Shown in pieces: positions 1-64,000 of a stretch of 64,000 bases of DNA (positions are counted from its first letter, which is position 1; each line of letters begins with the position of its first letter). The translations under genes were made by a program, and so were the position numbers. The stretch is from positions 70,788 to 134,787 of the forward strand of contig JAVCBW010000034.1 in NCBI GenBank assembly GCA_037917675.1. The letters are read 5' to 3'. Source of the stretch: Thermoproteota archaeon (GTDB lineage: Archaea > Korarchaeota > Korarchaeia > B14-G2). The notes beneath the pieces are model-generated. The model made no database searches. It worked only from the letters and a program-made list of their open reading frames with translations, and was not told the origin of the DNA.

Positions 1-2064
1 GACATCGGTGGAACCTTCACAGACTTAGTTGCGCTGAGTGATGATGGTGAGCTTATCAACATAAAGGTACCGAGCACACCGCTAGCTCCAGAGAAGGGTG
101 TTGTAGAAGCCTTAGTTGAGCTTCTAGCTGAGGTCAGTCCAGATGAGATAGATGTCGTTGTCCACGCGACCACCATAGCTACGAACGCTCTCCTAGGGCA
201 GAAGGGGCTGAGCCTCCCGAAGACAGCTCTAATAACTACAAGGGGCTTCAGAGACATCATTGAAATAGGGAGGCAGAGGAGACCTAGACTCTACGACATC
301 TTTTTCACGAAGCCTAGGCCTCTAGTCGAGAGGAGATATAGGTATGAGGTGACAGAGAGGATAGGGCCGAGAGGAGAGGTCATAAAACCCCTGAGCACTA
401 GCGAAGTTGAAGATGCGGTTAAGGACATGCTTAAAGAGGGTGTTGAGGCTGCTGCAATAGGATTCCTGAACTCCTATGTGAACCCAGCTCACGAGCTTGA
501 GGCTAAGAGGGTATTGCAGGAGATGGCTCCAAGCCTACATGTGACAGCTAGCTGCGAGATTTCACCAGAATACAGGGAATATGAGAGGATCAGCACTGCT
601 GTCGTGAACTCGGTCCTTAAGCCCATAGTGTCTCTCTACGTTAAGAGACTTGAGAGCGAGCTCAGATCTCTCGGGGTCATGGCTCCACTCTACGTAATGC
701 AGAGCAATGGAGGAATGGCTTCTACAGGCGTCGTGTCAGAGGCTCCAGTGACAGTAGTAGAGTCAGGGCCTGCTGCTGGGGTGATAGCTGCAGCATTCTA
801 TAGCAGAGCTCTAGGGGTGAGCAACGTCATAAGCTTCGACATGGGTGGGACGACAGCTAAGGCAGGCTCAATATTCAGAGGGACACCAGAGCAGGTGGCA
901 GAGTATGAGGTCGCTGGAGAGATTCATAAAGGTAGAGTAGTGAAGGGAAGCGGCTATCCAGTCAGGTTTCCATTCATAGATCTAGTTGAATGCAGTGCTG
1001 GAGGAGGAACTATAGCATGGGTCGACAAGGGAGGAGCGCTGAGGGTAGGCCCAGTGAGTGCTGGAGCAGACCCTGGGCCAGCATGCTATGGGCAGGGTGG
1101 AGAGGACCCTACGATAACGGATGCAAACCTGTTGCTAGGTAGGCTTAACCCCAGGTACCTGCTAGGAGGTAGGAAGAGGATATACAGAGAGCTAGCTGAG
1201 AAGGCCTTCAGAGAGAAGATATGTGAGCTGCTTGGAGCAGACTTGACTGAGGCTGCCATTGCAGTCATCGAGCTAGCGAACACAGAGATGTCAAAGATCC
1301 TCAGGATAGTCTCAGTTGAGAGGGGATATGACCCAAGAGACTTCTCTATGATAGCATTTGGAGGAGCAGGCCCAATGCACGCCTGCGCTCTAGCTGAGGA
1401 GCTCGATGTTAAGGAGGTGGTAATCCCTCCCAACCCAGGGCTCTTCTCAGCTCTAGGCCTCCTAGCAGCAGACTTCCAGCATGACTTCACTAAAGCTGTG
1501 ATGTCTAGGGCAAGTGAGCTGGAGCCAGCTAGCGTAGAGGAGGTTTTCAGGGAGCTAGAGGAGAGAGGCTCCAGGATCCTAGAGGAGGAGGGGGTCAGCC
1601 AGAGCCAGATGTCTTTCATCAGGAAGCTAGACCTCAGATATATCGGGCAGGCATATGAGCTCACTGTGCCGGCTTCAAGTCCCTTCGACAAGAGAGCTCT
1701 AGAGCAGGTGATAGAGGCATTCCACAGGAGGCACGAGGAAGTCTATGGGTATGCTGCGAGAGAGGAGGAAGTATATGTAGTCAATGCTAGGGTTACCGCA
1801 GTAGGCATCGTGAGAAAGCCTAAGCTGAAGAGGTATGTAGCTGGAGGAAGCCAGCCGCCAGCTCAAGCTGTGATCGAGGAGAGAGAAGCCTACTTCAGTA
1901 GAGGCTATGAGAGATGCAAGGTCTATCAGAGAGAGAAGCTGAAGCCTGGGAACACGATTGAGGGACCTGCTGTGATAGAGCAGTATGACTCAACTACAGT
2001 AGTGCACCCTAGCTTCCAGGCTACAGTAGACGAGTTCAGTAATCTCGTCTTAAGGAGGTGCTGA
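1..2064 (+). CDS. hyuA: Hydantoinase/5-oxoprolinase subunit A (5' end lies just outside the window)
   Basis: Base 1 reads DIGGTFTD in the same frame as ORF 349..2064, so the gene runs off the left edge. Also has ESGPAAG, DMGGTT, SAGADPGPACY and AFGGAGPMHA motifs. Confidence 0.92.
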   Translation, partial: DIGGTFTDLVALSDDGELINIKVPSTPLAPEKGVVEALVELLAEVSPDEIDVVVHATTIATNALLGQKGLSLPKTALITTRGFRDIIEIGRQRRPRLYDIFFTKPRPLVERRYRYEVTERIGPRGEVIKPLSTSEVEDAVKDMLKEGVEAAAIGFLNSYVNPAHELEAKRVLQEMAPSLHVTASCEISPEYREYERISTAVVNSVLKPIVSLYVKRLESELRSLGVMAPLYVMQSNGGMASTGVVSEAPVTVVESGPAAGVIAAAFYSRALGVSNVISFDMGGTTAKAGSIFRGTPEQVAEYEVAGEIHKGRVVKGSGYPVRFPFIDLVECSAGGGTIAWVDKGGALRVGPVSAGADPGPACYGQGGEDPTITDANLLLGRLNPRYLLGGRKRIYRELAEKAFREKICELLGADLTEAAIAVIELANTEMSKILRIVSVERGYDPRDFSMIAFGGAGPMHACALAEELDVKEVVIPPNPGLFSALGLLAADFQHDFTKAVMSRASELEPASVEEVFRELEERGSRILEEEGVSQSQMSFIRKLDLRYIGQAYELTVPASSPFDKRALEQVIEAFHRRHEEVYGYAAREEEVYVVNARVTAVGIVRKPKLKRYVAGGSQPPAQAVIEEREAYFSRGYERCKVYQREKLKPGNTIEGPAVIEQYDSTTVVHPSFQATVDEFSNLVLRRC

Positions 2065-3776
2065 ACATGGTCGTCGATTTAGTCACTATAGGTGTGGTCA
2101 AGGGGAAGCTGACGTATGCAGCTGAAGAAATGGGGATAGCACTCAGGAAGTCAGCTTACTCACCGAACATAAAGGAGAGAATGGACCACTCATGCGCGAT
2201 ATTCGACGCCGAGAAGAGGCTTGTAGCTCAGGCAGAGCACATCCCCGTCCACCTAGGCTCCATGATCCTAGCAGTCCAGCAGGGCTTAGCAAGCTACCGT
2301 GGTGAGCTGGAGGAGGGAGACATGCTCCTCTTCAATGACCCCTACATAAGTGGTACTCACCTACCTGATATGACGCTGATTGCTCCAGTCTACTATAGAG
2401 GAGAGGTCATAGCTTATGTTGCGAATAAAGCTCACCACTCAGATGTAGGGGGGAAGGCTCCTGGAAGCATGCCAGGCGACTCAGCTGAGCTGTTCGAAGA
2501 AGGCATCATAATACCTCCAGTGAAGCTCGTTAAAGGAGGTAGGATAGACAGGGAGATAGCTGAGATCATCTTGAGCAACGTCAGGACACCAAGAGAGAGG
2601 ATGGGTGACCTGAGGGCTCAAGTTGCAGCAAACTTCCTCGGCATCAGGAGGATCATAGAGCTAGCTGAGAAGTATGGAGTAGAGAAGCTTGAGGCAGCTA
2701 TTGAGGAGATCTTGGCTCACTCAGAGCGCATGATGCGCCACGAGATAGAGAAGATACCTGATGGCGTATATAAGGCTGAAGACTACCTTGAGGACACAGG
2801 TACATCAGATGAACCTGTCAAGATAGCTGTAGAGGTCACAGTGAGAGGAGACTCCATCAGGTTCGACTACACTGGCACTTCACTACAGGTCGATGCCCCA
2901 GTCAATGCTCCCCTTGGAGTGACTCTAGCAGGAGTCTTCTATGTTATGATCTGCATCACAGACCCTAGCATACCAGTCAATGATGGCTGCTATAGGCCTA
3001 TTGAAGTCCATGTCCCAGAGGGCACACTGCTGAACCCGAGGAGGCCTGCTGCAGTCTGCGGTGGAAACGTAGAGACATCTCAGAGGAATGTAGACACTCT
3101 CTTCAAGGCTCTAGCCCAGGCAGTTCCAGATAGGGTGTGTGCTGCAGGCTCAGGCACCATGAACAACATAAGCGTAGGGGGGGTTGACCCAAGGTCAGGT
3201 GAGCTCTGGGCTTTCTATGAGACCATAGGTGGAGGCTATGGGGCCAGACCTGGGCTAGATGGAGTCGACGGCGTACATGTCCACATGACCAACACAATGA
3301 ACACGCCGATAGAGGCTATAGAAGCCCAGTTTCCAATATTATTCCTCAGCTACAAGCTCAGAGAGGACAGTGGTGGCCCAGGGAAGTGGAGAGGTGGCTG
3401 CGGGATAGAGAGGAGCTGGAAGCTCCTAGCTCCATCAGCAACCCTCTCCATTCTAGCTGAGAGAAACAAGATGAGGCCATGGGGGCTCATGGGAGGCTTG
3501 GAGGGTGCTGCTGGAGAGCACCTCATAATAAGGGGAGGCACGGCTATGAGGCTGAAGTCTAAGTGCACGGTGAGGCTCCAGAAGGGAGATGTTCTTGTAG
3601 TGAGGACCCCAGGTGGAGGAGGCTATGGGAACCCACTTGAGAGGAGCATAGAGCTTGTCCTCAAGGATGTGAGGGATGGCCTAGTTTCACCTGAGGCAGC
3701 CCACAGGTACTACGGGGTTACAGTAGATCCTGAAACATGCCATGTCTACAGGCTACACAAGCTTCAGGGCCTTTGA
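2058..3776 (+). CDS. hyuB: Hydantoinase B/5-oxoprolinase subunit B
   Basis: SPNIKERMDHSCAIFD, HIPVHLG, NDPY..GTHLPD, HHSDVGG, TPGGGGYG motifs. Overlaps hyuA; GGAGGTG SD precedes ATG 2067. Confidence 0.92.
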   Translation: MLNMVVDLVTIGVVKGKLTYAAEEMGIALRKSAYSPNIKERMDHSCAIFDAEKRLVAQAEHIPVHLGSMILAVQQGLASYRGELEEGDMLLFNDPYISGTHLPDMTLIAPVYYRGEVIAYVANKAHHSDVGGKAPGSMPGDSAELFEEGIIIPPVKLVKGGRIDREIAEIILSNVRTPRERMGDLRAQVAANFLGIRRIIELAEKYGVEKLEAAIEEILAHSERMMRHEIEKIPDGVYKAEDYLEDTGTSDEPVKIAVEVTVRGDSIRFDYTGTSLQVDAPVNAPLGVTLAGVFYVMICITDPSIPVNDGCYRPIEVHVPEGTLLNPRRPAAVCGGNVETSQRNVDTLFKALAQAVPDRVCAAGSGTMNNISVGGVDPRSGELWAFYETIGGGYGARPGLDGVDGVHVHMTNTMNTPIEAIEAQFPILFLSYKLREDSGGPGKWRGGCGIERSWKLLAPSATLSILAERNKMRPWGLMGGLEGAAGEHLIIRGGTAMRLKSKCTVRLQKGDVLVVRTPGGGGYGNPLERSIELVLKDVRDGLVSPEAAHRYYGVTVDPETCHVYRLHKLQGL

Positions 3777-3959
3777 AGCCTTGAGAAGCATTGAGCTAGA
3801 CTCGGAAGCCTGTTGTGGAAAGCACCTGGCCTCTGTGGCTACGCTAACGCCTTAAGAGTTAGGCTACATCAGTCTCAGCTGCTATAGCAGCTCAACACCC
3901 TCAGCTGCATGCTCTCTGCTGCCAGCAACCTTTAAAGGAAAACCTGACGCTGAGCTCCC

Positions 3960-4592
3960 ATGTTACCGAGGATAGGCCTGCTTAGAGCTATAGTCGAGGG
4001 TGTGCTACAACTCATATCTGATGGAGGATATGTCGCTATCGGCTTCCTGATGGCTCTTGAAAGCGCGCTGATGCCTGTCCCCAGTGAGGTTGTAATGCCA
4101 TTCGCAGGCTACCTTGCCTATCTAGGTGTGCTCAGCCTCACTACCGCCACGATAGCTGGCTCCATCGGGAACCTGATAGGCTCTCTACTAGCCTACTATG
4201 CTGGGCTCTATGGGGGGAGGAGGTTTGTGGAGAAATATGGCCGCTACCTGATGCTGAGCAGGAGGCATCTAAGGCTTGCTGAAGAGTTTTTCTCTAGATA
4301 TGGGAGTGCTGCTGTGCTTATCTCACGTATGCTGCCAGTCATAAGGACTGTGATAGCCTTCCCAGCTGGTGTAGGGAGGATGAACCTAGCTAGGTTCTCA
4401 CTCTCCACTCTAGTTGGCTCTCTGCCATGGTGCTATGCGCTAGCCTACTCTGGCTACAGGCTAGGGCCCTACTGGAGCAAGGCTATGGAGCTCACTGAGA
4501 GCCTTGAGCTCGTCATCCTCCTAGCAGCTCCACCTGCCCTATACCTCATCTATAGGACACTGAAAGCTGGCAGTATGGAGGAGGATACTTAG
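3960..4592 (+). CDS. DedA family membrane protein
   Basis: LESALMPVPSEVVMPFAG and SRMLPVIRT motifs; TTTAAA at 3931. Confidence 0.9.
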   Translation: MLPRIGLLRAIVEGVLQLISDGGYVAIGFLMALESALMPVPSEVVMPFAGYLAYLGVLSLTTATIAGSIGNLIGSLLAYYAGLYGGRRFVEKYGRYLMLSRRHLRLAEEFFSRYGSAAVLISRMLPVIRTVIAFPAGVGRMNLARFSLSTLVGSLPWCYALAYSGYRLGPYWSKAMELTESLELVILLAAPPALYLIYRTLKAGSMEEDT

Positions 4593-4900
4593 GCTTAGGC
4601 GCTGCTAGTATAGTCTCCGCTTCAGGTTGAGCTGTGTCCAAGCATGATCTCACTGCTTAGCCTCTAGGTTAATCAGAGCTTTCTCTACAGCATATGTAGC
4701 TTTCTCCGCTGTCTGCCTACGCAGCCTGAAGTCTCCTAGCACAGCTCCTGGCCTCGTCTCCTCTAGGCTCCAGGTCTCTAAGTAGCTTAAGGCTGGAAGC
4801 TCTGTTGTAGGCTTGGCAGTGGAGGAAGTAGGGCTCTCCTCTCTTGACTACAGCTGACTTTAGCTCCATGATCCTTCTAGGAGGATGGAAGCTGGCTCCT

Positions 4901-5452
4901 CTAGGGGAGGCCGAGAGCAGCAAGCAAGCCTACTGAAATGAAGAGGGCTGAGGAGGCTAGCCTCAGAGGCCTCTCAGGGATCCTCTCACCGATCTTGTCT
5001 CCTATGGCTGCTGTGGCAGCTGCAGCAGTAGAGAGGGCTAGGAGAGATCCAGTGAACACAGCTAGCGGAGACCCTGTAGCTGCTGCAAACGCCATGCTAG
5101 ACAGCTGAGTTTTGTCTCCTAGCTCAGCTAGGAAGACTGATGTGAACACTGTAGCTATGGTGCCGGCTTCTCTCTTCTTCTCAGCTCTACTCCTCAAGCT
5201 GAGCACTCCAGCTGCAGTGAACATGGCTCCAGCTGCAGCTCTCACAGCTCTCTCTGGGAGCATGCATCCAGTATAGTAGCCTAGAGCTATGCTTACAGCC
5301 TGGACTAAAGCGAAGGCTGGTATGGCTCCAGCTATCGTCCTAGCTGCCCCAGCTCTCAAGCTGAAGGCCAAGACAGCTAGCTGGGTCTTGTCAGCTAGCT
5401 CAGCTACCAAGACTGCCGTGAAAACAGCTAGGAGAAGCTTCCAAGCTAGCAC
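4901..5452 (-). CDS. TMEM165/GDT1 (UPF0016) Ca2+/Mn2+ transporter
   Basis: Two copies of the E-x-G-D-K-T-Q-type signature (AELADKTQL, AELGDKTQL); hydrophobic. Confidence 0.88.
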   Translation of the reverse strand: MLAWKLLLAVFTAVLVAELADKTQLAVLAFSLRAGAARTIAGAIPAFALVQAVSIALGYYTGCMLPERAVRAAAGAMFTAAGVLSLRSRAEKKREAGTIATVFTSVFLAELGDKTQLSSMAFAAATGSPLAVFTGSLLALSTAAAATAAIGDKIGERIPERPLRLASSALFISVGLLAALGLP

Positions 5453-5588
5453 ATGCAGCTAGGGTCAGCCTGGTATATAAGCTAGCCTACAGCTACTATG
5501 AGCTCAATAGCCATAAGCTCGTAGATGAATGCTCACATAGCTCAGATACGCTTAAATATGGCATGTGAGCTCAGTCAGGTGGGTAGCC

Positions 5589-6566
5589 ATGGGGCTATGG
5601 AAACTGAGGCTATCCATGTTAGGTACTCTAGCCTTGATCATAGGGATATCAACCTTGCTGTTCACAGTAGTGCTGAGCTACATAGGTACCTTAAGCCTCT
5701 TCTCACTGGCCACATTCGTGGTAGGCTTCAACCTACTCCAGTGGCTTATCGCACCATACATCATAGACATGATGTATGGTGTGAGAGAGGCTCCTAGGGA
5801 AAGCTACCCCCAGCTCTATAGGATGGTAGAGGAGATATCCTCTAGGGCAGGTGTCAGGACGCCTAGGGTGATGATAGCTAGACTACCTGTCCCAAATGCC
5901 TTCGCCTATGGGTCGCCGATAGCTGGGACGAGGGTAGCTGTCACAGAGGCTCTACTGAGCACCCTCGAGGAAGAGGAGGTAGAAGCTGTGATAGGGCATG
6001 AGCTAGGGCACATAAAGCACAGAGACATGCAGGTGATGATGTTTGCATCAGTTCTGCCAGCAATCTTCTACTACATAGGCTACAGCCTCATGCTCTCATC
6101 ATGGTATAGAGGTGGGAGAGAAGAGGAGCAGGGGCCTTCAGCTGCTCTGCTAGGCTTCCTCTTCATGGCAGTCTACTGGGTCCTGACCATGCTAGTCTTA
6201 CACCTCAGTAGGCTCAGAGAATACTATGCTGACAGGTTCAGTGCTGAGAACGTCTATGATGGGGCAAGGAAGCTGATGGAGGCGCTAGCCAAGATAGTGG
6301 CCTTCACAGGCAGGCTTAGATCCAATCTGGCTTCAGAGGGAGCTAGAGTAGGGAGCTTTAAAGCCCTGTTCATAAGCGACCCAGATACAGCAGACAGAGA
6401 TCTCACCTACCTGAGAGGCTATATGAGAGACCAGGAGCTGGTCAAGCAGATCATGTCTAGAGGGATAACTACAGCAGAGAGAATAGCTGAGCTATTCTCA
6501 ACACACCCGAACATAGTGAAGAGGCTGAGAGCTCTACAGGAGATAGCTGGGATAGCATACGTGTAG
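5589..6566 (+). CDS. htpX: HtpX zinc metalloprotease (M48)
   Basis: PNAFAYG, HELGH (HExxH), SRLREYYAD, LFSTHP. ATG 5589 follows a GGTGG SD. Confidence 0.92.
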   Translation: MGLWKLRLSMLGTLALIIGISTLLFTVVLSYIGTLSLFSLATFVVGFNLLQWLIAPYIIDMMYGVREAPRESYPQLYRMVEEISSRAGVRTPRVMIARLPVPNAFAYGSPIAGTRVAVTEALLSTLEEEEVEAVIGHELGHIKHRDMQVMMFASVLPAIFYYIGYSLMLSSWYRGGREEEQGPSAALLGFLFMAVYWVLTMLVLHLSRLREYYADRFSAENVYDGARKLMEALAKIVAFTGRLRSNLASEGARVGSFKALFISDPDTADRDLTYLRGYMRDQELVKQIMSRGITTAERIAELFSTHPNIVKRLRALQEIAGIAYV

Positions 6567-6573
6567 ACCAGCT

Positions 6574-7176
6574 ATGGGCTGGCTCACACCATTCTCACAG
6601 CCAGCTAAGCCAGTCCCCTGGAGGAGAATAAGGTCATGGGCATGTACTAGCTGCGGAGAGTGCTGTAGACACTTCCGTGTCCCACTGGCTCCACTAGAGT
6701 ATGCTAGGATCCTCAGAGTATTTGGGTCATGGCCTATTGAGATCAGGATAGGGAGAGCATATCTGAGGAAGAAGCCTGATGGCAGATGTGTGTTCCAGTA
6801 CAGGCTTGGTGGAGTGTGGCTCTGTGGTATCCAGAGCTTCAAGCCTCTGGCATGTAAGCTCTGGCCTATCAAGCCTCTTGAGAAGCCTAAGTATGGGAGA
6901 AGTCAGGAGGCAGCCTTCTACTCTAGGCATGGAGAGTTCTATGTCTACCTAGATCCAAGATGTCCTGGAGTGGAGCTAGGTGAGCCTACACCTAAGCTGG
7001 CTACAGCCATAGCTGAGGCTATAGACCTCATGTATAATCTAAGCAGACCTCAGAAGTACACTACATCACAGCTTGCTCCTCTTCAGGTAGCTGGAGTAGG
7101 AGTACATGGCCTTGAGCACCCTAGCACACTCCTCTATGCTCCAATACGTAGGTATCCTCATGGATTCCAGCCTTGA
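6574..7176 (+). CDS. YkgJ-family CxxCxxCC cysteine-cluster protein
   Basis: CTSCGECC, then CVF, C, KPLACKLWP and CPG. Confidence 0.8.
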   Translation: MGWLTPFSQPAKPVPWRRIRSWACTSCGECCRHFRVPLAPLEYARILRVFGSWPIEIRIGRAYLRKKPDGRCVFQYRLGGVWLCGIQSFKPLACKLWPIKPLEKPKYGRSQEAAFYSRHGEFYVYLDPRCPGVELGEPTPKLATAIAEAIDLMYNLSRPQKYTTSQLAPLQVAGVGVHGLEHPSTLLYAPIRRYPHGFQP

Positions 7177-8478
7177 TGCAGCTAGCTCAGCGCTCTCCTT
7201 GTCCCCGTGTACATAGGCCACCAGAGGCTTCCCAGCCTCCCTAGATGGCTCCATGAAGCCTCTCCTAAGCCTCTCCTCCTCTATCAGAGGCCTTGTCCAC
7301 CCGCCCATGCACAGCAAGATCGCTATACAGGCATCTACACCAGGGTCCTTGAGAACTTCTCTCAGAGCAGCTTCATAGCAGCTGACGCCAACAGACTCAT
7401 AGAGTGGCTCAACATCCACGAATAGGCCGACTCTAGCCCACCTAGGCATCATCTCCTCAATCCTCCTCTTGACTCCATCTGAGAGCTCAGCCACTTTGAG
7501 GCCCATGTTGGAGACAGCATCAGAGGCTAAGACTCCTCCTGCGCCAGTCATGCTCACGGCAGCTACTCTCGGCCCTCTTGGGAGAGGCTGCATGAGGAGG
7601 CCCTTAGCTATACTGAACATCTCACCCATGGAGCTTGCTCTGATGACTCCTGCCTGCAGGCTGCTGAAAACACCCTGTCATCTCCAGCTAGCGACCCCGT
7701 ATGCGTCATTGCAGCTCTAGCTCCAGCTGCAGTCCTACCTGCCTTCAAGACTATCACAGGCTTCCTAGCAGTAACCCTCTTAGCGACTTCAAGAAACTTT
7801 CTTCCATCTGAAACACTCTCTAGATAAGCTGCTATCACCTTAGTCTCATCATCTCTTCCAAGATACTCAAGAGCCTCCCACTCTGAGACATCACACTTGT
7901 TTCCAAGCCCACAGACCTTAGCTACGCCAAAGGGCTGAGTGGTGAGCATCCAGCTCAGGGTTGCACCAGCAAACAGTCCAGTCTGAGCTATGAATGAAAC
8001 TCCCCCCTTTCTGAGCCCCTCCAGTGGGACAAAGCTCGTAGTGAACATGTTTGATGTGTCGAGTATCCCAGTCGTGTTAGGGCCTATTATCCTCATCCCA
8101 GCCTTCCTAGCCACCTCGAGAAGCTCCTTCTCAAGCTCCTCCCTCCTCTCCAGTTTCCTTGAAGCCTGAGCTGACCACCACAAGCCCCTTGACCCCCTTA
8201 TCAGCACATTCCCTAGCAGCCTGAGGTACTCTGTCAGCTGGGATAGCTATGATAGCCACATCGACTTCATCTGGCACATCAAGTATACTCCTATAGGCCT
8301 TGAGCCCCTGGATATAGCCTCCCTTCACATTCACAGCATAAACCCTCCCCTTATACCCTAGTGTGAGCAGGTTTCTCAGCAGGTAGTACCCAAACTTCCC
8401 CTCCTTGCCTGATGCTCCTATCACAGCTACACTCCTAGGCTCGAAGAAGAAGCCTATCCCAGGCATCAGAGCCTCCAT
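7066..8478 (-). pseudogene. ADP-forming acetyl/acyl-CoA synthetase alpha subunit split by two frameshifts
   Basis: Three overlapping ORFs (8131..8478, 7608..8207, 7066..7629) hold consecutive parts of one protein: PRSVAVIGAS, IIGPN, GLGNKCDV, KAGRT..GARAAMTHTGSLAG, GAGGVLASD. Confidence 0.85.
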
Positions 8479-8623
8479 GGCAAAGCTATTTAAGCCATTA
8501 CACGCATCTATAGGCTTCCCACGTTAGATCCTTGAGAGCATGCTTCTGCTGGATCCTGCAGCGTAGCTGGCTTGAGGGGCTTTGAGGGCAGGATATTCTT
8601 AAATACAGCCTCTACAGGCGCTA

Positions 8624-8678
8624 GCTGGTGATGAAGACTGGGACAGCTGACAGGTGATGAGTTTGCCGATTACTGAGC
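8624..8678 (+). ncRNA. Box C/D methylation guide sRNA
   Basis: C box GTGATGA 8628-8634, 12-nt guide, D' CTGA 8647-8650, C' GTGATGA 8654-8660, 12-nt guide, D CTGA 8673-8676. Intergenic, with TTAAATA TATA at about 8599. Confidence 0.9.
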
Positions 8679-9164
8679 CTACCTCATCTTACCCTCCTCA
8701 ACTGAGCTCAGTATGATCGCAACTACATCAGATACATACCTTATCACCTTGCTTACCTGCTTCTTCACAACTCTATAGCTGAGGACACCATCATAGAAGC
8801 CATCTAGCATGAGGATCTTCTCGAGAGCAGCAAACCTCTCTGGGAGGTTGAAGGCCTCGATGATGTGGCTGTTCTCTGCTAGGCTCCAAAGCCTTTCCAT
8901 TCTCTCCTTAGAAGTCTTCGGCACTCCAAGCCCATAGGCGGCGAGCAGGGCGTCTGTTGCCTTAGATATGGAAAGCCATGCATTAGCACATGCTGCTCTG
9001 ATTGATGGGGTTCTACCTCCTATGCTTGCCTTAATGTCATTTACAGCTTGGAAGACCAGGTCCACAGCCTCATGGAGGAGGCTGTAGACGACGTTAGGAC
9101 CTTTCTCCATCTCCTCTTTAGCTCTAGCAAGCATTTCCTCAAGCTCTCCTGATGGGGCTGCCAA
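8679..9164 (-). CDS. PaREP1/HEPN-like helical protein
   Basis: ACANAWLSISKATDALL...P.T..ER...L and L.LDGFYDG pattern typical of PaREP1-type proteins. Confidence 0.55.
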   Translation of the reverse strand: MAAPSGELEEMLARAKEEMEKGPNVVYSLLHEAVDLVFQAVNDIKASIGGRTPSIRAACANAWLSISKATDALLAAYGLGVPKTSKERMERLWSLAENSHIIEAFNLPERFAALEKILMLDGFYDGVLSYRVVKKQVSKVIRYVSDVVAIILSSVEEGKMR

Positions 9165-9284
9165 CAGATCCCTGGTACCATCTAGCTCATATATCTTAAA
9201 ACCTTTAGCTAGCTACTCTAGCACCTATGTCTCTCAGCTTCTGCTTGGATAAAATTTTTAACGTGCTAGCATCTAGGGGATGCC

Positions 9285-9629
9285 TTGCCTGCTAAGGTAG
9301 CTCACTTCACTCAGGTTGAGGAGCAGGTCTTTGAGGAACCTTCTGCTAGAGGCCTGAAGGTCAGGTGGCTGATTACGAGAGAGGATGGGGCAGAGAACTT
9401 TGCCATGAGGCTCTTCGAGCTAGAGCCACAGGGTTACTCTCCACATCACACACACGACTGGGAGCATGAGGTATACGTGCTAGAAGGTAGGGGTGTCATC
9501 AAGATAGGTGATGTAGAGCATGAGGTTGAGCCAGGATACTTCGCCTTCATACCGCCAAACGAGCCACATAGCATAATCAACAGAGGAGATAAGCCTCTAA
9601 GGTTCCTCTGCCTCATACCATATAAGTAG
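9285..9629 (+). CDS. Cupin domain protein
   Basis: HTHDWEHEVYVLEG and IPPNEPH metal-binding cupin motifs. Confidence 0.9.
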   Translation: MPAKVAHFTQVEEQVFEEPSARGLKVRWLITREDGAENFAMRLFELEPQGYSPHHTHDWEHEVYVLEGRGVIKIGDVEHEVEPGYFAFIPPNEPHSIINRGDKPLRFLCLIPYK

Positions 9630-10737
9630 CAGCTAATCTCCTCAGCCTCTTCAGTGCATCCAGCTTCTCTCTCTTCTTAGCGTCAGCTCTCTCGAGCGCT
9701 GTGGTCAGGAAGTCTATTGCTTCATCTAGAGCCCTCCTGTCTACAGGGAATGGCACCCCATCTTTCCCGCCGAATGCGAAGCTGAACTTAGCTGGGTCTC
9801 TCCAGCTCGCCTTCTCGCCATAGACTAGCTCAGCTATCAGAGCTAGCCCTCTAACTGTAGCAGGCCCAATCCCCCTTATCTCTATGAGCTCCTCATACCT
9901 GCTAGGCTGAAGCTGGTAGGCCTCCTCTAGAGCTCTCCAGTTTATGCTCCAAGGCATCTTCAGGTAGCTTGCTCCAGCCTCCCCTCCAGGAATCCACTTC
10001 AGAAGGGTCTTCTGACCCCCTATAAGCTCATCTATGAGCCTAGCTACCCTCCTAGGCCCCTCCCTAGCTAGGTCTAGGGAGGCCCTCCTGGCGCCCTCAC
10101 TTTCACCTGCAGTCATGTCTAGCACACTCTTCCTGACCTTCTCAGCTACTATAGCTGTGTGAGGCTCTTCTGTGAAGCTTCTCAGCCTAGCTGAAAGCCA
10201 GTGGTATCTCCTAGCTGTCTTGTCAGCTGGGCTCATACCCTGCTGAACCACAGTCCACAGCCCACTTTCAGCGAAGACGAAGGCATGGTGGTAGAGCTGG
10301 TAGCCATCTTGCACACATGCGTTATCGACTTTGGCAGCAAGCCTGCTAGCCCTAGTGAGCTCGCCTGCGAGCTCCATGACACCCATCTTCCTACAGGCCT
10401 CCTCTATGTCAGCTGGAGCTCTCAAGCTAGCTTTACCCTTCCCACCACAGACTGCCACCCCATGCTCAGCTGGGTCTATAGCCTCTCTAAGTGCTGCAGT
10501 GACTACTGTGGTGAGCCCAGAGGAGTGCCAGTCGAAGCCTAGCACACACCCTAGTGCCTGGAACCAGAATGGGTCTGCTAGCCTAGCTACAAGCTCCTCA
10601 CTACCATACTCTGAGGTCACGACAGAGACTAAAGCTCTAGCTAACTTAACCATCCTAGAGAAAAGCCACCTGGGAACCCAGCCTCCATGGAGAGGTAAGT
10701 CTGCTATCCCAGTTAAGCTCAACCCTGACCCTACCAT
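9613..10737 (-). CDS. DUF763 family protein
   Basis: ADLPLHGG, DWHSSGLTT, QDGYQLYHH, ARRYHW, HhH-like GIGPAT, FAFGGKDGVPFPV. Confidence 0.88.
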   Translation of the reverse strand: MVGSGLSLTGIADLPLHGGWVPRWLFSRMVKLARALVSVVTSEYGSEELVARLADPFWFQALGCVLGFDWHSSGLTTVVTAALREAIDPAEHGVAVCGGKGKASLRAPADIEEACRKMGVMELAGELTRASRLAAKVDNACVQDGYQLYHHAFVFAESGLWTVVQQGMSPADKTARRYHWLSARLRSFTEEPHTAIVAEKVRKSVLDMTAGESEGARRASLDLAREGPRRVARLIDELIGGQKTLLKWIPGGEAGASYLKMPWSINWRALEEAYQLQPSRYEELIEIRGIGPATVRGLALIAELVYGEKASWRDPAKFSFAFGGKDGVPFPVDRRALDEAIDFLTTALERADAKKREKLDALKRLRRLAATYMV

Positions 10738-10906
10738 ATAGCTGCAGCTACAGTATAAATGTACCCACTAGCTCAGGCCTCTGGGCCACTAAGGTCATGA
10801 GCAGAAGCCCCAGCTCCAGAGGCTACATGCGCCAGCTGCTCTCTGAGCCCTCACCTCCAGCCTTCAGTTGCAGCTGCAAGCATCTTTTTAAGCTATCTCA
10901 TCTACA

Positions 10907-12160
10907 GTGATCGGCATGCTAGATCTCTCTCAGGTATTCAGGCAGCTTGAGCTCAAGCTAAGTGTGCTCAAGAGAGGAGTAGAGAGCTACCCTGAGCTGC
11001 TAGACAAGCTGGCTAAGGTGCTCAGCAGCCCTCTGCCAAGCAGAGATGATGTCCTATCTCTGCTAACCGGAGATAGGAGCTGCCTAGCTCTGCTAGGAGA
11101 CCTAGCTCTCCCAACTAGTGAGTGGGGTGTGCCCTCCATCCCACCCAGCTTCAGGGTTGGCGCATTCAGTGCAGGTGAGACCTGGGCTCTAGAGGCCTTA
11201 GAGGATGCAACCGTGATCGCGACAGACTCAGGGATCATCACACCAGACCACCACATCCTACCTCTCATGGCAGTCTTGAATAAGGGCTACTATGCAGCAT
11301 ACTACAGGAGAGCAGGGACATCTTGCCTTGAGGGCTCTGAGTGTGAGCTTAGGGTTGGAGAGGAGCTGTACCTACAGCGTGGAGGAGAGCTGAGGCTGAT
11401 GAACTGGGCTGACAGAGATGCCTGGGCATATGAAGGAGAGCTCTCCATCGCAGTCAAGGCAGCTGAGCAGGTTAAGGGCTCTAGGCCAGCAGTCCTCCTC
11501 CTAGACAGGCCTCTGTCTCTGACTTATGCCATGGACAGGAGGCACTTGGATAAAGCTAAGCTCATAGCTGTAGTGAGGAAGTGGCTTCCAAAGCTGAGAG
11601 AGGCTGAGATCATACCTGCTGGAGTCTACTTCTCAGCTGCAAGGTCCCTGTGCAACACTCTGGTTAGAGCTGTGCTGTGCTCTAAGGTGGCCTCATGCTC
11701 AAGCTGCAGATCTACATGGAGAGCTAGGGCGAGTCCTCCTCTCTGCCGTGAGGCTGTTGCAGTCAATGATTCGCTCCTCTACTCGAAGCTACTGAATCCA
11801 GGTGAGAGGTCTCCTCTCCTCAAGGCCTACAACAAGGCTACAGCAAAGACGCTGGACATACTGTTCTTCTACTTGAAGGCTGGTGAAGGCGTGCTTAGAG
11901 TGGAGATCCCAGAGTGGGCTATGGCAGAAGCTGAGCTAGTGCATAGAGTAGTGTGTGCTCAAGCTGCTCTAGCTGGAGGATACCCCTACGCCATGGTGAG
12001 AGCACATGAGAATGCTGTAGTCACTGGAAGAGAGAGGTCTGCTTTCTATGAGCTTGTAGACAGGTTCCTAGCATCCAGGGGGATAACCCCCCCTGGAGGA
12101 AGATCTCCTGGAGTCAAGCTAACTAGGAAGGCTAAGCTGAAGATGAGGACGGTGATCTGA
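10907..12160 (+). CDS. nurA: NurA 5'-3' nuclease
   Basis: IATDSG, LLLDRPL, GERSPL, RVEIPEW, GYPYAMVRAHENAVV motifs; upstream of herA. Confidence 0.85.
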   Translation: MIGMLDLSQVFRQLELKLSVLKRGVESYPELLDKLAKVLSSPLPSRDDVLSLLTGDRSCLALLGDLALPTSEWGVPSIPPSFRVGAFSAGETWALEALEDATVIATDSGIITPDHHILPLMAVLNKGYYAAYYRRAGTSCLEGSECELRVGEELYLQRGGELRLMNWADRDAWAYEGELSIAVKAAEQVKGSRPAVLLLDRPLSLTYAMDRRHLDKAKLIAVVRKWLPKLREAEIIPAGVYFSAARSLCNTLVRAVLCSKVASCSSCRSTWRARASPPLCREAVAVNDSLLYSKLLNPGERSPLLKAYNKATAKTLDILFFYLKAGEGVLRVEIPEWAMAEAELVHRVVCAQAALAGGYPYAMVRAHENAVVTGRERSAFYELVDRFLASRGITPPGGRSPGVKLTRKAKLKMRTVI

Positions 12161-12801
12161 TGTCATACCTAGATGAGTACTCTAGGCCTGATAGAGCCTT
12201 CGGAGAAGTCTTCACCTCAACCTTCACAGAGTTCTCAGTCCAGTCATACTCTCCAGCATACTCCTCGACACCAGAGTATGGCTCCCTGATAGCTGTGAAC
12301 TGCGAGACCCTACTCATAATAGGCCTTGTTTACTCTTCAGAGGTTGTCTCAGCGACGGTCGTGGCATCTCTGCCGACACCACTCAGGAAGACTAGGAGAG
12401 AGATCCAGAGCATGTACCCAGATCTAGACTCCAGGCTGAGAGACGTGTACAGAGCTGTCTCAGTAGGCTACTATGATGGAAGCATGTTCTGGCATGACAG
12501 GCCTCCGAGAAAGCCTCTGGTACACGACCTAGCTTACCTGCCAGACACTAGGCTCATAAGGGAGTTCCATGGGACCCCGCCGAAGCTAGGCTACCTGCCG
12601 CTTGTCTTCGCCTCCCTGCCAGAGAGGGAGGCTCTGATGCTGACCAGAGGTCTAGCGAGGTTCCTTGCATCCAAGTTCAGGTCTCAAGAGGAGAGGGAGC
12701 AGCTTCTGAGGAGCGGAGTAGAGTCTCTGCAGGCATGGGGCTATGACGCAGAACTGATAGTTATGGTAAGCGAGATGCTCGAGTCGATGCTAAGCATGTA
12801 G
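12160..12801 (+). CDS. Stand-alone HAS-barrel domain protein
   Basis: GEVFTSTFTEF..PEYGSLI..IIGLVY beta-barrel pattern and P..HD..Y; coupled to nurA by TGATG. Confidence 0.7.
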   Translation: MSYLDEYSRPDRAFGEVFTSTFTEFSVQSYSPAYSSTPEYGSLIAVNCETLLIIGLVYSSEVVSATVVASLPTPLRKTRREIQSMYPDLDSRLRDVYRAVSVGYYDGSMFWHDRPPRKPLVHDLAYLPDTRLIREFHGTPPKLGYLPLVFASLPEREALMLTRGLARFLASKFRSQEEREQLLRSGVESLQAWGYDAELIVMVSEMLESMLSM

Positions 12802-12860
12802 CCGCTGCCAGCTGCAGCAAAGTTTAGTAGCCTCCTGCCATAGGCTCATGTGGTGTCTTC

Positions 12861-14492
12861 ATGGGTAAGCTTAGGGTGTTTGGTGGAAGCTTATCCTCTG
12901 GCGTCTATGCTCGTATCCCACCTGGGTCATCTTCAGAAGACTATGCCATAGGCTCCATAGTAGCTGTCAGAGGGGTTAAGAAGACCTTTCTAGCTGTGGT
13001 CGGCGACATCCATCATAGGAGCGGGGTTACTGCAGCTGAGTCCCTGAGCGGGAGCCCTGAGCCTCCAGCTCAGGCGATAGCTCAGCTTAGAGGGAGGACT
13101 CTAGGCTCCATGGTCACCCTGATACCTGTAGCCCAAGCTGACAGCAGCGGTGAGGTAGAGGAGGCCACAACGATACCAGACTACCTCACAGAGGGATCTG
13201 AGCCGACTGAGGAGGAGGTGATAAGGTTCTATGGGACACCAGACTACAAGCTGAGGTGGCCAGTAGGCTCTCCAAAGAACTCTATGGCGCAGGTTCCACT
13301 CGACATAGATGCGCTGACTAGAGGCTGCTTTGGGATATTCGGGAAGAGCGGCACAGGAAAGACCTTCCTCGGGAACCTGATTGCAGCAGCCATAGCAGTA
13401 GCGTCAAGACGCATGGAGGGCCAGCCTCCAGTAAAGCTCCTAATACTAGACATGCATAGCGAGTATGCTCTTAAAGTCAAGGATCAGCTTGGAAGAGACT
13501 ACGAGAAGGGTGTAGGGCAGGCTCTAAGAGAGGAATTCATGTCCTACACGATAGACAGGGCTCTAGAGGCTGAGCATGGCCTCAGGATGTTCACTATACC
13601 AGTCAGAGCCCTCAGGATAGACGACATAGTAGCATGTGAAAAGGCTCTAGGCTTGACACCAAGGTTCATAGAGCTGCTCCCAAGCTTAGCTAGGAGGATA
13701 GGAAGCTGGCTCAAAGCTAAGGGAGAGGAGCGTAGCTGGCTTGAGTGGCTGATCAAAGCTGACGAAGAGGAGCTACATGGGTTCCTCGAGGAGAAGAGGG
13801 TGCAGCCTGGCGAAAGGCACTCGCTGCTGTCAGCTAGAAGCCGCCTCCAGAGGCTAGAAGACTTCGAGTTCATGGAGTGGGGTAGCCAGCAAGCTGACTC
13901 AGTAAGCGAGGTGGTTCAGGGCATAGTGGAGCAGGGGAGGAGCTGCATAATAGCATTCGGCAGGTATGGAGACGATGCGCTCGCATACATGCTTGTAGCG
14001 AACATACTAGCCAGGAGGATATGGGAGAAGTATGTTGACATGGCTATGAGAGGAGAGAAGCCTAGGAGCAGGCTGGTCATATTCCTAGAGGAGGCCCATA
14101 AGTTCCTGGCTCCAGACGTATACTACAAGACTCCATTCGGGAAGATAGCTAGGGAGCTCAGAAAGCGTGGTGTAGTCCTCTGTATCATAGACCAGAGGCC
14201 CTCCCAGATATCAGATGAGGTCATGGCTATGCTATGGAACAGGTTTGTCATGAACCTTGCAGAGGAAAAGGACATAGAGACAGCCACCATGGGGCTCCCA
14301 TTCAAGAGGCTATTTAAGCCACTTGTAGAGAGGCTGAGGAGGGGGGAAGTACTCCTCTTCGGAGAGGCAGTCAAGATACCTGCTGTAGTTAAGGTAGCAG
14401 ACTACAAGCAGATGATGAAGAGGCTACAGGAAGAGTATAGAGAGGCATTGAGGACACCAGATGAAGAGCTAGCTGAAGCATATGGGTACTAG
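12861..14492 (+). CDS. herA: HerA/FtsK-family DNA translocase
   Basis: Walker A GKSGTGKT, LILDMHSEY, Walker B FLEEAHKF, IARELRK arginine finger, DQRPS. Confidence 0.92.
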   Translation: MGKLRVFGGSLSSGVYARIPPGSSSEDYAIGSIVAVRGVKKTFLAVVGDIHHRSGVTAAESLSGSPEPPAQAIAQLRGRTLGSMVTLIPVAQADSSGEVEEATTIPDYLTEGSEPTEEEVIRFYGTPDYKLRWPVGSPKNSMAQVPLDIDALTRGCFGIFGKSGTGKTFLGNLIAAAIAVASRRMEGQPPVKLLILDMHSEYALKVKDQLGRDYEKGVGQALREEFMSYTIDRALEAEHGLRMFTIPVRALRIDDIVACEKALGLTPRFIELLPSLARRIGSWLKAKGEERSWLEWLIKADEEELHGFLEEKRVQPGERHSLLSARSRLQRLEDFEFMEWGSQQADSVSEVVQGIVEQGRSCIIAFGRYGDDALAYMLVANILARRIWEKYVDMAMRGEKPRSRLVIFLEEAHKFLAPDVYYKTPFGKIARELRKRGVVLCIIDQRPSQISDEVMAMLWNRFVMNLAEEKDIETATMGLPFKRLFKPLVERLRRGEVLLFGEAVKIPAVVKVADYKQMMKRLQEEYREALRTPDEELAEAYGY

Positions 14493-14553
14493 CTCTCTGC
14501 TCTCAGCCTACGCTAGCGGTTGGCTTTAAGTAGATCTGCTCTAGTAGTATAGC

Positions 14554-15738
14554 ATGCTGCTAGTGCATACTGCTGACTTCCATCTTGGCGTTGGGCTGCT
14601 TGAGGCTCCTGCTGGCAGCGCTATCTGGCAGCGTAGGGTCGAGGACTTTGTCGGTAGGATGATGGAGATAGCTAGGGAGGCTATCAGGATCAAAGCTGAC
14701 TTCGTCATGGTTGCAGGAGACATCTTCCAGACTACACGCCCCCATGGCTGGCTTCTACGAGAGTTCGCTAGGTTCATCAGGATGCTTGTCGAAAATAGGG
14801 TTCAGGTTGTGGCTATAGCTGGAAACCACGACCAGCCTAGGTTAGTTGAGTCCTCAACTCACTTAGATGCTCTAGCTGAGCTCAATATCAGAGGCTTCTA
14901 CTATGCGAGGAAGCCTATGGCAATCGATCTAAAGGGAGCATACAGCGGAAAGAGGCTCAGGTTCATCTGCCTCCCATACATGCACCCCCTCCTCACCAGG
15001 GAGGGCTCCATTGACACTGTAGCATATGAGAAGCTTGTTGAGTCTCGCCTCAGAAAGCTAGCTGAGGAGTCTACTGCAGAATACACTGTCACTATAGCTC
15101 ACTTCCTCGTCTATGGAGCTGTCAGGGGAGCTGAGATATACCTTAAACCAGGAGTCTATGAGGCTCCAGTGAGCCCCCACATCTTCAGGATCCCACAGGT
15201 GAGCTACACTGCATTAGGCCATGTACACAAGTACCAGGAGCTAGCTAAGAGGGTCCTCTACTCTGGCTCGATAGAGAGAGTGAACTTCGGTGAGGCAGAG
15301 GAGGAGAAGGGGTTTATCACAGTAAGAGAGGAGAGGGGTGATCTTGAGCTAAGCTTCACACCACTCCCCTGCAGGAGGATGGCTTCCCTGACAGTAGATG
15401 TCTCCAGGAGCGCAAACCCTACAGCTAGGGTTGTAGAGGAGCTTAAGTCGCAGCTGCTAGAAGATGCTATACTGAAGCTCACCATCAAAGCCAGGAGAGA
15501 GCAGCTTGCATCACTGAACACACGTGAGATAGACAGAGTGCTAGAGAAGCTGAAGTGCTTCTATCATGTCCTCAGGTATGACATGGCATATGAGAGACCA
15601 GGAAGCCCTATGCTAACTTCAGCAATGACTCTAGAGGAAGCTCTAGAGAGGTATGTGAGGCAGCTGAACCTCAGAAAGAGCCTAGAGGAGAAGGTGATTG
15701 AGGAGGGGAAGAGGATACTGAGGGAGATGCATGCTTGA
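14554..15738 (+). CDS. mre11: Mre11/SbcD metallophosphoesterase nuclease
   Basis: HTADFHLG, AGDIF, GNHD, AH, LGHVH, YSGSIER. Own TTTAAG box at about 14525. Confidence 0.92.
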   Translation: MLLVHTADFHLGVGLLEAPAGSAIWQRRVEDFVGRMMEIAREAIRIKADFVMVAGDIFQTTRPHGWLLREFARFIRMLVENRVQVVAIAGNHDQPRLVESSTHLDALAELNIRGFYYARKPMAIDLKGAYSGKRLRFICLPYMHPLLTREGSIDTVAYEKLVESRLRKLAEESTAEYTVTIAHFLVYGAVRGAEIYLKPGVYEAPVSPHIFRIPQVSYTALGHVHKYQELAKRVLYSGSIERVNFGEAEEEKGFITVREERGDLELSFTPLPCRRMASLTVDVSRSANPTARVVEELKSQLLEDAILKLTIKARREQLASLNTREIDRVLEKLKCFYHVLRYDMAYERPGSPMLTSAMTLEEALERYVRQLNLRKSLEEKVIEEGKRILREMHA

Positions 15739-18220
15739 GAGGATAGCAGTCAGGAACTTCATCACATATGAGGAAGCTGACATAGACCTCAAGGGAAAGC
15801 ATGCCATAGCAGTCTATGGAGACAATGGAGCAGGGAAGACAAAGCTCTTTGTAGATGCAGTCACGTTCGCCTTGTATGGTAGGACGTCAGCTCTAGAGCA
15901 CAGGGGAGTCTCTAGAGCAGACTTGATCATGCCAGGTAAGCCATATGCCAGTGTGAGGCTAGTCCTCAAGTTAGCTGGGGAGCGATATGAGGTCTATAGG
16001 GAGGTGAGCAGGTCAGGGAGCACAAAGCTCACGGTATCGAGGCTCACAGGAGGAAGGAGGTCTCTTATAGCATCAGGGGCAGCTGAAGCTGGGAGGTATA
16101 TAGCTGAGAAGCTCCTTGGGATGAGCTACGAGACATTTGTGTCGACAGCTGTCATAAGGCAAGGTGAGGTAGAGAAGTTCTCAGAGATGACTCCCTCGGA
16201 GAGGAGGCATACCCTGCTAGAGGCATTCGGCCTCTCACTAGAGAAGGCTAGAGAGGCCCTGAGGGAGAGGCTTCGATCGATCGAGGTGGAGGAGGCTAGG
16301 TTTTCAGGTGAGCTGGAGCACGTTGAGAGAGAGCTCAAGAAGATCCCTGAGCTCGAGAGCTCTCTGAGAGAGGCTGAGAGCAAGCTAAGTGAGGCAGTAA
16401 GGGAGGCTAGGGAGGCTGAAGCTCAGCTGAAGGAGGCTGAGGCTAGAGAGAGGGAGCTGGAAAAGGAGAGGCTCAGGCTAGCAGAGGAGAAGGCGAGGCT
16501 AGAGGAGGCTTTCAAGAGGGTAAGTGAGCTGGAGAGCAAGGTGGAGAAGGCTAGAGAGGAAGCTGAGGAGCTCGCTAAGCTAGCTGAAAGAGAGCAGGAG
16601 CTCATGGAAGAGCTAAGGAGGATGGCGGTGAAGAGGGGCATGCTAGAGGAGGCTCTGAGGCTGAAGAGAGAGGAGATGGAGGCTGAGAGAGAGCTCAAGC
16701 CGAAGATAAACTCCTTGGAGTCAGAGCTCAGGTCGATAGACTCCAGGATCCAGGAGCTCAAGAGGAGGCTAGAGGAGAAGGATAAGGCTGAGGTGGAAGT
16801 GGAGGAGGCGAGGAAGGCAGCTGGGGAGGCGAAGAGGGCTGAGGATGAGCTGAAGAAGGCCAGAGAGGAGAGGGATGCTGCCCAGAGAGAGCTTAACGCT
16901 GCTGAGAGGAAGATGCGTGAGCTCAAGCTCTTCCTAGAAGAGCTATCCAGGGGAGAGGTGAGAGAGTGTCCCCTCTGCTTCTCTAGGATAACAGGGGATA
17001 GGCTCCAGCACATAGCTGAAGCACACAGGAGAGAGCTCAGCGAGATAGAGAGCAGAGTGGCTCTGGAGGAGCAGAGGCTCAAGAGAGCTGAAGAGGAAGT
17101 CAAGGCCATAGAGCAGAGGAGGCTAAGCTTCCTCGAGAAGGCTGCTAGGCTAGAGCTTCTAGAGGAGAAGCTTAGGGAGATGCTTGAGGCTGAGAGGGAG
17201 CTTGAGAAGCTAGCTACATCAAGGGAGCTGATAGAAGGCCAGCTGTCATCTGCTAGAAGGCAGCTAGAGGAGAGGCTGAGTGCCATAAGGGAAGAGGCCT
17301 CCAGGAGAGGGCTTCCTCTCGAGGTAGATGCTAGAGCTTTAGAGGAGCAGGCTAAGAAGGCAGCTGAGCTAGAGGAGTCTGTTAGAGCAGAGCTGGATAG
17401 AGCTAGGGAGGCTAGAGCCAGAGCAGAGGAGAGGAGGAGAGAGCTAGCTGGCCTAGAGTCCCAGCTTGAGGAAGCTAGGGAGGAGGCTAAAAGGCTCAAG
17501 CCAGCTGAAGCCAGATATGAGGCTGTAGCTAGAGAGCTAGATGAAGTGAGGGGGAGGAAAAGCGAGCTGGAGGAGAAGCTCGCAGAGGTGAGGCAGAGGC
17601 AGGCTAAGCTCACACAGATGGCAGATGACTTGAGGAAGAGGCTTGCTAACCTCAATGAGATGAGGCAGGTAGCAGATGACTTGAGGAAGAAGATCGCTAG
17701 CCTCAACGAGATGGAGGAGGTGTACACGGTACTCAGAGACAAGGTGTTCCATGATAGAGGGCTCCCCCTAGAGCTTCTCAGGACACAGATAGAGGCCCTG
17801 AACGCACATGTACAGCACTACCTAGACAGCTTCACAGGAGGGTCTCTCAGAATAAACCTAGATGCGACAGATGAGGGAGAGGTGGAGGTGAGCGTATATG
17901 ATGAAGCCAGGATGAGGCCAATACACACCTTCTCAGCTGGAGAGAAGACCATGCTAGGGTTCTCGCTGAGGCTGGGGCTGATGAAGGCCATAGCTCAGGC
18001 TAGGGCAGCAAGGACGCTAGGCCTCCTGATAGTAGACGAAGGCTTCTCCTCACTAGACCAAGACAAGAGAAGCACTCTAGGAGCAATAGTATCAAGCCTG
18101 ACAAGGGAGTTTGATGTCATAATAGCGATATCACACATGCCTGAGATAAGAGAGTACTTCCCATACTCTGTGAGAGTAGAGAAGAGAGATGGGAGAAGCA
18201 AGGCTACACCAGAGTGGTAG
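15731..18220 (+). CDS. rad50: Rad50/SbcC SMC-like ATPase
   Basis: Walker A GDNGAGKT, Q-loop, long coiled coil with central CPLC zinc hook, signature FSAGE, Walker B LIVDEGFSSLD, ISH. Confidence 0.92.
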   Translation: MLERIAVRNFITYEEADIDLKGKHAIAVYGDNGAGKTKLFVDAVTFALYGRTSALEHRGVSRADLIMPGKPYASVRLVLKLAGERYEVYREVSRSGSTKLTVSRLTGGRRSLIASGAAEAGRYIAEKLLGMSYETFVSTAVIRQGEVEKFSEMTPSERRHTLLEAFGLSLEKAREALRERLRSIEVEEARFSGELEHVERELKKIPELESSLREAESKLSEAVREAREAEAQLKEAEARERELEKERLRLAEEKARLEEAFKRVSELESKVEKAREEAEELAKLAEREQELMEELRRMAVKRGMLEEALRLKREEMEAERELKPKINSLESELRSIDSRIQELKRRLEEKDKAEVEVEEARKAAGEAKRAEDELKKAREERDAAQRELNAAERKMRELKLFLEELSRGEVRECPLCFSRITGDRLQHIAEAHRRELSEIESRVALEEQRLKRAEEEVKAIEQRRLSFLEKAARLELLEEKLREMLEAERELEKLATSRELIEGQLSSARRQLEERLSAIREEASRRGLPLEVDARALEEQAKKAAELEESVRAELDRAREARARAEERRRELAGLESQLEEAREEAKRLKPAEARYEAVARELDEVRGRKSELEEKLAEVRQRQAKLTQMADDLRKRLANLNEMRQVADDLRKKIASLNEMEEVYTVLRDKVFHDRGLPLELLRTQIEALNAHVQHYLDSFTGGSLRINLDATDEGEVEVSVYDEARMRPIHTFSAGEKTMLGFSLRLGLMKAIAQARAARTLGLLIVDEGFSSLDQDKRSTLGAIVSSLTREFDVIIAISHMPEIREYFPYSVRVEKRDGRSKATPEW
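17615..17716 (+). repeat. 51-bp in-frame tandem duplication in the rad50 coiled coil
   Basis: QMADDLRKRLANLNEMR / QVADDLRKKIASLNEME; GCAGATGACTTGAGGAAGA occurs at 17621 and 17672. Confidence 0.85.
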
Positions 18221-18395
18221 AGCTGCTGTAGCCACGAGCCTGAGGCTACAGGAAGGCAGCTTAAACACTAGATGAGGCCCTGCTAGGCATCTGAGCTCTC
18301 TGGTAGCAGCTTAAGCCTAGCTAGAGCACAGAGGTGCTATCCTGCTATAGGTGGTAAAGCTTATCTGGCTGCTGCCCTAGCGTACTGGTGCCTGG

Positions 18396-19037
18396 TTGAA
18401 GGTCAAGCTGATTGCTGTAACCTGCCCTCTAATCGGAGAGGGCGGGCAGGAGAAGCTTATAGCTTCAGCTGCTAGATGCTGCTGGAGTAGCAAGCCAATC
18501 GAGGAGATCTATGAGTCCATGAGCGGAGACAGAGTCAGGCTTTTCCTGGAGAAGCTCATGAAGCTAGAGCATCTAAGCCCATTTGAGCATGTCTCTCTAA
18601 CATTCTACATTGAGGGGATCAGTAGGGTGACGAGCCACCAGCTTGTCAGGCACAGGATAGCTAGCTACAGCCAGCAGTCACAGAGGCATGTTAGGATTGA
18701 GGAGGGTAGCTTCATAACTCCACCTTCAATCGAGAGGGTGCCTGCTGCTGCTAAGCTGTTTAAGGAGGCTGTAGAGAGGTGCATGCAGGCTTACATGAAG
18801 CTTATAGAGCTCGGGGTCCCGATGGAAGATGCTAGATATGTTGTACCTCAGGCTGTGAAGACGAACATAGTTGTCACGATGAATGTCAGGGAGCTTCTAC
18901 ACTTCTTCAAGCTCAGGCTGGCTCCAGACGCTCAGTGGGAGATCAGAGAGATGGCTCTTGAGATGCTGAAGCAGGCAGCTGAGCTCTTGCCTACAGTCTT
19001 CAAGCCTCTACTGGAGAGCTTACCTCAAGGTAGGTGA
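18396..19037 (+). CDS. thyX: Flavin-dependent thymidylate synthase
   Basis: HLSPFEH, SHQLVRHRIASYSQQSQR ThyX signature, EDARY, AQWEIR. Confidence 0.95.
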   Translation: MKVKLIAVTCPLIGEGGQEKLIASAARCCWSSKPIEEIYESMSGDRVRLFLEKLMKLEHLSPFEHVSLTFYIEGISRVTSHQLVRHRIASYSQQSQRHVRIEEGSFITPPSIERVPAAAKLFKEAVERCMQAYMKLIELGVPMEDARYVVPQAVKTNIVVTMNVRELLHFFKLRLAPDAQWEIREMALEMLKQAAELLPTVFKPLLESLPQGR

Positions 19038-20065
19038 GCTTGGCTGCCCTAGTGTCATTTGGGGCAGTTGAGCCACATGGCCCACATCTACCATATGGAA
19101 CTGACACAATGGCTGCACTGTGGCTTTCAGAGCACCTCTCAGCTGAGCTGGAGGCAGCACTGCTCCCAGCTGTCTCATATGGTGTCGTGAGCAGCCTCCT
19201 AGCATACCCCCTAGCTGTGACCATCTCACCAGAGGCTCTCAGGGAGATAGCTCTGTCGATGGCTGAGCTAGCCTTGAGCTCAGGCTACAAGGCCATAGTC
19301 TACGTCAACGGCCATGGAGGGAACACTGACGTCTTACTCCAGCTAGTGAAGGAGCTGAGCAGAGAGAGGCAGGTGTATGCTGCCCTAATAGAGTTGTGGC
19401 ATCTAGCCTCAGATGTAACGAGGCTGGTCTTCGGCTATGAGGGAGGCCATGCTGCTGTAGATGAGGCTGCAGTAGTGCTAGCTAACGCCCCACAGCTAGT
19501 AGCAGAAGTAGATGTAAGCTCACATAAGGTAACCTGGAGGTCTGGAGTCAGAGCATATCCATCACCTGCCCCAGTCATACTATACTCGAGCAGAAGCAGC
19601 CCGAATCCACCGCCTAGAGAGAAGGCTCACATCTACTGGAAGCTAGTCTGCAGGAGAGCTAAGCTTACACTGCAGGAGATCCTAGAGGGGTGGCTAGCTC
19701 TAGGCCTCCAGCACAGGCCGCCAGCAAGGTGGCCTCAGAGGTTCAGCCCTAGCTCTCCACTGCTATCTGAGCTCAGCTTATCAGAGGTATCCAGCATGCG
19801 ATTGAAATCAGCCTCCATACCAGTGCTAGAGTGCTCTACACCAGAGAGCTATGAGAGCGAGCTCAAGCAGGCAGCTGAAGCAGCATCCACAGACATAGTC
19901 CTCCCACCTCTACCAGCATATAAGCCAGCATGGCTACCCAGAGCATTGAGGGAGATAGCTCTCTCCCTCAGGAGGCATGGAGTAGAGGAGATACAGGCTG
20001 TATGTAGTAGAGGCTTGAGGCAGCAGGCATCTAAGGCCAGAGGAGTAGAGGTCATAACACTCTAG
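19034..20065 (+). CDS. Creatininase/amidohydrolase family protein with C-terminal extension
   Basis: GAVEPHGPHLPYGTD, VNGHGGN, GGHAAVDE; overlaps thyX by GTGA. Confidence 0.82.
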   Translation: MSLAALVSFGAVEPHGPHLPYGTDTMAALWLSEHLSAELEAALLPAVSYGVVSSLLAYPLAVTISPEALREIALSMAELALSSGYKAIVYVNGHGGNTDVLLQLVKELSRERQVYAALIELWHLASDVTRLVFGYEGGHAAVDEAAVVLANAPQLVAEVDVSSHKVTWRSGVRAYPSPAPVILYSSRSSPNPPPREKAHIYWKLVCRRAKLTLQEILEGWLALGLQHRPPARWPQRFSPSSPLLSELSLSEVSSMRLKSASIPVLECSTPESYESELKQAAEAASTDIVLPPLPAYKPAWLPRALREIALSLRRHGVEEIQAVCSRGLRQQASKARGVEVITL

Positions 20066-20268
20066 CCAGCTTAGCCATGCTAGCTACTGGAGTCAAGCAG
20101 GCTGCCCACTCAGCTCACGCCAGCTGCCTCCACAATGCTATCACACTAAAGTAAGCCTGTTTGCTAGGCCTCAAGCTCATGCGCCATGCTGAGGCTATGC
20201 AAGCTGACAGGTGGAGCATGCAGTTGTCTGCTAGCTTAAGGCATGTGCTCTAGGATGCTTCACAAGAC

Positions 20269-21369
20269 CTATATCTCTACACCCAAGGCTAGTGAAGCTA
20301 GTCTTCCTATAGTGAATACTGCTGCAGCTGCCCCTAAGCCTACAGCAACCATCTCAGCTATCTTTCCCAGCGGCGAGAGGCCTGCTGAGACTGCTATGAT
20401 GAAGCCTGTTGATGCAAGGGCTAAGCTAGCTAGCATCAGTGAGAGTGGTATTGCTGCTGTCGTCGAGAGCCCTAGGATATAGGGGAATAGAGGTATGAAT
20501 GCTCCTAGGATATAGAAGAGGCCTGTATATGCTGCTGACTCCCCTGGGCTCTCTAGAGCCTCCTCTCTGACCCCATGCTCCTCTTCTGCTAGCACCATCG
20601 CTAAGAGCTCTGGCTTCACTGAGGCTTCTCTCGCAGCTTCCTCTGAAAGCTCTCTGCTATAGCCCTTCTTGAGCATGAGCTCTGCTATTCTCCCTCTGAG
20701 AGCGTGAGGAATGTGGCGTGCTGCAGCCTTAACTCTTCTCAGCGCCTCCTCACGTACTTGCCTCTGCGACTTCACGCTCACATACTCCCCTATAGCCATC
20801 GATAGGCTCCCAGCTACACCTACTATCATGCCGCCCAAAGCCACATGCAAGGGGTTATTGTATGCTCCAGCTAGCCCAGCTGTGACTGAAAGCACTTCTA
20901 CCAGCCCATCGTTCATCCCTAGGACAGCCTCCCTCACATGGGCTAGGAACCTCTTGAGCTTCGACTCCTCTTCCTCAAGTTCCTCCTCATGGACAAGCTC
21001 GTCTTCAAGTATCCTCTCAAGCTTGCTCTTCTCGCTTTCAGAGAGCTCAGGGCTCTCAATGACCTTGGAGTACATCTCTATAGCTCTCTTCTCCCCTGCC
21101 TCAAGGATCTTGAGCATCAGCCCTAGGCCTAGGAGCCTGGAGGCGATAGCATATGCCATTAGCCTCCACCTGGCCTTCAGCTCAGGCCTAATGCCTCTGT
21201 CCTCTAGGAGGCTCCTCCAGAACTCAGCGTGCTTCTCCTCCATCTCAGCCATCCTAGCTAGCTTCTCTCTTAAGCTACCATGATATAGGGTAGCAAGCAT
21301 CCTGTAAGCTGAGGCTGCAAGCATCTCTTCTCCTAGAGCCACCTTAGCGGCCTCAATTACATCAGCCAT
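20269..21369 (-). CDS. Ferritin/rubrerythrin-like domain fused to VIT1/CCC1 iron transporter
   Basis: N-terminal ExxH pairs (EEKH, DELVH), then AVLGMNDGL and AGSLSMAIGEYVSVKSQ VIT1 motifs. Confidence 0.88.
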   Translation of the reverse strand: MADVIEAAKVALGEEMLAASAYRMLATLYHGSLREKLARMAEMEEKHAEFWRSLLEDRGIRPELKARWRLMAYAIASRLLGLGLMLKILEAGEKRAIEMYSKVIESPELSESEKSKLERILEDELVHEEELEEEESKLKRFLAHVREAVLGMNDGLVEVLSVTAGLAGAYNNPLHVALGGMIVGVAGSLSMAIGEYVSVKSQRQVREEALRRVKAAARHIPHALRGRIAELMLKKGYSRELSEEAAREASVKPELLAMVLAEEEHGVREEALESPGESAAYTGLFYILGAFIPLFPYILGLSTTAAIPLSLMLASLALASTGFIIAVSAGLSPLGKIAEMVAVGLGAAAAVFTIGRLASLALGVEI

Positions 21370-21426
21370 CTCAGCCCCCCAGCTTACTAGATGACTCTTT
21401 AAATCATCTGTCTTGAGATCTCTAGG

Positions 21427-22020
21427 GTGGCCTTGGAGTTCAGGAAGATCAGGAAGATCCTCCTAGGGGCTGACTGGAGGTATGCTAGTGAGAGGGAGGA
21501 GGGAGCTTACGTCTATATGCTCATGGAGCTCAAGCCAGAGGATGCTAAGCCAGCTATAGAGGCAGCTAGAGAGAAGGTGAAGAAGACTCTGGGGTCATCT
21601 GTCAAGATCAAGCCTTTGGCTCCAGACAGGCTAGAGGACTTAGTCCACGTGTTCAATAGGTCTATGCTCACTGCCCCAGACCCATACCAGCCTATAGCCA
21701 TCGAGGAGGCTAGGAGGCTCCCTATGGAGAGCACGTTCATAGCATATCTCGGTAGCAAGCCGGTTGGCTTCATAATCTGCACCCTAGAAGGCAAGACTGG
21801 AGTCATAGCTGGGATAGGAGTTGATCCAGCTTACCAGAGGCGTGGCATAGCTACAGCTCTAGCTCTCGCAGCTACAGAGTACCTCGCTAGGAAGGGTGTT
21901 GAGAGGGTTGTATGCGAGGTCTATGAGGGGAACAAGCCTAGCCTGAGCTTCATAAGAGGCTTCGGCTTCAGGGAAGCTGGGAGGCGATATGTCTTGAAGG
22001 CTCCTAGAGCAGGTAGCTAG
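21427..22020 (+). CDS. GNAT N-acetyltransferase
   Basis: IGVDPAYQRRGIA motif A; N.PSLSF..FGF. Confidence 0.85.
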   Translation: MALEFRKIRKILLGADWRYASEREEGAYVYMLMELKPEDAKPAIEAAREKVKKTLGSSVKIKPLAPDRLEDLVHVFNRSMLTAPDPYQPIAIEEARRLPMESTFIAYLGSKPVGFIICTLEGKTGVIAGIGVDPAYQRRGIATALALAATEYLARKGVERVVCEVYEGNKPSLSFIRGFGFREAGRRYVLKAPRAGS

Positions 22021-22054
22021 CCATAACAGTTTTGACTACCATAGCTTTAGGCTC

Positions 22055-23068
22055 ATGGCTGATAGCATGAGGAAGCCTAGGCTCTATATGACTAGGCTTA
22101 TCCCTGAGAGAGGGCTCAGCAAGATAAGAGAGAGGTTTGAGGTAGAGGTGTGGCCTGAGGAAGCTCCTCCACCAAAGGAGGTGATAGTAGAGAAGGTTAA
22201 GGGGAAGGATGCGCTCGTCTCGCTGCTCACAGACAAGATAGATGCTGAGGTCATGGATGCATCCCCAAACCTGAGGATAATAGCTCAGTATGCTGTCGGC
22301 TTCGACAACATAGATGTGGAGGCTGCAACTGAACGCGGCATATATGTGACGAACACACCTGGTGTCTTGACTGAGACAGTAGCTGACTTCACGTTCGCAC
22401 TGCTATTCGCTGCAGCGAGACGTGTAGTTGAGGCAGACAGGTATGTACGGGAAGGCAAGTGGAAGGTAGGCTGGCACCCAATGATGCTGCTAGGCTATGA
22501 CATATATGAGAGGACTCTCGGCATAGTAGGCTTAGGGAGGATAGGGTCAGCTGTAGCTAGGAGGGCTAAAGGCTTCAGGATGAAGGTCATATACTATGAT
22601 GTCGAGAGGAGACCTGAGCTTGAGAGGGAGCTTGGAGTGGAGTATAGGCCCCTAGATGAGCTGCTCAGAGAAGCTGACTTCGTGAGCCTACATGTCCCAC
22701 TCACACCAGAGACTAGGCACATGATAGGTGAAAGGGAGCTAAGGATGATGAAGAAGACAGCTATACTCGTAAACACAGCTAGGGGGCCTGTAGTGGATGA
22801 GAAGGCCCTCTATAGAGCTCTCAAGGATGGCTGGATTGCTGCAGCTGCACTCGATGTCTTCGAGCAGGAGCCTACCCCCATAGACAACCCTCTACTCAAG
22901 CTAAGCAACATAGTAGTAGCTCCACACATAGCTAGTGCGAGCTTCGAGACCAGATCTAGGATGGCTGAGATGGTAGCTGAGAACCTCATAGCATTCCTAG
23001 AGGGGAAGGTGCCTCCAAACCTCGTTAACAAGGAGGTTGTAGAAGTCAGGAAGCCAGGGTTCAGCTGA
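22055..23068 (+). CDS. gyaR: Glyoxylate reductase (D-2-hydroxyacid dehydrogenase)
   Basis: YAVGFDNID, GLGRIG, NTARG, LDVFEQEP, PHIAS. Confidence 0.9.
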   Translation: MADSMRKPRLYMTRLIPERGLSKIRERFEVEVWPEEAPPPKEVIVEKVKGKDALVSLLTDKIDAEVMDASPNLRIIAQYAVGFDNIDVEAATERGIYVTNTPGVLTETVADFTFALLFAAARRVVEADRYVREGKWKVGWHPMMLLGYDIYERTLGIVGLGRIGSAVARRAKGFRMKVIYYDVERRPELERELGVEYRPLDELLREADFVSLHVPLTPETRHMIGERELRMMKKTAILVNTARGPVVDEKALYRALKDGWIAAAALDVFEQEPTPIDNPLLKLSNIVVAPHIASASFETRSRMAEMVAENLIAFLEGKVPPNLVNKEVVEVRKPGFS

Positions 23069-23858
23069 GGAGGCACCTCCTCACAATATTTCTCCTGTCA
23101 ATCATCCCAGCTAGCAGGTCTTCTTCATCTAGCACTGGGAGAGCTGGAGTTCTCTCTTCAACCATGACTTCAGCTGCCTCCCCAAGAGTCTGGCTGAGCT
23201 TGACATAAGGTGGGTTCTGGATCATTATGTCCTCCATCCTGATGAGCCTAAGCCTCTCCTTAAGCTGAGCTGGAAGCTGTGTCTCCTTCCTCAGCTGGAT
23301 CAGGGCCTTGGCTACCTCTCTCTCAGTTACAAGCCCGACAAGCTGCTCGCCTTCTATAACAGCTAGAGCCTTGATGTTCCAGGTGAACATGAGCTTTCTC
23401 ACATGGAGCAGAGTAGAGCTTGACTTAACAGAGGCTATGCTGCCAGCAAGCCCTTCCCTGACAGGGTTCCTGCATCCCACGCAGGCCTTGAGTACATCTG
23501 TGAGTGTCAGTATTCCTATAAGCTGTCCCTTATCCACTACAGCTAGAGAGCTGACGTTCTTCTCAAGCATCTCCCTAGCAGCTCTCTTAAGTGGGGTTTT
23601 CGGAGAGACTGAGGCCAAGCCCTCTGAACACACTGAGATGACTCTTATCTTTGAGAGCACAGCTTGAGCTGTCTTCAGTGAAGCTAGCCTATCGACGAGG
23701 TCTCTGAGCGTGACCATGGCGAAGGGCTCTCCCTCTCTCGTAACCACCACACGGGATATGTTGTGCTTCTCCATGAGCTCGAAGGCCTCAGAGACTGGTG
23801 CGCTCTTATCTATAGTTATGACAGGCTTGCTCATATAGCCTTCTACAGTAGCCTTCAC
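23061..23858 (-). CDS. Four-CBS-domain protein
   Basis: Repeated CBS motifs (MSKPVIT, LIGILTLTD, LVGLVTERE, GMIDRRN). Confidence 0.85.
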   Translation of the reverse strand: MKATVEGYMSKPVITIDKSAPVSEAFELMEKHNISRVVVTREGEPFAMVTLRDLVDRLASLKTAQAVLSKIRVISVCSEGLASVSPKTPLKRAAREMLEKNVSSLAVVDKGQLIGILTLTDVLKACVGCRNPVREGLAGSIASVKSSSTLLHVRKLMFTWNIKALAVIEGEQLVGLVTEREVAKALIQLRKETQLPAQLKERLRLIRMEDIMIQNPPYVKLSQTLGEAAEVMVEERTPALPVLDEEDLLAGMIDRRNIVRRCLLS

Positions 23859-24683
23859 CTAAACACCTCCAAGCATTCTCACTATATCAGTTTTCGTCAC
23901 CATCCCAGCTAGAGCTCCTCTTGAGTCTAGGACTGGAAGCCCACTATATCCTGTTTCCACCATGACTCTAGCTGCCTCAGCTAGCTTCCAGTCTAGGCTT
24001 GCTGTCACAGCATCTCTGTCCATGACCTCACCGACTCTCAGGCTCCCAAGCTCCTCAGAGATCCTCCCAGCATCCGTATCTAATACAGCGACCTTCCTCT
24101 TCCTCTCTAGGAAAACGAGAGTTCTCAGCCCAACCATGCCAGCTAGCTCCTCTCCCTCAGTGACACATAGGCTCTTCACGCCCTTAGAGAGCATGATGTC
24201 AGCTGCCCTGCTCACGCTAGCCATTGGAGAGACTCTCACAGCTTCACTCATAGCTTCTCTCATGCTGTGGCTAGTTGGGTGCTCAGCATAGAATCTAGCT
24301 GCATCAGTCTTCGTAAAGACTCCAGCAGGCCTACCTCCATCTAGGACAAGCAGCCCACTCACCTGCCTCTCAGCCATGAGCCTGCATGCCTCAGAGATGC
24401 TGTCTCCTGGCTCACATGACAGGAGGGGGCCTCTTGTCATAGCTCTTGTCACAACCATGTCTGAGAGAGGCCTCCACTTCCATACAGCTTTCTTCCTCAC
24501 AAGCCTCTTGAGCACGTCAGTCATCGTGACAACACCTATGATCCTGTCTTCCTCGTCGACAACAAAAGCTCTTGAGATGTCTTTCGTAAGGAACAGGTTC
24601 ATCAGGTGCCCTATTGTGTCATTGACCCCAACACAGAAGATCTCCTCTGTCATGTAGTCTCTGATAGCATAGCTTGACGCCAC
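23859..24683 (-). CDS. Four-CBS-domain protein
   Basis: Repeated CBS motifs (IIGVVTMTD, GVFTKTD, GMVTKTD); tandem with the previous gene. Confidence 0.85.
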   Translation of the reverse strand: MASSYAIRDYMTEEIFCVGVNDTIGHLMNLFLTKDISRAFVVDEEDRIIGVVTMTDVLKRLVRKKAVWKWRPLSDMVVTRAMTRGPLLSCEPGDSISEACRLMAERQVSGLLVLDGGRPAGVFTKTDAARFYAEHPTSHSMREAMSEAVRVSPMASVSRAADIMLSKGVKSLCVTEGEELAGMVGLRTLVFLERKRKVAVLDTDAGRISEELGSLRVGEVMDRDAVTASLDWKLAEAARVMVETGYSGLPVLDSRGALAGMVTKTDIVRMLGGV

Positions 24684-24754
24684 CAGGCTATCCCCTACAC
24701 CCTAGAGGCTAGCATTTAAAGGCTATACCCAGCTTTCAATAGGGGTCAGCCTGG
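24683..24754. promoter_or_regulatory. Symmetric bidirectional promoter (central TTTAAA flanked by a 15-bp inverted repeat)
   Basis: TTTAAA at 24715-24720. CCAGGCTATCCCCTA (24683-24697) and TAGGGGTCAGCCTGG (24740-24754) match 13/15 as an inverted repeat. Confidence 0.6.
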
Positions 24755-25494
24755 AGCTCAAGGTAGGGTGCTGCGGCTTCCCTGTATCGAGAAGCAAATA
24801 CTTCAAGCATATGAGGGTAGTTGAGGTGCAGTCCACATTCTACAAGCTCCCCAGGGTAAGCACTGCAGAGAAGTGGAGGAGAGAAGCTCCAGAGGGCTTC
24901 GAGTATACAGCAAAAGCATGGCAGCCCATGACACACCCCCCAACATCTCCTACTTGGAGGAAGGCTAAGCTCAAGCTCCTAGGGAGCCCTGACGCATACG
25001 GCCACCTGAAGCCTACAAGAGAGAACTTAGAGGCATGGGATGAGGCGAGAGAGGTCTATAAGGCTATGGGATGCAGGATAGTGGTCTTCCAGTGTCCACC
25101 GACCTTCAAGATGACAGAGCAGTCCATAAGGGATATGAGAGAGTTCTTCCAGGCTATAGCAGGAGAGCTCAAGCTGGCTTGGGAGCCTAGGCATGAGAGC
25201 TGGCATAGCAGCCCTAGCATAGTAGAGAAGCTATGTACAGACCTAGAGCTCATACATGTCACTGACATCTTGAAGAGGCCTCCTCGAGACCCCTCTCCTG
25301 TCTTATACACGAGGCTCCATGGCCTAGGCCGAGAAATAGACTACAGCTACAAGTACACAGTGCAAGACCTCAGGAAGCTCATATCGCTGGTGGAGGCCTA
25401 CTCGGAATACAAGAGAGAAGCATACATCATGTTCAACAACATCAGGATGTGGGATGATGCTCTCAAGCTCCTAGAGCTCCTGTCATCTAGGTAG
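24751..25494 (+). CDS. DUF72 family protein (probable CTG start at 24751)
   Basis: Conserved KVGCCGF N-terminus lies upstream of ATG 24811; VEVQSTFY, FQCPP, WEPRH, YTRLHG, MFNN. Confidence 0.88.
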   Translation: MELKVGCCGFPVSRSKYFKHMRVVEVQSTFYKLPRVSTAEKWRREAPEGFEYTAKAWQPMTHPPTSPTWRKAKLKLLGSPDAYGHLKPTRENLEAWDEAREVYKAMGCRIVVFQCPPTFKMTEQSIRDMREFFQAIAGELKLAWEPRHESWHSSPSIVEKLCTDLELIHVTDILKRPPRDPSPVLYTRLHGLGREIDYSYKYTVQDLRKLISLVEAYSEYKREAYIMFNNIRMWDDALKLLELLSSR

Positions 25495-25553
25495 CTGCTA
25501 GACAGTGGTCGCCTGTCAACCGAAACCCTTATTAGCCACAAGACCACAGTGTT

Positions 25554-26015
25554 GTGGCGGATTCCTTGAGTGAGTTTGTAGAGACAAAGGTAGCAGGCCT
25601 CATGGCAGTAGAGACTCCAATGGGCCCATCTCCAGTAGTCCTCCTCGAGGACAGCAGGGAGAGGATCCTCCTGATAGTCATAGGCAGAGCAGAGGCGTCA
25701 TCGATAGCCATAGCACTAGAGGGGGGAGAGCAAGAGATACCTCTCTCACATGACCTGTTTGTCGACGCAATGAAGAAGTTCGGGATAACCCTGAGAGAAG
25801 CAAGGATATATGGGATAGAAGGTCAGAGGTTCCTAGCTAAGCTGATCCTAGAATCCAGTTCTGGGACGAGAGAGGTTGAAGCCAGGCCAAGCGACAGCAT
25901 AGCCATAGCTCTCAGAGCTAAAGCCCCGATAACGGTCTCAGAGGACGTAATGGATCAGGCAGCCTTCTCCAAGAGTGAGCTCCTGAGAGAGGCGGGGGCA
26001 GAGGAGACTGAGTAG
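25554..26015 (+). CDS. Bifunctional nuclease family (DUF151) protein
   Basis: IVIGRAEASSI, PLSHDL, EARPSDSIAIALR. Confidence 0.88.
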   Translation: MADSLSEFVETKVAGLMAVETPMGPSPVVLLEDSRERILLIVIGRAEASSIAIALEGGEQEIPLSHDLFVDAMKKFGITLREARIYGIEGQRFLAKLILESSSGTREVEARPSDSIAIALRAKAPITVSEDVMDQAAFSKSELLREAGAEETE

Positions 26016-26078
26016 GTCCCTCCAAAGCCCCCAGGATTTTTCCACAATAGAAATAAGCAAGCTGAGCATAGGCCTCTT

Positions 26079-26420
26079 ATGATAAGCTCATACTCATTTG
26101 GTAGGCTCACTATAGCAGGTAAAGTATACACCAGAGATGTCATAGTCTTCCCTGAGAGGGTTAGGGAAGGCTGGTGGAGGAGAGAAGGACACAGCCTCTG
26201 CCTAGAGGACCTTAAGGAGGTCTTAGACTGGAAGCCTGAAGTCCTAGTCATCGGGACAGGCGCATATGGAGCCATGAAGGTCCCCAAGAGCCTAGTCAGA
26301 TCCATAGAGTCCCTTGGGATAAGGCTGGTAGCCAAGCCTACCAGGGAGGCTATAGAGGAGTTTAACAGGCTGCTGAAGGCTGGAGTGAAGGCTGCTGCAG
26401 CACTACACCTTACCTGCTAG
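26079..26420 (+). CDS. Mth938/DUF498 family protein
   Basis: YSFG, WWRREGH, VIGTG, C-terminal ALHLTC. Confidence 0.9.
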   Translation: MISSYSFGRLTIAGKVYTRDVIVFPERVREGWWRREGHSLCLEDLKEVLDWKPEVLVIGTGAYGAMKVPKSLVRSIESLGIRLVAKPTREAIEEFNRLLKAGVKAAAALHLTC

Positions 26421-26600
26421 CTTCAGCTAGGCGTCATGGGCAGCAGTAGATCTGAGAGCCTCTAGCTACGAGGCTTCCATATATGGCAGCGAGAGCATAG
26501 GCTATCCTAGCGAGGCCACAGCTGATCCTGCCTGAGGCTAGAGTAGCTGCATGCACCTATGCTCAGGCGCTACTGTTTAAGCTGCTAAAGCCTGAGGCTT

Positions 26601-27680
26601 GTGGTGGTGTACTTGGCTGCTGTGCTCTATAGCAGCAGGTTTCTCGAGCACAAGGTCCCCCCACTTCACCCTGAGAGCCCTAGGAGGCTGAACAGAGCTC
26701 TATCAGCTCTGAGAGAAAGCAAGCTGCTAGATGAGGTTGAGGTCATAGAGCCGAGAGAGGCAGCTCTAGAGGAGATCCATCTCATCCATGACCCAAGATA
26801 TGTTGAGCATGTGAGGAGTGTCTGCAGGGCTGGAGGAGGATACCTAGACTCAGATACGCCAGTCTCTGAGGGGAGCTTTGAGGCTGCAGTTTATGCTGCA
26901 GGCGCAGTCCTCAAGGCCTGTGAGATGGCTCTCAGAAGGGAGATATCCTCAGCTTTCGCTTTAGTGAGGCCGCCAGGCCACCACGCTGGCAAGCATGGGA
27001 TAGCTCTGAGAGCTCCATCGAGAGGATTCTGCATTTTCAACAATGTAGCCATAGCAGCTGCAGCTATGCTTAGGCGTAGAGTCAACAGGGTTGCGATACT
27101 AGATGTCGACTGCCACCATGGAAATGGGACTCAAGAGGCCTTCTACTCGAGCAGTAGGGTTCTCTTCATAAGCCTACATCAGCACCCCTATACCCTATAT
27201 CCTGGCACAGGATTCACCTATGAGATAGGTGAGGGAGATGGCTTAGGATACAACATCAACATACCACTTCCTCCAATGACTGGAGATGACCTCTACATGA
27301 AGCTTCTAGACGAGATTGTAGCCCCGATTCTGAGGCAGTTCAAGCCAGAGCTGATCTTGGTCTCAGCTGGCTTCGATACACATAGGTCAGACCCGCTCAC
27401 CAGGATGCTTATCACTGAGAGCACATTCCTCCATATGTTCAGGCTTCTAGCTAGCCTCTCAGGGGAGCTGAAGGCTCCAGTCGTCGCCTCGCTTGAGGGA
27501 GGCTACGGGGAGGGTCTGGAGAGAGGTGTGAAGGCTGCTGTAGCATCTCTAGCTGGCCTACATCTTGAGGCAAAGGAGCCTAGAACAGAGTCTAGCAGAG
27601 CAGTGGCCTCAGCTGCCACATCCATAGTGAAGGAGCTTGAAAGCGTCATAGAGGGGAGGTGGAGCATAGAGTGGAGCTAG
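26601..27680 (+). CDS. Zn-dependent histone deacetylase family protein
   Basis: HPESPRR, RPPGHHA, GFCIFNN, DVDCHHGNGT, SAGFD, LEGGY. Confidence 0.93.
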   Translation: MVVYLAAVLYSSRFLEHKVPPLHPESPRRLNRALSALRESKLLDEVEVIEPREAALEEIHLIHDPRYVEHVRSVCRAGGGYLDSDTPVSEGSFEAAVYAAGAVLKACEMALRREISSAFALVRPPGHHAGKHGIALRAPSRGFCIFNNVAIAAAAMLRRRVNRVAILDVDCHHGNGTQEAFYSSSRVLFISLHQHPYTLYPGTGFTYEIGEGDGLGYNINIPLPPMTGDDLYMKLLDEIVAPILRQFKPELILVSAGFDTHRSDPLTRMLITESTFLHMFRLLASLSGELKAPVVASLEGGYGEGLERGVKAAVASLAGLHLEAKEPRTESSRAVASAATSIVKELESVIEGRWSIEWS

Positions 27681-28390
27681 GCTTCAAGGATGTACTCTAC
27701 CTTGACACCTCTACCCCTTATCTTATCTTCTCCCTCCCTAGAGCAGAACATGGCGAAGACTCCAACTGGTGTAGCCTTCGCCTCCTCAACCAGCTCAAGC
27801 AGAGCAAGCGCTGTAGCTCCAGTCCTCACAACATCATCTACTATCAGGACTCTGCTCCACTTCCTAAGGAAAGGCTTTGGGACATAGAGTGTTGAGATCA
27901 CTGGGCCAGAGAAGCTATGCCTCATAGCCTCATAATGCCCTGCATTATGTATCTCCTTCCTCTCCTTAGCATAGCAGTATCCGCAGCCAAACTCCTCAGC
28001 TACCTTCAGAGCTAGCGGCACGCCATCTACAGCTGCAGTCAGCACTGTCTCAACGCTCTCACCTCCAAACCTCCTAGCAGCCTCATAGGCGACAAGCCTC
28101 AAGATCCAGGGCTTGACTAGCGCATCCTGGGTGACGAGGAACCTCTCCTCTTGCCTCCTACACAAAGCTTCCAGAGTCCTCACAAGCTCGCTTCTAGCAA
28201 ACTTCTCGACAATCCACCTAGCTCTCTCAAGCTTCGGGAGGACGATCCCATTGATATACCTTGAGAGCACAGCAGGCTGAAGCCCAGTCATCTCAGCAAG
28301 CTCTCTAAGCCTCCTGGCCTCCTTCATAGTCCTCAGCACATCTATGGCAAGCAGCCTGACCTTCAGCTCACCTACTGCATCTCTAGGCAT
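27677..28390 (-). CDS. HTH + phosphoribosyltransferase domain protein (archaeal PRT-type regulator)
   Basis: N-terminal LRELAEMTGLQPAVLSRY HTH; PRPP loop VLIVDDVVRTGAT. Confidence 0.82.
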   Translation of the reverse strand: MPRDAVGELKVRLLAIDVLRTMKEARRLRELAEMTGLQPAVLSRYINGIVLPKLERARWIVEKFARSELVRTLEALCRRQEERFLVTQDALVKPWILRLVAYEAARRFGGESVETVLTAAVDGVPLALKVAEEFGCGYCYAKERKEIHNAGHYEAMRHSFSGPVISTLYVPKPFLRKWSRVLIVDDVVRTGATALALLELVEEAKATPVGVFAMFCSREGEDKIRGRGVKVEYILEA

Positions 28391-28519
28391 CCTCAGACCA
28401 GGAGACCAAGCCTTCTAGCAATATAAGCCTTACCTGAAAACTAGCAGCTATAGCATAGCTCACCTCCTCTAGCTCAGGAAGGCTTTTTAGCTGATGGAGC
28501 CAGATGTAGTGGTGCTAGC

Positions 28520-28897
28520 TTGGATGTAGGAGATCTCGTGCTCGTGTTCCACTATGCTGACAGAAGCAAGGAGATGGCCTTAGCTGCAGCCTCAGCTGTG
28601 ACGTTCTACATGGGGCTCAGAGAGCCTGAAAAGGAGGCTAGCAGGCCTCTTCTCAAGCACCTGATGGAGACGCTTACTAAAAGCATCAGCATGGCAAGAG
28701 AGATCTCGAGGAGGAGAGCTAGCTGGGTTGATAGAGACTACGCTGCAGCTCTGATGCAAGTGGAGCAGGCTATAGCCTACATAGACAGAGGGGACCCTGA
28801 CAGAGCTAGAGGGAGCCTAGCTCAAGCGGTATCTAGCTTAACTGGCATAGCTGGCAGAGCGCTCCATGAGCTTGATGGAAGAGGAGTCAGGCTCTAG
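28520..28897 (+). CDS. Hypothetical helical protein
   Basis: Host-like codon usage, T-rich box at about 28484, GGTG SD; no recognised motif. Confidence 0.65.
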   Translation: MDVGDLVLVFHYADRSKEMALAAASAVTFYMGLREPEKEASRPLLKHLMETLTKSISMAREISRRRASWVDRDYAAALMQVEQAIAYIDRGDPDRARGSLAQAVSSLTGIAGRALHELDGRGVRL

Positions 28898-28945
28898 CCT
28901 GCTAGCTGCAGCCAAGCTTATAACCCACTTGAGCTGAGGCTTAGC

Positions 28946-29092
28946 ATGCAAGCTGGGAAGTGCCCTAGGTGCTCTGGCACCAAGCTGGCTAAGCTAGCTG
29001 AGACAAACCTCCAGCTAACGAGATCGAGGGCTGTGAGGGTAGCTGTATACGAGTGTGCTGACTGTAAGCTCATATTCTATGAGGGAGTCTAG
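28946..29092 (+). CDS. Small zinc-ribbon protein, 48 aa (absent from ORF track)
   Basis: MQAGKCPRCSGTKL...YECADCKLIFYEGV*; TTATAA at 28918; stop abuts GTG 29093. Confidence 0.8.
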   Translation: MQAGKCPRCSGTKLAKLAETNLQLTRSRAVRVAVYECADCKLIFYEGV

Positions 29093-30190
29093 GTGGGTCC
29101 CTTGCTAAGCAGGGAAGCTAGAGAGGTGGCTAGGATCCTAGTCGAGTACTCAACCAAGGTAAAGGCTGGAGACAGAGTCCAGATTGCAGCTGACATGCCA
29201 GCATATGAGATGGCTTTAGAAGTCTACAGGCTAGCTCTCGCCAAAGGAGCCTACCCTTGGGTGAAGCTAGACCCGCCAGGAAGGAGATACCTCTTCTTCA
29301 AGTATGCCAGCAGAGAGCAGCTGAAGCATCTTCCTGAGCATGAGCTCTATGAGATAAAGCACACAGACGTTTACATAGCGATAAGAGCCCCATCTAATGT
29401 GAGGGAGCTCTCGACGGTGGATCCAGCTAAGATAAGCACCTGGATGAAGACTGTAGAGCCCATATCAGAGTGGAGGGTTTCGAAGACAAGGTGGGTTGTC
29501 TTCTACTATCCAACTCAAGCTCTAGCTCAGGAGGCAGACATGAGCCTAAGCGAGTTTGAGGAGTTCGTCTTCTCAAGCTGCCTCCTAGACTGGCCTAAGC
29601 TGGCTGAAGAGATGGAGAAGATAAAGCAGCTCCTCGAGAAAACAGATGAAGTGAGGATAGTAGGAGAAGAGACAGACATTAAGTTCAGTGTCATGGGGAG
29701 GAAGGCCATAGTAGCAGCAGGAGAGAGGAACATGCCTGATGGAGAGGTCTTCACGAGCATAGTGGAAGACAGTGTAGAGGGCGAGGTCTACTTCGACGTC
29801 CCAGCCATATATGCAGGAAATGCCATAGAAGGAGTCAGGCTCAGGTTTGAGGGTGGAGCGGTTGTTGAAGCGAAAGCTGAGAGGAACCAGAGGCTCCTAG
29901 AGAAGCTCCTGGAAACAGATAATGGAGCAAGGAGGCTAGGAGAGTTCGGTATAGGCCTAAACTACAGGATAACGAGGCCTGTGAAGAGCATACTGTTCGA
30001 CGAGAAGATAGGAGGCACCATACACCTAGCTTTAGGCAGAGGGTATGAGGAGACGCTCAGCAGGAACAAGTCAGCCATACACCTCGATCTGATAAAGGAT
30101 CTCAGGAGGGAGGGTGAAGTCTACTTCGATGGGGAGCTCGTGATGAAGCAGGGAAGGTGGCCTATGCTAGCTGCTGGGCCAGAGCTCTAG
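29093..30190 (+). CDS. Aminopeptidase, M29 (AmpS/AmpT) family
   Basis: NMPDGEVF, GEFGIG, LFDEKIGGTIHLALG, NKSAIHLD. Confidence 0.92.
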   Translation: MGPLLSREAREVARILVEYSTKVKAGDRVQIAADMPAYEMALEVYRLALAKGAYPWVKLDPPGRRYLFFKYASREQLKHLPEHELYEIKHTDVYIAIRAPSNVRELSTVDPAKISTWMKTVEPISEWRVSKTRWVVFYYPTQALAQEADMSLSEFEEFVFSSCLLDWPKLAEEMEKIKQLLEKTDEVRIVGEETDIKFSVMGRKAIVAAGERNMPDGEVFTSIVEDSVEGEVYFDVPAIYAGNAIEGVRLRFEGGAVVEAKAERNQRLLEKLLETDNGARRLGEFGIGLNYRITRPVKSILFDEKIGGTIHLALGRGYEETLSRNKSAIHLDLIKDLRREGEVYFDGELVMKQGRWPMLAAGPEL

Positions 30191-30254
30191 GCTCCAGCCC
30201 AGCAGCTGGAGTGGTGCCCCCAATAGGGCTCTAGCCGTAACCCTATTTATCACC

Positions 30255-31178
30255 CTAGCAGTCTTCCCAGAGCGCGACTTCGAGGACCCTATGTCTATCT
30301 AGGTTCTCGACCTTCAGGTAGTACTTCACAACGTCTATGAGCACCTGAACAGGCCATACTCCAACCACCTCACTGCTGAGCACTGGCACATTGTACCTGT
30401 TAGCCTCTATCTTCAAGAGCTCAAACACCCTGTAAAGCGGGGTCTTCTCAGGCATGTAGATGCTCATCCCAACCTGAGTTATCCCTCTATCCGGGATGGA
30501 GGCTCCCATGGCCTTCACGAAAGCTAGCCCCCCTCTCTTAGCATGGAGCGCCCTAGCTATCTTCTTAGCTACCTTGATGTCGCTTGTCCCCAAGTTGACA
30601 TTGAATCCTGCCATGAAGCCTCTAGCTCCCACTATGCTGGCACCAGCAGTAGGATGCATCCTAGCTGGCCCGAAGTCAGGTTTTCTCTCTGGTAGGTGGA
30701 TCTCCTTCTTGAGCCCCTCATACTCTCCTCTCCTTATGTAGTCGAGGTCTCTCCTCTCAGGCTTCAGCGCAGCTTCCCCATACAGGTAGACTGGCAGCTC
30801 AAACCTCTCAGCTAGCTCCTTGGCAAAGCCTCTGGCTAGCTCAATGACTTCTTCCATGCTGACACCGCTAACTGGGACAAATGGCACGACATCTACTGCA
30901 CCAATCCTAGGATGCTGCCCTCTATGCTCCTCCATGTTGATGTGCTTGATAGCTTCTTCAGCTGTAGCCATCGCTGCTGCTCTGACAGCCTCAGGTTCAC
31001 CAGCGAAGGTCAGCACCATCCTGTTATAGTAGTCATCATAGAGGACATCAAGCACCTTCACTCCAGCAGTCTCTTTGGCTCTAGCCACAATAGCCTCAAT
31101 GACCTGTCTCCTCTTTCCTTCGCTGAAGTTCGGGACACACTCAACTATCCTTCTCATGAGTTGCCTCAGGTCTATCAT
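30255..31178 (-). CDS. ftcd: Glutamate formimidoyltransferase
   Basis: IVECVPNFSEG, HPRIGAVDVVPFVP, IRRGEYEG, HPTAGA. Confidence 0.92.
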   Translation of the reverse strand: MIDLRQLMRRIVECVPNFSEGKRRQVIEAIVARAKETAGVKVLDVLYDDYYNRMVLTFAGEPEAVRAAAMATAEEAIKHINMEEHRGQHPRIGAVDVVPFVPVSGVSMEEVIELARGFAKELAERFELPVYLYGEAALKPERRDLDYIRRGEYEGLKKEIHLPERKPDFGPARMHPTAGASIVGARGFMAGFNVNLGTSDIKVAKKIARALHAKRGGLAFVKAMGASIPDRGITQVGMSIYMPEKTPLYRVFELLKIEANRYNVPVLSSEVVGVWPVQVLIDVVKYYLKVENLDRHRVLEVALWEDC

Positions 31179-31445
31179 GCCATTAACATTACTCTAGCAT
31201 GATCTCATAGGCATGCACTAGAGGCTTACCTGGTCTACTTGCGACTTGAGCTCACAGACCACCCACAGTTGCCTCAGGAGACTGTTTTGTGCAGCTCTAT
31301 GCTCTGGATAGCCCTGCAGCTATCTGTAGGCTGCCGCCTGGAGAGATCTCTCTATAGATGATATGAGACGCGGTCGCAGAGAGGCTGAAGGCCTACTGAA
31401 GCTGACCATGCTCTCTACGTCATAGAGAGCGTGTTGAGCTGAGCC

Positions 31446-31877
31446 CTATCTCCAGCTCTTCAGCTCTATGACCTCTATTCTCCCTCTGAGCTTTTCAGCT
31501 AGCTTGCTGTCAGCTGTGACGAGAGGGCAGCCATGCTTCTCTGAGAGAGCTACATAGGATGCCTCCATGAAAGTCAGCTTAGTGCTCTTTGCGACCTCAA
31601 TAGCCTTCTTCAGGAGCTCTGGGTCTCTGATGTCTTCAAGCTTGATGTTGAACTGGAGGATAGCGTTCAGGTCTCTCTCGACATCCTCTGGTGTCTTTGC
31701 AGGATGCCTGCTTAAAATGTGGCAGAAGTCATAGAGGATGATTGATGGCGCTATGAGTTCAAGCTCTTCTCTGGCGCTCGCCTCTCTTATCTTCAGAGCC
31801 TTATCTGTAAGAGGCTCCTGGATCACCCACTTAGAGACTACGCTTGCATCTACTACTATCTTCTTCAAGCTGCTCAC
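31446..31877 (-). CDS. vapC: VapC PIN-domain toxin
   Basis: IVVDASVVSKW, LIAP, LVTAD; overlaps upstream antitoxin. Confidence 0.85.
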   Translation of the reverse strand: MSSLKKIVVDASVVSKWVIQEPLTDKALKIREASAREELELIAPSIILYDFCHILSRHPAKTPEDVERDLNAILQFNIKLEDIRDPELLKKAIEVAKSTKLTFMEASYVALSEKHGCPLVTADSKLAEKLRGRIEVIELKSWR

Positions 31878-32082
31878 GCACCTCTCTAGCTACTTCCTCA
31901 CTTCTGAACTCGAATCCCTCTGTCCTAGCTCTAGACTCATCCATTGCTGCCATAGCCTGCTTTACCTTCTCCTCTCTTATCTTCCGCCTGACAGCCTCTC
32001 TGAGGTACTCAGGCCAGTTTATCCTGATCCTCTGCATCTCCTCCTTAACCTCCTTAGGTACCCTGAACGAGACTACAGGCAT
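31831..32082 (-). CDS. vapB: VapB-type ribbon-helix-helix antitoxin
   Basis: VVSFRVPKEVKEEM..INWPEYLREAV RHH pattern immediately upstream of PIN gene. Confidence 0.82.
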   Translation of the reverse strand: MPVVSFRVPKEVKEEMQRIRINWPEYLREAVRRKIREEKVKQAMAAMDESRARTEGFEFRSEEVAREVREQLEEDSSRCKRSL

Positions 32083-32221
32083 AGTATCAACCTTGACTCT
32101 CTTTCACAACGCATGTGTACCCAGCTTACTGTCTTAGACACACATGTCTGTATTGATAGTATTGGAGCTAATCTTGCTATAAAAGTCTACCTGAGATTAC
32201 TGCTTCAATAGCGCTCATAGC

Positions 32222-33830
32222 CTAGTGGTATAGCCTCCTCAAGACAGCTGAGGGAGGCATCCCAACTATGCTATAGACTTTGATCTCCTCCTTCCTCCCC
32301 TCCAGCTCAGAGAGGAAGGCTTGGAGCACGAGAAGAACGCAGATCGAAGCTGGTATCACTGAGGCTTTAGCAGCGTCTCCACCCAGCAGGACTGGCATGT
32401 ACTCCTTAGAGTACCTGGCTGAAAGCCCATTCCTGTTCACCCAAACATGGTATCCGACATACCAGCCTGCAGCTCCTCCGATGCTATGCTCCTCAACGAG
32501 CCTAGGTGCTCTAGTGAAGCTCTCCTCGTCCTCTGGTATCACATAGTGTACTCTCCCAGCTCCAGGGAGTGACCTAGGGTGGCTTGTGCTATAGACTATG
32601 AGAGCCTTTATAGAAGGCTGAAGCCTAGCTCCAGTAGCATCTCTCAGCTCACTCATGGACTTCATGTGGCCTAGCAGCCCAACCAGCTTGCCCTCTATGC
32701 TGACATACTTGGCCAGCGAGCTCCCAGCTCTGAGGCCACCTACCCCATAGACTGTGAGGTTCACGCTGTCACCTAGCTTGGCTCCTATGTACTCAGCATA
32801 CCTATCTGTGACCAGGGCTGCGATCTCGCTCCACTTAGGCAGCCTTCCAGCTGGGAGGAAGCTCTCTAGCCTGAAGAGCACATCTAGGGCCTGAGGGTCT
32901 GTGCCAGGACTATCGCAGCGTTCAGCTCAGCGCCGTTCAGCGTTATCCTAGTTATGTTCCAGCACCAACCTCATAGCTGCTGACATAGTACCTACCTTGG
33001 TACCTCGGTGTCACATACCTCTCGAGGAGCTCTGAGCTGAAGTAGGTTCTGCTCCACTCGACTGCTATGCTGTCTGCGCAAGGTGCTCTGCCAGCTAAGG
33101 TTCCTGTAGCCCATACGCCGACTGGACTGAGACTAGCACTAGCATGGATGCGACAACTAGCGCTACTGAAGCCACTGTGGAAGCTGACTGCATGCTTCTA
33201 GCTCTAAGCTGGTAGCTACAGAACCTGAAGCTAAAGCTCCTTGACGTGGTCTCACATGCCAGCAGTGAAGCTAGGCTGGAGAAGGCTGCTGAAGCAAGCC
33301 ACCCAGCCTCACTCAGTGTCCAGCTGCTCAGCCTGAAGGCTCTGGAGAAGAGCCAGGCTGAAGCCAATGTGACAGCTTTTGAGGCGGTTGCGGGATGGGA
33401 CAGGATACGACCCATCTGGAGAAGAGCCAGGCTGAAGCCAATGTGACAGAGCTGCCTAGGACGCTGAACCAGCTGAACACAGCTAGGAAAAATGAGGGGT
33501 GCAGCCTCCATAGAGCCTGCTATCTGAGCTAGGCTAGCTGAAGAGGAGTATGAGGAGGCCTATGGTGAATGCTGAGGAGAGCTTCAGCCCACTAAGCTTT
33601 AGGTCAACTGACTTCCTAGCTGTGCTCAGGAGCCCTACTGAGGCCTTGAGCTTGAGGTCAGCTTCCTCTCTAGCTCCAGCAAGCTCCTTGCCTTCTCTAG
33701 CCTTCTCAGCTGCTTCACAAGCCATGGAGAGCTCTAGGCTCATGTTGAGCCTAAGGTGCTCAAGTGCTCTGGCATAGCTGCTCACATATGCCTCCATGTC
33801 AGCTGGCTCACTGATAGGGGTGTGAGCCAC
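32222..33830 (-). pseudogene. Fragmented large FtsX-like ABC permease relic
   Basis: Fragments in several frames with stops. Includes RKEEIKVYSIVGMPP (FtsX ERxxEIxxxxxxG-like) and LRARSMQSASTVASVALVVAS (FtsX N-terminal LRRRxxRSxLT-like). Confidence 0.6.
33341..33449. repeat. Perfect 35-bp direct repeat flanking a 39-bp insert
   Basis: TCTGGAGAAGAGCCAGGCTGAAGCCAATGTGACAG at 33341-33375 and 33415-33449; spacer 33376-33414. Confidence 0.95.
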
Positions 33831-33888
33831 CTACATGCTAGGAGAGCTGCTGAGATAGCTGCCAGCAGGGCTAGAGGCTTCTTCAGCA

Positions 33889-35133
33889 TCACTCACCTAG
33901 AGAGGTGAAGAATGCCTTCATCCTCTCCATGGCTTCCATCAGCTTATGAGGCTCCTCGACGACTGGAGCATAAGAGAGCCTGACCCACCCCTCACATCCG
34001 AAGTCTACTCCAGGAGCGAGCGCAACCTGCCACTCGCTTAGAAGCCTGCTGCATAGCTCCCTTGAGCTGCTGATGTAGCTTGAGGCATCGAAGAATAGGT
34101 AGAAGCCGCCATCTGGCTCAAGCACCTTAGCCTCTGGAGCCGCCTCACTCAGAGCCCTATAGGCCTCAGCAGCTATTCCAGCATACCTCTCAGCTCCATT
34201 AGAGTAGAACTCCCTTATCCTCCTGAAGATGCCCTCTCTGCTCAGCAGCCTAGCTAGCGCTGCTTGAGCTAGTGAGCTCGAAGCTAGGGTTGAGGCCTGC
34301 TCTATGGTTTCCACAGCTCTAGCAAGATCAGGGTCAGCTATGATGTAGCCTAGCCTCCATCCTGGGATCCTCATCTCCTTTGAGAGCGTGCACACAAATA
34401 TCTCACACTCTCTCCTCTCTCTACTGTAGTAGCTTGGGTAGCTGCTGAAGCAGAAGGCCCTGTAGGCGACGTCTAATGCAAGCCAGACTCCCTTTTCCTC
34501 AGCTATGTCAGCAACCCCCTCATACACCTCTGGTGGGATTATCTTGCCATCTGGGTTTCCTGGTGAGACCAAGATGATCATTCTAGGCTTCCTCTCCGAG
34601 ATAAGCTCCTGGAGGCCATCTAAGCTAGGGGAGTACTCTCCGCCAGCTAGGCAGTTCCAGTAAGCTAGCCTAGGTGGAGCTCCAGCTGCAACGGCTAGCT
34701 GCCTGCTGTAGTTCAGGTATGTTGGCCTGGCCACTACTACTGTCTCTCCGCTGTCAACTACAGCACGCATGAGAGCTGTGATCAAGTCTGTGCTGCCACA
34801 GCCTAATACGAGCTCTCTGCTCTCACAGCTCCTCCCGAACACCTCCTTCTCATAGCTGCATAGGAGCTCAAGCAGGTCTCCTCGCCCCCTCGTAGGAGTG
34901 TACCTTGACGAGAGCTTGAAGAGCTCTCTGCTCCCAGCTATCTCAAGCAGAGCTTCCCTGAGCTCCTCCATAGGTGGGTCCTGAGGCCATCCTCCACCAA
35001 GATAGATGAGCTCCCTAGGATACTTCTCAGGGTGTAGCCTGTAATCCTCTACTACACTCATTATCTCCCTTATGGAGCTTGGGTTTTCGAGCGTGTATCT
35101 AGCTAAGCTCGATAACTCCCCTCTCATGCTCAT
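33889..35133 (-). CDS. PLP-dependent aminotransferase class I/II
   Basis: PGNPDG, LDVAY, TLSKEMRIPGWRLG (PLP lysine), WVRLSY. Confidence 0.9.
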   Translation of the reverse strand: MSMRGELSSLARYTLENPSSIREIMSVVEDYRLHPEKYPRELIYLGGGWPQDPPMEELREALLEIAGSRELFKLSSRYTPTRGRGDLLELLCSYEKEVFGRSCESRELVLGCGSTDLITALMRAVVDSGETVVVARPTYLNYSRQLAVAAGAPPRLAYWNCLAGGEYSPSLDGLQELISERKPRMIILVSPGNPDGKIIPPEVYEGVADIAEEKGVWLALDVAYRAFCFSSYPSYYSRERRECEIFVCTLSKEMRIPGWRLGYIIADPDLARAVETIEQASTLASSSLAQAALARLLSREGIFRRIREFYSNGAERYAGIAAEAYRALSEAAPEAKVLEPDGGFYLFFDASSYISSSRELCSRLLSEWQVALAPGVDFGCEGWVRLSYAPVVEEPHKLMEAMERMKAFFTSLGE

Positions 35134-35186
35134 CAGGTACCCTCAGCCTCTACTATTTAAAGAGGGCCACATGTCCCAGGGGGGTC

Positions 35187-36575
35187 TTGTTGGAGGATCT
35201 AGCTCAGCTAGCATTAGAGGAGGCTAAAAGGCTTGGAGCAAGCTATGCTGACATAAGGATTGAGCTATACCAGAGGTGTAGGATAGAGGTCAGCAAGGGG
35301 AAGATAGAGAGGCTGAGCTGCGGCTCTGATGCTGGAGCTGGGGTGAGAGCTCTCGTGAAGGGGAGGTGGGGCTTCTCCTCTACGACAGAGCTCACCAGAG
35401 AGGGCGTCAAGAGGGCTGCTGAGGAGGCTGTGAGGTCAGCTCTAGCCATGGGAGAGCCTAGGGAGCCAGCTCAGCTAGCTGAAGCCAAGCTCCTGAAGGC
35501 TAGGGTAGTTAAGCTTGGCGCTAAGAGGCTGGAGGACACTCCTCTAGAGGAGAAGCTCAGCATCACGCTAGAGTCAGATAAGGCAATGACAGGATATAGC
35601 CCTAAGGTGAAGAGCACGACAGTCCTCTATACTGAGGCATATGGGAGGAAGATCTTCGCTAACAGTGAGGGCACGCTCGTGGAAACCACAGGAAGCAGGT
35701 GCTATCTCTCTCACATGGCTGTAGCGAGGGAAGGCGGGAGGATCCAGTCATATAGGACCAGAGCTGCAGCCTACGGGGGGCTTGAGAAGCTCCTAGAGCA
35801 GAGGCCAGCTGAGAAGGCGAGGGAGGCTGCTGAGAAGGCTTGCATGCTCCTCGAGGCTGAGTCGCCTCCCTCAGGGAAGATGACTGTGATAGCTGACCCA
35901 GAGCACATCGGGGTCTTCGTCCATGAGGCTGTAGGCCACGCCTGCGAGGCTGACGCTGTTGTAGCTGGCGAAAGCTGCCTAGCAGGTAAGATAGGTGAGA
36001 AGATAGGCTCAGACCTCGTGACCATAGTAGACGACTCGACTCTAGACTGGTGGGGGTCAGAGGAGTATGACGATGAGGGAGTTAAGACAGCTAGGAGGAT
36101 GCTAGTTGAGGATGGGGTTCTCAAGGCGTACATGTTGAACAGGGAGTCTGCCTTCAAGCTCAAGATGGAGCCTAATGGATCAGCTAGAGCAATGAGCTTC
36201 AGGTACCCACCTATAGTCAGGATGAGCAACACATACATTCAGCCTAGAGACTACAGGTTCGAGGAGCTACTTGAAGATGTGAGCTATGGAGTCTATGTTA
36301 AGGGGAGCAGAGGAGGCCAGGTAGACTCTGCTATAGGCTACTTCCAGTTCAATGCCCAGGAGGCTTGGCTCATAGAGAAGGGTGAGCTCAGGAAGCTCCT
36401 GACAGACGTCTCTCTCAGCGGCCTCATCCTAGAGACTCTGAAGCACATAGACGCTGTGGGGAGGGACATGGAGTTCTCAGTAGGCTTCTGTGGGAAAGCA
36501 GGGCAGTATGTTCCCACTGGAGATGGAGGCCCCCATGTAAGGATAAGAGAGGCTGTGGTAGGTGGTAGGAGGTGA
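35187..36575 (+). CDS. tldD: TldD metalloprotease subunit
   Basis: HEAVGHACEAD, DDEG, RMSNTY, CGKAGQ..P.GDGGPH. Confidence 0.92.
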   Translation: MLEDLAQLALEEAKRLGASYADIRIELYQRCRIEVSKGKIERLSCGSDAGAGVRALVKGRWGFSSTTELTREGVKRAAEEAVRSALAMGEPREPAQLAEAKLLKARVVKLGAKRLEDTPLEEKLSITLESDKAMTGYSPKVKSTTVLYTEAYGRKIFANSEGTLVETTGSRCYLSHMAVAREGGRIQSYRTRAAAYGGLEKLLEQRPAEKAREAAEKACMLLEAESPPSGKMTVIADPEHIGVFVHEAVGHACEADAVVAGESCLAGKIGEKIGSDLVTIVDDSTLDWWGSEEYDDEGVKTARRMLVEDGVLKAYMLNRESAFKLKMEPNGSARAMSFRYPPIVRMSNTYIQPRDYRFEELLEDVSYGVYVKGSRGGQVDSAIGYFQFNAQEAWLIEKGELRKLLTDVSLSGLILETLKHIDAVGRDMEFSVGFCGKAGQYVPTGDGGPHVRIREAVVGGRR

Positions 36576-37912
36576 GGCCTGAAGAGCTCCTAGAGCTATG
36601 CGAGAAGGCTATTGAGGCAGCTCTCAAGCTGGGTGCAAGCGAAGCTGAGGCCATAGCAACATGGGACAGAGCTGTAGGCGTAGAGATAGAGAAGCTCCAG
36701 ATAAAGAGCTCTAGGACATGCGTGGATGCAGGGCTAGGGATCAGAGCTGTGCTAGGCAGGAGAGTAGGCTTCTCCTTCACCTCACACCTCGCACCAGAGT
36801 CCATCAGGAAGACAGCTGAGACTGCAGTTGAGATAGCTAAGGCAAAGCCAGAGGACCCGCTCTGGCCTGGCTTCGCTGAGCCAGCTGAGCCAGCGAGGGT
36901 ACAGGGGGTCTATGACCCCAAGGCTGCTGAAGCCACCATAGAGGACGCAGCTGAGCTAGCTAGGGAGATGATAGAGGCGATGAAGGTAGATAGGAGGGTC
37001 AAGGCTGGCAGCGGCGGAGTAGGCTTCTCTTCCCTTGCCTCAGCTATAGCCAACAGCAGAGGGCTAGCTCTCTCAGCTCAGGGGACATCAGCTTACGCGT
37101 CAGCTTACGCTATAGCAGAGGAGGCAGGAGAGTCCTCAGCTGGCTTCGAGTACGAGTCCTCCAGGCAGGCTAGCGACGTGAGCCCTCTGAGGGTAGGTGA
37201 GGCAGCTGGCAAGATGGCTATCGAGAACCTCGGGAAGAAGAGTGTAGAGACAGCTACAATGGATGTCGTCCTCCACCCATTCGCTCTAGCAAGCCTGCTG
37301 AGCATACTGGCAGAGGAACTGAGTGGAGAGAACCTCTACAAGAAGAGGACTCCCCTAGCTGGCAGGCTAGGAGAGCAGGTTGCCTCAAAGGAGTTCACCC
37401 TAGTAGACGACGGGACCCTAGAGAAGGCGCTAGGGACATGGCCATTCGACGCTGAAGGGACACCGTCAAGGACAACTACTCTCATAGATAGAGGAGTGCT
37501 CAAGAGCTTCCTCTATGATAGGTACTGGGGGAAGGCCTGTGGGGCAGAGAGCACAGGAAACGCCTTAAGAGGGTATGAGTCAGAGCCTAGGATAGCTCCA
37601 AGGAACCTGATCGTCAAGCCTGGCTCAAAGCCTCTGAGTGAGCTGATATCAGAGGTAGATGAGGGCATACTCGTCGTAGGCTTCCTGGGGGCACATACAG
37701 CAAACATACCATCAGGAGAGTTCAGTGTAGTAGCCTACCTGCCAGCTTACATAAGGAGAGGAGAGGTGAAGCATCCAGTAAAGCAGGCAATGGTATCAGG
37801 GAACATCCTAGAATTCATAGCTAAGGTGGATGCTGTCAGTAAGGAGGTAAAGAACCTAGGGAGGGCTCTACTCCCATATGCTAGGGTAAGTGGCGTAAGG
37901 GTGTCAGCATAG
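36572..37912 (+). CDS. pmbA: TldE/PmbA subunit
   Basis: GLGIR, FDAEG, STGNA, GEFS, SGN; lacks HExxH; coupled to tldD. Confidence 0.9.
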   Translation: MRPEELLELCEKAIEAALKLGASEAEAIATWDRAVGVEIEKLQIKSSRTCVDAGLGIRAVLGRRVGFSFTSHLAPESIRKTAETAVEIAKAKPEDPLWPGFAEPAEPARVQGVYDPKAAEATIEDAAELAREMIEAMKVDRRVKAGSGGVGFSSLASAIANSRGLALSAQGTSAYASAYAIAEEAGESSAGFEYESSRQASDVSPLRVGEAAGKMAIENLGKKSVETATMDVVLHPFALASLLSILAEELSGENLYKKRTPLAGRLGEQVASKEFTLVDDGTLEKALGTWPFDAEGTPSRTTTLIDRGVLKSFLYDRYWGKACGAESTGNALRGYESEPRIAPRNLIVKPGSKPLSELISEVDEGILVVGFLGAHTANIPSGEFSVVAYLPAYIRRGEVKHPVKQAMVSGNILEFIAKVDAVSKEVKNLGRALLPYARVSGVRVSA

Positions 37913-38655
37913 TGGAGTACAGGAGGGCTGCTAGGCTCATAGCTGAGTCGAAGGCTGCAGTGGCCCTCACAGGAGCAGGTATAAGCGCCGAGAGCGGCAT
38001 ACCGACATTCAGGGGGCCAGGAGGCCTATGGGAGAAGTATAACTGGAGGAAGCTAGCTACCAGAGAGGCTTTCTACCAGAACCCTAAGCTCGTATGGGAG
38101 TGGTATGCTATGAGGATCAAGATGATCCTAGAGGCTAAGCCGAACCCAGCTCACATAGCTCTAGCTAGGCTAGAGGAGATGGGCTTCATCAAAGCTGTCA
38201 TAACCCAGAATGTAGATGGCCTGCATAGGAGAGCTGGGAGCAGGAAGGTCATAGAGCTCCATGGGAGCATAAGCAGAGTGAGGTGCATAGGCTGTAGCAG
38301 AACATACCACGTATCTGAGATCCCATATGAGATCCCTCCGAGATGTAGCTGTGGAGCACTGCTTAGGCCAGATGTCGTCTGGTTTGGAGAGCCTCTTCCC
38401 AGAGACCAGCTTGAGGAGGCCTTGAGGATGGCTTCGCAGGCAGACCTCATCATGGTCGTCGGGACAAGCCTCCTAGTCCAGCCTGCAGCAAGCCTGCCAT
38501 TCATCACAATCCAGGGGGGAGGGAAAGCCATAGAAGTCAATCCAGAGGAGACCCCTCTGACGCCGTATGCAGCTGTATCCATAAGAGAGAGGGCTGCCAA
38601 GGCTCTCCCAAGGCTGCTTAGTGAGCTGGAGCAGCTTGTAGCTGGAGGCCAGTGA
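37912..38655 (+). CDS. cobB: Sir2/CobB NAD-dependent deacylase
   Basis: GAGISAESGIPTFRG, TQNVDGLH, LHGS, RPDVVWFGE, GTS. Confidence 0.95.
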   Translation: MEYRRAARLIAESKAAVALTGAGISAESGIPTFRGPGGLWEKYNWRKLATREAFYQNPKLVWEWYAMRIKMILEAKPNPAHIALARLEEMGFIKAVITQNVDGLHRRAGSRKVIELHGSISRVRCIGCSRTYHVSEIPYEIPPRCSCGALLRPDVVWFGEPLPRDQLEEALRMASQADLIMVVGTSLLVQPAASLPFITIQGGGKAIEVNPEETPLTPYAAVSIRERAAKALPRLLSELEQLVAGGQ

Positions 38656-38693
38656 GCTTTAATACAGGAGCTCTAGCGCTAGCTGGGGTAGGC

Positions 38694-40076
38694 TTGAGGC
38701 TACTATTGATAGCAGTCCTCATCTCAGCATCCTTGCTGGGAGCTCAGCCAAGCTACATCTCAGCTAAAGTCAGAGTCCAGGTTAAGCTCGACCTGACAGC
38801 TGAGGTAGAGGTCAGATATGAGCTGAAGGGTGGAGGATGGCCTGATATCGGAGAGATGCTATGTGAACTAGCTGAGGATGCCTCAGAGATAGCCCTCCAG
38901 CTCCTAGGCTCTGAGCCCACCTGGAGTGTTGAGGCAGATAGCAGAGTAGCTATCCTGCGAGGTGAAGTCGAGGCTCCAGCTGTGAAGCTAGGGCTGAACA
39001 CCTATGAGCTCAAGCTAGGTGGAGTTGAGGAGGAGGCTGTCATAGGAGAGAGAAGGAACCTGAGGCTGCTAGAGGAGATCAGAGTTGAGCTAGCAAGCTA
39101 TACAATACTGGAAGCTGACCCTCCTCCAGATAAGCTAGCTGCTAGGTCAGCTACATGGAGTATGCTCCAGTCTGGAGCCTCTGTGAAGTTCGGGTTCCTG
39201 AAGGCCTCCCTTGACATCACAGTCTACGGCCCCTCTCCTTGCTCAAGGCCTCCAGAGCTGACAGAGGGATGCAAGTATACAGCTTTGATCCAGGTTGAGA
39301 GCCAGGTCGGAGTCTCTCTTGAAGTTGAGATGTATATCAGAGGTGTCAGCCTCAGAGTGTCGAGAGAGAAGGCTACACTGCACCTGGAACCATGGGGTAG
39401 AAGTGAGCTTGAAGTCAAGATATCACCTGAGAGAGGAGAGAGGTGGCAGCTTATAGTAGCTATCAGGGACAAGGCTAGGCTTGAAGTCCTTTCAAGCAGG
39501 ATTCTAGAGGGGCCGATAAAGCTGATTGAGCAGGAGGAGGCAGGAGTAGAGGAGGTGGAGGAGGAGCCTAAGCTTCTACTGTCAGCTTCAGCGTCAAGTA
39601 GAGCCGAGGAGGGAAGCAGGCTACCCATCCACGTTCTAGCCTTCAACGCGGGGAGCTCACATGTCCACGCTGAAGTAAGGCTGAAGGCAGCTGGCTGTAC
39701 ACCTGAGCTCCAGTCAAGAGAGGTCTCTTTGCCTCCGCATGCTGGAGTAGACTTAGAGTTCAATCTGATGCCGCTAGAGCCAGGCCAAGTCGAGCTTGAG
39801 ATCACAGCTGAAGTAGAGGGGAGGCTGGTGGCTGAAAGCAGCTTGGTGGTAGCTGTAGAGCCCAGGCAGATGCCTACAGCCTCTACTCCAGCTGCCACGC
39901 TGAAGCCTTCTCCAGCTGAGCCTACACCAAGAGAGCTTACTCCAGCACAACACCCTCCACCGGAGAGGCCTCTTGAACTCCTTGCCTTAGCCTTAGCCTT
40001 AGCTGCAGTAGCTCTAGCAGCTCTGATCGCAGCTCTGATTCTACTGCTTGGGAGGAAGCCGAGGGAGCTGAGGTGA
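38694..40076 (+). CDS. Secreted, C-terminally membrane-anchored surface protein with Ig-like beta domains
   Basis: Signal-like LRLLLIAVLISASLLGA from TTG 38694 (TTTAATA at 38658, GGGGT SD); beta-rich repeats, Pro/Thr linker, TM helix plus basic tail. Confidence 0.7.
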   Translation: MRLLLIAVLISASLLGAQPSYISAKVRVQVKLDLTAEVEVRYELKGGGWPDIGEMLCELAEDASEIALQLLGSEPTWSVEADSRVAILRGEVEAPAVKLGLNTYELKLGGVEEEAVIGERRNLRLLEEIRVELASYTILEADPPPDKLAARSATWSMLQSGASVKFGFLKASLDITVYGPSPCSRPPELTEGCKYTALIQVESQVGVSLEVEMYIRGVSLRVSREKATLHLEPWGRSELEVKISPERGERWQLIVAIRDKARLEVLSSRILEGPIKLIEQEEAGVEEVEEEPKLLLSASASSRAEEGSRLPIHVLAFNAGSSHVHAEVRLKAAGCTPELQSREVSLPPHAGVDLEFNLMPLEPGQVELEITAEVEGRLVAESSLVVAVEPRQMPTASTPAATLKPSPAEPTPRELTPAQHPPPERPLELLALALALAAVALAALIAALILLLGRKPRELR

Positions 40077-40579
40077 GGTCAGGTATATATGTGCTAGTCA
40101 TAGAAGTCGCTGGCTTAGAGCGTAGGTTCGGGGCTCTTGGGAGGCTGAAGCTGCCTAGAGGCTTCTACCTGTATGTCGGGTCAGCAGTCTCTAGGAGAGG
40201 TAGGCTGCTAGAAAGGAGGGTGCTTAGGCACCTAAAGCCAGGGAAGAAGCTGAGGTGGCACATAGACTACCTCCTAGACCAAGGGGCCTACTCGAGTAAA
40301 GCTGAAGTTAAGCTCGTAGCCTATGCTGAGACCTATAAGAGAGCTGAGTGCTCTATCTCGAAGCTCCTCTCCAGATCACTGAAGCCCATACCAGGCTTCG
40401 GCTGCTCAGATTGCAGGTGTGTGAGCCACCTATACTACTCTAGCAGCCTGAGAGAGGCTATCAGCACCCTCAGAGAGACCTTCAGAGAGGCTGGCCTCAG
40501 CATGGAGCTGACCACACCACATGACTTCCTGGTTAAATATGGGGGACAGGATAGCCTGATATGCCTGAGCTCACAGTAG
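40073..40579 (+). CDS. DUF123 / GIY-YIG (Uri) nuclease family protein
   Basis: GIYVL, YLYVGSA, RWHIDYL, EC, GFGCSDCRCVSHL. Confidence 0.88.
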   Translation: MRSGIYVLVIEVAGLERRFGALGRLKLPRGFYLYVGSAVSRRGRLLERRVLRHLKPGKKLRWHIDYLLDQGAYSSKAEVKLVAYAETYKRAECSISKLLSRSLKPIPGFGCSDCRCVSHLYYSSSLREAISTLRETFREAGLSMELTTPHDFLVKYGGQDSLICLSSQ

Positions 40580-41028
40580 AAGAGCTCAGTGAGGGGGACG
40601 CGGAGGAGCTTGAAGAGCTCTTCAGGGAGGTGTGGAGCACAGCGCTAGAGTACCCTGAGGAGTGGAGGAGGAAGAGAATGCCTACTAGAGCTCAGATAGT
40701 AGAGGAGATGAGGTCAGGCTACAGGTACTTTGGAGTAAGGATAGGAGACAGGATAGCTGGAGTTTATAAGGCCAAGGTGGCTGGAGACACCCTGCTCGGA
40801 GAGCATCAGTCTGTCAGACATGAGTTCAGGAGGAGGGGGCTAGCTAAAGCTATGTACAGGCAGTTCATAAGGTATGCGAGAGAGATAGGCTGCAGGAAGG
40901 TGAGGGTCAACATCCTGCCCTCACAGAAGCCTAGCCTCAAGCTTGTGAGGGAGTTTGGGTTCAGGAAGGTTGGGTCGTTTGAGCAAGCTCCTGGGATGCT
41001 AGTAGACGTATATGAGAGGGAGGTTTGA
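40561..41028 (+). CDS. GNAT N-acetyltransferase
   Basis: SVRHEFRRRGLAK motif A; TTAAATA at about 40533. Confidence 0.85.
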   Translation: MPELTVEELSEGDAEELEELFREVWSTALEYPEEWRRKRMPTRAQIVEEMRSGYRYFGVRIGDRIAGVYKAKVAGDTLLGEHQSVRHEFRRRGLAKAMYRQFIRYAREIGCRKVRVNILPSQKPSLKLVREFGFRKVGSFEQAPGMLVDVYEREV

Positions 41029-42119
41029 TGGATCTCAAGCTGCTCAAGCTCAAGGTAGAGCTTCTATGCCTAGGTGTAAGGCTGCCACCTGAGTCAGATA
41101 AGGGCAGGAGGTATGGTGCAGGCCCAGCTGGAGGCCAGTACATAATCCTACCTGGAGGTAGCTGTGTGAATGCTGCTACATGGCCACATTACACCAGCAG
41201 ATCAAGGTGGGCTATGGAGGCTTCCTCGAGAGGCCTCTACCTGGCTTCAGGTAGCATGCGAGTCCCTGTCAAGATCGTCCCGAAGCCTCGTTTCTATGCT
41301 GAGAAGACTTCAGATGGCACCCCAATGTGGAAGGTTGCCCTCCTCCATGGGGTAGACTGCCTTGCTACAACAGTCTTACAGTCATGCTGGTACTGGAGGC
41401 ATGGGATGCAGTGCAGGTTCTGTGGTATAGAGCTCTCCTTCAAGCATGGGCACACCATACTCTACAAGAAGCCGAGGCAGCTTGCTGAGGTCGTTCAGGC
41501 TGCGCTAGAGGAGGGTGTCTGCTCACATGTCACCCTAACAACTGGGACACCTGCCTCAGGTGACATGGGGGCTGAGCTGCTAGCTGAGGCTGTGAAAGCT
41601 GTGAAGAGCATAGACGACATCCCAGTACACGTGCAAATCGAGCCTCCAAGCGACCTCAGGCACCTAGACAAGCTCATGGAAGCTGAGACGATAGGAGTAC
41701 ATGTTGAGACCATGGACTCAGAGATATTCGCTAAAGTCTGCCCTGGGAAAGCTAGGAGAGGATATGAGCCATACTACAGAGCTTGGAGCTATTGTGTGGA
41801 GAACTGGGGGAGAGGGCAGGTCAGCAGCTTCCTTATAGCTGGCCTAGGAGAGAGCTCTGAGTCCCTGATTGAGGGGTCGAGAAAGCTAGCTGAGCTTGGG
41901 GTCATCCCATACATAGTCCCACTCAGGCCTATAGAGGAGACTCCAATGCAGCATGCTAGCCCACCTAGCCCAGAGGAGCTCGCTAGGGTGTGTGTAAAGG
42001 CAGCTGAAGCCATGCTCGAGGAGAATCTAGATCCCTTCTCGAATAAGGCTGGCTGTGTCAGGTGTGGTGCCTGCTCAGCTCTCCTAGAAGCCTACAGGCT
42101 AGCTAGGTCAGGAGCCTGA
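41025..42119 (+). CDS. Radical SAM protein, MSMEG_0568-like
   Basis: GAGPAGG, PRFY..TSDG.PMWKVALLHG, atypical CX8CX2C (CWYWRHGMQCRFC), C-terminal AGCVRCGACS. Confidence 0.85.
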   Translation: MMDLKLLKLKVELLCLGVRLPPESDKGRRYGAGPAGGQYIILPGGSCVNAATWPHYTSRSRWAMEASSRGLYLASGSMRVPVKIVPKPRFYAEKTSDGTPMWKVALLHGVDCLATTVLQSCWYWRHGMQCRFCGIELSFKHGHTILYKKPRQLAEVVQAALEEGVCSHVTLTTGTPASGDMGAELLAEAVKAVKSIDDIPVHVQIEPPSDLRHLDKLMEAETIGVHVETMDSEIFAKVCPGKARRGYEPYYRAWSYCVENWGRGQVSSFLIAGLGESSESLIEGSRKLAELGVIPYIVPLRPIEETPMQHASPPSPEELARVCVKAAEAMLEENLDPFSNKAGCVRCGACSALLEAYRLARSGA

Positions 42120-42630
42120 AGGCTAGGCTGAGCCTGTAAGTTGGCTCTCTGGCTGTGAGCCCAGCTTTCACCCTAGGAGTCATCAGCCCAGCTCCCTTAA
42201 GCTCTGCTATCAGCCTACTGACCTCACTCAGCCTAAACCCTAGCTTCACAGCTTCCTCAGCTATGTCGGAAGCTGATACTATAACTCCTCTCTTAAGCAG
42301 CCTTCTGAAGAGCTCTGGAACCAGGTCAGCTTTCTCCTCACCAATCTCCCTCAGCGCAGCTTCAATGGCCTCCATCCAGCTTCCCCTGGCCAGAAGCTCC
42401 CTGGCTACAAGAGGAACATGCCACCTGCCATCTTCTCTCACCATCAGGCTACCCCACTCTAGTGTCCCATCCATGCTCTCGAGTGGGAGGATCACATTTA
42501 GCTCCATTCCCTCTAGCAGGGCATCTTCTAGCTCACTTAGATTGTACCCGAGCTGCTCAGCTAGCTCAGCTAGCTCACTCATGGATGCTACTCCACGCTG
42601 GGCTGTATGCTCAGCTAGCTTCCTTAGCAG
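42103..42630 (-). CDS. Hypothetical protein with winged-helix-like halves (start uncertain: CTG 42630 or ATG 42582)
   Basis: ASDIAEEAVKLG..VSRLIAELKGAGLM wHTH-like segment; directly follows upstream gene. Confidence 0.65.
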   Translation of the reverse strand: MLRKLAEHTAQRGVASMSELAELAEQLGYNLSELEDALLEGMELNVILPLESMDGTLEWGSLMVREDGRWHVPLVARELLARGSWMEAIEAALREIGEEKADLVPELFRRLLKRGVIVSASDIAEEAVKLGFRLSEVSRLIAELKGAGLMTPRVKAGLTAREPTYRLSLAFRLLT

Positions 42631-42631
42631 G

Positions 42632-43324
42632 TTACCTATGCTGCCCAACTGGACACACCTTAACACATACCCCACAGACTTCCTCACCGTATCTCGGATC
42701 CCTCTCTACCTCCTTCAGCCTTCTGCTGCATGCTCTGGCGTCAAAGCACTCATGGAGCTGTGGGGGATATACCTTGAAGCTCACGTCTCTAATTGCTCCA
42801 GCTGGGCATGCATCTACACAGGCTCTACATCCTCCACACCTACACTCAAGAGGCTCACCTGGCTCAAGAGGGCAGTCTGTCAGCACTGTGACAAGCCTGA
42901 CTCTAGGCCCCCACTCCTCTGTCACCAGCAGCATGCTCTTCCCAATCCAGCCTAAGCCAGCTAAGGCTGCGACAGCCTTATGAGATATGGCACCATACAG
43001 CCCCTCTCTGCCCAGGGTCTGTGAAGCTGGTATCGGCATGGCTTTATACCCATGCTTCTGGAGTAGTGATGCTAGCCTGAGAGCAGTGTAGTCTAGAGCC
43101 TGGTTGACAGCTCTATAGTGGTGGACATATGCCTCAGTAGGGTCGCTTGGTGTTATGGCATCTACTATCTGGTCTGAAAGCCTCCATGCCACTGATATGG
43201 CTCTACTGAACTTCCTGAGGAGCTTCCTAGCATACCCGTAGTCATCCCTGTATAGCGCTAGGTCTGCTACCCCCACCTTAGCTGCACCGAGGTCGAGAGC
43301 CAGCTTCCTCAGGGTGCTCCACAA
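42632..43324 (-). CDS. Epoxyqueuosine reductase-like 4Fe-4S protein
   Basis: SHKAVAALAGLGWIGKS, GPRVRL, CGGCRACVDACP, CGVCVKVCP. Confidence 0.85.
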   Translation of the reverse strand: MWSTLRKLALDLGAAKVGVADLALYRDDYGYARKLLRKFSRAISVAWRLSDQIVDAITPSDPTEAYVHHYRAVNQALDYTALRLASLLQKHGYKAMPIPASQTLGREGLYGAISHKAVAALAGLGWIGKSMLLVTEEWGPRVRLVTVLTDCPLEPGEPLECRCGGCRACVDACPAGAIRDVSFKVYPPQLHECFDARACSRRLKEVERDPRYGEEVCGVCVKVCPVGQHR

Positions 43325-43334
43325 GCTCAGGCCC

Positions 43335-43979
43335 CTAGATGTAGTCTAGCAGCTCAGCTAGGCTTCCTCTCAAGACAACATCTGCCTCAGCTTCGAGCTT
43401 AGGGTGCTTAGGCTTATAAGCCACCTTCAAGCCAGCTTCCTTCATCATGCTGAGGTCATATGCTGTGTCTCCTACTACAGCAAACTTTTCGAGTGGAATT
43501 GAGAGCAGTGCAGATGCATTCCTCAGGGAAAGATGCTTCCTGAGTGGGTCGACTCTTAGTATGCAGTCTCCAGTAAGATAGCCTTCATCGTCTATCATGA
43601 GGCCATTTCCAAACCACAAGTCTGCTTGAAGCTCTCTAGCCACTCTAGCTGCAAGCAGGTCTATCCCGCTAGTGACTATGACGGTAGCTATGCTGCGTGC
43701 CCTCAGCTCCCTGAAGAGCTCTCTGGCTCCATCTGCAAGCTTAACCCCATTGAGAACTTCTATTACATCTAGAATATGGGGGAGTTTGCCCTCCTTCCTC
43801 CAGAGGGCTATGTCGAGCCTAGCCCACTCAAGGTAGCTTATCTTACCCTGCTCATAGAGCCTTCTGTTCTCCTCAACCTTAGCTGGGTCTGCTCTGAAAG
43901 CCCTGTGGAGGAGAGCCCAGCTTGACTCTTCTCTGGTGAGGGTCCCATCCATGTCGAATGCTACTGCCCTCACCCTCAT
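43335..43979 (-). CDS. HAD-IB phosphatase (SerB-like)
   Basis: FDMDGTL, VTSG, K, VGDTAYD. Confidence 0.88.
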   Translation of the reverse strand: MRVRAVAFDMDGTLTREESSWALLHRAFRADPAKVEENRRLYEQGKISYLEWARLDIALWRKEGKLPHILDVIEVLNGVKLADGARELFRELRARSIATVIVTSGIDLLAARVARELQADLWFGNGLMIDDEGYLTGDCILRVDPLRKHLSLRNASALLSIPLEKFAVVGDTAYDLSMMKEAGLKVAYKPKHPKLEAEADVVLRGSLAELLDYI

Positions 43980-45055
43980 CTCTCTCTCTTGCCTTGGATG
44001 AACTCCTCAACCCACTGCCTAGCTGTGCTGTCAGGGACCTTGACTGGTGGATGCTTGAAGGCGTAAGCTGATATGCTGACCAAGGGCCCTGCTACCCCCC
44101 TGTCTAAAGCTATCTTGACTGCTCTTATCACGTCTACGACTACTCCAGCGCTGTTAGGTGAGTCCTCCACTGTCAGCTTAGCCTCTATTATGATTGGCTG
44201 CCCACCGAACTTAGTCCCTCTGACATATATGTAGCATATCTTCTTGTCCTCTAGAAATGGGACGTAGTCTGATGGGCCGATTCTTGTAGGGACCTCGTAA
44301 GGTATCAGGCTCGTGACAGCTGTGGTCTTGCTGACTCTCTTTGTCTTTAGCCTCTCCTCTACTGTCATGTTGAGGAAGTCTGTGTTACCTCCTATGTTAA
44401 GCTGGTATGTCTCCTCAACCTTGACCCCCCTATCTACTAGGAGATTGACTATCGCCCTATGCAGTATTGTTGCTCCAACCTGGCTCTTTATGTCGTCTCC
44501 TGCTACAGGTATGCCTCTCTCCTCGAACTTCTTCGCCCACTCTGGGTCTGATGCTATGAACTCTGGTATGCAGTTCACGAAGGCTACTCCAGCCTCTAGG
44601 CAGCACTTCGCATAGTATCTTGTGGCCTCATAGCTGCCTACTGGAACGAAGTTGATGAGCATTTCTGCATTAGCTTCCTTAAGCTCCTCTGCTACGTCAA
44701 CTGGCTTCACTTCGCTCTCATCATACACTCTAAAGGCATCTCTCATGTGCTTTGCGACCCCGTCAAGTATCGGAGCTGGCTTCACCTCCACTCCATACCT
44801 AGGAGGGTTAGCGAACCTCGCGCAGCAGTTTGGCTCAGTGAAGATGGCTTCACTGAGGTCCTTGCCTATCTTGAGCCTGTTCACGTCGAAGGCTGCTACG
44901 AACTCTATGTCAGATATCCTGTAGCCACCGAAGTTCACATGCATGAGCCCTGGTACAAGCTCATCGTCACCTACATTCCTATAGTACTCAACACCCTGAA
45001 CAAGAGCAGAAGCACAGTTACCAACTCCAGCTATCGCAACCCTAATCTTCCCCAT
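43976..45055 (-). CDS. ino1: myo-Inositol-1-phosphate synthase
   Basis: GVGNCASALVQG, GDDIKSQVGAT, GGNTDFLN, SKT, DSPNSAG. Confidence 0.95.
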   Translation of the reverse strand: MGKIRVAIAGVGNCASALVQGVEYYRNVGDDELVPGLMHVNFGGYRISDIEFVAAFDVNRLKIGKDLSEAIFTEPNCCARFANPPRYGVEVKPAPILDGVAKHMRDAFRVYDESEVKPVDVAEELKEANAEMLINFVPVGSYEATRYYAKCCLEAGVAFVNCIPEFIASDPEWAKKFEERGIPVAGDDIKSQVGATILHRAIVNLLVDRGVKVEETYQLNIGGNTDFLNMTVEERLKTKRVSKTTAVTSLIPYEVPTRIGPSDYVPFLEDKKICYIYVRGTKFGGQPIIIEAKLTVEDSPNSAGVVVDVIRAVKIALDRGVAGPLVSISAYAFKHPPVKVPDSTARQWVEEFIQGKRER

Positions 45056-45169
45056 TGTACCACCCCTAGAATATAGGGGGTCTGCGGTTTTAAATGGTGG
45101 AGCATGCTGTCACCAGCATGCACTCAGCAAGCCTAAAAGCAGACGGGCCTATGGTGGCATGGTGTCTGT

Positions 45170-46009
45170 ATGAGGGTTCTGGCGCTAGTTGCAAGCCATA
45201 GGAGAGACGGGAACACTGAGATACTTGTTAAGGAGGCTCTCATGGGAGCTGAGGAGCTCGGTGCAAGCTGCGAGATTATCAGGCTGACTGAGCTGAAGCT
45301 CACTCAGTGCAAGGCATGCTATGCATGCCTCTTCACAGAGTGCAAGCTGGAGGATGATGGAGAGTGGCTTATAGGTAAGCTAAGAGACTCTGACGCACTC
45401 TTGATAGGGACCCCAACCTACCTGCTGACTATACCTGGCCAGCTCAAGCTGCTGTTCGATAGGGTGCTCTCGATATACCCTAGGCTGAGCTGGACAATGG
45501 GGAAGCCTGCTGCAGCCATAGTCACAGCAGGGATCCCAGGCTGGGAGTCTCTAGTGCTACCATCTGTCTACGCATTCCTCTATGGTGTAGGCTATAGAGT
45601 TGTGGGGAAGCTCCTAGCATATGGTAGGGGGCCAGGTGAAGTCCTCTTGCAGCAAGGTTATCTGGAGGAGGCTAGGAAGCTCGGAAGGAGGCTTGCTAGG
45701 GCAGCTATGGGAGGGGGTGTTGAGCTGGAGAAGGAGAGCTGGGAGTGCCCTATATGCGGCTGTAGCCTTGTGAAGCTCACCCAGAGTGGAGCAGAGTGCT
45801 CTGTATGCGGATCGGAGATTGAGATAAAGCCTTCAGGTGGCTGCTACAGCGTCAGATACATCAGGGGAGGCAGGTTCATCGAGGAGAAGCTTGAGGAGCA
45901 CCTGGAGTGGCTCCGTGGGACTGTGGTGGAGTACAGGAAGCTCCAAGATAGGATAGAAAAGCTGAGAGGCAGATATAGGTCATATAAGCCATATGCTAAG
46001 CCGAGGTGA
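45170..46009 (+). CDS. Iron-sulfur flavoprotein / flavodoxin-like FMN reductase with C-terminal zinc ribbon
   Basis: SHRRDGNT, CKACYAC..C, GTPTY, CPICG..CSVCG. Confidence 0.82.
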   Translation: MRVLALVASHRRDGNTEILVKEALMGAEELGASCEIIRLTELKLTQCKACYACLFTECKLEDDGEWLIGKLRDSDALLIGTPTYLLTIPGQLKLLFDRVLSIYPRLSWTMGKPAAAIVTAGIPGWESLVLPSVYAFLYGVGYRVVGKLLAYGRGPGEVLLQQGYLEEARKLGRRLARAAMGGGVELEKESWECPICGCSLVKLTQSGAECSVCGSEIEIKPSGGCYSVRYIRGGRFIEEKLEEHLEWLRGTVVEYRKLQDRIEKLRGRYRSYKPYAKPR

Positions 46010-46014
46010 GCTAG

Positions 46015-47070
46015 CTGGAGGTCAGGTTCGGCTACCAGCTTCCACCATATGATATCGAGCTCATCAAGTGGGCTGCACAGTATGCTGACAGAAGCGGCTA
46101 TAGCTACGTGTTCATGGCAGACCACCTCGTAGGTATAGGGATAAGGAGGTTTGACTTCCTAGAGGCATGGAGCACCCTAGGAGCTCTCTCAGCCATAACA
46201 GAGAGGGTTAAGCTAGGCACGTGTGTGAGCGACCCACATAGGAGGCACCCTGCTGTCCTAGCTCAGGCGCTAGCTACGCTAGACCAGCTAACTAGAGGGC
46301 GAGCCATACTTGGGCTTGGGGCAGGTGAAGCAATGAACCTAGATCCCTATGGGATAGATTGGAGCAAGCCTGTATCAAAGCTGAGGGAGGCAGCGCTGGT
46401 CATAAGGAGGCTGCTCACAGAGGATAGAGTCAGCTTCACAGGCAAGTTCTATAGGCTCAGAGATGCGATGCTGGAGCCTAAGGGGGTTCAGAAGCCCAAC
46501 CCGCCCATATGGATTGCAGCTAACTCCCCTAAGTCAGTGAGGATCGCTGCTGAGCTTGGAGACGGCTGGATACCAGCTACACCACCTGCCTCACCTGAGA
46601 GGTATAGGAGGTGGCTAAGTGAGCTGAGGGAGCATGCCTCCAAGGTAGGCAGGAGCCCAGGTGAGATAGAGCCTGCCCTGTTCCTCTATAGCCTAGTAGC
46701 CCAGAGGAGAGAGGAGGCCTTGGAGGCGATCAGGGTGCCAGCCAAGCTGATAATAGCTCTCTGGCCTGATGCAGCCAAGGAGATCAATGCAGAGATACCT
46801 GAGTCTCTAGGGATACACAGGTTCACATTCACTGTAGAGAATGTTGAGAAGCTCCTCAGGTTTGCACTGGAGAAGATACCTGATGAGGCAGTTGACAGGT
46901 ACTTTATCTATGGGTCTCCAAGCGACTGCATTGAGAAGATAGGAGAGTATGCCAAGGCAGGAGTGAGGAGCTTCATAGTAGCCTTGCTAGTCAGGCTGAG
47001 AGACATGAGATCCCAGCTCAGGATGTATACTGAGAAGGTAGTGAAGCCTGTGCTAGATGGTGCTGTTTGA
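46015..47070 (+). CDS. LLM-class (luciferase-like) flavin/F420-dependent oxidoreductase, probable CTG start
   Basis: EVRFGYQLPP N-terminus, ADHL, RHPAVLAQ..TLD, GLGAGE, PPIWIAA, GDGW. In-frame TAG lies just before CTG 46015. Confidence 0.88.
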   Translation: MEVRFGYQLPPYDIELIKWAAQYADRSGYSYVFMADHLVGIGIRRFDFLEAWSTLGALSAITERVKLGTCVSDPHRRHPAVLAQALATLDQLTRGRAILGLGAGEAMNLDPYGIDWSKPVSKLREAALVIRRLLTEDRVSFTGKFYRLRDAMLEPKGVQKPNPPIWIAANSPKSVRIAAELGDGWIPATPPASPERYRRWLSELREHASKVGRSPGEIEPALFLYSLVAQRREEALEAIRVPAKLIIALWPDAAKEINAEIPESLGIHRFTFTVENVEKLLRFALEKIPDEAVDRYFIYGSPSDCIEKIGEYAKAGVRSFIVALLVRLRDMRSQLRMYTEKVVKPVLDGAV

Positions 47071-47738
47071 TAGATGAGAGCAACATACTAGAGGTCCTAG
47101 AGAAGGTGAAGGCTGCAGTAGCTGAGTACAGTGAGCCAGCGGTCTCAGCTGCAGCTGGCAGAGACCCCTTTAAGGTCCTGATAGCAACCATGCTGAGTGC
47201 TAGGACCAGGGATGAGGTGACCATAGAGGCTGCCAGAAGGCTGTTCTCGAAGGCAAGCACCCCTCAGGAGATGCTGAAGCTCAGTGCTGAGGAGGTATCT
47301 AAGCTCATATACCCTGTAGGCTTCTACAGGAGCAAGGCTAAGGCGATCCTCGAGGTCTGTAGAGCTCTCATAAGGGAGCATGGTGGCAGAGTACCTGACA
47401 CCATAGAGGAGCTGCTGAAGCTCAAGGGAGTCGGGAGGAAGACAGCTAACCTAGTGCTCTCCATAGGCTATGGGAAGCCTGCCATATGTGTTGACACACA
47501 TGTCCACAGGGTTACCAACAGGTGGGGGCTTGTGAGCACCAGGACACCAGAGGAGACTGAGAGGTCTCTCATGGAGAAGATACCTAGAGGCTACTGGTCT
47601 GAGGTGAACAGGATTCTCGTTGTCTTCGGGCAGAGGATCTGTAGGCCTGTCAGGCCTCTCTGTGAGAGGTGTCCGATAGCCGACATCTGCCCAAAGATAG
47701 GGGTAGAAGAGGGGAGAAGAAGGAAATCAAGGAGATAA
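47067..47738 (+). CDS. nth: Endonuclease III
   Basis: LSART, LKGVGRKTAN HhH, VDTHVHR, CX6CX2CX5C. Confidence 0.94.
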   Translation: MIDESNILEVLEKVKAAVAEYSEPAVSAAAGRDPFKVLIATMLSARTRDEVTIEAARRLFSKASTPQEMLKLSAEEVSKLIYPVGFYRSKAKAILEVCRALIREHGGRVPDTIEELLKLKGVGRKTANLVLSIGYGKPAICVDTHVHRVTNRWGLVSTRTPEETERSLMEKIPRGYWSEVNRILVVFGQRICRPVRPLCERCPIADICPKIGVEEGRRRKSRR

Positions 47739-48851
47739 AAGCTCTTCAGAGACTTCTACTCCTGAATCTGATAGGAGGTCGATTATCTTCCCATACAACA
47801 CATCTCTCCTCCCAAGCTCCTCAGGTGGAGCTACACCTACCTCGACTTCACCCTCAGCTACCAGCAAAGCTACTGTTGCAGCAGTATATCCTGTTGTCCT
47901 AGCCATGGCTGAGAGCTTCTCAGCTTCACTATACTCATCTACCATGGTGAACTTAGCTCTCCCTAGAGCTCCGCTAGCCTCAACCATCAGGAGAACGATG
48001 TCCCTGCAGGGCTTCAGCCTCGCCTTCAAGAGCTCAGCGAGGAGCTCTCTAGGCCTGACGAGCACACCAGACACCCTGACTTCCTCGCTTGACATCAGCC
48101 CTAAGTCTCTGAGGAGCTTAACCTTAGCAGCGTGCCCAGGGTATCTGAGCGTCTTCTCAAACATCCTCCTAGCTTTGATGGTCTTTATCAGAGTCCTCAG
48201 CCCATCAGTATAGAAGGCTTCAAGCTTGAGTGGAGGGTTCCCTGGGAACTCCACCTCTTCAACCCCGCTCAGAGGCTCTACTACAGTAACCTGCCCGTCA
48301 GCTACTATCCTAGCTGGCCTCACATACTCCTCAATCAAGTCCTCTACAGACCATGTCACACAGTACTCTAGAGGAGGCTCCGGCTTAGCTGGTATCCCTC
48401 CCACGTATATCTTGAGCTCCTCTAGCTCCCCTAGCTTGCTCTCAGCTCTCCCAGCTAAGATGTTGCTCAAGCCAGGTGCTACACCACAGTCTGGCACAAA
48501 AGCAACCTTGCTCTCCTGGGCTAAGCTGGCGAAGCTGAATGGGTCTAGATCAGAGTATGAGACATCCACCACGTTCACTCCAGCTCTGAGCCCAGCTGAG
48601 ACTCCAAGGGGCCCAGTGCTCCCTGGCAGAGCTATACACGCTACATCATGTCCTTCAAGCATGCCTCTCAGCTCACTCAGCTCTGAGGCATCAGCCTTAG
48701 CTACTCTAGCCCTCGCCTCAGTGAGCTTAGCAGCCTCCTCAGCTGCATCAAGCGAGATGTCTATCAAGGTGAGCCTAGTGAACCCTAGCTGCCCAAGCCT
48801 CTTAGCTATAGCCTTACCCACTCTACCACAGCCGACTACAGCAGCCTCCAT
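47727..48851 (-). CDS. Saccharopine/lysine 6-dehydrogenase family protein
   Basis: GCGRVG, DCGVAPGLSN, TWSVEDLIEEY, EAFYTDGLRTL, TLRYPGH, AMARTTG. Confidence 0.88.
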   Translation of the reverse strand: MEAAVVGCGRVGKAIAKRLGQLGFTRLTLIDISLDAAEEAAKLTEARARVAKADASELSELRGMLEGHDVACIALPGSTGPLGVSAGLRAGVNVVDVSYSDLDPFSFASLAQESKVAFVPDCGVAPGLSNILAGRAESKLGELEELKIYVGGIPAKPEPPLEYCVTWSVEDLIEEYVRPARIVADGQVTVVEPLSGVEEVEFPGNPPLKLEAFYTDGLRTLIKTIKARRMFEKTLRYPGHAAKVKLLRDLGLMSSEEVRVSGVLVRPRELLAELLKARLKPCRDIVLLMVEASGALGRAKFTMVDEYSEAEKLSAMARTTGYTAATVALLVAEGEVEVGVAPPEELGRRDVLYGKIIDLLSDSGVEVSEELLSP

Positions 48852-48929
48852 CCAGCCTACACCACCAGGCTAGAGCTATCTAATGCTCTTGGCGTGAAGT
48901 TATTAACCATGGTGTGACGCTAGAGAACT

Positions 48930-49328
48930 ATGGATGAGCTTGAAGAGCTGAAGAGAAGGAGGCTAGCTGAGCTCCTTAAGAGGCCATCTGAGCTCAGGAG
49001 GGAGCTGCCTAGGGGTCCTGTTGAGCTTGATAGCAGCAGCTTCTGGAGGTTTATCCAAGAGAGCAGGGTTGCTGTAGTCGACTTCTGGGCTGAGTGGTGC
49101 ATGCCATGTAAGATCGTTGCTCCAGTCATAGATGAGCTATCAAAGAGGTATGCTGGGAGGGTCGCCTTCGGGAAGCTTAACGTCGACAGGAGCCCTGACA
49201 TAGCAGCTCAGATGCAGGTTATGGCCATACCGACACTAGTCCTCTTTGTCGAAGGGAAGCCTGTTGACAGGCTGACTGGAGCATACCCGAAGCCTGTCAT
49301 AGAGCGCTGGCTTTCAAGGTACCTGTAG
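48930..49328 (+). CDS. trxA: Thioredoxin
   Basis: DFWAEWCMPC, IPTL. Confidence 0.93.
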   Translation: MDELEELKRRRLAELLKRPSELRRELPRGPVELDSSSFWRFIQESRVAVVDFWAEWCMPCKIVAPVIDELSKRYAGRVAFGKLNVDRSPDIAAQMQVMAIPTLVLFVEGKPVDRLTGAYPKPVIERWLSRYL

Positions 49329-49359
49329 CAGCTATGCGCCTCTCTCCCAGCCTAGCTGC

Positions 49360-51222
49360 TCAGCTAGTGGCCTCATCGAACACCTCAGCAGCCCTCTTGA
49401 TCCTAGTGTAGCTCACATCTTCAGCTGTAGACTTAGCATACTCTGGGAGCAGCTCAAAGTACATTGGCTTAGCATACCTCTCATCGCCAAGGATGAAGAG
49501 TGCTCTGTCATCAGATGACCTGAGTACTCTCCCCATAGCCTGAGCTACCCTCCTCAAAGCTGGCACCACATACCCGTAGTATACCCCCTTCTCTCTCCCA
49601 TATCTGCTCACATAATACTGGAGATAGACTCTAGTCCTCGTTGTCACTCTGTCAAATGGTATCCCTACCAGGAAGGCTCCCTCAAGCTGCCTTCCAGGGA
49701 AGTCTACCCCCTCAGCGAACTTCCCTGTCATGGTAGCACACAGGACTCCAGCTCCGCTCCTAGCATACCTCCTAAACTCCTCTAACATCTCCCTGGCTTC
49801 ATGCCCCCTCATCTCCTGTCTCTCAATGAATGCCTTCCTGCCAAGGGCCTCAGCGTCCTCAGCTATCCCATCAGCAAGCTCACCCATCACTCTATAGCTT
49901 GAGAAGTAGACTGCTACGCTTGCCTTAAAGCCTTCCAGGAATAGCCTTATAGCCTGCCTGTACCTGGAGGCCATCTCAGCAGAGAGCTTCTCTCCACGTG
50001 TACTGAGCTCTCTCACCACGATAGCCTTTACTCTACTCAGGTCATAAGGGAGCCCAGCTCTAGCATACCTGTAAGAGTCTAGGCCTGCTGTCTCAGCGAA
50101 AGCTGAGACCGGCCCTAGAGTCCCTGAGGTGAAGACGCATGCCTTGAACTCGCTCCACAATGGGGCAAGCACCTCAGCTGACCTCATGTCCCACCTTTCA
50201 ACCCTGACCTCTTCCCCGTCCTCCTCTACTAGGAAGGCTATCCCCTCCTCTCCCTCAAGCTCAAGAGATCTAAGCCAGAAGTCAGCTAGGTGCCTAAGGG
50301 AAGATGACGGTCTAGCTCCAGCTTGAAGCCTTACCTTCCTAACCTCCTCTCCAGCTTCCTTAGCTTCCTCAAGCATCTCAGTAGCTCTGTCTACAGTAGC
50401 CCTGAATGTCGCTTCAATGATGTCTGAGGGCTTGAATACGCTGTCAGCAGGAAGCCTTCTGATAGCCCACTGCATCCTAGAGAGGGGCTCAGCCAGCCAG
50501 CTGTAGCTCTCTCCTGCCAGAGCCAGCTCCCTACTTGCTCTAGCTATCGTCCTAGATGTTATGCTATCTGAGTTTATGCTAGAGGAAGCCTGCTGGATGT
50601 TGTGTGCCTCATCTACGACTAGATAGCAGCCCTTAAATGGAGCAGCCCTCCTAAGAGCCCAGCCTATCTCCCTGCTCAAGACGTAGTTATAGCTGAGAGA
50701 GATCACTGTAGCCTTCTTGAGCAGGAGCTGCTGAGCGTAATACGGGCAGACACCTAGCCTCCTACACTCCTCGATGAGCTCACTGAACACGAGAGGCCTG
50801 CTTGCCTTAAGCCTCCTAGCATGCTCAGCCAGCCTAGCATAGTATGGGCACCTCCTTCTAGCTTGCCTACAGAGGAAAGCTGACTCCTCATAGCTTAGCT
50901 CACCGATACCCATATCCTCTACAAGCAGACACATGTCCTTCTTCCCACGGTAGGAGAAGCCGAAGATCCTCAGCCCCCTCGCCTCACAAATAACCTTAAG
51001 CTCCTCAATAGGCCTGTCAGCCTCTCCTCCAGTCTTAACAGCCCACACTATCCTAGAGTCTTCAGCTAGCGCCCTCTTCAACAGGGCTGCTAGGATCACT
51101 GGGGTCTTCCCGAAGCCTGTCGGAGCACTAATACATAGGCTTCCCTCCCCAATGCTCTCTAGTATGAACTCTATTAGCTCGAGCTGCCCCCCTCTAGGAG
51201 GGTAAGGGAATAGCTCACTCAA
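49360..51222 (-). CDS. xpd: XPD/Rad3-like Fe-S DNA helicase
   Basis: APTGFGKT, four Cys (C..C..CPYY..CPYY), DEAH, SGT, EGVDF, QAMGRVLR. Confidence 0.9.
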   Translation of the reverse strand: MSELFPYPPRGGQLELIEFILESIGEGSLCISAPTGFGKTPVILAALLKRALAEDSRIVWAVKTGGEADRPIEELKVICEARGLRIFGFSYRGKKDMCLLVEDMGIGELSYEESAFLCRQARRRCPYYARLAEHARRLKASRPLVFSELIEECRRLGVCPYYAQQLLLKKATVISLSYNYVLSREIGWALRRAAPFKGCYLVVDEAHNIQQASSSINSDSITSRTIARASRELALAGESYSWLAEPLSRMQWAIRRLPADSVFKPSDIIEATFRATVDRATEMLEEAKEAGEEVRKVRLQAGARPSSSLRHLADFWLRSLELEGEEGIAFLVEEDGEEVRVERWDMRSAEVLAPLWSEFKACVFTSGTLGPVSAFAETAGLDSYRYARAGLPYDLSRVKAIVVRELSTRGEKLSAEMASRYRQAIRLFLEGFKASVAVYFSSYRVMGELADGIAEDAEALGRKAFIERQEMRGHEAREMLEEFRRYARSGAGVLCATMTGKFAEGVDFPGRQLEGAFLVGIPFDRVTTRTRVYLQYYVSRYGREKGVYYGYVVPALRRVAQAMGRVLRSSDDRALFILGDERYAKPMYFELLPEYAKSTAEDVSYTRIKRAAEVFDEATS

Positions 51223-51266
51223 GACCCTCCCTAACTGAGGCTACCCCCTACTGCATATATAGCTCG

Positions 51267-52136
51267 CTACTCTGGATAAGGCTTACCTAAAGCTGAGACT
51301 CCTGCTCTCCTCTTGACCTCCTCTCTGCTCCCAGCTAGCAGAGCCAGTATAGCAGCCAGATAGGGGAGGGCCATGAGCAGTGGAGCAGAGATCCCTAGTG
51401 GCTGAAGCCTGTAAGCCAGCGCCTCGATGAGCCCGAACATGTAGGCTCCTAGCACGGCTTTCCCAGGGCTCCAGAAGGAGAACACAGTCAGCCCTATCAC
51501 AATCCAGCCTCGCCCTCCAGTCATCCCTTCAATCCAAGATGGCGTATATGCTAGAGGGAGATAGCCTCCAGCTACGCCAGCTAAGGCACCACCTATGACT
51601 GTGGCAGCATACCTCACTGAGTGTACTCTGATCCCTAGAGCCTCAGCTGCCCTGGGATCTTCTCCAACAGCTCTGAGGACTACTCCGATCCTGGTCTTCC
51701 AGAGCACAGCCCAGGCGAAGACTGCAGCCAGCAGAGCTCCATATGCTACTGGGTCAGCTGCCAGAGCCCCTATCAGCTTCACCTCCCTAAACCTAGCTGG
51801 GAGAGGTACTCCAATATACCTCCTCCCAGCTAGAGAGCTTACTCCCAAGCCAAGCATAGCTATGCTGAGCCCACACACCACCTGATTCCCTCTCAGGGTA
51901 ACTGAGACAGCTGCGTGGACTAGCGCCAGGAGAGCTCCAGCTGCAGCTGCTGCAGCAAGCCCAGCTACAGCGCTCCCAGCCCTATAGGCCACAGCGAAAG
52001 CTGCTACAGCACCAGCAGCCATCATCCCCTCAACACCGAGATTCAGGACCCCACTTCTCTCAGTCAGAACCTCCCCTACAGTCCCTAGGAGGAGTGGGGT
52101 GCCAGCTCTAACCATAGCTCTAATCAGGCTCCACAC
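51267..52136 (-). CDS. Nucleoside/sugar ABC transporter permease
   Basis: ERSGVLNLGVEG, RAVGEDP, GRGWI, ALGKPY. Confidence 0.92.
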   Translation of the reverse strand: MWSLIRAMVRAGTPLLLGTVGEVLTERSGVLNLGVEGMMAAGAVAAFAVAYRAGSAVAGLAAAAAAGALLALVHAAVSVTLRGNQVVCGLSIAMLGLGVSSLAGRRYIGVPLPARFREVKLIGALAADPVAYGALLAAVFAWAVLWKTRIGVVLRAVGEDPRAAEALGIRVHSVRYAATVIGGALAGVAGGYLPLAYTPSWIEGMTGGRGWIVIGLTVFSFWSPGKAVLGAYMFGLIEALAYRLQPLGISAPLLMALPYLAAILALLAGSREEVKRRAGVSALGKPYPE

Positions 52137-53185
52137 TACCTGACCACCCTATACTTCGAGGCGACTTCACCTACCAGAAGAGACAGCAGGATCATTCCAT
52201 TGAAGACATTTACCACACCATATGGTAGCCTGAGCTTAACCTGTATAGCATCTCCTCCAACGAGCAGCGACCCGAGGAAGAATGCTGAGAGAATAGTCAG
52301 CAGCGGGTTAAGTCTACCAAGCCAAGCTACTATGATCGCTGTGTACCCATATCCACAGGAAACTCCTCTAGGATACCTGAGCCTATGGTGTATTCCAGCT
52401 ACCTCACCTACTCCAGCTAGCCCAGCTAGCACTCCACTTATACAGAGGCATGCTGCTACAACCCTAGCCTTGCTGACTCCAGCATACTCTGCTGCAGCCT
52501 TGCTGCTCCCATAGACTCTAAGCTCGAAGCCCAGCTTGCTCCTCGAGAGAACCCAGTACACGAGGAGGGGTGAGGCCAGAGCCAGAGCTAGAGTTGGAGC
52601 ATGTATCCTCGTAGACCCGAGTGTAGGTAGCTGAGCCCACTCTGGGAACTTATCTGTATAGGGGAACCCCCACTCGCCAGCTCCTCTCCATGGGCCATAG
52701 ATCAGGTGCTCAACCACCTTCTCAGCCACATAGTTCAGCATCAGCGTGACTATCACCTCATTAGCATTCATCTTCACCTTAAGGAAGGCGGGGATGAGGG
52801 CCCAAGCTGCTCCAGCAGCTGCCCCAGCAGCGAACATGAGCAGCAGCCCTGGCAGCCCACTTGCTCCAGAGTAGAGTGCGACCCATGTGGCTGCTGTAGC
52901 ACCAGCTAGGAGCTGCCCCTCGCATCCTATGTTCCAAACTCCAGCTGTGAAGCTTAGGACAAGCCCCTCACCCATCAGCAGGAGCGGTATGGATTTCACA
53001 ACCGTCTCTGAGATCCCATATGAGCTTCCAAGCGAGCTTACGAAGATTATTCTGATGGCTTCAGCTGAGCTCACACCAGAGGCAGCGAAGAGAGCTGAGA
53101 TCGCTGCAAAAGCGAGGCATAGAGAGCCCAATGGTGCTGCTGCCTGAAGCCACCTAGGGCTGCTCTCTCTCCTCTCAAGCCTCAA
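52136..53185 (-). CDS. Nucleoside/sugar ABC transporter permease
   Basis: WNIGCEGQ, NEVIVTLMLNY, GYGYTAIIVAWLG. Confidence 0.92.
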   Translation of the reverse strand: MRLERRESSPRWLQAAAPLGSLCLAFAAISALFAASGVSSAEAIRIIFVSSLGSSYGISETVVKSIPLLLMGEGLVLSFTAGVWNIGCEGQLLAGATAATWVALYSGASGLPGLLLMFAAGAAAGAAWALIPAFLKVKMNANEVIVTLMLNYVAEKVVEHLIYGPWRGAGEWGFPYTDKFPEWAQLPTLGSTRIHAPTLALALASPLLVYWVLSRSKLGFELRVYGSSKAAAEYAGVSKARVVAACLCISGVLAGLAGVGEVAGIHHRLRYPRGVSCGYGYTAIIVAWLGRLNPLLTILSAFFLGSLLVGGDAIQVKLRLPYGVVNVFNGMILLSLLVGEVASKYRVVR

Positions 53186-54652
53186 CTAGCCCACCATCAG
53201 CATGCTAACCCTCTCCTTACTTGCTTCAGAAGCATCCAGCACTCCAGTAAGCCTGCCTCTAACCATCACAGCTATCCTATCACTTACCTCAAGAAGCTCA
53301 TCTACATCCTCTGATATCAGTAGCACACCAGCTCCACCTGCTGCAGCTGAGTAGATTCTCTCTCTAACCTGAGCTGCAGCGGCTACATCAAGACCTGACG
53401 TAGGGTAGGCTGCTACAAGCAGCTTAGGTCCAGTAGACAGCTCTCTTGCCACAACAAGCTTCTGCAGGTTGCCTCCTGAAAGCGTCTTGACAGGAGCCTC
53501 TATGCTGCTTGCTACAATACCATAGTCGCTTACAGCTCTCCTAGCATGCTCTCTGATGGCATCGTAGTCTAGGGTCAAGCTCCTGCAGAAGCTCCTATAA
53601 TACGTCAACACCAGGTTCTCTGCTACAGTTAAGTCTGGGGCGACAGCCTTAAGCCTCTCCTCAGGTATATAGGCTAGGCCAAGCCTCCTCCTCTCTCCTA
53701 CACCAGCTCTCGTGACATCTCTCCCAGCTAATATGACCTCGCCACTCTCAGGTCTCCTCAAGCCAGCTAGAGCTTCAGCAAGCTCCCTCTGCCCATTCCC
53801 TGAGACACCTGCTATCCCAAGGACCTCCCCTGCCTTCACTTCAAGGCTGACGCCTTTCACAGCCAGCTCGCCTCTGTCTCCTCTGACAGCTAGCTCCCTG
53901 ACCTCAAGCATGGCCTCCCCAGGCTTCCTCTCTCTCCTCCTAGCTCTAGGAGGTTCTCTGCCGAACATCATCTCAGCAAGCTCCCTTCTGCTGACCTCGC
54001 TGCTCCTAGCTGACCCAGCGACCCTACCCTTCCTCAAGACAGTGATCCTATCGCTGACAGCTAGAGCCTCATCTAGCTTATGGGTCACAAATACCACTGA
54101 GGCTCCTCTGCTCTTTAGCTCCCTTATGAAATCAAACAGCCACTTCACTTCTGGCTCAGTTAAGACAGAGGTAGGCTCATCTAGGATCAGTATCCTAGCT
54201 CCCCTAGCTAAGGCCTTGAGGATCTCAAGCTGCTGCTTCTCTCCTGCTGAAAGCTGCCAGACGTAGGCATCTGGGTCTAAGCTGGATCCAAGCTCTCTCA
54301 GAAGCCTCTCAGCGTCACGCTTATAGCTGAGCAGGCCTCCTCCAGCTGCGAGAGCCAGGTTTTCAGCTACAGTCAGAGAGTCTACTAGAGTGAAGAACTG
54401 GTGGACCATCCCTATGCCAAGCTTCATAGCGTCTCTAGGAGACCTGAGCTTAGCTCTCCTATCCCAGACCCAGATCTCTCCTTCATCAGGCTTGACTAGC
54501 CCATAGAGGATGCTCATCAGCGTAGTTTTCCCAGCACCATTCTCTCCTAGGAGAGCGTGGACCTCCCCCTCTTCAAGTGTGAAGTCAACCTTGCTGCATG
54601 CCAGGATGCTGCCATATCTCTTGGTTATGCCTTTCATTGAGGCAGCTGGCAT
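53186..54652 (-). CDS. ABC transporter ATP-binding protein (two NBDs)
   Basis: GENGAGKT, LSAGE, ILDEPT, LSGGNLQK; ATG 54652 follows GGTGG SD. Confidence 0.92.
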   Translation of the reverse strand: MPAASMKGITKRYGSILACSKVDFTLEEGEVHALLGENGAGKTTLMSILYGLVKPDEGEIWVWDRRAKLRSPRDAMKLGIGMVHQFFTLVDSLTVAENLALAAGGGLLSYKRDAERLLRELGSSLDPDAYVWQLSAGEKQQLEILKALARGARILILDEPTSVLTEPEVKWLFDFIRELKSRGASVVFVTHKLDEALAVSDRITVLRKGRVAGSARSSEVSRRELAEMMFGREPPRARRRERKPGEAMLEVRELAVRGDRGELAVKGVSLEVKAGEVLGIAGVSGNGQRELAEALAGLRRPESGEVILAGRDVTRAGVGERRRLGLAYIPEERLKAVAPDLTVAENLVLTYYRSFCRSLTLDYDAIREHARRAVSDYGIVASSIEAPVKTLSGGNLQKLVVARELSTGPKLLVAAYPTSGLDVAAAAQVRERIYSAAAGGAGVLLISEDVDELLEVSDRIAVMVRGRLTGVLDASEASKERVSMLMVG

Positions 54653-54681
54653 GCTTCCACCATAAAAATGGGGGGTGGAGG

Positions 54682-55899
54682 CTACTTGGGGATCTCCCCC
54701 ACCACATTGTCTACAAACCACATCATGGTCCAGAGCTCATCATGTCCAAGCCTCTCTCCTGGCCTTGCTCTGAGCTCCCCTCCCTGGTCGTAGAGGGGGC
54801 CTGTGAAGGGGTCGAATGTCGGTACCTCCTCACTCATCTGCTTAAGCCTGAGCATTACGAGGTCATAGACGCTCATCTCCTCTCCAGTTATCTTCTCAGC
54901 GACCTTCACCTCCTTGAGGAGCGGGATGAACTTAGGGTTGATCAGTACACCAAAGTCGCAGCCGAGCTCGACAGCCCCCTCTCTGAGCATCCACCAGTAG
55001 TCTACGTTCTCTAGGTTTGTCGTAGTGTATATTCCGAGGTAGACCTTAGCCAAGATGTCTTCATAGATCTTCTCCCAGTGGACTAGCTGACCTGAGACAC
55101 AGCTGTCAGGGCCAAACTTCAGCATTGGGCTATAGTGGGCGAAGGTATATATCTGCTTGCCCCTCTCACTATACTCCTGCCCAACCTGCACTACAGTAGG
55201 AGAGTCCTCCGTGAAGGCCAGCACGTCACAGCCTTCAGCTATCAGGGCTTCAGCAGCCTCCCTGGCTTTAGGTGGGTCATACCAGGAGAACAGCCACCTC
55301 ACATGGACCTTAGCCTCAGGGTTGACCTCCTTAACTCCTATAGCGAAGGCGTTTATGTGCCTGATCACCTCTGGGATCGGGTGGGCTGCAACATACCCGA
55401 CCTTACCTGTCTTCGTCAGGGCTCCAGCTATCAGCCCATTGAGGTAGTAGACCTGATAGAACTCAGCGAAGTATGTGCCGACGTTCTTAGCTCTCTTATA
55501 CCCTGAGCAGTGGAAGAATATCTTGTCAGGATACTTTGAGCCAGCCTTGATGGTCGCATCCATATACCCAAAGCTAGTTGTAAAGACTATGTCATAGCCT
55601 TCCTGGATGAACCTGTCTATAATCCTCTCTACGTCAGCTTCACTCACGCTCTCAGCATAGGCTGTCTCAAGCCAAGGGAACTTCTTCTCAACGTAAAGCC
55701 TCCCCTCATTGTGGGCATGGCTCCACCCATAGTCTCCTATGGGCCCAACGTATATCCAGGCTGCTCTAAGCCTCTTTTCCGCCACCTGTCCTCCAGTAGG
55801 CTGCTCTTCAGCCTGCTGCCTTGGCGCTACCATGTAGCCTACAGGCACACCTACTAGCAGGCCTACCAGTAAGCCTGCTAAAAGGTAGCTCCATCGCAT
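54682..55899 (-). CDS. BMP-family ABC substrate-binding protein (purine nucleoside type)
   Basis: Real start MRWSYLL (55899) with N-terminal TM anchor; YVGPIGDYGW, TSFGY, PIPEVIRHINAF. Confidence 0.9.
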   Translation of the reverse strand: MRWSYLLAGLLVGLLVGVPVGYMVAPRQQAEEQPTGGQVAEKRLRAAWIYVGPIGDYGWSHAHNEGRLYVEKKFPWLETAYAESVSEADVERIIDRFIQEGYDIVFTTSFGYMDATIKAGSKYPDKIFFHCSGYKRAKNVGTYFAEFYQVYYLNGLIAGALTKTGKVGYVAAHPIPEVIRHINAFAIGVKEVNPEAKVHVRWLFSWYDPPKAREAAEALIAEGCDVLAFTEDSPTVVQVGQEYSERGKQIYTFAHYSPMLKFGPDSCVSGQLVHWEKIYEDILAKVYLGIYTTTNLENVDYWWMLREGAVELGCDFGVLINPKFIPLLKEVKVAEKITGEEMSVYDLVMLRLKQMSEEVPTFDPFTGPLYDQGGELRARPGERLGHDELWTMMWFVDNVVGEIPK

Positions 55900-55960
55900 T
55901 ATCCCACATGCTCCACTTGATGTATATGTATAAAAATGATGAGGTAGACAAGGTGAAAAT

Positions 55961-55976
55961 TTGCGCATATGTGCAA
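55961..55976. promoter_or_regulatory. Candidate palindromic operator between divergent ABC operon and acyl-CoA dehydrogenase
   Basis: TTGCGCAT-ATGTGCAA (7/8 symmetric) in an AT-rich spacer between two TATA boxes. Confidence 0.4.
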
Positions 55977-56032
55977 CATAGCGGTGCATGCTCTGCTGCA
56001 ATACTGCTTTAAATGCAGCAGCATTCCGCCAC

Positions 56033-57574
56033 ATGGGTGGTTGCTTGGAGCCTCTAGCCTGGTGGAGCAGCCAGCATGTTGAGCTTGCCAGAGAAGTCTG
56101 GGAGTTCGCTGAGGAAGCAGCTCCTACAGCTATAGAAGCAATGTGGGAAGGCCGCTTCCCAAGCGAGCTCTTAGAGGAGGTGAAGAAGAGAGGATGGTTT
56201 GGAGCCATGATACCAGAGGAATACGGGGGCCTAGGCCTCGGGTACACTGGCGCCATAATAGTCACAGAAGGCTTGAGCAGGATCCCAGGGCCTCTAGTAC
56301 ACACATACTCCGTTACAATGTTCGGTGGAACAAACCAAGTCCTGAGGTTTGGTAGCAAGGAGCTGAAGAGCAAGATACTCCCTAGGGTGGCTAAGGGGTG
56401 GGTTGGCGCCATAGTCATAACTGAGCCGTATGCTGGAAGCGATGCAGCCTCCATTGAGACCAGAGCAGAGAGATCTGATGGAGGATATGTGCTATGGGGC
56501 AGGAAGCGGTACATAACCAACGCTGGGCTAGCTGACATGCACTGCGTCTACGCGAGGACAAGCTGGAAGCCAGAGGACGTGGCAGCTAGGAGGCACCTCA
56601 CATGCTTCATAGTAGAGTCTACATCAAGAGGCCTCAAGGTTGAGAGGCTAAACCCACTGATGGGCTGGGACTACCTGTATAACGGGTACATAGTATTCGA
56701 TGGAGTTGAGGTCCCAGAGGAGAACAGGGTAGGTGAGGAGGGTGAGGGCTGGAAGATCATGATGGCTGGCCTAGACTTCGAGAGGCTCATCTTCGCAGCT
56801 GAGATGCTTGGGCCAATGTGGGAGTCGATAAGGTATGCTACAGGCCACGCCAAGAGGAGAGTTCAGTTTAACAGGCCTGTCATAGAGTTTGAGAGCAACA
56901 GGTTCAAGATAGCTGACGCCATCTCAAAGTACAGGATGGCTCGCCTCACCATCTACTATGGAGCACACCTCCTCGACAAGGGAGAAGACGCTGGCCTAGA
57001 GGGGAACATAGGAAAGCTATATGCCTCAGAGTGGATGGGAGAGGTCACAAGAGAGATGATCCAGGTCATGGGTGGAAACGGCTTCACAAAGCTCTATCCT
57101 GTCGAATCCTGGTTCAGAGACAGCAAGGTAGCTGAGATAGGAGCTGGAACAAGCGAGATCCTCAGGATAGTCATATTCAGGCATGCTATGAGGAGGCTTG
57201 GAGGCATGCTGAAGCTCCCTCAGAGGAAGCTTCATCCAAGGCTCAAGGTTCCAGTACCACTTAAGCCAGGTGAGGAGCTTCCCAAGCTTCCTGCGACAGA
57301 AGAGGGAGTGCTGAAAGCTCTCATCGAGACGTACACTGTGGACCCTGGGCTCAGCATTGAGGTAGATGAGCTAGCTGCCAGAGTGGGTTCAAGAGGGGAA
57401 GCTGAGAGGCTCCTCCTAGCCCTAGAGGAGAAGGGGCTAGCAGAGGTATATAGGGACAGGAGAGGCAGGCTCTCGCTAGCGAGACCCACCTTGAAAGCTC
57501 TAGAGAAGCTGCCTCTAGAAGAGGTGAGGTGGCATCCGAAGTGGGCTAGGCCTGAGAGCCTGAGGTACTGGTGA
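56033..57574 (+). CDS. Acyl-CoA dehydrogenase with C-terminal winged-helix-like extension
   Basis: IPEEYGG, ITEPYAGSD, GRKRYITN, RVQF, QVMGGNG, EIGAGTSEI; start ATG 56033 or TTG 56045. Confidence 0.9.
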   Translation: MGGCLEPLAWWSSQHVELAREVWEFAEEAAPTAIEAMWEGRFPSELLEEVKKRGWFGAMIPEEYGGLGLGYTGAIIVTEGLSRIPGPLVHTYSVTMFGGTNQVLRFGSKELKSKILPRVAKGWVGAIVITEPYAGSDAASIETRAERSDGGYVLWGRKRYITNAGLADMHCVYARTSWKPEDVAARRHLTCFIVESTSRGLKVERLNPLMGWDYLYNGYIVFDGVEVPEENRVGEEGEGWKIMMAGLDFERLIFAAEMLGPMWESIRYATGHAKRRVQFNRPVIEFESNRFKIADAISKYRMARLTIYYGAHLLDKGEDAGLEGNIGKLYASEWMGEVTREMIQVMGGNGFTKLYPVESWFRDSKVAEIGAGTSEILRIVIFRHAMRRLGGMLKLPQRKLHPRLKVPVPLKPGEELPKLPATEEGVLKALIETYTVDPGLSIEVDELAARVGSRGEAERLLLALEEKGLAEVYRDRRGRLSLARPTLKALEKLPLEEVRWHPKWARPESLRYW

Positions 57575-57578
57575 GCTC

Positions 57579-59585
57579 TTGAAGCCAAGGCACCTAGTAC
57601 CCCTCCTCTTCACCCTCAGCTTCATCCTCCACTCTCCTCTTTCATCAGCTCCTCTCTACTCTGACATAGTCTCCATATACGAGTATAGGCCTCCAATCCA
57701 GCATGCTGAAGTCCCCTACAGAGACTACCTCCTAGAGTATCCTCCTGCTGTCGGAGCTCTAGTCTACCTGGCTTCACTGAGCAGAAGCCTAATCCTATAC
57801 TGCCTAGTACACTTCCTTGCCTTAGCTCCATTCGCATACCTCCTTGGCTTCATGCTAGAGAGGCTTAAGCCAGATGTGAGCCCAGGGTACCTGCTTGCTG
57901 GAGGCTACCTCCTAGTCTATGGCTACTACAACTGGGATATCCCAGCTGTAGCCCTCCTACTCGCATACATGTACTACAAGAGGAGGAGCTGGCTGAAGAG
58001 TGGGCTAGCACTAGGGGCAGCTAGCCTCTTCAAGCTCTACCCGATATATGCTGCTGCAGTCGAGCTGAGAGAGAGGAGGCTGAAGCCAGCTGCCCTAGCC
58101 ATAGTGATGGCGTCTCTCACACTCCCACTCTGGCACGCCTGTAGGGCAGACGAGTACCACTGGCATTGGTGGATTGAAGACAGCTGGATGCTCTGGGTTC
58201 TCCCGAACACGCCTGCTGGCATAGAGAAGGCCAACTACATGAGCTTAGCTGGTTCGGCTCTAACACTAGCTCTAGCTTTCATGGGCAAGCTGAACGAGCT
58301 CCAGCTCTTCACACTCCTCTTCCTCACCCAGAAGGTCCATACCCCACAGTTCAACATAGCTACAGTAGCTCTGGCAGCAGTCTACTCAGCGAACATCCAG
58401 CTGCTTGTAGCTGAAGACCTATGCAATACAATGATCATACTAACATGGCATGCTGTAGAGAACCCTCTAGAGCCAGGTTCTCTCCCTCAGGTCTTCAGCC
58501 TAGCTAGGCAGCTTCTGCTAGCCTTGCTTGCAGCAGGGGTGCGGCTCCCTCCAGCATGGAAGCTAGCTCCCCTAGCAGTGTCAGCAGCAACCCTAGCTAC
58601 CCTCCCATATCCTAATATGCTGGTCTTCGATGAGCTCTACTATACTCAGGCTGCATCATCAATCCTAGAGTCGCATAGAGACCCCAATGTGGAGCACCCG
58701 CCTCTAGCTAAGCTCATGATAGCTGCTGGAGCTCTAGTAGCCCATGAGACGTGGGCTCTCAGGCTCATCCCAGCGCTTGTGTCGATGGCAGCTGGAGCCC
58801 TAGGGCTATACCTCCTCTCAAAGAGGTATAGGGCTGACTTCACGGCAGCATACCTGATAGCATATGGAGACCTCCTGTACTGGACGTTCACGAGATCAGC
58901 TATGCTAGATGCGCCAGCGGTAGGCTTGATGCTGCTCTCCCTAGGTCTCCTAGAGGAGGGCTCGCTTCTCTGGCCAGCTGCCCTAGCTACATCGCTATGC
59001 TGCAAGCTCTCTACAGCACTGCCTGCTGCAGCCTACATGGCAGCTAGACGCCATAAGCCTACTCTGAGAGAGGCTGGAGTAGCTGCCTTAAGCCTAGCTG
59101 CAGCTGCACTACTGAGCTCCCTGCTCCACTGCAAGCCTCCACATAGGGATGTAGCTGACATGCTTTCAGCATACTTTGCGAGAGGCCTCTCAAGACAGGA
59201 GCTAGAGCTCGCAGGCTGCAGGAGCCCACTCGGCTCTCTCACAACTACACCCTGGACTGCCGAAAGCTACCTGAAGCTGGTAGTAGATGGAAGGCTAGCA
59301 GCTGACTTCAGAGAAGCCCTATCACCACTGACCTCACTGCTTATAGCCTACACCATAGCCTCAGCTCCATGCAGCAGTGCAGCTCCACTTTCAGCTGCTT
59401 CAGCAGCAACCCTGGCAGCATGCATTCCTGCATCACTAGCTAGGAGGCCAACCTACACACACCACTTGCTACCTGTAGTCTCGCTGGCAGCCATCCAGGC
59501 AGCTAGAAGCAGGAAGGCTAGGATGCTAGCTTACATCCAGCTGCTACTGCTCACAGCAGCCTTCCCAGTAAAGCATGTCCCCTGA
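57579..59585 (+). CDS. Membrane protein with two GT-C glycosyltransferase-like halves
   Basis: N half PYRDYLLEYPP, NWDIPAV, KLYP (GT87/DUF2029-like); C half VFDELYY, EHPPLAK, RSAMLD (GT39/PMT-like). Confidence 0.72.
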   Translation: MKPRHLVPLLFTLSFILHSPLSSAPLYSDIVSIYEYRPPIQHAEVPYRDYLLEYPPAVGALVYLASLSRSLILYCLVHFLALAPFAYLLGFMLERLKPDVSPGYLLAGGYLLVYGYYNWDIPAVALLLAYMYYKRRSWLKSGLALGAASLFKLYPIYAAAVELRERRLKPAALAIVMASLTLPLWHACRADEYHWHWWIEDSWMLWVLPNTPAGIEKANYMSLAGSALTLALAFMGKLNELQLFTLLFLTQKVHTPQFNIATVALAAVYSANIQLLVAEDLCNTMIILTWHAVENPLEPGSLPQVFSLARQLLLALLAAGVRLPPAWKLAPLAVSAATLATLPYPNMLVFDELYYTQAASSILESHRDPNVEHPPLAKLMIAAGALVAHETWALRLIPALVSMAAGALGLYLLSKRYRADFTAAYLIAYGDLLYWTFTRSAMLDAPAVGLMLLSLGLLEEGSLLWPAALATSLCCKLSTALPAAAYMAARRHKPTLREAGVAALSLAAAALLSSLLHCKPPHRDVADMLSAYFARGLSRQELELAGCRSPLGSLTTTPWTAESYLKLVVDGRLAADFREALSPLTSLLIAYTIASAPCSSAAPLSAASAATLAACIPASLARRPTYTHHLLPVVSLAAIQAARSRKARMLAYIQLLLLTAAFPVKHVP

Positions 59586-59634
59586 ACTCACAAAGCTTAT
59601 TAACCACAGGAGCAGGCAGAGGCTGTGGTTCGCC

Positions 59635-60459
59635 TTGTCGTCTGAAAGAGAGAGGATGGCTGAGCTCTTAAGGAAGCTTGAGGAGAGATATAGGAGGGGG
59701 GAGATAAGCTACGAGACATACATGGAGCTCAGGAGGAAATATGAGGCGAGGCTAGAGGCCCCAGCAGCTCCTCCACCTCCTCCACCCTATGCTCCAGCGC
59801 GAGGCATCGGAGACTACTTTACGAGAGCATGGGAGATAGCTAAGACACACTACCTGCTCTTTGTCCCAATGATCATAGCAGCCTTCATATCACTAGTATA
59901 CTCGATTGCAGTCGTAGGCTCCGTCCTCACCGTCGTAGCAGGGTTCCCTGGTTTAGCTCCAAGAGCTCCCATGGTAGGGCTAGGCTGGCTTGCTGGCGTA
60001 GCAATAGGCGGCTTCATCATAGCAGTAGTCACAATAGTGCTTGAAGGCTGGTGTATAGCGTTGGTGAAGGAGTACATGGAGGGGCGTGTCCCAGACCTCT
60101 CTACGAGCTTCTCTTACACGCTGTCTAGAGCTCCATCTCTCGTTGCTGTCTCCATCATAGTGGCGATTACAGTTGGCATAGGCTTCATGCTCCTCATAAT
60201 ACCTGGCTTGATCCTAGCTGTCCTGCTAGCTCTAGCTCCACAGGCTGTCATAGTGGATGGCATGGGCGTCTTCGACTCGCTTGGGAAGAGCTTCGACATA
60301 GGGAAGAGAAACTTCTTCGAGCTTCTAGTAATCCTCATAATAGTCATGGTGATCGTCATCATACTCTCTCTGATACCGAAGATAGGTGGCTTCCTAGCTA
60401 CATTATCTATGGCATACTTTGCTGCAGTGCTAACACTATACTACTATGACAAGAGATAG
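59635..60459 (+). CDS. Membrane protein with N-terminal SHOCT-like domain and Pro-rich linker
   Basis: LEERYRRGEISYETY, poly-Pro linker, several TM helices; TTATTAA at about 59597. Confidence 0.75.
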   Translation: MSSERERMAELLRKLEERYRRGEISYETYMELRRKYEARLEAPAAPPPPPPYAPARGIGDYFTRAWEIAKTHYLLFVPMIIAAFISLVYSIAVVGSVLTVVAGFPGLAPRAPMVGLGWLAGVAIGGFIIAVVTIVLEGWCIALVKEYMEGRVPDLSTSFSYTLSRAPSLVAVSIIVAITVGIGFMLLIIPGLILAVLLALAPQAVIVDGMGVFDSLGKSFDIGKRNFFELLVILIIVMVIVIILSLIPKIGGFLATLSMAYFAAVLTLYYYDKR

Positions 60460-61007
60460 CTGTTCTGGTTTCCCTGCTACATCTATATTTTTTACACAGT
60501 AGCGAGAAACTTTCTTCCTCGGGCTTCATCAGAGGGCTTTCAGTGGGAAGGAGGCTCCATCCTGGTTCTCCGCTACTTTGGAGCATTCGCTGCATGTGTG
60601 GCGGAGAACCTACCCTACATCCTGAGCAGAGCCTATCTGCAACAGCCAGCACCTTATAAAGCTTTCAGCATACAAAGCCATCACATGCAATACTAGCCGT
60701 TTCAGCCCGCATCTTTGGAGCCGCCAGCCTCCATCCAGGTCTACTGTTCTATCCAACCCACATGTCAGAGGCTGACCAAAGGCTATCCTACGAGACCATA
60801 TAAGCCTCAGGAGGACAGGAGCATCTAAAATCTACGTTTTCAATATCCATCAAGCAGCCCAGCTTCTATTGCCAGCAGCTAGCACAGTGGCAACCTGACC
60901 CTAGCAGGTGGCAGCTTATCTGCAAGAGCATGTAGCTCTAAGGGGGAGCTAGGCTCTGAGAGCCTACATCAGCCCTACTGGCAGCTGCCGTCTGCTGGCA
61001 TGGTAGG

Positions 61008-61082
61008 TGGGGGCGCTGGGATTCGAACCCAGGATCTCCGGCTCCCAAGGCCGGCGTCTTAACCAAGCTAGACCACGCCCCC
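61008..61082 (-). tRNA. tRNA-Pro(UGG), no intron, CCA not fully encoded
   Basis: GGGGGCG/CGCCCCC acceptor stem, CCGGC-CTTGGGA-GCCGG anticodon arm, CTGGG-TTCGAAT-CCCAG T arm; AAAAG-TTTATA promoter at about 61104-61115. Confidence 0.95.
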
Positions 61083-61436
61083 TAGAGCCTAGAGTACAAG
61101 CTCATATAAACTTTTACACCAGCTGCTTAGAGCGCTAGCAAGCTAGAAGCTTCCCTCTCTAGCTCTGCAGCCAGCTTGATGCTCCAGTGCATGTGGCTTC
61201 CCTAGGAGCTTACCGCTAGCCTCTGTACTGTGAGCTGTGAAAGCTCAGCCTCAATCCTATAGCTCCGCTCAGCCATAGAAGGTAGTGTCTGCCTTATACT
61301 TCAGCTGCTGTAGAAGCTGGTCTGGCTACCTGTGTTCTCCTGTCTCCTCTTGCTGTTTCAGCTGCTATCAGGCTGCACGTGAGGTAGCTCTGCTTGCTTG
61401 CAGTGGCTTAAGCCTGTTATGTGAGTGGCCTAAGCT

Positions 61437-61865
61437 CTATTCTCCCATGACTTGGACTATGATCCTTCTCCTCCTAGGCCTCGTGTCTAGCTCTATGAAG
61501 ACGAGCTGCTGCCATGTCCCTAAGGGGAGCTTCGAGTCCACTACTGGTATGGCGTAGTCTGCTTTGAGGAATGATGCTCTGACATGGGAGTGCCCATTGT
61601 AGTCTCCCCAAGTCTTATGGTGCTCGTACTCTATGCTCTTTGGGAAGAGCCTCTCTAGGGCTGCTGGTATGTCTTTCTTGAGCCCAGGCTCATACTCCAT
61701 GGTGGTCACAGCGCAAGTTGAGCCTACAGCGAACACGACTGCTATGCCGTTTCTCACACCTGACCTCGAGACTACATCCTGTACTCTCCCTGTTATGTCT
61801 ATGATGTCTACTTCACCTCTGGTCTGGAGCTCTATCTCAGCTGTATGCACCTTCACTCCAGTCAC
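61437..61865 (-). CDS. yjbQ: YjbQ/UPF0047 family protein
   Basis: NGHSHVRAS, LGTWQQLVFIELD. Confidence 0.92.
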   Translation of the reverse strand: MTGVKVHTAEIELQTRGEVDIIDITGRVQDVVSRSGVRNGIAVVFAVGSTCAVTTMEYEPGLKKDIPAALERLFPKSIEYEHHKTWGDYNGHSHVRASFLKADYAIPVVDSKLPLGTWQQLVFIELDTRPRRRRIIVQVMGE

Positions 61866-63047
61866 CTAGAGGAACTTCTTGACTAAAGCTAAAAGCCTCG
61901 GGTGAGCTAGTATCTTCCTTGCAGCCACCCCGTAGTTTCCTCTGGAGAGCTCAACCAGGTCTCCTCCACCCCAGATCTTAGCTAGGTAGTTCATCTCATC
62001 GTCGCTGAGCCTCTCAGCGAACTTCCTGACTTTGAGTATCCTCTCAAGCCTCTTGCCATGAGTGCTCCACCACATGCTCTCATACTCCTTCAGCAGCTTG
62101 AGGTCTCCTTCATGTAGGGCTTTAGCTATAGCTTGCCCTGCTAGCTTCCCAGCTGACATGGCTTCATAGATCCCTCCTCCATGGAGCGGGTTTACCTGCC
62201 TAGCTGCATCGCCTACTACCAGCAGGTTTCCCTTGACTAGCTGCTTGAGGAAGCCTCCTACAGGGACGCAGCCAACGTTGACCTCAAGGATGCTCCCCCT
62301 CCTGAGCTCTGGCCTGCTCTCGATGAACCTGTCTAGCAGGAGCTTAGCCTGCTCCTCCAGGTGCCCTCCTATCCCTATCCCGACGTTAGCTCTATCCTCA
62401 TCCTTTGGGAAAATCCATATGTAGCCTCTCGGAGCTATCTTGTTCCCCATATAGATGTGAATGAGGTCTGGGTCCTCTATGTCTATGCCAGCCATCTCAT
62501 ACTCGAAGCAGGAGTCTAAGTCGCTTGGCTTGAGCCTAGTGTCTACCCCAGCCTGCCTAGCTATCTGGGATTCAATGCCATCAGCTGCAACAATAACCCT
62601 ACACCTGACCTCAGCCTCTCTGCTATCATGCCACCTGACTCTGACTCCAGTAGGCTGCCCAGAGCTGAGCTTCAGCCTGGCATAGGCTCCTGCCTCAACA
62701 TGTGCTCCAGCTCTAGCAGCCTCTGTAGCAAGATACTTGTCGAACACCTTTCTCTCTATGATGTAGCCCATGACCTCGCTGAACCTAGCCTCTACAGGAG
62801 TGCCGTCTGGAGCATAGATTACGAACCCATAGATCTCTCTGTTGATGAACCTCGGGTCAGCTGGGATCTCTAGCTCTCTGAAAGCCCTTATCCCAAGCCC
62901 CTCTCCACACCTCTTCGGCGACCCTATCTCGAGGCTCTTGTCGAGGAGCAGGACGCTGAGCCCAGATTCAGCAGCATACCTGGCTGCTGTGGAGCCAGCT
63001 GGCCCAGCTCCAACAACCACAACATCGTAGTCAGCCACCTCTACCAC
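61866..63047 (-). CDS. Digeranylgeranylglycerophospholipid (geranylgeranyl) reductase
   Basis: GAGPAG, KRCGEG, AADG, PRGYIWIFPK, VGDAA..PLHGGGI. Confidence 0.92.
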   Translation of the reverse strand: MVEVADYDVVVVGAGPAGSTAARYAAESGLSVLLLDKSLEIGSPKRCGEGLGIRAFRELEIPADPRFINREIYGFVIYAPDGTPVEARFSEVMGYIIERKVFDKYLATEAARAGAHVEAGAYARLKLSSGQPTGVRVRWHDSREAEVRCRVIVAADGIESQIARQAGVDTRLKPSDLDSCFEYEMAGIDIEDPDLIHIYMGNKIAPRGYIWIFPKDEDRANVGIGIGGHLEEQAKLLLDRFIESRPELRRGSILEVNVGCVPVGGFLKQLVKGNLLVVGDAARQVNPLHGGGIYEAMSAGKLAGQAIAKALHEGDLKLLKEYESMWWSTHGKRLERILKVRKFAERLSDDEMNYLAKIWGGGDLVELSRGNYGVAARKILAHPRLLALVKKFL

Positions 63048-63207
63048 CCACTACAGCTAAAGGGAGCGCAGAGGGGCATACTCTCACACAGAGCATGCAT
63101 CTATCACACCTATCTAGATCTATGTCAGCAGCATCCTCTATTCTGATTGCTTCAGCTGGGCACACAGCTACACACCCACCACAGCCATAGCAGTCCTCTA
63201 CTCTCAA
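63031..63207 (-). CDS. 2x[4Fe-4S] ferredoxin, 58 aa (absent from ORF track)
   Basis: TTG start: RVEDCYGCGGCVAVCP...CDRCMLCVRVCP; overlaps the reductase start. Confidence 0.9.
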   Translation of the reverse strand: MRVEDCYGCGGCVAVCPAEAIRIEDAADIDLDRCDRCMLCVRVCPSALPLAVVGGRGG

Positions 63208-63248
63208 GCTTGCACCATGGTGCTCAGCTCAACCTGTTTAAAAGCTGA

Positions 63249-63902
63249 GTGCTCTGGGAGGTGATGGAGCTAACTGACATATACTCCATGCTAGAGGGCC
63301 CTAGGAGGCTCATCATAGTAGTTCACTGCAGAGAGCTCCCTGACCTAGAGCCTCTGCTAGCTGAGGCATCATGCTCTCTCAGCTCAGGTAGGCTCACCAT
63401 AGCTAGCTGCCTAGATGGAGGCAAGTATATCAGTACCGTGAGCCCAAGATACCTTAAGTCTAGAGCTGGCAGGCTACATCTCCAGCTCATGTTAGAGCTC
63501 AAGCCTGACATCACAGTTGAGCTCCACTCCTATAGCCCTAGGGTAGCCTCCACATTGACCAGCCCAGCGAGGAGGCTAGCTCCTCCTCTAGTCGAGCTTG
63601 AGGCAGGGCTGCTTCTAGGCTCAGTTCCTCCTCCTCTCGCTGCACCCCTCAGGTCACAGGGCATATCTCTTCTCCTCCCGAGGGTCTACCTGACCCTAGA
63701 GGTCGAGAGAGGCTCCAGCAGCGCCCTTGAGGCTGCAGCAAGGGCCATGAGGAAGTTTGCCGAGTGCTCCAGCGGGCTGGAGCTCATATACTGGCTCTTC
63801 AGGCTCTACCCGAGGCAGCTAGCTAGAGCAGCTAGGAGGTTCTCAAGATACTACATGAAAGCTGCTAGAGCAGCTAGAGCAGCTAGGTTGACTAGGCTAT
63901 GA
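63249..63902 (+). CDS. DUF2119-like archaeal protein
   Basis: KYISTV, VELHSY, VPPLVEL..G.LLGSV-like, LTLEV patterns; start uncertain. Confidence 0.55.
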   Translation: MLWEVMELTDIYSMLEGPRRLIIVVHCRELPDLEPLLAEASCSLSSGRLTIASCLDGGKYISTVSPRYLKSRAGRLHLQLMLELKPDITVELHSYSPRVASTLTSPARRLAPPLVELEAGLLLGSVPPPLAAPLRSQGISLLLPRVYLTLEVERGSSSALEAAARAMRKFAECSSGLELIYWLFRLYPRQLARAARRFSRYYMKAARAARAARLTRL

Positions 63903-64000
63903 GCTGCTGCAGCAGGGGCTACTGCCCTCACAGTGCTCATGGAGAAGGCTCTCCTAGCTGAGATCGCTGAGAAGAGGCTGTGAAGCATCATCTTTGCTAA

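Follow-up and report, generated by a model that had tools for sequence, protein, structure and literature searches.

Off-target integration by Cas1-Cas2 into chromosomal DNA outside CRISPR arrays, which creates neo-CRISPR units, is known from E. coli, where it is credited to Nivala et al., 2018 (10.1101/148544, PMC7054753). In the available portions of these sources, the E. coli events arose under overproduction of Cas1-Cas2 (PMC11788318, PMC7054753), and natural cases are covered by "circumstantial evidence" from two other species (10.1101/148544). In vitro, Cas1-Cas2 of P. furiosus made paired attacks on non-CRISPR DNA one repeat length apart, with 43% identity to the repeat at one of these sites, according to the accessible sections of that study (PMC6698737). 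Here, we describe a locus in the genome of an uncultivated archaeon that shares four features with the E. coli units as presented in the available text: a spacer-sized insert, a duplication of repeat length, a chromosomal site that is not CRISPR, and a genome that encodes Cas1-Cas2. The window, i.e., the whole stretch of DNA analyzed, comprises 64,000 nucleotides of contig C21 (positions 70788–134787) from an assembly (G000) of 62 contigs and 1.78 Mb. Coordinates without a contig name are those of the window.

The C21 unit, its empty site, and its host gene

An exact 35-bp direct repeat around 39 bp of other sequence had been pointed out in an earlier note on this DNA, and the sequence itself and a repeat search both confirmed it (Table 1). 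The start-to-start distance of the two copies is 74 nt (35 + 39). The bases that border the copies differ on both sides (C before copy 1 and A before copy 2; C after copy 1 and A after copy 2), so the duplication is exactly 35 bp and cannot be extended. Across the whole 1.78-Mb, 62-contig assembly, the 35-mer occurs twice, both times at this locus, and the 39-mer occurs once; all 26 14-mer matches of the insert fall at the locus itself. Tandem Repeats Finder returned no entry at the unit, and an Rfam search of the window gave one tRNA and nothing else. A third "copy" of the 35-mer, at 60% identity, lies at 33149–33183 and is probably compositional. A tandem duplication within a protein repeat was considered and rejected given the period of 74 and the 39 nt that are unrelated to the copies and absent from the orthologue described below.

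Table 1. Coordinates of the C21 unit, its host gene, and the second unit (window positions unless a contig is named)
Feature	Position	Strand	Description
FtsX-like permease pseudogene hosting the unit	32222..33830	-	Orthologue of the intact 719-aa ORF of G001
138-aa ORF open across the unit	33095..33511	-	Frame regained after about 38 altered residues
Duplicated 35-bp target, copy 1	33341..33375	.	Host coding sequence; 100% identical to copy 2
Spacer-like 39-bp insert	33376..33414	.	Unique in the genome; CG-rich; no counterpart in G001
Duplicated 35-bp target, copy 2	33415..33449	.	100% identical to copy 1
Second unit	C44:28844-28955		Insert of 38 bp between exact copies of 37 bp; period 75

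Read support was assessed with Logan contigs, which are based on 31-nt words, from two sediment-metagenome runs of two studies (X1 and X2). Each run contained a 99-nt contig over 33346–33444 with 0 differences (the insert plus the adjoining 30 nt of each copy), one contig that ends inside copy 1, and another that starts inside copy 2; a further run, X3, had no contig at the locus. Because independent contigs from X1 and X2 contain the repeat-insert joins, both junctions are real, and the possibility of a chimera that the earlier note had raised was answered at both of them; 31-nt words are too short to cross the 35-nt copies, and no single contig spans all 109 nt of the unit. This break of the 31-nt-word graph at the repeat, with no contig bridging the whole unit, is also what would be seen if the unit were an assembly artefact, a false loop in the graph at the 35-nt repeat. 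We find such a loop hardly credible, however: in both runs, which come from two studies, the unique words of the insert are bordered left and right by repeat sequence with 0 differences, the insert is found nowhere else in the genome, and the depth of the repeat node (314 and 207), about twice that of its neighbors, is about the sum of flank and insert. Insert depth was 130.7 in X1 and 85.2 in X2, and the flanks had depths of 165.8 and 235.7 (X1) and 115.5 and 131.7 (X2). These values would fit a population in which filled and empty sites are mixed, read as whole-contig means in which words of 31 nt keep the alleles inseparable.

Among 41 genomes searched, one of the same genus (G001) was the sole relative with homologous DNA of real length. 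DNA flanking the unit is 77–84% identical between G001 and the window, and at the position of the unit G001 lacks exactly 74 nt and retains one diverged copy of the 35-mer, inside an intact gene of 719 aa; the empty site that the earlier note looked for in relatives therefore exists. The single orthologous copy in G001 means that the duplicated "repeat" is host coding DNA. The orthologue also bears out the statement that removal of 74 bp restores the minus-strand frame: at the unit it reads FLAAFSYLSALGSSVALASAWFFSRAFRLSSW, versus FLAVFSWFSVLGSSVTLASAWLFSR in the frame of the window.

The two copies in the window are identical at 35/35 positions while the orthologous DNA differs at about 1 site in 6, so the duplication is young relative to the split of the two genomes and is derived. 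The reverse order of events, in which repeat-insert-repeat is the ancestral state and recombination of one copy with the other removed 74 nt from G001, would leave exactly the empty site seen in G001. It is also a reading that an outgroup for the permease gene would address; our search for homologous proteins returned only G001's own protein, P0001, and the polarity at C21 therefore rests on the identity of the two copies. With those copies at 35/35 and orthologous DNA at 82.8% identity, an ancestral unit is extremely unlikely. The insert, moreover, disrupts a reading frame that G001 retains intact, and the insert of a second unit on contig C44, described below, is missing from two outgroups and from an allele in the same assembly.

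The 719-aa ORF of G001 lies directly after the same aminotransferase gene as in the window, and its protein has an FtsX-like permease domain (PF02687, E = 9.8e-13). In the window, stops occur throughout all three minus-strand frames of 32882–33890. Compared with the G001 orthologue, to which it is 82.8% identical at the DNA level (1328/1604 positions), the window's copy has gained 1 nt at 33542 and at 33492, has lost 1 nt at 33109, 32959, and 32904, bears the additional 74 nt of the unit, and is truncated at the 3' end, with homology ceasing at 32242. Between 32900 and 33900, the Logan contigs have no listed difference from the window at the unit and one other letter elsewhere, in a 38-nt X2 piece (33730–33767), so the frameshifts at 33542, 33492, 33109, and 32959 are not assembly errors. 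The frameshift at 32904 sits 4 nt from the edge of the stretch checked in this way. The unit's 74 nt and the one nucleotide gained at 33492 sum to 75 nt, which is why the 138-aa ORF regains its frame. Judged by these differences from the orthologue, the permease gene is a pseudogene with several lesions, any of which may have come first. Of the earlier note's central claim, the part that sees a natural ectopic spacer acquisition is supported by the evidence as a whole; the part that has this acquisition help to inactivate the permease may or may not be right, given five 1-nt frameshifts and the loss of the 3' end.

The resident CRISPR-Cas system and a second unit of like geometry

The earlier note's reading presupposes a cas1 gene in the genome, and one is present at C34:4028–4879 (E = 6e-70; TIGR00287, 4.2e-70). 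It belongs to a set made up of cas6, an unnamed gene, cas1, cas2, and cas4, with values of 1.4e-15 for cas2, 2e-39 for cas4, and, by PADLOC, 2.1e-30 for cas6. No second cas1-family gene was found in the genome, and this one adjoins cas2 and cas4. A search for cas1 in G001 found none, a single comparison in a genome that is about 91% complete and one in keeping with a role of Cas1 in the insertions. The sole assembled CRISPR array, at C29:7533–7787, consists of four identical copies of a 35-nt repeat separated by spacers of 38, 38, and 39 nt, which gives periods of 73, 73, and 74. An A-rich stretch precedes the array, and upstream of it are genes with weak Csm4-like, RAMP, and CasR/Csa3-like matches. 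The array runs off its contig, and the genome's own range of spacer lengths is therefore that of three spacers (n = 3).

The lengths of the C21 unit, which the earlier note proposed to set beside those of the genome's CRISPR repeats and spacers, proved to have the same geometry: the duplication is as long as the resident repeat (35 nt), and the 39-nt insert lies within the genome's own spacer lengths. Both C29, with the array, and C34, with the cas genes, are short contigs of a binned metagenome genome that are linked to C21 via binning and composition; their density of CTAG and AGCT is that of C21. A related 35-nt repeat, with periods of 72–74 and spacers of 37–39 nt over 6 intervals, is found on a metagenome contig (L017) of another organism. 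The resident repeat itself was present in 1 of 40 genomes of the class, namely its own, and in none of the genome_contigs set.

The whole assembly was scanned for pairs of 35-nt windows that matched at 30 or more of 35 positions at distances of 40–200 nt. At distances of 73–75, the scan recovered only three pairs of CRISPR-array repeats, the C21 unit, and a second unit on contig C44 (Table 1). Nearly all other matches were at multiples of 3 and represent tandem repeats within proteins, and there was no other isolated unit, of any other geometry, at 40–200 nt. The scan thus leaves only the array and the two units at 73–75, which indicates that the C21 repeat is not a chance feature. With the threshold lowered to at least 23/35 for decayed older units, two further candidates at 73–74 nt (C25:22185 and C57:71342) appeared, and on inspection both were compositional.

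The C44 unit lies in frame within an open reading frame, to which it adds 25 residues. At the corresponding site, G001 lacks exactly 75 nt, and homologues of the C44 ORF from another family (G023 and G033; 35–36% identity) are without the 25 residues. The empty allele is also present in the same assembly, as C61:1–117, where 40 nt of left-flank sequence lead into a single 37-mer and then the right flank, with no difference from C44 in any of the three. With C61 empty and C44 filled in one assembly, both alleles must be present in the reads, and the unit is polymorphic. Overlaps of 77 nt suggest that the assembler used 77-nt words and broke the C44 and C61 contigs at the bubble formed by the two alleles. 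The C44 duplication measures 37 bp, versus 35 nt for the CRISPR repeat. This length may reflect a stagger of 35–36 bp together with one or two chance matches at the ends of the spacer; alternatively, it may reflect slight imprecision at a site without the ruler motifs of the repeat.

Origin of the inserts and the proposed integration

Counting upheld the earlier note's description of the C21 insert, with three CG dinucleotides and no AGCT or CTAG, a CG content that is mildly unusual alone (three or more CG occur in random 39-mers of the genome with P = 0.04). The C44 insert has three CG as well; together, the two inserts (77 nt) have 6 CG and lack both AGCT and CTAG, the genome has 19 CG per kb, and random genomic pairs reach at least 6 CG with P = 0.005. 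The canonical spacers of the array contain 2, 3, and 3 CG (8 CG in 115 nt). In base composition, then, the C21 and C44 inserts look like the spacers of the array and unlike host DNA. The two inserts have no common sequence, and neither recurs in the genome.

As for their source, the earlier note had proposed a search for the 39-mer and its PAM in host, viral, and plasmid DNA; the 39-mer turned out to be unique in the host genome, and neither protospacer nor PAM was found in the viral, phage, plasmid, metagenome, and genome-contig sets. The exact 39-mer had no match in viral_contigs, blastn against phages and plasmids gave chance matches only (E of at least 2), and its inner 24-mer was absent from metagenome_contigs and genome_contigs. 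When up to 3 mismatches were allowed in 40 genomes of the class, the 39-mer matched only its own locus, and its best other match in its own genome was 12 nt. For the C44 insert, a 24-mer was not in viral_contigs and the 38-mer was not in phages. When both inserts and the three canonical spacers were compared with the genome by blastn-short, no foreign match was better than 16 nt including one mismatch (12–13 nt exact), and the whole C29 array had no protospacer match in phages. With no protospacer or PAM found, the case for a foreign origin of the 39-mer is its composition; the viruses of this host are probably unsampled.

The two target sites were compared with the CRISPR repeat. The C21 target matches the repeat at 12/35 positions (34%), against a null mean of 8.8 (SD 2.7; P for at least 12 = 0.16), and the C44 target matches it at 16/35 (46%) in the best of four registers tried. 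In those best-scoring orientations, both targets are directly followed by AGCT, an observation made post hoc on two sites and several registers. The resemblance of the target sites to the repeat is suggestive only, and two sites yielded no statistically secure motif.

From these observations, we consider it probable that the C21 unit arose naturally when the resident Cas1-Cas2, together with Cas4, carried out a full-site spacer integration at an off-target (ectopic) position. Catalysis by Cas1-Cas2 is what we infer from the geometry of the unit and the genes at hand. The integrase, loaded with a prespacer of about 39 nt, would attack both strands of non-CRISPR DNA at points 35 bp from each other, with the same stagger as at the CRISPR repeat; gap repair would then leave the new spacer with a copy of the 35-bp host coding sequence at each side. 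Because the duplicated DNA is host sequence and no CRISPR repeat, Cas6 is not expected to process it; the unit would be a scar rather than a working immune memory. At C44/C61, this kind of event would have happened a second time, and the population that was sampled is still polymorphic there.

Filler DNA at repair junctions is usually copied from nearby sequence. A Cas-independent duplication with such filler, left behind by template switching or end joining during faulty repair or replication, would make the match in geometry a coincidence. The lack of a protospacer for the insert, a target without significant likeness to the CRISPR repeat, and a host gene that was decaying anyway, with five other indels, would all sit comfortably with an accident of this sort. 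We nevertheless regard it as unlikely: the independent events at C21 and C44 both have a period of 74–75 and inserts of 38–39 nt, next to array periods of 73–74, and the scan found no isolated unit of another geometry at 40–200 nt. Both inserts are, in addition, compositionally foreign, and a best other genomic match of 12 nt gives no sign of a template nearby.

That two events of like geometry occurred in one genome, with inserts for which no protospacer was found, could also point to some other mobile element or integrase, one that makes target duplications of about 35–37 bp and leaves a footprint of about 38–39 bp. Such an element is very unlikely in our view, as the C21 and C44 inserts are unrelated in sequence and single in the genome, reading the 39-mer by eye revealed no terminal inverted repeat, the sole cas1-family gene found sits beside cas2 and cas4, and the lengths equal those of the resident array. 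An insertion sequence or MITE with a target-site duplication was likewise considered and rejected, the insert being single-copy and 39 nt long, with no terminal inverted repeat seen, and the duplication being 35 bp.

Significance and relation to known systems

We see the odds as evenly balanced that off-target integration by Cas1-Cas2 is an ongoing natural mutagen in this archaeal population and that the sample holds at least two recent events that still segregate, one in a dead permease gene and one that adds 25 residues in frame. If so, CRISPR adaptation in nature measurably disrupts genes and inserts sequence into coding regions, in addition to possibly seeding new arrays, and insertions that break frames or add residues within genes would provide a natural measure of its collateral cost. 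The scars could be mined genome-wide by a simple rule, namely a duplication as long as the repeat and an insert as long as a spacer. The units would also support the idea that new arrays can start from off-target units as seeds, and they offer two defined target sites at which the site rules of an uncultivated archaeon's integrase could be tested. The case is unusually complete for one built only from sequence data, as it combines the array geometry, the adaptation genes, an empty site in a sister species, and a second event with co-occurring alleles.

Within the same genome, the nearest counterpart of the C21 unit is the canonical array on C29, with which it shares the repeat-spacer-repeat layout and the lengths of repeat and spacer. 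The C21 unit differs from it in being single, leaderless, and intragenic, with a "repeat" that is host coding sequence and matches the CRISPR repeat at the 12/35 positions given above, and for these reasons it was rejected as a canonical array. Ectopic acquisition at CRISPR3 of Streptococcus thermophilus likewise places integration away from the leader-proximal repeat; in the available sections of that report (PMC7999890), those events took place inside the array at true repeats, whereas the C21 site is outside any array.

The P. furiosus reactions, to the extent that the accessible text describes them (PMC6698737), resemble the present units in their paired attacks on opposite strands, which were 30–31 bp apart there and would be 35–37 bp apart here, and in sites that are only partly repeat-like (43% for one site there, compared with 34% and 46% here). 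They were carried out with purified proteins on plasmid substrates, in contrast to the repaired and inherited chromosomal products described here, and they concern another organism with another repeat length. Compared with the E. coli neo-CRISPR units, as reported in the portions of those studies cited above, the C21 and C44 units are natural, come from an uncultivated archaeon with 35-nt repeats and a Cas4-bearing module, and are accompanied by the empty site of a sister species and by an allele that is still segregating (C44/C61). E. coli and in vitro experiments had thus already revealed this kind of event; what is new is that the setting is natural and archaeal, that the empty site is exact, and that a second event, in frame, is segregating.

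Reading frame and 3′ end of the permease pseudogene

A +1 indel lies at window position 33492 in the FtsX-like permease pseudogene, 43 nt upstream, in gene orientation, of the repeat-insert-repeat unit at 33341–33449. With the 74 nt added by the unit, the total is 75 nt, which brings the sequence back into frame and leaves a 138-aa ORF open. The combination of indel and unit could reflect either compensation or coincidence. Relative to the sister genome of the same genus (G001), approximately 1.1 kb is absent from the assembly under study (G000) between the permease gene and an antitoxin/PIN (vapBC-like) pair (window 32082–32243 versus DNA stretch L005:2625–3907), and the missing part spans a 151-aa ORF as well as the final ~200 permease codons.

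A second unit and the target-site sequences

The second unit, on contig C44, sits inside an open reading frame that it extends by 25 aa with the frame kept. Its insert is CG-rich and absent from G001 and two outgroups, and the same assembly also holds the empty allele. G001 carries both empty sites. AGCT directly abuts one side of both target duplications (window 33450–33453 and G000:C44:28840–28843), for which the chance expectation is ~4% per site in a comparison made post hoc.

Coordinates of the units, alleles, and CRISPR arrays
Feature	Location	Strand	Description
138-aa ORF	window 33095–33511	minus	open across the 33341–33449 unit
Second repeat-insert-repeat unit	G000:C44:28844–28955 = L011:2845–2956		exact 37-bp duplication flanking a 38-nt insert
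Empty allele of the C44 unit	G000:C61:1–117 (L020)		start of contig C61
CRISPR array and neighboring genes	G000:C29 (L003) 2043–6579 and 7533–7812
CRISPR array of another, AT-rich organism	L017:1790–2270		metagenome contig

Genome composition

CTAG and AGCT are very frequent across the whole G000 genome (9.5 and 17.7 per kb, respectively), and CG, at 19 per kb, is depleted. In prokaryotes, CTAG is usually a rare word. The G000 contigs form two CTAG bands, the higher at ~11 per kb and the lower at ~6–8 per kb. Separately, a 39-nt sequence occurs twice on contig C54 as an exact direct repeat, with the copies 267 nt apart (71775–72080); it is unrelated to the 33341–33449 unit. Read by eye, this sequence codes for a Cys-rich CxxCxxC stretch, suggesting that two ferredoxin-like clusters have been kept identical.

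CRISPR arrays and cas gene surroundings

The C29 array adjoins a CasR/Csa3-like regulator and four genes whose matches to Csm4/RAMP are only weak; this group may be a divergent type III effector module. A separate short contig, C34 (L002), carries the adaptation genes and a DUF2797-like gene. Neither cas1 nor a copy of the G000 CRISPR repeat was found in the whole G001 genome (~91% complete). The 35-nt repeat of the L017 array has its stem and 3′ end in common with the G000 repeat, and the final, degenerate repeat of that array matches the G000 repeat over 25 nt.
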